A stretch of 62,431 bases of DNA, the filler included, from Asterionella formosa (lineage: Eukaryota), in assembly GCA_002256025.1 (NCBI GenBank). It is 22 parts of 22 records of this genome, joined end to end, with 100 filler letters (N's around TTAATTAATTAA, not from the genome) between each part and the next. Parts side by side here need not be neighbours in the genome. Positions count along the whole stretch, not along the records: positions 50,540 to 52,153 come from NKIB01001737.1; 21 more parts are not named here. One strand, given 5' to 3'. Positions within the stretch are counted from its first letter, which is position 1; each line of letters begins with the position of its first letter. Positions 1-62,431 of this stretch are shown one piece after another. Both the position numbers and the translations under genes were made by a program. The notes under the pieces are model-generated. The model saw nothing but the letters and a program-made list of their open reading frames with translations, was not told the origin of the DNA and did not search any database.

Positions 1-1140
1 CACACTCACAAATTTTTAATATGATTTTCTAGTGATGGCGGCTGTGGACAGATGGAATGAGTACTCCCTGGTACTAAACCAAGGTAGACCACCATGGCTG
101 ACTCCTCATAAATTCTCACCCCTCTATTTTTACATTAATCTGGTGTTTCTACATCAGATATGGAAAGCAGTACATTAACGCATCATGCCTCTCCAGAAAC
201 ACTTCCATCAGACTTCCATGAGCCTACCCTGTTGAATTATTTATAGCCTGTATGGCCTCTACTAAACAGGATGCAGATGTTGTCAGTTGCCGAAATCCAA
301 AACTAAGGAACAGAGGAATCAAGAATCGTGGTCAAGAACCCTCTAGTATGATATACACATGAAGAAACTGTATCAAGTTGCAATTCAAAAACGGTTGGTG
401 ACATGGTTTCGTATGAGCGAGATACATGCAAGACCAGGGGAAAGTAAATGGCATCCGCCCTATTTCGTCGCTTTCCCATAACTGGAGCAGTGCATGCAGA
501 AACTGCTTGGCTTATAGAAATTATCCTGCAAACCTAACCCGAACAGTCTTTCTTTTTCATGTTGTCCCTAAGGCTCTGGGGGTGCGGCTAATGAGTTAAA
601 ATGATAGGTTCCCATTGTACTGTATAGATGATTCAAACCGGTACAGATCCCTGCGCACCAGCGCCCAAAGTCAACATGTTTCTTGGGATGATCCTTGATA
701 AGTAAGTACATAAGTACATGAATATCAGGGCTGGCAGCGCCAGGAAGCGCTACGCAGTCTACCCTTTTGTTAGCAAATGAGTATTCTTAAACCCCTTTAT
801 GGAAGTGAGATTTGTAGTCGATAAAATGCATGAACCCGAATAGTTGGTTTGTCCTGCTATTCTGTTCCAAATCTGACATGAAATGATTCAATGTGAACCT
901 GTTTTGTTGATAACTACATGTTAGGGTTGGGGTATCACAATATTTGCTGGCATGGGTGAGTTTTGATTTCTTAACCTCAGGTGTACTTTGCCAGGAAGCA
1001 CCAAGTGGACTCCCTCTACCTTCTCTAGAGTAGCCTTAGCTAAGGGGATTAATAAATAATATTAATTATACTATTACACTTTTCTGACTCTCTTCATTAT
1101 AAGTAGTAGTAAAAAGCGAATATGCAAATGCTTAATTGCT

Positions 1141-1500
1141 TGCGGCATCATACCTGAATGTGAGCAAAGTTGCATCTGGGTATTGCTCAACCAAGAATTC
1201 CACCACATGAATGAATTTTGATTTTCTTTGAAGCAGTGAATATTACAACAAAGGAAGCCATTGAAGTTAATCCTTAGTAACCTTGAAAGAATCAGAATAT
1301 TGTTGGACCAAGAACTTCACCACCTCAGACAGACTGTTCTCGCATGCGTAGTTATTTCGCATGCGTAGTGCAAGGGAAGCTTTTGATCAGTCTTTGACCT
1401 TAACAGAATCAGGACATTTCTGGATTTAAAATTTCACGACTTCAAGTGACGCCCTTTCTTGGCAAGCAAGGAGCAAAGGAATCATTCGACTAGTACTGTT
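1141..1500 (-). pseudogene. Degenerate ankyrin-repeat gene fragment
   Basis: Manual minus-strand translation gives MIPLLLACQERASLEVVKF*IQKCPDSVKVKD*, LPLHYACE and YACENSLSEVVKFLVQQYSDSFKV. These are LPLHxAC-type ankyrin repeats with stops and a small internal duplication/frameshift. Confidence 0.7.
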
Positions 1501-1620
1501 TGAGATTAGAAATCTCAAACTAATTACGTAGCTCACTAGCCTAGATTCCCAGGAAGAAGCCAGAACTATCAAAATTTACATTTACGTAAGTTTTGATAGC
1601 AAAACGTGGTATTATTCTGC

Positions 1621-1720
1621 NNNNNNNNNNNNNNNNNNNNNNNNNNNNNNNNNNNNNNNNNNNNTTAATTAATTAANNNNNNNNNNNNNNNNNNNNNNNN
1701 NNNNNNNNNNNNNNNNNNNN
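1621..1720. other. Artificial contig spacer (44N-TTAATTAATTAA-44N); 21 copies in the window
   Basis: The same 100-bp block starts at 1621, 3341, 5060, 6778, 33282, 35000, 36718, 38436, 40152, 41868, 43584, 45298, 47012, 48726, 50440, 52154, 53868, 55581, 57294, 59007 and 60720. TTAATTAATTAA gives stops in all six frames. Confidence 0.99.
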
Positions 1721-1810
1721 GTATATTTCGTGTCAAGGAAAAGATTTTTTGTGGATCGCACCACAGGATGAGGCCAGCAAAGGATTGTTGGTACATTTAC
1801 CGTTGTGTAC

Positions 1811-1847
1811 TACCAGGTACCATGGTACCGGTACCAGGTACCAGGTA
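1811..1847. repeat. CCWGGTACC/TACCGGTA palindromic iterated motif array (example of many)
   Basis: taccaggtaccatggtaccggtaccaggtaccaggta. Similar arrays occur near 9882, 10358, 11633, 14763, 19045, 28914, 29060, 32319, 32625, 38414, 38723, 40807, 44562, 44767, 53335 and 53839. Confidence 0.9.
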
Positions 1848-2266
1848 GTTCAATGACAAGACAGCAACATCGCTCAAATTGCGGGAAAAACTAACTAATT
1901 CCCAAATGGGAATCATAATATTTCATTTATATAACTAGTCTAATAGAAATATTTTACTTTTTTTATAATGGTTTTGTCATCCTACGTCACAGTAGATGGG
2001 TGGTTGACAGCATTTAGGATTTCCCAAAAACCGATAGCATCGTTTTTTCGTCAGTTGACCAAAACCAAAACCAATCCAAAAAAAAAGTTTTTGGGTTTTG
2101 GTTTGGGTCAACGGTTAGCAACGGCCTAAGCAAAATGACCCCAACTTTTGCCGGTAAATCATGCCAGCGTCGGCGAAAGCAATACTCCACTTAGCTACCG
2201 GTAGCCACACGCACGCAAGGCAGAGGTCGTCGCATTCCTGTGCGTTTCTTGCTGATGAAGGCAAGA

Positions 2267-3080
2267 CACGCCTGAAGTTGTCACTTGCCTGCGAGTTTTT
2301 TAAAATGTGTTCGCGGCTGGGTGGCGCGAAAAGGTTGACCGAACGAGTGGCGCCCCCGGCGTTGCGAGAAGGTCACCCTACGAATGCCATCCCAGCCGGG
2401 CACACAGTAGCTGCCGAGAAGTAATTATTTTTGAGGCAATTGCCGCTCCAGCTATCGTCTTGCCATTCGGGCACTTCTAAGTAATTTTTAGGCTCTAAGT
2501 AATTTCTTAAGTAATTTTTATTTAAGGGCAATATGGGGCACATCGAATTTTTCGGCAATAAAATTGCCGATTTTAGCATGACAACCAGAATATCGGTAAT
2601 ATGCATAGAGATGGTACAACAAGCGTAAAACACATGAGAATGATTGTAACATGCAACATCAATGAAAATTGATCATGATGTTTGGAGCAACCAAAGTATG
2701 AAATGCGATGTAATAAGTAGCATCAAATGAGAAATAGAAAAAATTGTTTTGGGTTAGAAATGAAATAAAAAATAAGAGTTCCAATGGAAACGTATGCATT
2801 GTGAATCATTGTAGTACTTACACAGGCAACATTGACTTTCCATCACCATATACAATCGAAGACCGAAAGGAGAAGAAAAAACCCCAACCCAATGTAGACC
2901 TGCATCGTTATTTAGCGTCAACGGTCTGGTTGTTGCAACCATACGCATCGCTGTAGTAGCCTGACACCAGTAGCAGTATTTCCGCCACAGTCATTCCTCT
3001 CCGCCCAGCAGTACTACTGGGCGGAACTCGTAGGGTGACCTTCTCGCAGCGCCGGGGAGGCCACTCGTACAGTCAACCTA
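2267..3080. mobile_element. Non-autonomous long-TIR DNA element (CACGCC.. end); right TIR interrupted by another element
   Basis: 3010-3080 is an inverted copy of about 2330-2400 (ggttgaccgaacgagtggcgcccccggcg..gaaggtcaccctacga). A second copy of the left end starts at 4237. Confidence 0.7.
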
Positions 3081-3340
3081 CATCTAAGACGCGAAATACG
3101 CCACTTTTCGAAATTTCGTCTACGTATGAGTGTTAATTATGTGGTACTTCACATGCATTAATGCCACTCTTCACGTAAAAAAGATTACTTTTAACGGTTT
3201 CATGTGAAGTTTTAACTGCTTCATGTGAAGTTTTCACAATGAATTTTGAACGCGAGACTGAATTAGTTGATGTTTCAAATAATTCATTTGACTTTTCGAA
3301 ATTTCGTTTACGTACGAGTGTTAATTATGTGGTACTTCAC
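3081..3340 (+). mobile_element. End of CATCTAAG-type TIR element with subterminal repeats, inserted at TA
   Basis: ta|catctaagacgcgaaatacg is near-identical to the sequence at 46569 onward. It contains a 188-bp unit with 21-bp subrepeats. Confidence 0.7.
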
Positions 3341-3440
3341 NNNNNNNNNNNNNNNNNNNNNNNNNNNNNNNNNNNNNNNNNNNNTTAATTAATTAANNNN
3401 NNNNNNNNNNNNNNNNNNNNNNNNNNNNNNNNNNNNNNNN

Positions 3441-4236
3441 AGCTCTACGCTTGCATCAGATCCAGGTGAACCCAAGACCTACAGTGCGGCACTGAAAGCA
3501 GATGACAGAGAAAAATGGATTCCAGCAATCAAAAGTGAAATTAATAATTTTATAAAACGAAAAGTCTGGTCAAAATTCCCAAGATCAGAATTGCATGGAC
3601 GCAAGCCGCTTGGGAGTCGATGGGTCTTCAAGAAAAAGAAGGAACAAGACTTGACTACACGCTATAAGGCATGTGTGGTCGTCAAGGGATATGTTCAAAT
3701 CCCCGGTGTTGATTTTACCGACTCGTTTGCACCTGTGGCTACGGATACAAGTATCAGAGTTGTCTTTGCAATCACCATGCACAAGAAGACATGGACTTTG
3801 GAGGTCATTGACATCGAAGCATCCTTTCTTGAAGGAGACTTAGAGGAAGACATCTACCTTGAATGGCCTGAAGGCGTTGTTGAGTTTGGCTTTGAAGACA
3901 ACAAGGTTGTCTCAGAAAATTGTATTCTTCTAAGTAAAGCCATGTATGGAACGGTGCAGGCTGCGCGACAGTGGTACAAGAAACTTGTGGAGCGTCTGAT
4001 TCTCATTGGAATGAAACAGAGCAAAGTGAATCCATGCATTTTCTTCTTGAAACGTGATTTGAAATTGGTTCTAATTGTTTGTATCTATGTTGATGACTGC
4101 ATTGTTGCAGGAGAACAAGCCGATGTTGACTGGCTTAAGGCTGAAGCCAAGAAGCATTTCACCATAAAGGAACTCATACCAATCAAGAAACATTTAGGAG
4201 TTTGGTATGACTGGGTAGAGGATGCTGAAGGCAATA
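3441..4236 (+). mobile_element. Ty1/Copia reverse transcriptase fragment, interrupted by a TIR element
   Basis: Motifs EPKTY, RWVF, YKACVVVKGYVQIPGVDF, SFAPV, KAMYGTVQAAR and YVDD. Copia similarity ends at 4236, where the CACGCC element begins. Confidence 0.93.
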
Positions 4237-4625
4237 CACGCCCGAGGTGGTCTCTTGCCTGCGAGTATACATGTGTTCGAGGCTGGGTGGCACGAGTAGG
4301 TTGACCGTACGAGTGGCGCCCCCGGCGCTGCAAGAAGGTCACCCTACGAGTGCCATCCCAGTCGAGTACACATGTGTACGAGAAGGCAAGTAGCCGCCGA
4401 GAAGGGTATTGTTGAGGCAATTCCCGCTCTAGCTATCGTCAAGTCATTCGCTTACCTACTGCCCACAAATTTAGCATAAATGTCAATTTTAGCTTACTAT
4501 TGCCCATCATATACAATATATTTTGTATATTTTCTATGTTCACCTCAAAAATTGCCAAAGGTCCGATATTGCCCATCATTAAAATATATTTTGAATATAT
4601 CATATGTTCGCATTTTGGCAAGACA
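4237..4625 (+). mobile_element. Second copy of the CACGCC TIR element left end (right boundary uncertain)
   Basis: ta|cacgcccgaggtggtctcttgcctgcgag aligns with 2267 onward for about 200 bp. Confidence 0.7.
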
Positions 4626-5220
4626 ACAGACGACAATTGCCCCTTGGTTTTCCAGCCCTGGGATTGCCGAAATCGGCAAGGGGTCTACTTAAAGAAACTA
4701 TTTTATATACTATTCAGATTCTAATAATTTATATCTAGAATTCACATCGTTTTTGTTCGTCTCCTGAAAAGTGGACTCCGGCAATTCACCTTTCACCATG
4801 CCAATCGTCGTCCATCATGACCGGTTTGAAGCGAAATCAGTTCCGCGATGACGCCAGTAGCGATTCTTTGCCTAACGGATGCGGTTGATTGTTGGATCGC
4901 TTGTCTTCTCGAGGTATTCATGTAGTCGCATCGTCCATATTTCGTCGGACGAACGATGATATCGATACATCTGATGTTGGTGGCAAGTTTTTGCTCCGGT
5001 CATGTATGTAATGATGCTTAACGGATATTCTACTGGTACCGGCAGTCATCTAGTCTACANNNNNNNNNNNNNNNNNNNNNNNNNNNNNNNNNNNNNNNNN
5101 NNNTTAATTAATTAANNNNNNNNNNNNNNNNNNNNNNNNNNNNNNNNNNNNNNNNNNNNACTTGTCAGTCTCATAATATACAATTATTTGCAGAGTCATC
5201 GTTGAGACACTTTAGTAATC

Positions 5221-6777
5221 ATGTTGGCAGACCAAGGAATGCTAACTCCTTATGAAACGGAAATTGAGCAGCTAAACCTCAACAATCTAATTCGAGAGTT
5301 AGAAGCTATCAATGCTAACAATGGAGGTAAAATGCCATATGGCACTATTTCTAAAGTGGTGGAGGCTAGGAAAAGATTGCTCCCATGGCTATCAATTAGC
5401 TAACCATATCAAGTACCAGATGAAGAAGAACAAGAAATTATTTAATGAGATTTACTCTAGTACTACTACATCGAGCAGCACATTCTAAGCTGCTATGGGT
5501 AATGCCGCCTCATCCTCTCTGACTTTTGCTTCCCTTTGTTCCACAATTTCAACCAGCGACTTTAATGTTCCTAGGAACCTTGCCCCCGCCATCCCCACCA
5601 ATTACGATTTCTCACCAGTAGCACCAGCAACCACTCCAGCAGTTGATTTATTTTATTTGTTTCAAATACAGCAGGACGAAGAGGAGGGTGGTGGTGAGAT
5701 ATCATTTGATAGCTAGCAGTTAAATGAGCTGACAAGCGCAGAGCAGAATGACACACACAATATTAAACATACCTGTGAGAATTTTGGTGAGGGCGAGATG
5801 AGAACAGCAGATGCAGAAGGCAGTGTAAGTCAACAAACAACCAGCACAATAACCGGAGGAAGACCAAAGGGTGCCACTGCAGCTGCTGTAAGAGATGTTG
5901 GGCAACGACATGAAATTGTCATGAGGGAAATATGTGATTTGTATGCTGTTGCTCAAGAAAATTTCAAAGATGCCAAGAGGCGAGTAAAAAATGGAACACT
6001 TGTGATGATCATAACAGAAGCAAAGGCAAGGAATGGGCTGCCAGGAGAAACTTTCATGAATTTGGTCAAGTTACCTCCAACAGGACTGCAATTGCCAACC
6101 GAGGATGGGGCCCACTCAACTATAATGTTCTCAATCACTCTGAAATCCAACTTACAAAGACAACATTGAAAAATGGCACCCAAAACAACAACACTGGAAA
6201 TGCTACTTCTCCCCAAGAATTAAATCTGTCAGATGGATATGCTGGCACTCTAGTTGACCATGTTGTTGAATACAGGAATCGTGAAGATGCTCGAAATGGA
6301 ATCGACCTTGATGCCCAAGCCCGTCAACGCAAGGAAACTGCCCAAGTCCATCTCGACTCCCACAAGAAAAGAATCTCTGCCGGCCTATTGGCATACGCTG
6401 GCATTCATGCTCTTGTACCAAATGTGCTTGCATCTGCACTGGTGAGAAATAGAAAGGCAGAGGAACTGGTTACTGAGCGTCAAAACAAAAGGCAGCATGA
6501 ATTTATGAAGCTACGGAACAAATTTATGGCTCAACGCGCAGCCAACAAGCCTGAGCATATGCTGTTGTGCGATGGTTTCGACGCAACGGAGATTTCCCGG
6601 TACCACAAACAAGACAAGCCCTACTTACCCGCTTGGGAGAGACCTCGGTGAAACCCAAGGAAATGGGTTACTTGTGTATCCAATGTGGCCGGTATGGATT
6701 TGTAATTCCTCGCACAATCAAAAGGAAGTAAGTATTTCGCAATAGCCAATCAGTACCTGTAAATTACTTCGCGCACT
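5221..6777 (+). mobile_element. Degenerate, probably internally deleted pogo/Tc1-like DNA transposon
   Basis: Broken ORFs with GGRPKGAT..RVKNGTL..IITEAK (N-terminal part) and ELNLSDGYAG (C-terminal part) resemble diatom pogo-like transposases. No DDE core is visible. The contig ends in ..cgcgcact, compatible with a CAGT-type TIR. Confidence 0.45.
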
Positions 6778-6877
6778 NNNNNNNNNNNNNNNNNNNNNNN
6801 NNNNNNNNNNNNNNNNNNNNNTTAATTAATTAANNNNNNNNNNNNNNNNNNNNNNNNNNNNNNNNNNNNNNNNNNNN

Positions 6878-7713
6878 TTGCCGTGCACCCTGACATGAAG
6901 AGCCACACCGGTGGCGTGATGTCTTTTGGAACTGGAGGCATCATATGCAAGTCGACCAAGCAGAAATTGAACACAAAGAGTTCGACGGAGGCTGAATTTG
7001 TGGGCACCAGCGATTATCTCCCGAACACGCTGTGGGTAAAAATGTTTCTTGAAGCACAGGGATACAAGATTCAAGAAAGTTTCTTCGAACAAGACAACGA
7101 GAGCGCAATTAAACTCGAGAAGAACGGACGAATTACGGCAGGGCCAAAGTCTCGGCATATCAACATCCGCTATTTCTGGATTAAGGATTGATCGGTAGAT
7201 GAAGGAATCACCATTCGCCATTGTCCAACGTTGGAAATGTTGGGGGATTTCTTTACGAAACCACTGCAAGGAAACCTGTTCAGAACATTCCGAAATGTGC
7301 TTCTAGGAGCTGCGCACGTCGATACCCTGACTGCCAGTTCCCTGGCAACAGCCGAGGAGCGTGTTGGAAAAATTCGAGCTGACTGCCACAGGACAGGCGT
7401 GAAGGGTATAGTAGACACGAGAGAGTACAGTACTACAGTTAAAACCGTACAGCCGCTACCAAGAGTTACCTGGGCTGACGTGGTAAAAGGCACCACGCAA
7501 GGAAAAGCAATCAGAGGTCAAGAAAAAATGTTAAAATGCAGTGTGAGTAATAAGAGTGTTTCGAGACCATTATCTCGAAACAATCCAGTTAGTAAAGTGA
7601 AAGTTTAAGTTTGACAACTTCCTCGTTGCTATCAATTTCATCAACTGTATTCGATTAACACAGTACTAGGTTCAAGGCCTACGATACGGTCGAATACGGT
7701 AGTTGTTACAACA
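6878..7713 (+). mobile_element. Copia 3' end: RNase H (premature TGA at 7189), polypurine tract and 3' LTR 7362-7713
   Basis: Motifs KSHTGG, KQKLNTKSSTEAE, EQDNESAI, RHINIRYFWIKD and GDFFTKPLQG. The tract GAGGAGCG is followed by TGTTG...CAACA. Confidence 0.9.
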
Positions 7714-8192
7714 CCCCATAATCTCGATGCACCAAAATGAAGGTGACTGCATGACGCAGTCTCAACATCCTCAATTTATACTCTTCTGGGGACGTACAAG
7801 GAAACTCAACAGCCAGCAGCCCTGTGTGAGCACTGGGACATTCGATCTTGGCACCAAAACCATTGCCTTGAGGACCCATTTGAAACTCATTGCAGATATT
7901 GGTTTGTGGCGCCTTCAAGTAGCAGTTTATGTCTACATCCTCGTCAAAGAGTCCAACAGCAGAAACTGCTGGATGCACATGGAGATGACGACCGACGTGT
8001 TTATTCTTAAGGCCATTTCGAAGGAGCACACAAGGAGTGTTGAGAGAACCAGGTGCAACAACAACGCACCGCTTTGCACTAATTTTCAATTGATAACTCC
8101 CAAACTTGGCAATTACACCAGTGGCCCGCTTACCTCTTGACGAACCAGTAGACTCCATCAATACTTTGTGAACAGCACAATTCTCAATAATA
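7714..8192 (-). pseudogene. Inverted partial copy of the long-chain alcohol oxidase gene (matches about 16205-16680)
   Basis: IIENCAVHKVLMESTGSSRGKRATGVIAK...EEYKLRMLRLRHA is nearly identical to the middle of ORF 15014-17197. The 5' part is missing and the 3' end is cut by the Copia LTR. Confidence 0.9.
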
Positions 8193-8294
8193 TAGGCTAC
8201 TATACTGGTAGAATATACTCGGCAGTTGACATTTACAAACTTATTCTGTTCCCCTCTCATTTCCAAATTGCACATAGATAGTGCATTTAAAATT

Positions 8295-9374
8295 TCAATT
8301 GAGATTCATATTAGAAACGTCAGCCTCTAAGAGTCCCGTGTCGTCAATAAGAGTTCGATCGAACAGTTCACTCTCAGACGAGAATTGTGTATCCGTTTCG
8401 ATGCTGATCTGATGAGCGTCCATGATTTCTTGGGATCTACCCCCTTCTGTCTTGTGCAGGTTGGCGAATTCTAATCTCGAATAAACAATCAAATCGGAGC
8501 GCGTATGAGGAGGTCTCTTCTTCTTGTAGTCAGCATTGGAAATATTCTTGACTTCGTAGACCGACAAATAGATAGGCTGAGTTCCAGTTACAATCCCCAT
8601 GTGGAAGGGTCGGACTCCAGCAACATTCAAGCACTTCCATTTAATCCAGTCGACGTAAGCGGACCACAAACACATGGTGAAAGTGTCCTGAGTATTCCAG
8701 TCCACACTGCCCGCCCCCATTTTACGACGGCGCTTGACACTGGCATCAGTCTCAAAGAGCTCCGAACCTAGCTCTGGAGGTATTTCTCCAGGCTTAGTGA
8801 TCACAATCCGATCCATGCTTGCTTCTACAGGAAAGCTCAAATGCGTCTTTTCATAGTTGCCATTCTCTATTTCCTCCTCCGTGGTATTCTTATCCACTCC
8901 CCAACTGTAGTGGAAGCCCGAATTTATGCGCCGAATCATGGCTAACAATACACTCGATAGACCCTTCGCAATCCTCCCCACTTTGATTTGATGCTCCAAT
9001 TCACAACCCAAGAACAATGGTCCGGTCGGAACCTTTTTGAGTTTGATGCGAAACTGAAACTCGAATCTCCGTTTCTTATCTCCGAAATACGTCGAGATGG
9101 CTTGCGCTGTCTCTCCTGTTGGCTTGACAGATACCTTGTCATCTACATCAGGTGTTCGAATCATCAAAAACACTTGCCCGGAAAAGCATTCGTTGTCAAG
9201 AGGAAAGGCCGTTGAATTTGGAATGATGCGAGTCAGGGTCTGACAGTCAATGACGCACATGGTAGAGAGATCCGGATGTTGATCTTCATGACCGTACTCC
9301 CAGGCAAGATGATCGGAGTTTTCGGTCGTTGCAGAAGCCGCCGTCTGCGATCTGCGCTTGATGAGAGCCGACAT
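8295..9374 (-). CDS. DUF1769-family protein
   Basis: Intact ORF with likely start MSALIKRR. DNECFSGQVFLMIRTP, YFGDKKRRFEFQF and PLFLGCEL resemble DUF1769. Confidence 0.7.
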   Translation of the reverse strand: MSALIKRRSQTAASATTENSDHLAWEYGHEDQHPDLSTMCVIDCQTLTRIIPNSTAFPLDNECFSGQVFLMIRTPDVDDKVSVKPTGETAQAISTYFGDKKRRFEFQFRIKLKKVPTGPLFLGCELEHQIKVGRIAKGLSSVLLAMIRRINSGFHYSWGVDKNTTEEEIENGNYEKTHLSFPVEASMDRIVITKPGEIPPELGSELFETDASVKRRRKMGAGSVDWNTQDTFTMCLWSAYVDWIKWKCLNVAGVRPFHMGIVTGTQPIYLSVYEVKNISNADYKKKRPPHTRSDLIVYSRLEFANLHKTEGGRSQEIMDAHQISIETDTQFSSESELFDRTLIDDTGLLEADVSNMNLN

Positions 9375-12300
9375 GGAAGCTAACAAAAACGACAATAATT
9401 GTAAATGTTGGGAATGACGGGCAGCGACAACCCAAATTAAGATGTTAAGCCTTAGCTGCACAATTATGTACCGGTATGTGAAGTCTGCATACATAGGTAA
9501 ACATATCTTAGTTCTACACGTGCATACACTACAAACCAATCGGGAATCTCGCCTTCATCAGTTCATAAACAACGACCATACACGTGGTGTAAGTATTTAA
9601 AATATATGTATACATATACGGTTTAAATCTAAAATGCCCTTGCTCGCATATCATACATATTCATGTATGTTGTAATTATCACCGGTACTCGTCCCTGTCA
9701 ACGTACACCGAATCTCTTTTCTCCGTCCTACATTTTATGTACATTGTATGTATTCTTAATTTATGCTGGTGTTGTCACAGGTGTACCTGTACCGGGATTT
9801 ACGCTTCTTTGTAAAAATAAGTCTGTACGGACCGATGTCAACTGCCGATGAGCGATCGGACGAATTTCGTTCCTGCTTTGACAGGTACATGGTACCTGGT
9901 ACTTAAACTACATGATGTTCGACATGCGGCAAATTGTCTTATTTTAGTATCAAAATTCCACACAACGCACATCCAAATATGTATACACATGGGTTTATGT
10001 AAATGTGAAAAGCAAGCAAATTATGTAAGCTGCCGGCTGTGCACATTGCCATCACCTCAACGGTTGACTTTGGTATTCCATGAAGGCATTGACATGTACA
10101 AATAGAATTTTTCCTCCCGTATGTCGGGTACGGAAACGTGCAGTACAAGTGAATACTTGAAGGAGATTGTTGTCCATCTCTTCATACATTATAGTAAACT
10201 GATAAATAATTTTATGAGCTGCCATGTGTTGATTGGTATTTGGACAACCCTCTGGCAGGTGACGGATAAGGCAATCATGCATCATCAGCATGTCTCGTAT
10301 TGGAAGCGAACTCCATTACTCGGAGTACCAGTTACAAGGTGCTGTACGTAGTGCAACGGTACCAGGTACCATACCTGGTACCAAATCATGACCAAGTGCT
10401 TTGTCCCATTAACCTTAATATTTTTTCATCACAGCAACAACTTAAAACAATTAGTTGTGATTCATTAAACTTCGATAACTTAATCAATAATTGAGATAAC
10501 AACATAGGTTTTCTTAAGTATCCACTTAAGGTAGGAGTATATCTTGATATGCTATCCAGCCATTCTTAATGCATTTCCTAGCAGCAGCATCATTACTTTT
10601 TGAGACCATAGAGAGGAGGTCACACTAAAGTAATTTTCGATGTGGTGCTGGCTGGCTAACTAAATGGCACTGTATGGAGCAACCAATTCAATTTCAATAA
10701 TGTGATCAATACTTCAGATAACAATTAGGATTGTTTGAGTAAAAAGTTCGTAGGAGTGTAGTTTCATAGTTTGATATCATGCTTTCTATTCATAGATATC
10801 TGTAATTTTTGAGTCACTGGAGCAAGGCACGAGCAGGAGGTCATGGTTCACTACCAGGATCCACAAACTTCATGCATCAAACATCTCGAATGAAACATTG
10901 GATTGTTGGACCAGAGATCAGGGAGAGTGACAAATAGTGAAGGGATCATTTGAGTCGAGTCATGTGAGTGATTGCAACTATGATCCTGCTCCAAATACGT
11001 GTTGCAGTAAATGTGGCTGACGAGGAACACAGCTTGACTTTGGAAAAGACAATGACGAGATGATTGGCTGAAGTAGGAGATTAAAAGATCAAAATGGATT
11101 GTGAGTGGCTGGGGGGGGGGGCTTAGTCTGGTAGTAGAAAGCTCACAATGAAGTAAAGCAAAAATTTAGTTTCTGATGTTTACTAAAGAGCTACTAGGAG
11201 TAGATCACAAGAAATAGCTAACCGAGAGTGAAGCATAGATGTATACTACTCAAGAGGAGAACTACCAGTAGGTTCTTCAACACTTCTATATATCATAGAA
11301 GTGCTGAGAACTTAGTGTGCAGATTATCATAAATACCGTACTCATTTCTTTAAGATTTCCATATAGAGCACCAGTACTTAATTAAATGTCTACTGTTCAC
11401 ACCCCATCAATGTATAGAATTTATATACCGGTATTGTAGCTGCTGGTAATCAAGAAGCTCTTGGTGCCAAGAGACTAAATCTGTACTTACCCATTATAAA
11501 CTGCAAGTTGCGGTCATTTTGCTTTTAAATAAACAATTTGATATTGGATAAACAAGCTAAATATTTATTTTTAGCAAAATTACCGCACGTTGCTGGTAGT
11601 ACCGGTAGTAGTCTAGGGTTGTGGTTGCCTACACACCGGGTACCAGGTATGTATTATTACGCTATGTACGATGAAACCCTCGCTTTCCAAGGTTGAACCA
11701 AGAGTGATTGAATCGCTCAAACGAGTTTGAACTTTGCCCTCACATAATGATCACAAAGCTAGCTGCTACCGAGAAGAGTATTCGTGATCACCACAATCAC
11801 ACTATCCCTGTCAAAGTAAAAGTGGACTCCATGAGTTGGCTCCCTTCCTGTGGTGGATTGGGACACGTCGTGTTTGAGAGCAATAATCACGCTTGCAATG
11901 CACGAAACATTACTACTAATACGCAACGATACTTTGGGAGAACGCCAGAATCCGAGTTAAGCGATGTATCAAATACTCGAAGGCCTTTGCTTTCCAGTCG
12001 GTACACCAAGACAAATCACAGTACAGCAAGGTCCTATGGCCGCCGACCTTTTGTCGGCAAGCTCCTTTGCAACATTCAAGGAGAACCGCGGGACACTGCT
12101 GATTTTGACTTTGAATTTTTGCAAGAGAACCGCTACACTCCCTACTCGGCACCTATCCAGGATGTTGATACCGCATGGATTGATATGAATATGGCTGAAA
12201 GTTTTACCGGAAACACCTGCGCAGCAAGTACATCGATCAAAATGACGAAGGGACTTACGGCCTCGTCAGCATCGCCTTTGGCGAGGTCTAGGACTATTTC

Positions 12301-12541
12301 TGTACCACAGCCGTATTGCACTTCTGTTTTACGCGGGAATAACAACGGTTTTGGAGGCGGAGTCGGGTCGTGTGACAGGAAACGCAACACGACAAGCAAA
12401 CATCGGCAAGCAGCGCAACAGCAACGGCCGCCGCAGCTTGATAAGCATCATAGTACCGGTACCGGTAATCGAATTTGGCCACTATCATTGCATCGCCGTC
12501 GTCATCGTCATCGCCATCGCCATCGTCGCTTCGTCGCCAGC

Positions 12542-14360
12542 ATGAGTAGCATTCTGGAAGAAAATGAGTGGCAATCCGCTGTGGACATAAAGTCAGGGCG
12601 AACGTACTATTTCAACGTTAAGACGCTTGAGACGCAATGGCGCAAGCCCTTGGAACTCGCGTCGGAATCGGAACGAGCGGAAATGGAAGCGAAGGAACGC
12701 AACCAAAAAGAGTTCTTCTCTGTAATGGAAGCGAACATTCTCAAGAGCTTTGCGCAGGGAACGATTGGAACTACCAGGGTAGAATTGAAGAAGGATCCGT
12801 CGGCTAGGAACGAGTTTCGGCCAGGGCGTTTAGTTCGAACCATAAGTGGAATGGATGAATTTGTTTTGAAGGACTTGTTGCAGAGATCTTCGTCGCACCA
12901 AGATGGATCGCGAAGACCCTCTCTGACCTTGAAGTCCTTGGGAAAAGCGAATGCCCAGCGCAATGTCTTGGATCCTTTGCAAGAGTCTGCACGAGAAGAT
13001 TTGTCCTTTGAAGTTTCCCACAATCAAAGTATGTCATATTTTGATTCTTCATTTAACGGTTCCTTTGGAGAAGAATCCTCTGCTGATGGATTCGGATTGT
13101 CAGGGAAGGAGTTGCGGGCGTTGCAGCAGCTTTCGAAAATCACCGAAGAAATGACAAGTATGCATGACTCCACCGTCGGAAACTCCTCCTCAGCCGGATT
13201 TGATTTTGAGCCTGACGATTCTTTCACTTTTGAATCCGATGAAAGCGACAAAGATTTCAGATCATCTCTGACTCAGCCAGCTAAGCCCATTGGGAGGATT
13301 TTGATCTCATCCATCAAGGAAGGTGAAGAATTTGCCGATGCCACTGAAAATGCTGGTCCTGCAATTCCTGCTCGCAAGCCCGTCAATATCATGAAACCTC
13401 TTACTAGACACAATACTTGTGGTACTATGTATGTCAAGTCCACTATGAGTCAACCGGACACGGATGCAACTATCAAGGTGAGCGCTTAAATGAATGTTTA
13501 TTTTCTTTGTTACTCCCTCCTAACACAACACCACAATGTTCGCACAATCCCTAAAGTGCGTCTGTGGAGTGTATCGAGCTCACATTGTCGCGTCATCCGA
13601 AGACGACGAAGTCGATGGTGGGTACAGCCCTAATGGTGATCCTCATAGAATCTTTAATGACCGGGAGTCTCAGCGACGAGATGGAGTTGACTCGGATGAT
13701 GACGACGAATTGCTATTGGAAGAGTTGAAATTGGACAACATCGAGCGATGTATTCCTTCTCTCGAGGAGATCGCAAGTTTTTATCGAGATGTCTTTCGAC
13801 GTGCTCAAATGGAAAGCGATTGTATCATCATGAGTTTGATCTACGTGGAACGTCTCATTAAGGACACAGGTGGACAATTACGACCCCGGAAGTCAAACTG
13901 GCGCTCCCTATTGTTCGCTTCAATGATTCTGTCTTCCAAGGTATGGGATGACTTATCCATGTGGAACGCTGATTTCAGTCAGGCATGTCCATCTACAGTA
14001 GTCTTTTCCTTGAAACGAATCAATGAATTGGAACTTTGCGTATTGGGCGCACTCAGGTACAAAGTCAAAGTACCAGCGTCTGAATATGCAAAATACTATT
14101 TCTTGCTCCGATCTATGCTCATCAAATCCGGATTGGGTGGCGAAGACATGTCCTCTGACATGCCCTTGGATATTGAAGGGGCCAAAAAATTACAAGAGCT
14201 GTCGGCAGGCTTTCAGTCGACAGCAAAAAAGCATGTCATGGCTTCCAATATGTTGCGCAGCAAGTCGATGGGTGAGGCGGACAAAAAGCAAATGATGTTG
14301 GGGGCCCAGCGTCATAATCCGGGCCGAGGGGCAAAGCTGGAGCACATGGTACAAATGTAG
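12542..14360 (+). CDS. WW-domain + cyclin Y-like protein; exons ..12542-13477 and 13557-14360 (the frame is open upstream to 11708, so the true start may be earlier)
   Basis: WW motif WQSAVD..GRTYYFN..TQWRKP. The GT-AG intron 13478-13556 has a CTAAC branch point and joins DATIK|CVCGVYRAHI. Cyclin Y-type box DCIIMSLIYVERL..NWR..LSSKVWDDLSMWNADF..SEYAKYYFLLRS. Confidence 0.85.
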
Positions 14361-15013
14361 TAGAAAATTCTCGAATTAATAGTATGACCAGCTCTCTCAA
14401 TAATGAGATTCCGAAATAATACCTTCTCGCAGTTGTCACCAAAGTTTGTCTATAGTTTAGTGAGTGAGGCAATATGATAATAAACATACGATTCGTCATC
14501 CAGAGGAACGACCTGGTGGTGGTGATACTAGCGATCAGCTGATGCATGATTTGAACGTCATTGCTGCGAAGGAAGTTGTCCACTCGCTTTCACAAAAGGA
14601 GGACCAAATGAATAACCTCTTTGTTGTTTACGACTGAAGTCGTTGAGTATGTCACAAAGAAGCAAAACGTTTGCAGTATTATATATACACGCACAGATCT
14701 AAATGCCGGTAGATTGATGTACCGGTATGCAATATAGGCAGTAAGCAATATTTCTATATACAAGGTACCAGGGTACCTGGTACCTGGTACCGTAAAATTA
14801 CTAAGAAAACATGGGTGACGTGAGATGCGAATCATGAACATCAAGGGGTCATAAAAAGTGAGAAAAATAGGTTCGACGATCCTTTTCGCCAGAGTTAGCA
14901 ATTGAGGCTTCTATTTCTCTACAGGCTTTCTATCTCAGACTTCCAAAACAATACTTACTTCTCTCTGTGCTTCGCTAAAGTCGAATCTAATCTAGTTTTC
15001 TGATCTGCTTACC

Positions 15014-17197
15014 ATGGGTCGGTTCTCACGTCGTCAATTGTCGGTGTTGAGCGGGATTGTGGATGCATTGCTTCCTTCCATCGCCGCACCTCCTTCGACC
15101 TTAGCGAGAGCTAAAGATGAACAAGAATGCGAGGAAATCCGCAAGTACTGCGAATACCGTTTATCCTCCGACCCCGACTTCATGGCAGCACTCGAAACAA
15201 GTATCTTTGACAAGGTTTCAGGGCAGGAAAGCCAATTGCTGCGAATGTTGCTCTCAATCCTATCCACTATGCTTGGAACTATGCTGATCTTTGGTACTCT
15301 CCAACCACTTTGGACCTTTAAATCATTTGCAGAGTATTCAACAGACGACCAAAGCGCTCTCTTACAGTCACTCAAGGCAAGTACATATCAAGAGAAGAGA
15401 AAGATATTCAATGGCCTCAAGCGCTTGATTTGTGGCCTTGCCTACTCGTTTGTGCCAGGCGACGGATCAGGTAGGGGAAATCCGTTTTGGTCTGCAATCG
15501 GATATCCCGGTCCTCCGCAACGAAATCTGTCCAAGGAAGAGGACGAGGATCTTATGAAAGAAGGAGCGAAGATTGATTTTCGATCGATGGCTGGCGTTCT
15601 CCTGGACGTTCAGGGCGACATGGAGTTGCAGTTTGATGTTGTTATTGTTGGGTCTGGTTGTGGAGGAGGAGTTGCTGCTGCAACTCTAGCCAAAGCAGAC
15701 TACTCTGTCATTGTTCTTGAAAAGGGCCCTTACCTATCACCCTCTGAGATTACCAACCTGGAAGCAGAGTCCTTGGATCGTATGTTTGAATCCCACGGAA
15801 TATTGACGTCAAGTGATGGCAATGTCATGATGCTGGCTGGATCCACCCTTGGCGGGGGATCCGCAATCAATTGGAGTTGTGGCTTGGAGACACCTGAACA
15901 TGTACGACGAGAGTGGATCGAGAAATATGGCTTGGTTCAGTTTGGTGATGGTTATGATGAGCACATGACAGCAATCAAGGAACAAGTTGGATGTGACGAC
16001 AAATCGGGAGTTAAACATAACAAGCTGAATCAACACTTGATTGATTCATGCAAGACTATGGGTTACGATTGTGATTCGGCTGCACTAGTCATGAGAAATA
16101 GTGACAAGGATGCTACAGGATTCCTCTGTTTTGGAGATCGATACGGCAACAAGAATGATGGTTTGTCAACGTACCTGAAAGACGCGGTTGATCATGGTGC
16201 CAAGATAATTGAGAATTGTGCTGTTCACAAAGTATTGATGGAGTCTACTGGTTCGTCAAGAGGTAAGCGGGCCACTGGTGTAATTGCCAAGGTTGGGAGT
16301 TATCAATTGACAATCAATGCAAAGCGGTGCGTTGTTGTTGCAGCTGGTTCTCTCAATACTCCTTGTGTGCTCCTTCGAAGTGGCCTAGAGAATAAGCACG
16401 TCGGCCGTCATCTCCATGTGCATCCTGTGATCATTGCAGTTGGGCTCTTTGACAAAGAAGCAGATATCAACTGCTACTTGAAGGCGCCAATGACAACTGT
16501 CTGCAATGAGTTTCAAATGGGTCCTCAAGGCAATGGATATGGTCCCAAGATCGAATGCCCTTCCACTCACACTGGACTAATGGGTGCCGCCTTGCCTTTC
16601 ACGTCCCCAGAAGAATATAAGTTGAGGATGTTGAGATTGCGACATGCACTACCATATATTTTGCTAATGAGAGATTCTAGTGAAGGTCGGGTCCGTGTTG
16701 GCCCAGATGGGTTCAGTCCACAAATCGACTACGTCCTCAACGACGCCGACAAGGAAAGTTTTCTTCATTCTCTGAAGGGTGTCGTGAAGTTGCTGGTGGC
16801 AACTGGAGCCAATTTGGTATTGACAGGGCACTGTCAAGACCCTTCTCTACAATTAGGTGACGAAGTTCCTCGCACCAAGGAGTCCATTGAAGCGAACCCT
16901 CAAATCCAGGCCTATCTTGACTCAATCACGGATCGTGGAATGAAGGAACACGAGATGGGAGTCTATGTTGCTCATCAAATGGGCTCCTGTCGCATGAGTA
17001 CGTCGCCTGCTGGTGGCGTTGTCGACGCTTCAGGCGAAGCTTGGGAATGCAACGACTTGTTCCTTGTGGATACAAGCGTTTTTCCGACTGCTTCTGGTGC
17101 CAACCCCATGTTGACTGTTCTAGCTGTTTCTCATATGCTCAGTACAAGACTGGCGACACGTTTGAAGAATGAAGATGCAGAAACACAGACGTTATGA
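15014..17197 (+). CDS. Long-chain fatty alcohol oxidase (GMC oxidoreductase)
   Basis: Intronless 727 aa. N-terminal NPFWSAIGYPG, Rossmann DVVIVGSGCGGGV, GSTLGGGSAINW, VGRHLHVHP, AHQMGSCRM and FPTASGANPMLT. Confidence 0.93.
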   Translation: MGRFSRRQLSVLSGIVDALLPSIAAPPSTLARAKDEQECEEIRKYCEYRLSSDPDFMAALETSIFDKVSGQESQLLRMLLSILSTMLGTMLIFGTLQPLWTFKSFAEYSTDDQSALLQSLKASTYQEKRKIFNGLKRLICGLAYSFVPGDGSGRGNPFWSAIGYPGPPQRNLSKEEDEDLMKEGAKIDFRSMAGVLLDVQGDMELQFDVVIVGSGCGGGVAAATLAKADYSVIVLEKGPYLSPSEITNLEAESLDRMFESHGILTSSDGNVMMLAGSTLGGGSAINWSCGLETPEHVRREWIEKYGLVQFGDGYDEHMTAIKEQVGCDDKSGVKHNKLNQHLIDSCKTMGYDCDSAALVMRNSDKDATGFLCFGDRYGNKNDGLSTYLKDAVDHGAKIIENCAVHKVLMESTGSSRGKRATGVIAKVGSYQLTINAKRCVVVAAGSLNTPCVLLRSGLENKHVGRHLHVHPVIIAVGLFDKEADINCYLKAPMTTVCNEFQMGPQGNGYGPKIECPSTHTGLMGAALPFTSPEEYKLRMLRLRHALPYILLMRDSSEGRVRVGPDGFSPQIDYVLNDADKESFLHSLKGVVKLLVATGANLVLTGHCQDPSLQLGDEVPRTKESIEANPQIQAYLDSITDRGMKEHEMGVYVAHQMGSCRMSTSPAGGVVDASGEAWECNDLFLVDTSVFPTASGANPMLTVLAVSHMLSTRLATRLKNEDAETQTL

Positions 17198-19180
17198 ACG
17201 ATCAAAAGTCACCAAAATAACCCACCTTCGTTTTTGTTTACATATCACACTGAAGGATCTGTATTTTTCATCTCTTCTTGAACTATAAATAAGATTATCG
17301 AGTGATGAAATAGTATATTTGTTCTTTGGGTTCCATTAAGAATTGTCCCATTTCTACTTTTGATCAAACAGCCAATATTTTTCCTAAACCCTCACCAATC
17401 ATTCTTTTCATCTAGCTCTTGATGAAACTTACTATGGGTTGGTAATTTTCTGTCATTCTTTCTTTGTCTCTTTTCTGCTTCTTCATGAGGGAGTATGAAA
17501 TAATTATATCCATGGCTATCATGATGTCACATGTCATTGGCTGCCATTGTCCTTCTGTGGTTGTATTTGCCCTACTTGGACAATGAAGTCCAAGTGCGTT
17601 AAGGAATTATAACAGAGTGAGCAAATTGTTTTCCAACTATATTTGCATGCTGGGTTGGTGTAATCTTGGAAAGGGGCATTTGAACACCCTAAAGACTGCA
17701 TAGACCATTAGGTCTTGTTATGCTTGGATTAGAACTGAGGGTAATCTACTTCAATCACTAATCTTTGCTAGGTTTAATCCTAGCTTTGATAATAAGTAAA
17801 GATTATGTGTTACCAGTTACTAAAGCATAAGTCTTAGTTTAGTCTAGGTGACACTTTCACCATTAGGGAATCAATATATGAGAACCTACATCAAGATCAA
17901 ACATTGTAGTAAGGGGTTTGAAGAGGCCATGCCTCTCACTAGGCTAAATTTTAGATGTCTATACTGAGGAAGCAATCATGAGGACTCTGGATTAGTGAAT
18001 ATTGTTGCACTATCTTTACATGTCAGATCAAGTTCTTTAGTATCTACTTTGTACATAGAGCTCGTGGATATGGTTAACATTACTATACTATTATGGTTAA
18101 TATGTAGCAATTTACATAGTATTAATCTACTATGTGGGCAAACTGTACCATAAGTTAGTATTGTGACCTATTTCCAAACTTGTTTCTCCTTAATAACTGC
18201 CATCAGTTTGATTATTCTTTGACTTCAGTAGAGTCAATAAATTGCAGACTTATCTGACTCACAATAAATTGAATTTTCTTCCAAAGCACATTGTTTAAGT
18301 TATTGATTGAAGATAGCTATTATTTCAATGCTCACTACCATAGGAAAATGCAAACCTTGAACTGTGCAGTAGACAGTAAGTATATGTTACAAGCATAGTT
18401 TTGTGTACAGAAATAACCTCGAACGATGGTCACATTTATCCTTGTGATACATCATTCACAATACTGCAAAGACATGATCTTAGCAGCCCTTGCTACTTTG
18501 CCTAGCTAGGACTCTCCCTTCTTCTCCCCCTTAGAGTGGAAGACATCATAGGCTAGGGATAGGATGAATGAGGAATGGTGGTTAAGGCGAATTTACTAGG
18601 AATTTCCACCTGCACCACAGTGACTTCATGTCCCTACTAGACTAGCTATGTATCCTGCTGGGTGGGTGGGTGTGGTTTACCAAGAGATTTGGGGGGTTGT
18701 ATAACACCATGTTGTCTTTCCGAGGTCCATTGAGCTTGCTTTCAGGTCAGCAGTGCTTAGACCAGTCTTAAGTTTCGATCAGGTATGCTTTCGAGGTCAG
18801 CGAGTTTGACAAAACAATGGTGAGTTTCAATTGCCGGGGGTTGTTCAGCGTTTTCCGGGTGTGAGAACGGGTTGATTCGTCGCTCTCGTCCGAGGCTACT
18901 ATATTATGCAGAATTCGGGGTATTTTGCTTTCTTGAACATATCACGCTGGAACAGTTTCGAATACTTACCTGGTACGTTGTTTGCAAGAATGACAAAACA
19001 CGAGTGAATGGGAGACAAAATGAGTCACTGGTAAGAATAAAGGTGGTACCACCTGGTACCGTACCTGATGGCCGGTATGTATAAAAAATAGGAGCAACAA
19101 AATCTGCTTCATGTTTGTTTCCCGCCCCGTTCTCCACTGAATTATTTTTGCATCAACCGGAGCACAAATAGTTGACAGAA

Positions 19181-22100
19181 ATGATCATCTCCGACGACGA
19201 AGCAGCGACTTCGAAGTCTCAGGGCTCTATGAAGGCGATCTCTGATATCCAAACTGAGCGTTCCCCATCAAATTTCACGGATGCAGTAACCATGAATCCC
19301 ACTCAGAGTCGTTCCATCAACGGAGGTGTTCCATCATCTACGGACAGTCTCATAAAGGAGGACGAGCCCATAGCGCGTTGCATAGGTTGGAAACAAACAA
19401 TGGCGCTGTTGGGGAAGAACATGTTGACCAAGTATAGAACACCCCTGCCCACCTTCTTTGAGATCTTTTCACCTGTCATGATGATGCTGATTTTGGTTTT
19501 AGCGTATTCGCTAGCAGCAACTACTGAGCTGAATGCTGAGCAATACTCCTCCCTGGCGTTTGATATTCCAGGACCTTGGTTCAATTTGCTAGCACGTTCA
19601 TTGGACTTTGCCGGATCTTCATCTGACAATGTTTCTGCGTTCGATCGTGTCAATAGAACTCGACATTTTGCTAGGCTGTTGATGGATATCAATGGTACTA
19701 TCAATACCACCCAGTCTGGTACCAGCGGCGATGGGGTCGAGCTCCTAGCTGACGCTGTTGTTGCGGTAAGTCATTAAGTCTGTAAATTTAGTTTGTACGT
19801 CCGGTTCAGACCCTCACATCTACGCCTTTTTCGTTCGGTTTCATAAGATTCAAGATGCCTTCAAGGATCCCCTTCCTGTGCCCACGTTTTCACAGTACGT
19901 CCAGGCTTCACTGGCCATGTCAAATTTATTTAATGCAGATAATATTCCCGGTGTTTTTAGTGATTCATCTTTTGGTCGCCAATGGGGAAACCTCTTAACG
20001 CTTGGAACACTTCATTTATCACCAAACACACCAATTGTCGCACAATTTTGGACCTACCTTAATGAGACGTATCCCGATCTAATGGAAAAGTCAATTCGTA
20101 CTCGACTACACGAGAGTGAAGCAACTGCATTGACATTCATCAATAGCAATCTCAAGGAACGAACCTGGGCTCTGCTAGATTTCAGCAACTATCAAGGAGT
20201 GGAGGACTTCCAATACAAAATTCGAATGAACTACACCACACTCCCCAATACGAATTTAATCGTTGATTTTGCCAGCATTGGGTTAAATCCCCGATATAAA
20301 CGTTACTACCTAAGTGGCTATTTGTCGCTCCAACGTACCTTAAACGAGTTTGCCATGTCAAGAAATAACTGCGAACAAGCTGACACCAATCTCTGGTCCA
20401 TGCCAATGCCTACTGCAGCATATTCGCAGAATTCCTTTTTCCAATCTGTTGGATTCCTCCTCGGTCTTACTGTTGCAATGGCTTACATGTACCCAACTTC
20501 ACGCACCATCAAGTCAATGGTAGAAGAAAAGGAGACGCGAATGAAGGAAACTCTTTTTATTCTGGGAGTAAGACCTTGGGCACATTGGTTCTCCTGGGTA
20601 TTAACAACTGGCATTATCTTTTTTATCATTTCTGTCCTTGTGACATTTACACTGTCTTCAAATGTGTTGAAATATTCATCACCAACCTACCTCTTTGTTC
20701 TCATTGGATTATTTTCTACAGCAACGATGGGATTTTGTTTTGTTATTGCCAGCTTCTTTTCCAGGGCCAAGTTGGCTTCGATTGTTGGTCCTATGGCTCT
20801 ATTTGCCACCGTGTTGCCTCGGTTCATCTTTTTTGGCTCGAATCGTTACGAAGCAACAACTGCCAAAAAGTGGGCCTCGCTCCTGCCATGTACTGCTTTC
20901 GCATTTGCAGCTGACATTATTGCTGATTATGAATACACAGAAGTTGGTGTTCAATCTTTCAATGCCGGTGAGGGAGAATATTCTTTTGATACGGCACTTG
21001 GATTTTTATTCCTTGATACATTTCTGTATATGTTTTTGGGTTGGTACCTTGAGCTTGTGATTCCTAGACAATATGGAGTGGCACGGCCCTTTTACTTCAT
21101 TTTCCTGCCAAGCTACTGGTGGTCTTGCATGTCTTGCTTTGTTGGAAGGCAATCAATCAGGAGGGGTGGAAAGCATTCTTCTGGAGTCACCTCAACCAAC
21201 ACTACCGTGGCATCCTTAGACTTAGACAGAGAGCCTGTCGTCCATTCGGACGACATCGAACCAGACGACCCCTCACTTGTACCTCGAGTCTGTATTCACA
21301 ACCTAGTCAAAAAATACAGCATGAAACGCGATGTTTCTCCAGCTGTCAACAACTTGAACCTGAATTTCTACGAGTCGCAGATAACTTGTTTGTTAGGACA
21401 TAATGGAGCTGGCAAGACAAGTGTGATTGGAGTACTCACAGGACTCTTTCCACCAACATCTGGTGACTGTTTAATTTACGGCAATTCAGTCATAAGCGAC
21501 ACCAGTCTTGCTCGGCAATCAATGGGAATTTGTCCTCAACACAATGTTTTGTTTGATAGATTGACAGTTATCGAACATCTCGCGTTTTTCCAAAAGATTA
21601 AAGGGCTTCGCCCATCAAAGGAGGACGTCCGAGAAAAAGCCTTAGAAGTCGGCCTCGGTGAATATTTTAAGACAACTTCATCTGCACTCTCAGGAGGAAA
21701 CAAACGAAAGCTTTCTTTAGCTATTGCTCTTTGTGGAGACCCACGGTTCCTTCTCTTAGACGAACCAACGTCTGGGATGGACCCAGCAAGTCGTCGAGCT
21801 TGCTGGGAGCTTCTTCGTCGCAAGAGAGCAGGTCGTGTCACTCTTCTCACGACTCACTTTCTTGACGAGGCGTCGTTACTGGCTGACAGAATTGTTATTT
21901 TGAAGGAAGGCAATCTGCAGTGCTGTGGATCAGAACTCTTCCTAAAAACTCGATTTGGACTAGGCTACAACTTGACTATTGTTTTGAATGCTAGTAACCC
22001 ATTGGATGGTGAACCTCCCGACCCATACCCACCAACGACAAATGAAGAAAATTACATTTTGGCTTTCTTTAAGGATTTTATTCCTGGCACAGAACTCATT

Positions 22101-25100
22101 CGAAAGTCTGCAAGAGAAATTACTTTTCGCTTTCCGCAAGGATTGGAAGGATTGTTTCCGAATCTCTTCAATGCTCTGGAAGAAGCCAGGGAGCGCCTTG
22201 GTATCGGTGCGTATGGCATTTCGAATACCTCATTGGAAGAGGTTTTCCTTCAACTTGCCGAAAAGAATAGCTTTTCAAACACAGAGAAAGCTGGAGCAAA
22301 TCGTACCACTGCAATTGCCGCAGGTGAAGCCTCTCCATCACATCCTGTCGCATTGAAGGGGGCTGTACCAGGTACCGAGGATCTAAATGGCCACGAAGTT
22401 GACCCCGAACCTGCAGTTGTCACGCAGGACGATTTGGTTCCTATCAGTGCCTTACGTCAAGTTAGTTTACTCTACATGAAGCGTCTTGTTATCCAACGCC
22501 GTGATCTCAAAGGTGCTTGTTTCATGATTGTGTTACCTGTGGTTCTTTGTGGACTTGTCCTTCTCGTTCTAACTCTCGACATCGTTCTTGCTGGTCCGGC
22601 GATTGACATGTCAATGTCACTATATGAGCCAAACTCAAATGGCTTCTCTGGCCCAACTGATCTGGTATTTGGAGGCGGAGCGGCCATCACAGAAGGAAAT
22701 GAATCCCAGACAACCTTGTCCAAACTGTTTGCGAACTTTAGCTCATCATTGCAGTATGAATATCCCAACACAAATCTCTCTCACGTACTCGAGGCCAAAT
22801 CTTCATCTAACATTTCCCAATACTTGCTCGATACATACAACGACCGTAATCATAACCCACGCTATGGGGCTTTCGCCTTTCGCGATACAATATCTCTGCG
22901 ATTGAATGTTGATTGGGATGGCATGCGCAACAGTATCAACAATCTAACGTTCCGAGAAGGTGGTACTATAAACTTATCGGAATTTTTCGCCATTTCCGAC
23001 AACCTTACCTTCAATATCACTTCATCAAGCGTCGCAAATTCTTTTTTGGGACTGAATCTGCTTAGTGGAAACAGTTCCAACGACTTGAAAATACAGCTCC
23101 AAACAGAAACCGTTTTGTTGGACAAATCACGTCTTCGTTTGATATTCAAAAACGCAACTCTCAATTCAGCAATAGGGGTCCTGGTAGAGAATGAAGATAT
23201 TATTGTGCCTTTGAATAGTACTAACTCACTGCCGTCAGGTTTCCAAACTTACTATTCGGACATAAACTCAACCGCAAGTATATTGCACAACAGCAGCTCA
23301 CCCCACGCTGTTGCAGCCTTCAACCAAGCTTACATGGAGTTTATGTTCAAACAGTGTTCATCCGATCCAAAGCAGGCCCGGCTTGTGTCCGTGAACCACC
23401 CGCTACCATTAACAAATCAGCAATCCATCGAGATTCAAACGACTCTCAGTGTCCTTGCGTCGCTCTTCCTTTTGATTCCTTACTGTTATATCCCGGGTGC
23501 TTTTGTCGTTTTTTTGGTCAAGGAGCGTGTGTCAAAATCGAAACATCTCCAGCTTGTCAGCGGAGTGAATTTGTCGTCGTATTGGGTCTCGGCATACCTG
23601 TGGGATTTGAGTCTCTTCCTTTTCTTAAGTGTGTTGATCATTTTAGTATTTTTGATCTATGGCAATGATTCAGCTGTTGTCTTTGTTGGCACTATCGAAT
23701 CGTTGGTGGCAACTTTCGCTTTAACTTTTGGGTATGGACTCTCATCGCTTCCCTTTGCATACCTGCTGTCTCGATCCTTTGACAATCATTCCTCGGCTCA
23801 GATTGCTGTCATGGGCATTTTCTTTGTTACTGGATTTGTTGCTGTCAACGCATACTTCATTATGAGCTCCATCGATTCGACTAAACAGATTGCCGAGGCC
23901 TTGCAGCCGTACTTTCGAACATGGCCTGCATATAACGTTGGCGAAGGCTTCATCAATTTGAGTAATGCCTACTGGGAACGTGAAATCCTCGGCTATTCCA
24001 ATGGTGCGTTGGATTGGGACGTGGCTGGTATGAACCTGGCAATTATCTACGGTTTGAGCATTCCGTACTTCTTGATATTGCTGATGTTGGAGTACGCTGA
24101 CGACGGCGGGGCAGGTGGTTTCGTCGGTCGTGCCTTGCGAAAGATTCGCGGCAGCTACGAAAGCTGGTCGCTACGATGGCACGGAATACGGAAAGGCGAT
24201 GACGGGGTTTCGCTGTTGTTGAATGATGGGCTGGATGGGTCAACAGGCAGCGAAGACGAGGATGTGGCAGTAGAAAGAGAACAAGTAACATCAAACGCGG
24301 ATTCTCTCAAGGAATCAGCATCAGTGCTCCTTGTGAATCTATGGAAAGTCTATCCTCCATCAGTTGGGATATTTGGTTCTGTTTTAGCGGCAATCCGAAG
24401 GGGGCTAACGTTTCTTATTTGCTGTTGCTTCTTGTCCAAACAACAAGAAACGCCACAAATGGAAACGGAGGATGACAAAGACCTATCCTTTCTTCCTAAA
24501 CGCGCAGTACGCGGTGTGACAACAGCAATTCCCCAAGGGGAAACATTTGGTCTTCTCGGTGTCAACGGTGCCGGGGTGCGTTTCAGTCACTTTGACGTTT
24601 TGTATTATTAATTTTCAAATTTCAATATTTTTGTTCACCCTTTTCTCTTTGATCACCAACAGAAAACAACCATTTTAGGCGTCTTGACGGGCGACATTAC
24701 TCCAACAGGCGGACAAGCATTCGTTGCCGGTAATGACGTGACGGGAATCACCCCTGGTGGTGTGGATCAAGCGCGCAAGCATATAGGATTTTGTCCCCAG
24801 GTCGATCCCCTGCTCGATGGGATGACAGGCCGTGAAACGTTGATTATGTTCGGTAAACTCCGAGGCATTCCCAAGGAACATTTGAAAGCCATTGTGACAG
24901 ACTTGATCGACAAGCTCACCTTGACCCCCCACGCCGACAAGGTGAGCGAAGCCTACTCTGGTGGTAACAAGCGCAAATTGTCGTTGGGCGTGGCATTGAT
25001 TGGAGATCCTCGTGTCCTGTTTATTGACGAAGCAAGTTCGGGAATGGATCCGGCAGCCCGTCGGCACATGTGGGAATTGATAAGTAAGGTCTCCGAGAAG

Positions 25101-25571
25101 CGGTCCACTATTTTGACATCTCACTCGATGGAGGAAGCCGAAGCATTGTGCACTCGAGTTGCAATAATGGTCAAAGGACAAATGTTGTGTTTGGGAAGTG
25201 TGCAGCATGTCAAGAGTAAATATCTGGATGGATATACAATTGATGTGCATTGTATCCCCGGGACATTAGATGCTGTGGTGGATGGTCTTGTCCAAGAAAT
25301 CCTTCACACATGTTTGCCTGAATCCATCCTAGCCGAACGCCATGGAAGATTCTTGCGATTCGAGGTATCTTCCTTGGGTCGCTTGGGTTTGGGCGCCACA
25401 TTTCAAAGGCTTCAGGAATTGAAAGAACAAGATCAATGGTGTGTCGAGAATTACAGCATTTCTCAGTGTTCGTTGGAGCAAGTGTTTATCAAGCTTGTCA
25501 AACAGGGCAATAGTGATGCAACGGCCGTCATCCGAGAACCTGTTGTTACTACTGCTGAAGATCAAGTGTAG
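19181..25571 (+). CDS. Full-size ABC transporter, subfamily A; exons 19181-19765, 19848-24575, 24663-25571
   Basis: Two TMD-NBD halves with Walker A GHNGAGKT and GVNGAG|KTT (split by intron 24576-24662), signature LSGGNKRKLS/YSGGNKRKLS, and Walker B LLLDEP/FIDEA. Both GT-AG introns are phase 0 and restore the frame. Confidence 0.95.
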
Positions 25572-25735
25572 AACAATTGGTACTACTTCTGATTGCATCA
25601 AGCAAGTAGCTTGGAATGTAGTGTTCATTTTTAGATTACTTGTTGAATATGTATTGCGCATGACTAGGAACAACTGAATTGATTTGCTAAACTAAATGAG
25701 TATATATACTTGTAGTATAGAGTCAACGTATCGCA

Positions 25736-25930
25736 CTATTGAGATTGAGTCGCTTCCTGTTGTTGCTTCTTCTTTCGCAGCCTCTCCTTGTCTCGCTCCA
25801 CACCTTCACGCATCACGCGTTTACTGGCTTTGGGTTCGTAATGAGCATACAATATAGCCCCAAGGGTACAAGATACAGTCAATGCCATGACAATCAATGG
25901 TCCTCGTGGAATGGATAATGGTTTTGACAT
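25736..25930 (-). CDS. PET117: PET117-like cytochrome c oxidase assembly factor
   Basis: Short protein with one hydrophobic segment followed by ILYAHY...MREGVERDKERL, the PET117 pattern. Confidence 0.75.
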   Translation of the reverse strand: MSKPLSIPRGPLIVMALTVSCTLGAILYAHYEPKASKRVMREGVERDKERLRKKKQQQEATQSQ

Positions 25931-26397
25931 GATAATGGGGGCGGGATGAAATTCTAAGCAATGATGTAAATGATGCTGCCCTATTTCATTACGGTACATA
26001 TATATACCGGGTATATGTATAAACTACATACGACCACCGATGTATATTTACATGCAAAAATTAGAAAACTTCTACCGGTATATATACTCTACACATATCT
26101 GGCATGTTACGACGCATAGCACTGGTACTTCTACAAGTGGATGTTATCATAATGCACCACGTGGTTAAAAATAATTATAGCGGTATTTTAAAGAAGAATA
26201 AAGCAAATGTATGAAATACATGTGATACACTGGGGCAAAAATAAAACTTTTTTTTCAATTTTGTAACATTTCACTCATCACATAATAATTAAACTATAAT
26301 TTGTTATTGCTCCGCAATCGATCAACCACTCCAACAAGTTTTGCAACACGCACTATCAGAATCTCCATATACCGGTACACATATTCCGTCCCTCAAC

Positions 26398-28293
26398 ATG
26401 AAGACCGAGGAAGCACCCGAGTCAGTCGAAAGCAGTTCCGAACCTCCCAAAAAGAGGCCTCGGCCAATGCCGCTGTCGGTCGCCGCAGACCTTCCACCCT
26501 CCGCTCACTATGAAGTCTCGTACATGCATCGTGAAACGCTCTCCCATTGCGTCACCTCTCTCAAACACGGTTACTGTATGACAGCATCAACTGATGGGAT
26601 CATCAAGTTCTGGAAACGAGTCTCAAGTGCATCGGACGTTGCGGAACGTTGTTTGGAATTTGTAAAGTCCTTTACGGCTCATGTAGGACCAGTCCTGGCC
26701 TTGACTGTTGACCGGACTGCTGATACCATGGCAAGTGTAGGAGCGGACGGGGTGCTGAAATTATTCGATGTCAGTACGTTTGATGTAACTGGGATGATTC
26801 AGGCAACTGCCGGCGATGCGAAGGAGCTGATTGTGCTGGGAAAGCAGGCATGTTTTATCGGCCCGTCACAGCAGTTGGTAGCCGTATCGCTGGCGAACTC
26901 GGGAGAAATATATGCTTATTCTACAATCACACTTTCGAATGAACCAGTCAAGATCGTTAAACTGCACGCTGCTCCCGTTACAAGCATGACGTACAATACT
27001 GTCCATGACTGTGTAGTGTCCGCTGACTATCGAGGCATTTTGGAAGTTTGGGATGCTTCAAATGGCAAGCTTGTCCAGGGCACCAACTACACATCCAAAA
27101 CTGATACATCGTTTTACACATTGATAAAGCACAAAACCTTTGCTGTTGCTATTGCCATGTCACCAACAGGAAACCACTTTGCTGTCTACGGAGCAGACCA
27201 CAAGGTGCGATTGTACGACCATGCGTCAGGGAACATTGTTGTCACCTATGATGAGCGCACCAAAGTTTATGACAAGTCATTTGAATCATACCAAATGGAT
27301 GCAATTGACTATGGAAAACGGGCCGCAACTGAACGGGAAATGGCTCAGGAATCTGTCATGACAGGAGGCTTGGCGGATAATGTCCTAATTGACTGCCATC
27401 AATTGCTGCAATTGGCCTTTGATAGCACTGGAAAGATACTACTCATTCCGACCCTGGTTGGTATTAAAGCCATTGAATGGGCAAGAAACAAGGTTGTACG
27501 CATCATTGGTAAGGGTGACGCTGCGTCTTTGCGATTCTTGAGCATTTGTTTATGCAGTGGTGATGCCAAGGTTAATCAACAAATGTTACTCGCCCGAGGT
27601 GCTGGCTTGGGCAAAGCAATTGATCATGAACACAAACCAAAGTCAGATACCATCCTGGTAGCACTCGCATACAAGAAGCGGCGATTGTACGTATTTTCAC
27701 ATACTGACCCAACAACAGAAGCAGGAGAGGAACAAACCATGCGAGATGTTTTGAATGAACCACCTGATGCTGAAGATCGCCTTGTCATGGACCATGCTAC
27801 AGCACAGCATCAGTCAAATACTTTGGGAACAGAAGCTATTTTGCGAACCAGTATGGGTGACATTCACATTAAATTGTTTCCACAAGAAGTTCCACGAACC
27901 ACAGAAAATTTCTGCACCCATGCTAGGAATGGGTATTACGACAATGTCATATTCCATAGAATCATAAAAAGTTTCATGATTCAAACAGGTGATCCTCGAG
28001 GTGATGGGACTGGTGGAGAATCTATTTGGGGCGGAGAATTTGAAGATGAATTCGTCCGAGACCTTCGACATGATCGACCATTTACAGTGTCAATGGCCAA
28101 TGCAGGGCCAGGCACAAATGGGTCACAGTTCTTCATTACAACAGTCCCAACACCATGGTTGGACAATAAACACACTGTGTTTGGGAGAGTAACCAAGGGA
28201 ATGCAAGTCATCACTGCCATGGAAAATGTCAAGGTGGACGAGAATGATAAGCCATTGGAAGAGATGTGCATTCAAAGTATTGATATCCTGTAA
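26398..28293 (+). CDS. PPWD1: WD40-repeat + cyclophilin peptidyl-prolyl isomerase (PPWD1/CYP71)
   Basis: YEVSYMHR, TASTDGIIKFWK, DYGKRAATERE and RDVLNEPP, with a C-terminal cyclophilin [35 protein letters not shown]. Confidence 0.95.
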   Translation: MKTEEAPESVESSSEPPKKRPRPMPLSVAADLPPSAHYEVSYMHRETLSHCVTSLKHGYCMTASTDGIIKFWKRVSSASDVAERCLEFVKSFTAHVGPVLALTVDRTADTMASVGADGVLKLFDVSTFDVTGMIQATAGDAKELIVLGKQACFIGPSQQLVAVSLANSGEIYAYSTITLSNEPVKIVKLHAAPVTSMTYNTVHDCVVSADYRGILEVWDASNGKLVQGTNYTSKTDTSFYTLIKHKTFAVAIAMSPTGNHFAVYGADHKVRLYDHASGNIVVTYDERTKVYDKSFESYQMDAIDYGKRAATEREMAQESVMTGGLADNVLIDCHQLLQLAFDSTGKILLIPTLVGIKAIEWARNKVVRIIGKGDAASLRFLSICLCSGDAKVNQQMLLARGAGLGKAIDHEHKPKSDTILVALAYKKRRLYVFSHTDPTTEAGEEQTMRDVLNEPPDAEDRLVMDHATAQHQSNTLGTEAILRTSMGDIHIKLFPQEVPRTTENFCTHARNGYYDNVIFHRIIKSFMIQTGDPRGDGTGGESIWGGEFEDEFVRDLRHDRPFTVSMANAGPGTNGSQFFITTVPTPWLDNKHTVFGRVTKGMQVITAMENVKVDENDKPLEEMCIQSIDIL

Positions 28294-29059
28294 AGAGAAT
28301 AATTTTTTATTCTTGTGGACCATCCATGGACCATTACACAAGAATTCAGAGCTGACTTGTTCCTGGTACACTAGTTTTGAAGGGGCACCCTAGTTCATAG
28401 CTATACAGTTAAAGATGCACTAACTTAATTACATTTGTACAGTGTCAAGCGGCAGATGCGTCGCTGCCAATTCAATTGCTATCCTACTAGTATTATTGTG
28501 TCCATGTGGCTTGCATGCATTCAATGTTCACATATACGCTGCTGGTGTGGGGTGATCACATCATCTATCTATTTTTGGTAGACATGTGACAAGGTACTAT
28601 AGTCTAGCTATATGCATCCTTGCTTGAACAAACCATCTGCATCATTCAGTAGCTATAGGTATACCAGGCACAGCATCAACTTTTCCCAATGATTTGGATT
28701 CAAAGTAGTACCAGTCAATGTTGTCACCACTTTTGTATACTTTTGGCCAAACCACATTCCAATTTTCAATGTGAGTTTCGGTTTAATGGAAAAATGCGTT
28801 TTTTTTTAATGAGTTGCACACTAGAAGCGAACATAAACTCTGTTTTCGTAATTAAAAAAAAAGAATCAAAAAAACCGATTCGACATGGTACATCTGCCCA
28901 CCGGGACATTGGCTACCTGGTGGTACCAGGTACCGGTATGTATGATCGTAACAAATGGTTGATGATACTGAACGAGATTGGCCATATTGCAATTGCAAAA
29001 ATATAAACAGTGACGAGGAGGGGTACCGGTAGGGTCTAACATACCGGTATGTGTGTGTT

Positions 29060-29155
29060 GTACCAGGTACCAGGTACCAGGTACTGGTGGTAGACGACTA
29101 CTTGGAGTACCAGGTACCGTACCGTTCCCCTGGTACCTGGTACCAGTACCGGTAC
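29060..29155. repeat. Dense CCWGGTACC array upstream of the 14-3-3 gene
   Basis: gtaccaggtaccaggtaccaggtactgg...gtaccaggtaccgtacc...cctggtacctggtaccagtaccggtac. Confidence 0.85.
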
Positions 29156-29434
29156 TGTAACAGAAAGCCATCGACAACTGTTCGTGCAAGAAGGATACTA
29201 CCTGGTACCGTAATCCTTACCGTTATGCGGTTTATACTTAGGTATACACACAAAGGTGGTGCGGGAAACCAGCTGCACCGCAGAACAACCGTTACCATGT
29301 ACCGGTACATCATGATGCATCCGGGCAGCAGAGGTGATTTAGAACTTAGAAGTGCACAATTTAGATTGCCAACAGTCATAGTCACCAAACCCCGAGTACC
29401 GGTACCTTAAAACCCGTTTCAACAAAGCAACATC

Positions 29435-30320
29435 ATGGACCGTGAATCTCTTGTGTACAAGGCCAAGCTCGCTGAGCAGGCTGAGCGTTTCGATGAGATG
29501 GTTTCCGACATGAAGGACGTCTCTCGTCAGCCTCAAGAACTCACCGTCGAAGAGCGCAACTTGCTGTCTGTCGCGTATAAGAATGTGATTGGATCTCGTA
29601 AGTAGAATGCAGTACTTCATGTACGCGCATGGTACTTCTGTCGCCATTCCAGGCAACTAACAATGCTGCCGTCGCCCTCCGTCGTTGCTAACTCTCCTCG
29701 GACTGCGCTGCGTCACGCCGCTCTTTGCCTCAGGCCGCGCCTCTTGGCGGGTGGTGACTTCCATCGAGCAGAAGGGAGAGCCCGACAAATTGTCCATCAT
29801 TAAGGACTACAAGTCGAAGATCGAGTCTGAGCTCGTCGATATCTGCAACGACATTCTGTCGATCATTGAAGAGTCGCTCATCCCCAACTCTACCTCGGAA
29901 GAAGCCAAGGTCTTTTATTACAAGATGAAAGGAGACTACCATCGCTACCTCTCGGAATTCCAGACTGGCGACGCCCGAAAGGCATCTGCCGGGGCCGCAC
30001 TCGATGCATACCAAGCTGCGTCGGGTATTGCCTCCAATGACCTTCCTCCCACCCACCCTATCCGTCTTGGTCTTGCCCTGAACTTCTCAGTCTTTTATTA
30101 CGAAATTCTCAACTCGCCTGACCAGGCATGTCAGATTGCCAAGGCTGCGTTCGACGACGCCATTGCCGAACTTGATACCTTGAACGAGGAGTCATACAAG
30201 GATTCCACTCTTATTATGCAGCTTCTTCGTGACAACTTGACCTTGTGGACATCGGATCAGACTGCAGATGCTGATGGCGGTGCTGATGGACCAGAGGCTG
30301 CCGAAGAAACGGCGGAATAA
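29435..30320 (+). CDS. 14-3-3 protein; exons 29435-29597 and 29734-30320
   Basis: [42 protein letters not shown] across a GT-AG intron 29598-29733. Also [23 protein letters not shown] and [20 protein letters not shown]. Confidence 0.97.
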
Positions 30321-31094
30321 GCTCGTTGAGTTTGTGGCCCATTTTTATTCTTTTTTATTTATGTTCTTGGGAGAAAGTAGTTTTAACAATTCAACAAGCT
30401 CATCAGTTCTCACCATTCTAGAGGTCAGCCTAACTTTGCAGATTCCAATAGTCTACCTTGAATCCGATCGTGACCAACATAGAATTGGAACTTTAATCAT
30501 CGTGCATGGAATGGCTTTAATTTTAAAACCATCGCTCATTTTCAAACTAATACGGGGATGCTGGCAAGCTATGGAATGGTCATCCACTCTTATTATCCAT
30601 CCTTGTATGACCTTCAAATAATGCACACTAGGGAAGTTAGTCCATGTCGCAGAAATACAATGTACATTCTAGAGCTACACCATTAAATGATGTTCAAGCC
30701 CACTTATTCACATGTAATCCTTCCTGCAACGAGTATGACGACCGACTTCCTACCGAAACCTAAAGTCGACCCAGTCAGCCATGCTGGTTTGTTTTCAAGA
30801 CCATGGAAACAACACACATATTCAGCAAAGAAACATGAACTCAAGAGGCATAATAACATGACTTGGCCTACAGTTGTGGCACCAGGTATACCTAGGTGAC
30901 GAGAATGGTTTGAAATGGACTCCTACAATCGACATCGGAACTTCGTTGCTACTATTATGATGAAGATCTAGACTACGGTACATGATCCAAGTCCCTTACC
31001 CTACTTGAACCCCCTGCATTCATGTTCAATCAGTCGCAGCTAGACTACATCATATTTCATATAAAATTTAGCATAAGCAAGTCGAAGGAGTTCG

Positions 31095-31904
31095 CTATTC
31101 TACCTTTGCGGCACCTTTCTCCTTTTTAATTTCACCGCAGTCCTTAATAATCAGCTTTTTCGACGGCTGTCCCACTCCCGAACCACATGCTTCCATTGCC
31201 TTGATAACTTCAAAACCTTCTTCGACACGTCCAAACACAACATGCTTGTTGTTCAACCAGTGCGCCGCTGCCGTTGTAATAAAAAACTGTGATCCATTAG
31301 TATTGGGCCCCGAATTGGCCATGGACAAAAGTCCAGGGCTGGTATGATTGATATGACCAATCTCCCATTCATCATCAAATTTATTTCCATAAATGGATTC
31401 ACCACCAGTACCATTGCCTCTAGTAAAGTCTCCTCCTTGACACATGAAACTCGGAATAACCCGATGAAAGTGACTACCCTTGAAATAGAGGGGTTTGCCA
31501 CTAGTGGGTCCAATGCCCTTTTCCCCAGTGCAGAGGCAGCGGAAGTTTTCGCATGTTTTGGGAGTCACAGTCGTAAATAATTCCATAACGATGCGCCCTG
31601 CTGCATTATCGCCAATGACGATATCAAAGTACACGCGAGGGTTGTCTTCCTTGGTAGCATCGGCCAGTTCAACTAGTTTGGTATCTGGTTTGCCTCCATC
31701 CAAACCCAAGAACCCAAGCACAATCAATAAAGTGACTGCACCAAGAATGACTTGTTCGATTCTTGACAATCCACTCCAAAAGGCATTCATGTTGTGGAGA
31801 ATTCCCTCGACGAAACCTAACTCATCACTAGCAGCAACAAACGTGGGAACTACGACAAACAGAGCCACAACGAGACAAGAGCGCATACTGCAGTTGCGAA
31901 ACAT
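31095..31904 (-). CDS. Cyclophilin-type PPIase with N-terminal signal peptide and transmembrane segment
   Basis: [39 protein letters not shown] and [10 protein letters not shown], plus two hydrophobic N-terminal stretches. Confidence 0.92.
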
Positions 31905-32645
31905 TGGATAGAAGAGTGCCTTTGGTTGATTGTCTGAATAAGCGAGCGAGGAACACGAGGCTGTTGAAGCAATGAACTAACAAATGGATTTGTTGTGTAC
32001 AAGTGCGTTTCGGTCGTCGTTAGTAATAACAACGGAAAACTAGAAAACTAATTTCAGCAATGACAATCAAAACCAAAAAAAACTGTCAACATACCCGCTG
32101 TTTGCATGACATCCGACCTTGTTACCCTGGTACGACGTGCATACCCCTGTCCTCGGCTGTCGTGATAATGATCCTAACAACATAATGAAAACAGCCATCA
32201 GCATCAGCACAGGCTTTCACGATGCTGACCATAGTCAGCTTAACGGTTAATTGTTGCCGTTATAAAAATTGCTCTCCATATGTATTGGGTATGTACCAAC
32301 AACCATTATACCGGTATATACCAGGTACCTGGTACCTGGTGCCGGTACCTGGTATTGCATTTGTTACATGCATGGCCTGTAACTTTCACAAGCAACAACG
32401 TTATCTAAACTTGTTACCTGTTAGTGATTCTATCGGCTTGCTTCGTAGAATGCAAACCTACTGCCCCTCCAAATTATTTAGTAGTACAGAATACGGGAAA
32501 TGACGATTACATACCGGTAACATGATACAAAAGACCTTAAAATATTACTAGTACCGGTATATGGCTGATGTTTGATTGTTCAGCCTTCAGCTAGGAAACA
32601 CCAGCCCAGTCGTAAGCATAATATACCAGGTAACCTGGTACCTGG

Positions 32646-33281
32646 TGAAGTATCTAACTAGAAGTAGTAGTATTTGTTGAATATATGAGCTTATTTGTTA
32701 ATCCTTGTGTGTAACTCGTTCTCCAAGTCGACACCAAAGTATACAATGAGGGTTAGTCGAGTTCTCTCATTATTGAGTTCTTATACATACATGATATAAC
32801 ACTAACCCTATATACATCTGTATTGATGCGCAAGATCGCTCACTCTCCCACACCAAGGGAAAACCTTTTACCTTTGAAAAGGTTTGATGTAATGGATATT
32901 AATTCAGTCCGTAGTATGCATAGTTTGTTGAAAAGTAACTGGACCATTGGCATATACTTGAATAAATAGAATAAGGACCTCGTCCATGGTTATCCAAGGT
33001 AGTAGGATTATCCGATAGGATTAAAACCTCATCAACAACCTTGTAATCGCAAGAACGACGACGGAAAGTATCACGACGTAGTCATTTGTCAATTATCACT
33101 TATCGACATTGATATCCCAATATCAATTACATATCTATAATCAAATCATGTTGTAAAACCCATGTTCCTGGTGAAAATACACAATGTACTATAAATAGTA
33201 GCTCGAGCTGCATATGATGCAGCAAACTGGTATCCACAATATTCTGAACTTGAAATTCCTTGATTGGAGGATGAGCCTTTA
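32646..33281 (-). mobile_element. Degenerate Ty3/Gypsy 3' end: integrase tail, polypurine tract and 3' LTR (32646-32842)
   Basis: The reverse complement aligns with about 51150-51786 (integrase end, GGGAGAG tract, TGAG...TTCA LTR). Confidence 0.88.
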
Positions 33282-33599
33282 NNNNNNNNNNNNNNNNNNN
33301 NNNNNNNNNNNNNNNNNNNNNNNNNTTAATTAATTAANNNNNNNNNNNNNNNNNNNNNNNNNNNNNNNNNNNNNNNNNNNNGAAATTCTTGACTATTATT
33401 AGAATGGGGTTCTGTCCCTATTGAGGCTTCAAACCTGTTTTCTAAAAATTCTAAATCTAGTAGTGATTAGTTTATTTTACTATTTTCGTTCATTTCAATA
33501 GAATATTTTACTTCAATGTACCTAATATGTATGTTGTTTCAAACTCATCATCTTGAAGTGAGGTGAGTGCCACCCATGGAATGATTCTACGGGATGTTG

Positions 33600-34895
33600 A
33601 ACCACTTCACTGAGATACCACATCAGTTCGGTAGTACTTAAGAACCGACAAAGGATGCTCTCCACTACATATTCCAGAACCAAGGTTTCTTTCCAATCCA
33701 TTGCACAGGATCCGCATCCTTCTCCGCCCTGCCACCCTGAAATTCAATGGCCCAGTCAGTGTAGTAGAGCAACCTTCCAAAGCAGATCATTGTCTCCGAC
33801 TAAAGATATATTGTCGTGGAGCATGGATTAAAAACCGGAACCTCCCTCTAACCAAATTCACGGAGTCCTCCAAAGCACCAATCAACCACTTGTTTGGTTG
33901 CCACAACTACTGATAGGAGACAAAGTGTCCTGAAAAGGGAAAAATTGTTAGTAGTGGAAAATTTTATCACAAGGAAAATCCGTTTATACAAATGGTCAAA
34001 TGTTTATTTTGCAATAAAAGTCGACGAAGGCAAAAAGCTCCTTTGATTGTATTGTCCCTTTGATACACAGATGAATGAGGGAATGAACAATGCAGTATCG
34101 CGACGATATCCAAAGAACAAAGTGTTTGCAGGATCTGGTGGACCAAAATACAGGGTTAGTTGCATCAGTTGCTGGACAACAAACACAAGGAGTCACAAAG
34201 TACAAGAAAGATGTTTACAAACAATGTGCAATGGAAATGTCTCAACTGCAAGAATCATTTTGGAGACAAAAGGACTAGCAATGGAACACAGTGCAGGCTG
34301 CAAAGCGCAATTCAATGGAAAAGGAAAAGAAATAAGAAAATATTTGCTGCATGATTTGAAAATGTCAAACAAGAAAGGCACAACAATAAAACTGTAAAGA
34401 CTTAAAGCTTTGGGGTGGCGTTGTTAGAAGACCAAGTTCAGGAGGCCACAACGAAGAACAATGCAAATGCACAATGCAAACATTGTGGCTGGAATTATCA
34501 ACAGAGAAAAAGCAGCACCCTCTTTCCATTCTTTCAAGGCAAAGCGAATAATAGTAGTACTGGTACTCATATGGTACTAGCATATACACTACCAGCCTAC
34601 ACCCCGAAAATAATACATGTGCATCCAATGTGGTTGGCGTAAGTTTGCAATGCCCTGCAGATCATTCAATCAAATGGAGGTTAATTCACGTTGACCAATC
34701 AATCATATTATATATGTGGAAGCGGACACTTACAATGGAATTTTTTGGACAGGAGATTTTAGAACTAAAACTTCTGGAGCACGACTACTATTCCGATGAT
34801 GATGTTTCGGCTCATAGTCATTCTGATCCCGATATTTTGCTTGGTGACCGTAAAAAAGCCATTGGCTGGGTCTTGAGGCGATTTAGATACATAAG
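33600..34895 (+). mobile_element. Degenerate Mutator-like transposase C-terminal region and element end
   Basis: Fragments PRFLSNPLHRIR, HLFGCHNY and DTQMNEGMNNAVSRRYPKNK resemble the TQxNESxN..PK motif of Mutator-like transposases. The 3' non-coding end recurs inverted at 46055-46400. Confidence 0.6.
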
Positions 34896-35421
34896 AACAT
34901 TTTAAATAGCATCAGTATGTCAACAATGACAATCAACCTAGCCAACAACTTTTAGACACACCATTTAGAAGTTTTTGAGTGACTATATAGACCAGCAGAN
35001 NNNNNNNNNNNNNNNNNNNNNNNNNNNNNNNNNNNNNNNNNNNTTAATTAATTAANNNNNNNNNNNNNNNNNNNNNNNNNNNNNNNNNNNNNNNNNNNNG
35101 TGATCATAATGGTATATAAAATTATATACAATTATAGATAAAAATTTAAGTACTGCTGTGACCCATTACCGGCAAATTTTGTCCACATTAAAGGGTTCGT
35201 ATCTCAGTACCTCGACCTTCAATGAGAATACCGACAGATCCACAATCTGCTGACTCCTTTGGTTAACAAGACCTGGAAGTTTGATTCTCGCAAGGTATGG
35301 AAAAGGTGTAGTCGAACTAATCAAACGAATAGGAGAACTCAGTGGGTCACAGCAGTTCTTTACTGGTACTAGGAAGCAGCTGCAGTAATTTGGCTGAAAT
35401 GGATGAGGTGGTGACACAGGA

Positions 35422-36309
35422 TGTCAACAATATAGCATCAATGGCTATAATGAGTCACAAGGACTGTGGACTCGACTATAGTCCAATGAGTCAAATTGTG
35501 CATTCCCATGTCAATAAAAGATTGCTAACAAGATTGATGTCTCAGATCAATCAGAAGAAGGTTTACATGAACGAAAAGGGAACACGAAGAACAGGTTCTT
35601 GAAGTGTGATGAATGGGATTGAAACTAAGTTTTATTTTAAGCTTATAATTTAAAAAAGTGAGAATTGGCAGAGTAAGCAAGGTTAATAGCAAAAACTAGC
35701 ACAAAGGCTAGCAGCAGAAAGAAGATAACAATACTAGTACCAGTAGTGGTACAACAGGTAACACCTACATAAGAGGAAACCCATCAGACAGGAAGGAGTA
35801 CTAGACCTTTTAACACACTTTAAAGTGGAACTTTGAAGGCCACAGGCTACTCAGGAATGATGAGAAGTGACAAAGACACATCAGTGAGGTTGCCAACATT
35901 CAATGGGCAAGATGCTAAATGGCACATGTGGAAAGCAAAGTTTCTTGCATATGCGTGCTACAAGAACTTTCAAGGAATACTTAATGGTGACAAACTACCA
36001 AGAGGAGAGAAAGACCTAAACAGCGATATGATTGTGTTGTCGGATGCTGACAAGAAATGCATCCGAAGGAGCAACATAGTTGCTTACGCAAGTTTGCACA
36101 TACCAGAGTGGGCCATTTGGACACATAAATAGTGCAAGAAGTGCCAAGTTTCCTAACAGCAATGCTAAAGAAGCATGGGACAAGCTCATTTCTACGTATG
36201 AGTCAGGCAACATGGCAAACGTCATTGCCTTGTCCCACCAATGGATGAAGTGCACTCTAGGGGAAAATGAGAACCCCGATAGCTGGTATGTGGAGTTGGA
36301 TCATATCTG
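35422..36309 (+). mobile_element. Copia 5' LTR (35422-35815) plus frameshifted gag
   Basis: The LTR TGTCAA...TAACA is homologous to 37899-38277. Gag fragments LPTFNGQDAKWHMWKAKFLAYA and AKEAWDKLISTYE..ENPDSWYVEL. Confidence 0.88.
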
Positions 36310-36717
36310 CATCTAAGACGCCGTTTACGGCACTTTTTCAAATTTATGTCTAAAGTGACGTATTTATGCTACTTTTCTAAAATATTATGCTACTTTTTTG
36401 GGAATTTATTTGGGTCAAACCAAAATTTATGTGTTCTAAAACAAAATTTATTCTACTTATCTAATAATTATGTGATCAAACCAATAATTATGTGAGTTCG
36501 CAACAATATTTTTTTCCAACTAGCCCTCATAACGGTATAATGGCGAAATTACGCGACTTCACGGCAATATTATGCTGGTCTCACCACATAATTAAGTAAA
36601 GAGTAACTAATTTCGATTCAATTATTATTTTTTCCTCTATCACATTTTCCCTTGATATCGACTGCCAAAGAACAAACAGCACAAGCAGTTGTTGGCGCCG
36701 ATATCCGCATCCACAAA
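36310..36717 (+). mobile_element. CATCTAAG-type TIR element end inserted in Copia gag
   Basis: catctaagacgccgtttacggcac resembles the ends at 3081 and 46569. It is followed by AT-rich subterminal repeats (aattatgtg). Confidence 0.55.
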
Positions 36718-36817
36718 NNNNNNNNNNNNNNNNNNNNNNNNNNNNNNNNNNNNNNNNNNNNTTAATTAATTAANNNNNNNNNNNNNNNNNNNNNNNNNNN
36801 NNNNNNNNNNNNNNNNN

Positions 36818-38277
36818 AGAAAGGTATAACGAAAAGTGAAATAGACCCAATGTTGTTTATCTACCGTAACAACGATGGACAAATTGAAGGGCTGTTGGCA
36901 AACTACGTGGATGATGGAATTATTTGTGGTACCAGGAATGCAGTCGACTATATGAAAAATATGATCAAGGAGGATTTTAATATCACGGAACAAGGTCCCC
37001 TACGAAAACACTTAGGTGTGGAATATATGCGCAAGCATGACAAATTTGGAGAATACTGGGAAGTACAGCTGAAGAAATTTCGTACTGAAATGCTACTGGA
37101 ATATGAAATGCTTACTGGTAAGAAGATAAAGTCTTATGCGACACCAGGAGCACCAGGAAAAACATTAGGAGCCAATAATGGAGAAACTATTATGGAGGCG
37201 GAATATCGCAAGATTGTTGGGAAACTATTATGGTCTACTAAGAAAGATTCCCCGGACTGTGCCAATGCAGTACGTGAATTATCTTCGTATTTAAGCTGTC
37301 CAGGCGAAGAACACTGGGATGGAATTTCACGAGTTGTTGGATTCTTATCAAGCAAATTGGACAGAGTTCTCAAGATTCGAAAACCTAAGGAATTGCGGGT
37401 TATTGCTTATGTTGATAGTGACTGGGCTGCTAATAAGGTGAGCCGGAAAAGTACTACGGGTTTTCTGGTTACCATTGGTGGTGCGTTGATCAGTTGGCAA
37501 TCAAAGGGCAAGTCATCCGTTACGCTATCAAGCACAGAAGCAGAATACGTTGCAATGTCGCAATGTGCTCAAGAGATTAAATTTATTGCAATGTTACTCA
37601 ACGAAGTGACAGGTGGCAAAAATATCCTACCAAGCATTTTACATGAGGATAATACAGGTGCAATATTCACAGCGAAGAATCAACAACTTGGAACAAGAAC
37701 AAAACACATTGATATTAAGTTTCATCATGTCAAGAACATGATAGATGAGGGTGAGTTGCATATTGTTTTTCTAAGATCAGAAAACAATCCAGCAGACATT
37801 TTGACGAAGAATGTCAAAGAGCAGATTTTTACAAGGTTATCTGGACCCAAGCTGAGTGGTACAATTTTAGAACTTCTTGAACATGGTAACGAGGAGGATG
37901 TCAAGAATATAGCATCAATGGCTATAATGAGTCACAAGGACTGTGGACTCGACTATAGTCCAATGAGTCAAATGGTGCGTTCCCATGTCAAGAAGCTTGC
38001 TAACGAGATTGATGTCTTAGATCAATCAGAAGAAGGTTTACATCAATGAAAAGGGAACACGAAGAACAGGTTCTCGAAGTGTGATGAATGGGATTGAAAC
38101 TTAGTTTTAGTTTAATCTTATAATTAAGAAACAGTGAGAATTGACAGAGTAAGGTCAATAGCGAAAACTAGCACGAAGGCTAGCAGCAGAAAGAAGATAA
38201 CAATACTAGTGGTATAACAGGTAAGTTTTACGTAAGAGGAGCCCGTCAGACGGGAAGGAGTACGAGACCTTTCAACA
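36818..38277 (+). mobile_element. Copia RT-RNase H, polypurine tract and 3' LTR (37899-38277)
   Basis: YVDD, AYVDSDWA, LSSTEAEY, EDNTGAI, RTKHIDIKFH and ADILTK. The tract GAGGAGGA is followed by TGTCAA...TCAACA. Confidence 0.95.
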
Positions 38278-50539: not shown

Positions 50540-51786
50540 GATACTTGGCGTATTGCTATTCCTACATCATTATTGGATCCTATTATTAATTGGTATCATC
50601 AGATGTTAGCTCATGTGGGTATGACAAGATTAAATGCTACAATTGCTACACATTTTTATCACCCTATATTAAAAACAAGAGTGGAACATATTGTAAGAGT
50701 ATGTGAAGCATGTCAACGTACAAAATTACCTGGTACTGGTTTTGGTGAACTTCCACCCAGGAATGCATTATTATTACCATGGTCAGAAGTCGCAGTAGAT
50801 CTAATTGGTCCATGGAAGATAACAGTGGCTGCTCAAACGATTGAATTTCGTGCTCTAACTTGTATTGACACAGTCACCAATTTAGCAGAAATTTCACGTA
50901 TCATCAATAAAACATCAGAATATATTGCAATGAAATTTGAAAATGATTGGTTAGCCAGATATCCCCGTCCAGAACGTTGTATACATGACAATGGAGGTGA
51001 ATTTACTGGTGCTCCTTTCTTACACATGTTAGTATTGAATGGAATCAAAGATGTGACTACCACAGTAAAGAATCCACAAGCAAATGCTATCTGTGAACGT
51101 TTCCATCAATCTATCAGCAATAGTCTACGAGTTATGTTAAAGGCTCATCCTCCAATCAATGAATTTCAAGCCCAAAATATTGTGGATACATGTTTTGCAG
51201 CTGCGTCATATGCAGCTCGAGCTACTATTCATAGTATATTACGTATTTCACCAGGAGCATGGGTTTTCCAACGTGATATGATATTAAATATTCCTTTGAT
51301 TACAGATTTACAATTAATACATCAACGTCGACAGGTGATAATTGACGAACGTTTACGTCGTGCAAATTTCCGTCGTCGATCTTATGATTACAAAGTGGGT
51401 GACGAGATTTTAATATTATTGGATAATCCTACTACTTTGGATGATCGTGGACGAGGTCCTTATACTATTATTCAAGTACATGCCAATGGTACAGTTACTT
51501 TTCAACGCACTATGCATATTACCGAACGAATTAATATTCGTCGTATCAAACCTTTTCATAGGTAAAAGGTTTTCCCTCAAGTGTGGGAGAGTGAGCAATC
51601 CTGCACATCGATACAGATATATATAGAGTTGGGGTTATGTCAAATATATCGGAATTCAATAATGAGAGAACTCGACTAACACCCATTCTATACTTTGATG
51701 TCAGTTCAGGAAATGAGTTATACATAAGGATTAATTAATAAGCTCATATATTCAACAAATACTACTACTTCTAGTTAGATACTTCA
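50540..51786 (+). mobile_element. Ty3/Gypsy integrase (intact to 51565), polypurine tract and 195-bp 3' LTR (51592-51786)
   Basis: HHCC zinc finger (YH..AH..CEACQ), DDE core (VDLIGPW, HDNGGEF, NAICERFH) and GPY module. GGGAGAG|TGAG...TTCA. Confidence 0.95.
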
Positions 51787-52253
51787 CCTGGTACCAGATA
51801 ATACCGGTAGTCCTTCACCACGACCATCTCAGCACTTTTTCAACTCGGCCGCTCTTCGTGGATTATTTTGATGGTGGCATACTCTAAAGCAATGCCGCAG
51901 TTTATACAATAGGAACACGTCGAAAAAGAAAGGAACGCAAAGGATAGTGCGATTTAGGCAGTCCATGTATGGTTCTGCGAGGTTTCGCTGACATAACATG
52001 TTGCGATCAACAATCCAAAGCTACAGCAGCAAAGGTGTTGTGCTTCCACGAAGGTCAGCACTTTGCAAACGCAGATTGGCCACCAAGAAAGAAGATACGT
52101 GCGGGCAACTCTTTGCAGAGGAGCCGTCTCTCGCGTCCCAGCCTCTTGCTTGGNNNNNNNNNNNNNNNNNNNNNNNNNNNNNNNNNNNNNNNNNNNNTTA
52201 ATTAATTAANNNNNNNNNNNNNNNNNNNNNNNNNNNNNNNNNNNNNNNNNNNN

Positions 52254-52566
52254 TTAAGTATTTCAAATAATTTTGTGAAGTATTTCAAATAATTATGTGA
52301 AGTATTTCAAATAATTATGTGAAGTATTTCAAATAATTATGTGAAGTATTTCAAATAATTATGTGAAGGTGATCACGTAATATAGTGATGATCAGGAATG
52401 AATGCATGATACTCTGATCAAATAATGAACGTGATGTATTCAGATAATATATAGATATATTCAAGTAAGCATTTTGATGTATTCAACTAATTCATGTGAT
52501 CCATTCAAAATCAACTAGGCTAATTTGTTACGTGATGGTCACTTCACGTAATACGCGGCTTAGATG
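52254..52566 (-). mobile_element. Opposite-orientation CATCTAAG-type TIR end with 22-bp tandem repeats
   Basis: About five copies of gaagtatttcaaataattatgt. It ends gcggcttagatg|ta (reverse complement ta|catctaagccgc). Confidence 0.6.
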
Positions 52567-53334
52567 TACTGGTAAAACATCATAATTAAAATAAACTTAA
52601 ACATCAGTACAATTAAACATCAGCATGGCAACAAGCAATGTTGACCAGGAGAGTAAATGACCTGACACATTCCCATGCTTACAAAAATGTACTTATTTCC
52701 ATGATGTTGTACAGAGGTTATGGCAAATAGCAAATGATAGTACTACAAGCTGTGAGTTTAGTGTAGAGGAGCACGGGGAAAACAAGGATGATAACCAAAC
52801 ACTTGGCCAGTATTATTCCATTAACTATTACTGCAAAAAGGCATTGTAGTACTTTATGCCACATTGTCTTTTCACTTGGAATGTAATTACCCACAGTGGA
52901 AATCCAACAGAAAGGCTACTTTTTACAAGCAGCAGGGCAGGGAGCCGGATGAGGAAATATGCATCTACTATTGGCAACGCAAGGTTGTCTGGTATGCAGT
53001 GGCAACACTAGCTAGTTTGATTGGGTACATGGCACATGTAGCCCTGGACTAAATCTATGAGACCAATGGTCAGGATAAGATTGTTACTCACATTCTTGTC
53101 AACCAAATGTTGAAAGGTTGCAGTGGTGGTGGGCATCCACAACGACAGCTGTATTAAGCTAGATAAATGCGTATACTTCTAAATAATAACATACATACTT
53201 ACTAGATTAAATTCAAATTTCATTTTCAATGTTATGTACCTTGTTATTTCATTACCTGTTTCTTACCTGGTATAAACACCAGACCAGTTGAATCAGCATT
53301 ACACACAACAATGAAGCTAGCAAAATCCGGCAAC

Positions 53335-53485
53335 ACCAGGTGCTGGTACCAGGTACCAGGCACCTGGAACATACCGTAGTGCCAGGTACCGGTACCAGGT
53401 ACCAGGGTACCAGGGGTACTTTACGCATTGTAAAAGCATCGCCCCTGGTGAGACGAGGTACCAGGTAACTGGTACCTGGTACCAG
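53335..53485. repeat. Longest CCWGGTACC array in the window
   Basis: More than ten GGTACC/CCWGG units in 150 bp. Confidence 0.85.
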
Positions 53486-53562
53486 CAAAGGTGGCACCGC
53501 CCACTCCCACATAGTGCATGCTTTGTACGTGCGTCATGATAGTTAACTAGTGCACTAGCTTT

Positions 53563-53845
53563 CACTACGACAAAAAATGGTAGTATTGGGGGCAGAATTA
53601 ATTGTCAATACTGGCACATAATTGACGAAATTCTACCAACGTAGTATTTTTCTGTAGGGCTCCGGTAGTGTTCTACTCTGGACAGGTCAATACTGTCCGG
53701 TATTCCACCCTTGCTTGACCGTGGTGAAAATATGGTATAGAGAAAGGCAAAAATTCTACCCAGTAGTACTTTGGTAGAATATTCTACCAACGGACCGATG
53801 GAACCCTGCAGTATGCCATGGTATTGTCCAAGAAATTCTACCAGG
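53563..53845 (+). mobile_element. Possible CACTA (EnSpm) element terminus
   Basis: CACTACGACAAAAAA followed by repeated attctacca motifs in both orientations. Confidence 0.45.
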
Positions 53846-54131
53846 GGTACCTGGTACCTCGTACTGGNNNNNNNNNNNNNNNNNNNNNNNNNNNNNNNNN
53901 NNNNNNNNNNNTTAATTAATTAANNNNNNNNNNNNNNNNNNNNNNNNNNNNNNNNNNNNNNNNNNNNAACAACAACAAAATACTATCGATGACAAGTGGA
54001 ATGATTGTTTGCGATAACGATGTTTTCAATTGTTGGTCAAGTGATCGTTATATCTTTGAGTAATCGTGATGTGCAGTGAACCTCGTCTGTAAATTAAAAA
54101 CCGTTAGGCCTAACAGTTTTGCTATAAGACC

Positions 54132-54250
54132 CACTGCCCCAAAAATTCTCAGTATGACATACCATTTTTTGATTGATCATGCAAAAAAACTGATTGATCA
54201 TACGGAAAAACTGATTGATCATACAAAAAAATGATTGATTGATTAATATT
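54132..54250 (+). mobile_element. Possible CACTG-type terminus with subterminal repeats
   Basis: CACTGCCCCAAAAA followed by about four tgattgatcat-A-tract repeats. Confidence 0.35.
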
Positions 54251-55680
54251 GTTGCATTGATGTTACGTGTAATTAGCATAGATCACATACATATTATCAT
54301 GTAATATCTAATCGATTGCATTTGTAACACCATTAATAACGAATCACATTTAGTATACACTCATCATATATATATCAATTAGTTTCAAATCAATAGATCA
54401 TACGATATAAGTATGATCAATACAGCACTCTCACTCTTATTATCAACAAACGTCTTGGTATTCGATCTAAAGATAGTAATCGTGAGATCAAATCCGTTAT
54501 TCATTCAGTCTAACCTTTGGAATGCTAATATCAAATAGAATTTTTAGCTTTCGATCTAACGTTCGTTACTACTGATCTAACTAATTGCTCTTATTGATCA
54601 AACCTATTATCATGTTCGATCAATGATGAACGCAAATCTAATTGAATGGATTGCTATTTAATACTCAAATATTCTACTTCTGGTCACCCATACTTTCCAC
54701 TGTGCATCCTCTATCAGAATGAGCACACAGTGGTCTTCTATACCTTAATTTTCACTTCCGGTAGCTATGTTTATATCATTGCCTTTTCAAAATGAAATAA
54801 GAGAGTAAACAAATTTGATGATGCTTTATTGTTGATGATGCTTTATTCCAACCTCTACCATTGCGAATGGCAGCAAGTCACATTCTCCAATGTTCTTGTA
54901 CGACTTTCCTGTAAGAGATAATAACAACAATGTTAGCAAAACTGTTGCATCAAGTAAGCAAGGCATCTAAACGAAGATATGTGCAACGAAACGATCACAT
55001 AAACAATCCATCACTCAAATTTCCGCATGAGCAGGCAATGTGCATATAACTTACCTGTGCTCTCATGGTTTATTGTTGCTTCCGTTAAGAATGGTAGCAA
55101 GCCACATCCTCCAAGATTCCTGTATGATTTTGAGGAGATAATATCAATGTTAGCAAAAGAGTTGCAAACGATTAATGCATCTCCAGCCACAGATGTGCCA
55201 ACAACTGATGACATAAACAATGTATATAACTTCACGTTCCAATGTCGAAATCATAATAAATGGACACAGACACTACAAAGCCTCGGCAGCATTGTGCACA
55301 AACATATTAAGTGCGGTTTCTTACCTCGTATTTAGGTTGATTTTTATCGTTTGTCCTGAGGATTATTATGATATAATGCCGAAGTACTCCGATTATAACA
55401 TAGGTAGTGAATGATAAAATAACATTTCTATATGATCTAAGAGACCAACTCCCTTTTTATTTTTGACATGCCAAAAATAGCTAATATCAGACTTTTCTCT
55501 TTTATTATTGTTTCATTCTTTGATTTTAAAGCATCAGCGGCCCGTTTAACTTGACTCCTGTACATTGTTATCGTCGTGTCNNNNNNNNNNNNNNNNNNNN
55601 NNNNNNNNNNNNNNNNNNNNNNNNTTAATTAATTAANNNNNNNNNNNNNNNNNNNNNNNNNNNNNNNNNNNNNNNNNNNN

Positions 55681-57293
55681 AAACGCCAGAAACCAAATGA
55701 TGAGCAGGATGAAGCCTCGTCCTTAATATTGCTTATAAAGGAGAAGCTCAACGTTCATTTCAAGCGCTTGGAGGCGGATCAGCAAGACCGAAGAATTCCA
55801 AAGACAATGCATATCTACATGATTGATCCGAAAAAAATTCCTTCTATTCCTACTTTACCTCCTTCTGACCCTACCTTACCTCTTTCTGATCCTACTTTAC
55901 CCGCTTTTTCCCCAACTGATAGTTACTGGATTGAAAATGTCCAACAGGTGCGGTTCGACGACAGTGTTAGTAGGGGAATCTTATATCGCCCTAAAATTGT
56001 GAATGAAATGATGAAAGTTGTTGAAGATGCCTTCAAGAAAGAGCGTCGGACTGGAATCATGATCAAAGGACCGCATGGAATTGGCAAGTCGCACTCACTT
56101 GTCAACTTGGTTCGTAACCTGCAATATAACAGCAGCTGCAAGTACCTCGTAACTTTCATTCCAGACTGTCAAGAATGGAATGATGTTAACGAGTTGTACA
56201 CTGCAATCTGTAGATCATTTGGTACTTCCTTACCGGCTCTCAAGTGGAAGATCTGTTCAAATGATATCGAAAATTCAAGAGATCTGCAAACTTTTGTCAA
56301 TGCCATTGACTTGATTCTTCAAGATATGAACAAGAAATGGGTCCTAGTCTTCGATCAGATCAACAGATTGTTTGCTCGACCAGAGCTAAACAAATCTGTT
56401 GATCTGGGCACTCTTCCCTTTTCTTTTCGTCTCATCAACAGCATAATGAAGGGAGACCGCATTGTCTCCATCATTTCAGCTTCCGCAAACAACGAGATAG
56501 CCTACAGGGAAAGTCATCGAGGGTTTGTGGAGTATGATCACCCTTGCCAAATGAATTTGGCAGAAATAGAGCTTGCTTTTAATGAAGTGGCTATACGGAA
56601 TAACGGCAAAGAAATATTAAAGGTGACTGGTGGGGTGCCCTTACAGGTGAGGAATCTGATTTCCTTCAACTTTTCAATTGCCAATTATGAAAAGGGTGAA
56701 TTGTGCTCAATTCTATTTTCTCTTGGAAAATTGCATGACACGAAAACGGAATTGGAGTATAAGGGTATCACAGCATCAGCAGTTGGTTGCATTTTGTCAA
56801 ATACAGGCCATGCCATGTATTATGACAGAAAGTATTCAATTCCTGGCAAGAGGGAGGAGTTCACTCACTACGAGCCATTGTATCCTTTGGTGTTGGTAGC
56901 AGATCAAACCTTCTTTTGGGAGGACATACTGGAATATGTCGAAACACACGAGGCATCACTTTTGTTAGTCTGTGCCAATCTTAGTACAACAAATGACACT
57001 CGTGGTCGGATTTTTGAATTTCTTGTGATCAAGCACTGTTCAACCAATGCAAATGTTACTTTTTTGAAAGGATTTTCGGCATTGAAGAAATGCAATCTCA
57101 TTGAAACTTTTCCCCCAAAGAGTACCTTTCCCTCCAATGTGTTGCCAGAAATCATGAACGAAAATGGAATGTATGTTCCCCGAAACTCCAATTTTCCTGC
57201 AATTGATCTCATCTGGAAGTGTGGCGATAGTGTGTGTGGTGTCCAGGTACATGTTTCCAAACATCACAATGTACTGAAAAAGTTTACAGAAAT
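55681..57293 (+). CDS. Crinkler/RHS-type P-loop NTPase fused to a PD-(D/E)XK nuclease-like domain (partial at both ends)
   Basis: The frame is open across the whole contig. Walker A GPHGIGKS, Walker B-like VLVFDQIN, TGGVP, then RGRIFEFLV and YVPRNSNFPAIDLIW..GVQVHVS. Confidence 0.75.
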
Positions 57294-57393
57294 NNNNNNN
57301 NNNNNNNNNNNNNNNNNNNNNNNNNNNNNNNNNNNNNTTAATTAATTAANNNNNNNNNNNNNNNNNNNNNNNNNNNNNNNNNNNNNNNNNNNN

Positions 57394-59006
57394 AAAAGTT
57401 AGCCCAGATCCAGAATACAAATCCATCACTTTCACAAAAGCAACCAAAGACAAATTCAACCCTGGAAAACTTACTGACCAAAACACAGTTTCCCCACCAA
57501 ACTTTGCAAGGCATGTCGACGACAAAATCTATGCAGCAGCATCCATTGATCACATACTCCGGGCTACCAGAGCATCTATCACAGCAAACAATTTGGTACT
57601 TGGTCTTCCGGATCACACCTTGAAACCTGATGCCAAAGACATGGATAAACTCCACGAAACAGAGATTTCCTACCGCAGAAACATCCTGGGAAAAATTGTT
57701 AACACAAGGACAATGTCAGTGAGTCTACCCATTGACAAAAGGGTTGCAATACACACAGCTCTAACCACTACATGGGGCCCCCAAAGAAAAAGCTTCACAA
57801 TCCTGGAAGCCAGCCAGTTGGCAGGCACCCTTGTCAATGCAACTCAATGTTGCCGATGGGGAGCATTCCTGTTCATTGCATTCATGAGCACACTCCACAA
57901 TACAATAAGCGAGCATTTCAAACACATTCTTACCTCAGATGAGTACAACACACTTCTGCAGGAAAAAGACCAATCGTGGATCTCCACAGAGGCCAACTCA
58001 CAAGATTGGCTTGACCGAGTAGCAACCTCAAAATTCAACTGATTTCATGCACGAATCGCAAAAATCCTGTGGAACAGCAAAGAAAAAACCTTCATAAGTG
58101 TACCCATGCGCGATGAATTGACACACCTTACCAATATATTCACCGCACAGTGTCCCTTTAAATGGGAGGCACCAATTGGCCATTTTATCCCAAGATGCGC
58201 TGACTATGACTCCCTCGGCGATGCGTGCTTGAGAGGAGGAGGAGGTTTCTCCATTTCCTTGAACTTTTGGTGGCAGCTCACCTGGCCATTATCACTCCAG
58301 CTTTGCACACTCTTGAACCTAAAGAAAAAGGATCCAGCCCTGCTATCCATTAACTTGTTTGAGTATGTGAGCATAATTGTTAATCTAGCAGCGTGCATTG
58401 AAGCGATTGGACAAATACACAACAAGAACTCACCACCAGACCCTGTAGTCCAAATATGGACAGACAACACAACGGCATCTGCATGGACCAGAAAAATGTC
58501 AAGTGGTAGAGGAACCACAAACGAAAGCAAGTCCTTGGCACGACTATTTTGTTACATCCTCATGCACTGGCAAATTGGTGTATCAAGCTCCTATATCAAG
58601 GGAGAGGAAAATGTTTTAGCTGACAAAATCTCACGAACACTTGATCACACCCATTTTCAACTTGACTCACATTTTCATGTTGCTACCCAATCCCTCAAAC
58701 AACAGATTCCCGAGATCCAAGGCTTGAGGTGCTTCCGACCGAGTCCCGAGTTACTCAAGCTGCTGAACTCCGCGCTCTCTACTGGATCTGTAATTATTCC
58801 CACAACCAAAATTCGGCTAGGACAGCTCAGTCACATGTAAAACATTACATGAAATATTGCAGACAAAAACAGATTGACCCTTACCTGACAACATACTCCC
58901 AACGCCAACGCAACATCCAGATGGCTCTCTATGCCCAACACCTTGCCCTCGGAAACACAATCCACGGCACATTGGTGAAACGAGACACAATTGACGGATA
59001 CACCCG
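57394..59006 (+). mobile_element. DIRS-type (tyrosine recombinase) retrotransposon fragment, copy 1 with premature stop at 58040
   Basis: RT HVDD, LGKIVNT; DIRS-type RNase H DACLRGGGG, SINLFEY, WTDNTTA and GEENVLADKISR. An overlapping ORF resembles the N-terminal helical domain of a tyrosine recombinase. Confidence 0.85.
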
Positions 59007-59106
59007 NNNNNNNNNNNNNNNNNNNNNNNNNNNNNNNNNNNNNNNNNNNNTTAATTAATTAANNNNNNNNNNNNNNNNNNNNNNNNNNNNNNNNNNNNNN
59101 NNNNNN

Positions 59107-60719
59107 AAAAGTTAGCCCAGATCCAGAATACAAATCCATCACTTTCACAAAAGCAACCAAAGACAAATTCAACCCTGGAAAACTTACTGACCAAAACACA
59201 GTTTCCCCACCAAACTTTGCCATGCATGTCGACGACAAAATCTATGCAGCAGCATCCATTGATCACATACTCCGGGCTACCAGAGCATCTATCACAGCAA
59301 ACAATTTGGTACTTGGTCTTCCGGATCACACCTTGAAACCTGATGCCACAGACATGGATAAACTCCACGAAACAGAGATTTCCTACCGCAGAAACATCCT
59401 GGGAAAAATTGTTAACACAAGGACAATGTCAGTGAGTCTACCCATTGACAAAAGGGTTGCAATACACACAGCTCTAACCACTACATGGGGCCCCCAAAGA
59501 AAAAGCTTCACAATCCTGGAAGCCAGCCAGTTGGCAGGCACCCTTGTCAATGCAACTCAATGTTGCCGATGGGGAGCATTCCTGTTCATTGCATTCATGA
59601 GCACACTCCACAATACAATAAGCAAGCATTTCAAACACATTCTTACCTCAGATGAGTACAACACACTTCTGCAGGAAAAAGACCAATCGTGGATCTCCAC
59701 AGAGGCCAACTCACAAGATTGGCTTGACCGAGTAGCAACCTCAAAATTCAAATGGTTTCATGCACGAATCGCAAAAATCCTGTGGAACAGCAAAGAAAAA
59801 ACCTTCATAAGTGTACCCATGCGCGATGAATTGACACACCTTACCAGTATATTCACCGCACAGTGTCCCTTTAAATGGGAGGCACCAATTGGCCATCTTA
59901 TCCCAAGATGCGCTGACTATGACTCCCTCGGCGATGCGTGCTTGAGAGGAGGAGGAGGTTTCTCCATTCCCTTGAACTTTTGGTGGCAGCTCACCTGGCC
60001 ATTATCACTCCAGCTTCGCACACTCTTGAACCTAAAGAAAAAGGATCCAGCCCTGCTATCCATTAACTTGTTTGAGTATGTGAGCATAATTGTTAATCTA
60101 GCAGCGTGCATTGAAGCGATTGGACAAATACACAACAAGAACTCACCACCAGACCCTGTAGTCCAAATATGGACAGACAACACAACGGCATCTGCATGGA
60201 CCAGAAAAATGTCAAGTGGTAGAGGAACCACAAACGAAAGCAAGTCCTTGGCACGACTATTTTGTTACATCCTCATGCACTGGCAAATTGGTGTATCAAG
60301 CTCCTATATCAAGGGAGAGGAAAATGTTTTAGCTGACAAAATCTCACGAACACTTGATCACACCCATTTTCAACTTGACTCACATTTTCATGTTGCTACC
60401 CAATCCCTCAAACAACAGATTCCCGAGATCCAAGGCTTGAGGTGCTTCCGACCGAGTCCCGAGTTACTCAAGCTGCTGAACTCCGCGCTCTCTACTGGAT
60501 CTGTAATTATTCCCACAACCAAAATTCGGCTAGGACAGCTCAGTCACATGTAAAACATTACATGAAATATTGCAGACAAAAACAGATTGACCCTTACCTG
60601 ACAACATACTCCCAACGCCAACGCAACATCCAGATGGCTCTCTATGCCCAACACCTTGCCCTCGGAAACACAATCCACGGCACATTGGTGAAACGAGACA
60701 CAATTGACGGATACACCCG
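59107..60719 (+). mobile_element. DIRS-type retrotransposon fragment, copy 2 (RT-RNase H open to 60553; recombinase-like ORF follows)
   Basis: Same motifs as copy 1, with no stop in RT-RNase H and identical contig boundaries. Confidence 0.88.
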
Positions 60720-61083
60720 NNNNNNNNNNNNNNNNNNNNNNNNNNNNNNNNNNNNNNNNNNNNTTAATTAATTAANNNNNNNNNNNNNNNNNNNNNNNNN
60801 NNNNNNNNNNNNNNNNNNNATGAAAATGATCACGTGACTACGACATACAGCTGTGCAAATGATGCTATTGCTTTGGCTGTTACTATCACTCTAGCATGTA
60901 ATAGGCGATAGAATACGAAAATGATCACGTGACTACAACAAATACCACCCTGTGCAAATACTTACCAGGAGGTACCATGTACCTCCTGCATCCACACGCT
61001 GATATACTGGGTAGTACATCAAATGGTACATACATAGGAGCATCATTGTAAACACTGCAGCTTTGGTTTTATTACCATAAGTT

Positions 61084-61660
61084 TCAGATTTTAAAAACAT
61101 AGGGGGACAGGAAGAGAATCATGCAAGTAACATGGGTAGACCACATAAGCACTCCCCACAAATGCTCATACCACTGGACATCAATGTCCTCAACTCTACC
61201 CATTGACCACCCACCATTTACACTGATAGAACCTGATGAAGTTCCCCCTGGGCAGGCACTACTAATATAAGTAGCAGCCCCCTTCCTTATACTGTGCATG
61301 CTGATGTTGTTTGATTCAATACCTTATTCAAATAGCTGTCCTTTCTTGGCTTCTGCTTTAAAATAGATGAAAATCTCTTAAATCGATTGTGACCAGGGAA
61401 TAAGCAACTATTTCCTTTAGCAACATTATTAAATCTTCCCTAGTATACACCAAGATAAAATATAGGATACACTACCCACTCAATTGGATTTGCATAAATA
61501 TGTCTGGAATATTTTGATTGAGTCCCTTTCTGATCTGTCTTGGTGTTTGCAAACTATTTACGCAGAGCATCATCAGTCCACTCCATATGTGACAAGCAGA
61601 TTTGGATTGTGTTATTGACCCTACAAATCAAATTCCAAGTAAAGGCCCCCATGAATAGGT
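61084..61660 (-). mobile_element. Degenerate Crypton-like tyrosine recombinase
   Basis: Minus strand gives RVNNTIQICLSHMEWTDDAL..FANTKTDQKG and HSIRKGAATY..GGWSMG (HxxR catalytic motif), with stops and frameshifts. It resembles stramenopile Cryptons. Confidence 0.7.
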
Positions 61661-62431
61661 TACCCCAAATGCCATCACCAGTTCCTAACCAAGTAGGGGA
61701 ATGGCTTAATTGGTTAGCACACCTCATGAGGTATCGGGTTTGATTCCTGCATTCTTCACCTGTTTTTTTTAATGTAGTTCCTAGGGTTCTGGGGGTGAGG
61801 CTGACGAAGAGACAGGTACTGTTGTACCATACGGATGAATAAAACTGGTACTAATTGTTACCATTTAAGCGGGCACAAGTGCGATTATTGGATAGCTTTA
61901 ACATACTATAAAAATTTAATTAACTTTTGACTCAATGAACCAAGTACAAAGGAGGTGATATGTTGATTGTTCATGGGTTCCTTACCCTCACAAATCTCTC
62001 CTAACCCATAATGATTCTCTACTGCAATAATCTGATAAAAACCATGCAAAAGGTTGCTGAGTTCCTGCTCAAAATCAACTGTGAAGCCTTTGTCATTATG
62101 TAGCCTGAATAAGTTGAATAGATCTGATCACTTATTCCCATAGCAGCTCTTGGACAGCCAATCTTGTGTCCAAGAATGGCGAAGGCTCTGGAGATGTACC
62201 ATATACCCTGCTGGAGTGAGTGATTGCAGAGAGCATCATGATGCCACGACGGCTTCCTCTGCAGCATGCTGAATCAATTCAACTAGAACCCATTTCTAAC
62301 TCGATTTTTTCTTCCCTTGTACCTATGCCTGCTGCCTCCATCTTGGTGGGAAGAATCACTCTTTGTTCTGGGCATATGCTGTAAGCCATCCTGGTTTGTG
62401 TTCAAGACACCATCAAAAAGAGGCCAAACTG

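Follow-up and report, generated by a model that had tools for sequence, protein, structure and literature searches.

Most LTR retrotransposons and retroviruses pick their targets loosely, and sequence-specific integration has been called exclusive to insect errantiviruses, those of Drosophila and their derivatives, which enter the palindromes TATA, CGCG and ATAT (excerpts of PMC5408687). Among these, the integrase of ZAM has been found to bind and nick its CGCGCg target by itself in vitro (excerpts of PMC2527525). In the wider class, the symmetry of targets around the duplicated bases reflects the two-fold symmetric intasome (excerpts of PMC5408687 and PMC6911290). For diatoms, the available extract of Maumus et al. 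2009 (PMC2806351) describes Gypsy elements with heterogeneous target duplications and reports no target word; these GyDi elements, compared here by description, share the host group and the Ty3/Gypsy pol of the family studied below. Site-specific non-LTR retrotransposons (R2 and those that target microsatellites) rely on an endonuclease and target-primed reverse transcription and have no integrase. Another kind of precision is that of Ty3 and Tf1, whose insertions are steered upstream of genes with near-nucleotide precision and spare coding DNA, Ty3 being positioned by TFIIIB and TFIIIC and Tf1, which has a chromodomain, by Sap1.

We analysed a 62,431-nucleotide stretch of DNA from the diatom Asterionella formosa (GCA_002256025.1; hereafter the window) in which two Ty3/Gypsy fragments end against the same short host word. 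The diatom family appears to insert at one exact spot in a 13-letter palindrome, a precision that is rare in this class of element. Errantiviruses and their two-ORF derivatives (gypsy, ZAM, Idefix) are likewise elements of Ty3/Gypsy type that enter short palindromic words; the likeness is one of function only (the half-site CCWGGTAC at nine junctions), and the closest named relatives here are diatom. Their hosts are insects and their targets span 4-6 bp, whereas the present host is a diatom and its word spans about 13 bp, holds far more information and belongs to a clustered, gene-proximal host motif. The outcome resembles that of Ty3 and Tf1, with insertions in front of genes, but those elements are placed by host factors, whereas here the joint coincides with a palindrome's dyad, and a chromodomain was not detected. 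The weak palindromic consensus of retroviruses and other LTR elements has the same symmetry, but it is a weak statistical bias, in contrast to a half-site with five of its first seven positions invariant. A search of the full-text literature gave no description of the motif as an integration target, the matches listed being, by title, primer or cloning-site uses; among the matches listed for related diatom genera and retrotransposons, nothing was relevant to such targeting.

The features of the two fragments (copies A and B) and of their surroundings are as follows.

50540..51565, plus strand: integrase part of a Ty3/Gypsy pol, 5'-truncated (copy A), with H2C2, a weak core, a GPY module and a stop codon at 51563-51565
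51566..51591, plus strand: copy A spacer from pol stop to LTR, ending in the purine run GGGAGAG, polypurine-tract-like as judged from sequence
51592..51786, plus strand: 3' LTR of copy A, 195 bp, TGAGC...CTTCA, subfamily alpha; start set by 4 loci, end by 15 loci and by a loose end at 51787 in 4 runs
51787..51797, plus strand: host flank of copy A, CCTGGTACCAG, right half of the inferred target GGTA-CCWGG-TACC
51787-51791, plus strand: CCTGG, presumed duplicated target beside copy A
51802..51809, no strand: TACCGGTA, a second over-represented host palindrome, 15 bp from the A junction (27 sites against 0.38 expected)
32646..32842, minus strand: 3' LTR of copy B, 197 bp, subfamily beta, 85% identical to LTR A
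32843..33281, minus strand: decayed C-terminal integrase region of copy B with frameshifts and in-frame stops, hidden beyond a mask at 33282
32635..32645, minus strand: host flank of copy B, CCAGGTACCAG, within a cluster of the motif and about 670 bp ahead of the cyclophilin ORF at 31095-31976 (minus strand)
32309..32559, no strand: array that received copy B, a group of GGTACC and TACCGGTA words ahead of the cyclophilin gene
28922..29404, no strand: host target free of insertions, by way of example: the largest such motif cluster, with 16 words (GGTACC or TACCGGTA), ahead of a 14-3-3 gene

Both 3' fragments terminate in ...GATACTTCA, and the next bases are CCTGGTACCAG (from 51787, plus strand) or CCAGGTACCAG (from 32645, minus strand). 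Junction A reads ...TAGATACTTCA|CCTGGTACCAGATAAT at 51786/51787 on the plus strand (longer, ...TCTAGTTAGATACTTCA|CCTGGTACCAGATAATACCGGTAG), and junction B reads ...TAGATACTTCA|CCAGGTACCAGGTTAC at 32646/32645 on the minus strand (longer, ...TCTAGTTAGATACTTCA|CCAGGTACCAGGTTACCTGG), exactly as both had been recorded in the preliminary description; the two flanks agree at 10 of their first 11 bases, as it also had it, and are unrelated farther out. The homology between the copies runs from 51138-51797 against 33281-32635 at 82% identity, and the LTRs are equal in 169 of 199 aligned columns, with the final ~50 bp identical. Masks, each made of TTAATTAATTAA between two runs of 44 N, interrupt the window at intervals of about 1714 bp (1621-6877 and 33282-60819), and where copy B seems to end, at 33281, it meets such a mask; farther upstream of this copy, the ORFs between 33522 and 36495 contained no Gypsy domains. 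Copy A adjoins a truncated Copia reverse transcriptase (RVT_2, 49872-50439), followed by the mask at 50440-50539. Both copies are thus decayed 3' fragments and not complete elements. The LTR end occurs in the window at these two places only (two matches at up to 3 mismatches; two BLAST hits), and a search of the window for other traces of the junction (ACTTCACCWGG, CCWGGTGAGC) gave nothing above chance besides A and B. Motif and BLAST searches detected no 5' LTR in the window, so the window alone cannot fix the LTR end.

To place this end, we used a 20-mer lying wholly inside it as a probe, which found 19 metagenome loci and had no match in viral contigs or in prokaryote genome contigs. Fifteen of the 19 loci continue TTCA|CTTTGAATTCAAAAAGAGTC, one stops one base on and three enter other DNA. 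In locus L018, the common continuation enters an ORF 40 nt on (at least 187 aa), which had no Pfam match and aligned with the N-terminal regions of two related Gypsy polyproteins (E 4e-11 and 5e-9), indicating that the CTTTGAATTCAAAAAGAGTC continuation is the element's own leader and gag. Contigs of four runs (X1-X4) were also aligned to 51200-52100, the uncovered parts in X4 and X2 being given no weight. Among the loose ends listed, the best supported in each run lies at 51787 and is again the leader continuation (96 contigs in X1, 27 in X3, 1 in X4 and 1 in X2). Summed contig depth, which we do not take as copy number, dropped from millions to 568 (X1) immediately beyond the motif, which argues that the flank of A is not part of the repeat. 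On the other side, host DNA adjoins TGAGC in four loci (L004, L011, L015 and L016). One base per side is ambiguous, C following TTCA in host flanks and leader alike and G preceding TGAGC in both contexts. The LTR is TGAGC...CTTCA and the motif lies outside it, since leader and gag follow this LTR end in 15 of the 19 loci; the boundaries proposed from the window (TGA...TCA) therefore hold, and the motif is not what follows a 5' LTR, where the leader is found in those loci and in the four runs. The A/B homology does extend 11 bp beyond TTCA, and its single mismatch there is close to the divergence of the LTR itself, as would be expected if CCWGGTACCA(G) were itself the true LTR end, still ending in CA. 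Such an extended LTR is highly improbable: leader and gag come directly after TTCA(C) in these loci and in all four runs, and at host-to-LTR junctions the opposite side of the LTR is bordered by the word in mirror image.

What kind of element this is can be read from the integrase of copy A and its relatives. Its integrase consists of an H2C2 zinc domain (Pfam Integrase_H2C2, E 2e-10), a weakly matching core (rve, E 0.014, under the cut-off) and a GPY module, which was read directly, an arrangement that fits the integrases of Metaviridae. The frame ends 33 residues past GPY, and 26 nt separate this end from the LTR. No chromodomain, the mark of chromoviruses, matched at E values up to 1, and the early remark that the integrase stops soon after GPY without such a domain was thus borne out. 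As in Metaviridae, a repeat of 195 bp follows the pol stop (in the window and nine loci) and precedes leader and gag (in 15 loci), this evidence being pooled across loci with no single uncollapsed copy carrying both LTRs. The copy A spacer also occurs before the LTR in copy B and in nine metagenome loci. The purine run GGGAGAG precedes the LTR, and the leader (CTTTGAATTC...) is without a TGG-type primer-binding site; the window holds no tRNA gene for primer comparison. With the setting for longer proteins, 504 relatives of the integrase passed E 1e-10, of which the best 120 are polyproteins with RVT_1, RT_RNaseH and Integrase_H2C2 matches; PF00385 (chromodomain) is absent among the 120, and the closest named relatives, among the matches listed, come from the diatoms Nitzschia and Amphora. 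In all ten relatives scanned, RNase H comes after the reverse transcriptase and before the integrase H2C2, with a protease match ahead of the reverse transcriptase in five; the order PR-RT-RNase H-IN is read from these relatives, the family's own RT and RNase H lying outside the window. On its domain content, the element is a chromodomain-less Ty3/Gypsy of diatoms. The family is very abundant and varied, with 31,951 contig pieces matched in run X1.

A methyltransferase-like domain between RNase H and integrase was considered as a possible reader of CCWGG, the Dcm methylase site; it was dropped for this lineage because the gap between RNase H and integrase (116-138 residues in 10/10 relatives) is too short.

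The preliminary description regarded A and B as two separate Gypsy insertions, and their separateness stands. Copy A is 99% identical to L016 and 94-95% identical to L002 and L012, whereas copy B is 98-99% identical to L015, L008, L006, L007 and L001. As each is closer to copies elsewhere than to the other (82%), A and B are, by these identities, independent insertions in two subfamilies and not one duplicated insertion. Both 3' fragments do lie, in inverted orientation, within one TE-rich 20-kb stretch, which is how a single ancestral insertion duplicated together with its flank might look. Yet the chance that this happened is close to nil, given the subfamily identities, which contradict it, and given flanks that have nothing in common past the word.

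The metagenome loci provided seven new junctions, three from LTR to host (CCAAGTAAC in L003, CCAGGTACC in L017 and CCAGGTACT in L019) and four from host to LTR, here read outward (CCAAGTTGA in L004, CCAGGTAAC in L011, CCTGGTACC in L015 and CCTTGTACC in L016). All three new 3' junctions are CCWGGTAC-like (0, 1 and 2 mismatches), and three of the four 5' junctions close with the word in mirror image, L004 being poor. Counted against CCWGGTACC, mismatches number 0, 0, 2, 0 and 1 at the five 3' junctions (A and B included) and 4, 1, 0 and 1 at the 5' junctions; L004 is a clear miss, and the sites of L003 and L016 are imperfect. Over the nine half-sites read outward, the bases are C 9/9, C 9/9, W 9/9, G 6/9, G 9/9, T 9/9, A 8/9, C 6/9 and C 7/9, with five of the first seven positions invariant in all nine.

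Overall, six of the seven new junctions differ from CCWGGTACC at no more than 2 positions, where the background is 6.1e-3 per oriented position of host intergenic DNA (2.4e-3 for up to 1 mismatch and 1.45e-3 for exact matches), a background taken from 19 kb of one window; over the whole window, the frequency of the word is 5.2e-4 per oriented position. The test is fair in that the probe contained no flank and the motif was fixed in advance, and it is small (nine readable junctions in all). By arithmetic from this background, the chance that all three new 3' junctions fall within 2 mismatches is ~2e-7, and the chance that at least three of the four 5' junctions fall within 1 mismatch is ~5e-8; two independent random insertions would both abut CCWGGTACC with a chance of ~1e-6. 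L003, L017 and L019 share only the final 22-56 bp of the LTR and yet have the same flank, which means that several related families with a common terminus use one site. The LTR bodies of L019 and L003 are related to 45682-46383 and 34598-34918 of the window, where the copy is without the shared terminus, so that these repeats yield no third window junction. A different LTR-like repeat served as a small control: its left ends, at 3079 and 46567, border unrelated sequence, and neither is at the motif.

The contigs tell a similar story on a larger scale. The LTR end followed by CCTGGTACC(AG) was present in at least 34+27 contigs in X1 and at least 17+15 in X3 (61 and 32 distinct), which diverge beyond it (agreement 0.42-0.45), often with more GGTACC units, and one X3 contig runs LTR end-CCTGGTACC-TGGTACTCCGAGTACCAG-LTR start, with 27 bases of motif between. 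As these are contigs and not loci, and as a motif present in the reference favours the alignment of similar flanks, the counts say that many such junctions exist and not what share of insertions they form. The same junction recurs in runs of different studies.

It could still be held that there is no preference at all and that the pattern reflects chance, survival of copies only in harmless arrays, or assembly artefacts: readable junctions are few, metagenome and Logan contigs of high-copy repeats may be chimeric, and nine of the loci are collapsed integrase-LTR-gag contigs. We consider this very improbable in view of the chances computed above for the 3' and 5' junctions and of the recurrence of the same junction in the window, in L003, L017 and L019 and in runs of different studies; moreover, selection cannot pin the joint to one nucleotide of the word. 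The earlier proposal that the family targets CCWGGTACC arrays, whether by direct recognition or by tethering, is strengthened by the six of seven new junctions, and we are highly confident that this lineage integrates site-specifically into the CCWGG palindrome word.

We infer that the target before insertion was the palindrome GGTA-CCWGG-TACC, with CCWGG duplicated upon insertion, since 5' flanks end in ...GGTACCWGG and 3' flanks begin with CCWGGTACC... The ends are CCWGG-like in 4/4 loci for 5' flanks and in 5/5 for 3' flanks, never in the same copy; the duplication is accordingly deduced and not directly seen, as no single copy shows both flanks. With one ambiguous base per side, a 3-bp CWG duplication would be equally compatible. 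L017 contains a 29-nt remnant of the LTR end between two CCAGG, which is compatible with a duplication, if weakly so.

The word itself is a prominent feature of the host DNA. The flanks had been matched to an iterated intergenic motif, and this motif is indeed strongly over-represented, CCWGGTACC occurring 63 times on both strands of the window against 0.40 expected; the full 13-mer GGTACCWGGTACC has 30 both-strand matches. The second palindrome, TACCGGTA, is over-represented too (27 sites, 0.38 expected), and both words co-occur in short clusters of GGTA/TACC half-sites, the arrays keeping a 7-bp register (GGTACCW). In the gene-bearing part of the window (6900-32645), we counted 46 GGTACC or TACCGGTA sites, of which 28 lie within 600 bp upstream of the 5' end of an ORF, 10 lie farther on the 5' side and 8 lie inside ORFs, with none in 3' spacers of that part. 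All 38 intergenic sites are therefore on the 5' side of one of seven genes, and none of the seven lacks a site within 600 bp. Judged from these seven ORF-defined genes of the window, the word resembles a promoter-proximal element of the host. One of them, the 14-3-3 gene, has diatom proteins as its best named relatives (84-91% identity), and the stretch is present in 18 of the 24 runs listed, from 11 studies, mostly freshwater, riverine, lake or algal metagenomes. When folded as single strands into hairpins, the arrays gave modest z-scores (-1.5 to -3.0).

The abundance and variety of the family (the contig pieces of X1) and the L017 remnant flanked by two CCAGG might suggest that the arrays are scars or by-products of the element and not an independent host feature. 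This is very unlikely on several grounds. Duplication of CCWGG would yield CCWGG...CCWGG and not the 7-bp register GGTACCW, and the companion word TACCGGTA cannot come from a 5-bp duplication; most arrays of the window are also without any LTR trace, and arrays stand upstream of single-copy genes.

How the site is found is less settled than the site itself. The explanation that we favour, by a modest degree, combines independent and now dead insertions, joining at the dyad of GGTA-CCWGG-TACC, a host word on the promoter side of genes and direct readout by the integrase. A and B are dead insertions of a very abundant, chromodomain-less Ty3/Gypsy lineage with LTRs of ~195 bp, whose integration machinery would join the TGAGC... 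and ...CTTCA ends to a defined position of the palindrome. Strand transfers 5 bp apart around the central W would then leave CCWGG on both sides of the element, and new copies would come to lie in promoter-proximal spacers and not in coding DNA, since the host word and TACCGGTA cluster 5' of genes. The DNA word would be read by the complex of integrase and LTR itself, as for the ZAM integrase in vitro.

Alternatively, the targeting may be real and owed to a host protein that binds TACC(W)GGTA clusters and tethers or positions the integrase, in the manner of TFIIIB for Ty3 and Sap1 for Tf1. The word resembles a host cis-element, lying 5' of 7/7 genes with TACCGGTA as its companion, and the imperfect sites of L004, L016 and L003 would be easier to explain if an adjacent bound factor counts, as such sites are in or near motif-rich DNA wherever this is visible. 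We prefer direct readout to this serious rival, which we judge rather unlikely. A bound host dimer should hinder access to the dyad of the word, which is where the joint is made. The odd-spaced CCWGG type accounts for all nine junctions, and TACCGGTA, although about equally common, has none. The short integrase tail after GPY carries no recognisable tethering module. The 13-bp word (5 duplicated and 4 per side) would roughly match the length of target that an intasome contacts. Finally, direct readout has a precedent in the ZAM integrase (excerpts of PMC2527525).

Put in its strongest form, the proposal is that the integrase alone reads the 13-bp GGTACCWGGTACC and inserts on its dyad, that the family is the first case of strict sequence specificity in an LTR retrotransposon other than the insect errantiviruses, and that the word is a new host cis-element; we advance this combination only tentatively, as a possibility somewhat short of even. 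If true, strict specificity would have arisen outside the errantiviruses, and with a much longer word, which would offer a tractable system for how an integrase reads its target DNA. It would also explain how such an abundant element persists beside a gene-dense host, as its copies land in the spacers upstream of genes. The arrays point to an unrecognised promoter-proximal motif in diatoms, and the integrase suggests itself as a candidate enzyme for site-directed insertion in algae. Should the reading hold, the element would be tied to the regulatory code of its host, and its integrase would be a potential natural tool for site-directed integration.

At locus L016, one of the metagenome loci found with a 20-mer inside the LTR end of the family of the Ty3/Gypsy fragments A and B, the 5' host flank is 95% identical to a window repeat at 35100-35369. 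The LTR of L016 follows directly on GTACCTGGTACAAGG, and the matching place in the window repeat reads GTACTAGG. Altogether, the match of the flank and the GTACCTGGTACAAGG adjoining the LTR indicate that this Gypsy copy inserted into another repeat, at a half-site.

Homology was also detected between the LTR bodies of the L019 and L003 families and window repeats at 45682-46383 and 34598-34918, which adjoin copies A and B; the common LTR terminus is missing from these window repeats. An LTR-like repeat served as a small control for the junction motif: its two left ends adjoin sequence that is unrelated and lacks the motif. This control and the other repeated segments of the window are as follows.

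Repeated segments in the window
3079-3340 and 46567-46828: LTR-like repeat in two Copia-bearing regions, 98.9% identity
36818-38277 and 41968-43427: Copia-type segments with RVT_2, inverted, 3.7 kb apart, 99% identity
7748-8197 and 16199-16648: inverted repeat of 450 bp in the gene-bearing part, 87% identity
57394-59006 and 59107-60719: tandem blocks of 1613 bp carrying ORFs, 99.4% identity

The two Copia-type segments are recent copies within one TE nest. The 1613-bp blocks, next to an ORF (55633-57345) that matches AAA_22, may not be a real tandem duplication, because their repeat period equals that of the masks, the filler-bearing interruptions of the window. Each mask consists of 44 N, TTAATTAATTAA and a further 44 N; spaced ~1714 bp apart at 1621-6877 and 33282-60819, the masks give rise to spurious repeat matches and to spurious element "ends", such as the one at 33281.

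Nine metagenome contigs (L001, L002, L005, L006, L007, L009, L010, L012 and L014) show the order integrase end, LTR, leader/gag. This arrangement is expected if the assembly collapsed two LTRs into one, and it is also predicted by tandem elements with a common LTR; one-LTR circles would likewise be expected to yield such contigs. In L001-L018, the leader directly after the 5' LTR end reads CTTTGAATTCAAAAAGAGTC, in which a TGG-type primer-binding site is absent.

The palindrome TACCGGTA, a second such word in the window, occurs far more often than expected (27 sites vs 0.38). On the 5' side of genes, it shares clusters with the arrays of GGTACC.

Example places of the second palindrome in the window
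28931-29404: TACCGGTA
32309-32559: TACCGGTA
40623-40746: TACCGGTA
51802-51809: TACCGGTA

Taken together, the GGTACC words and TACCGGTA resemble a family of paired TACC(W)GGTA half-sites, possibly a diatom promoter element that is undescribed so far.
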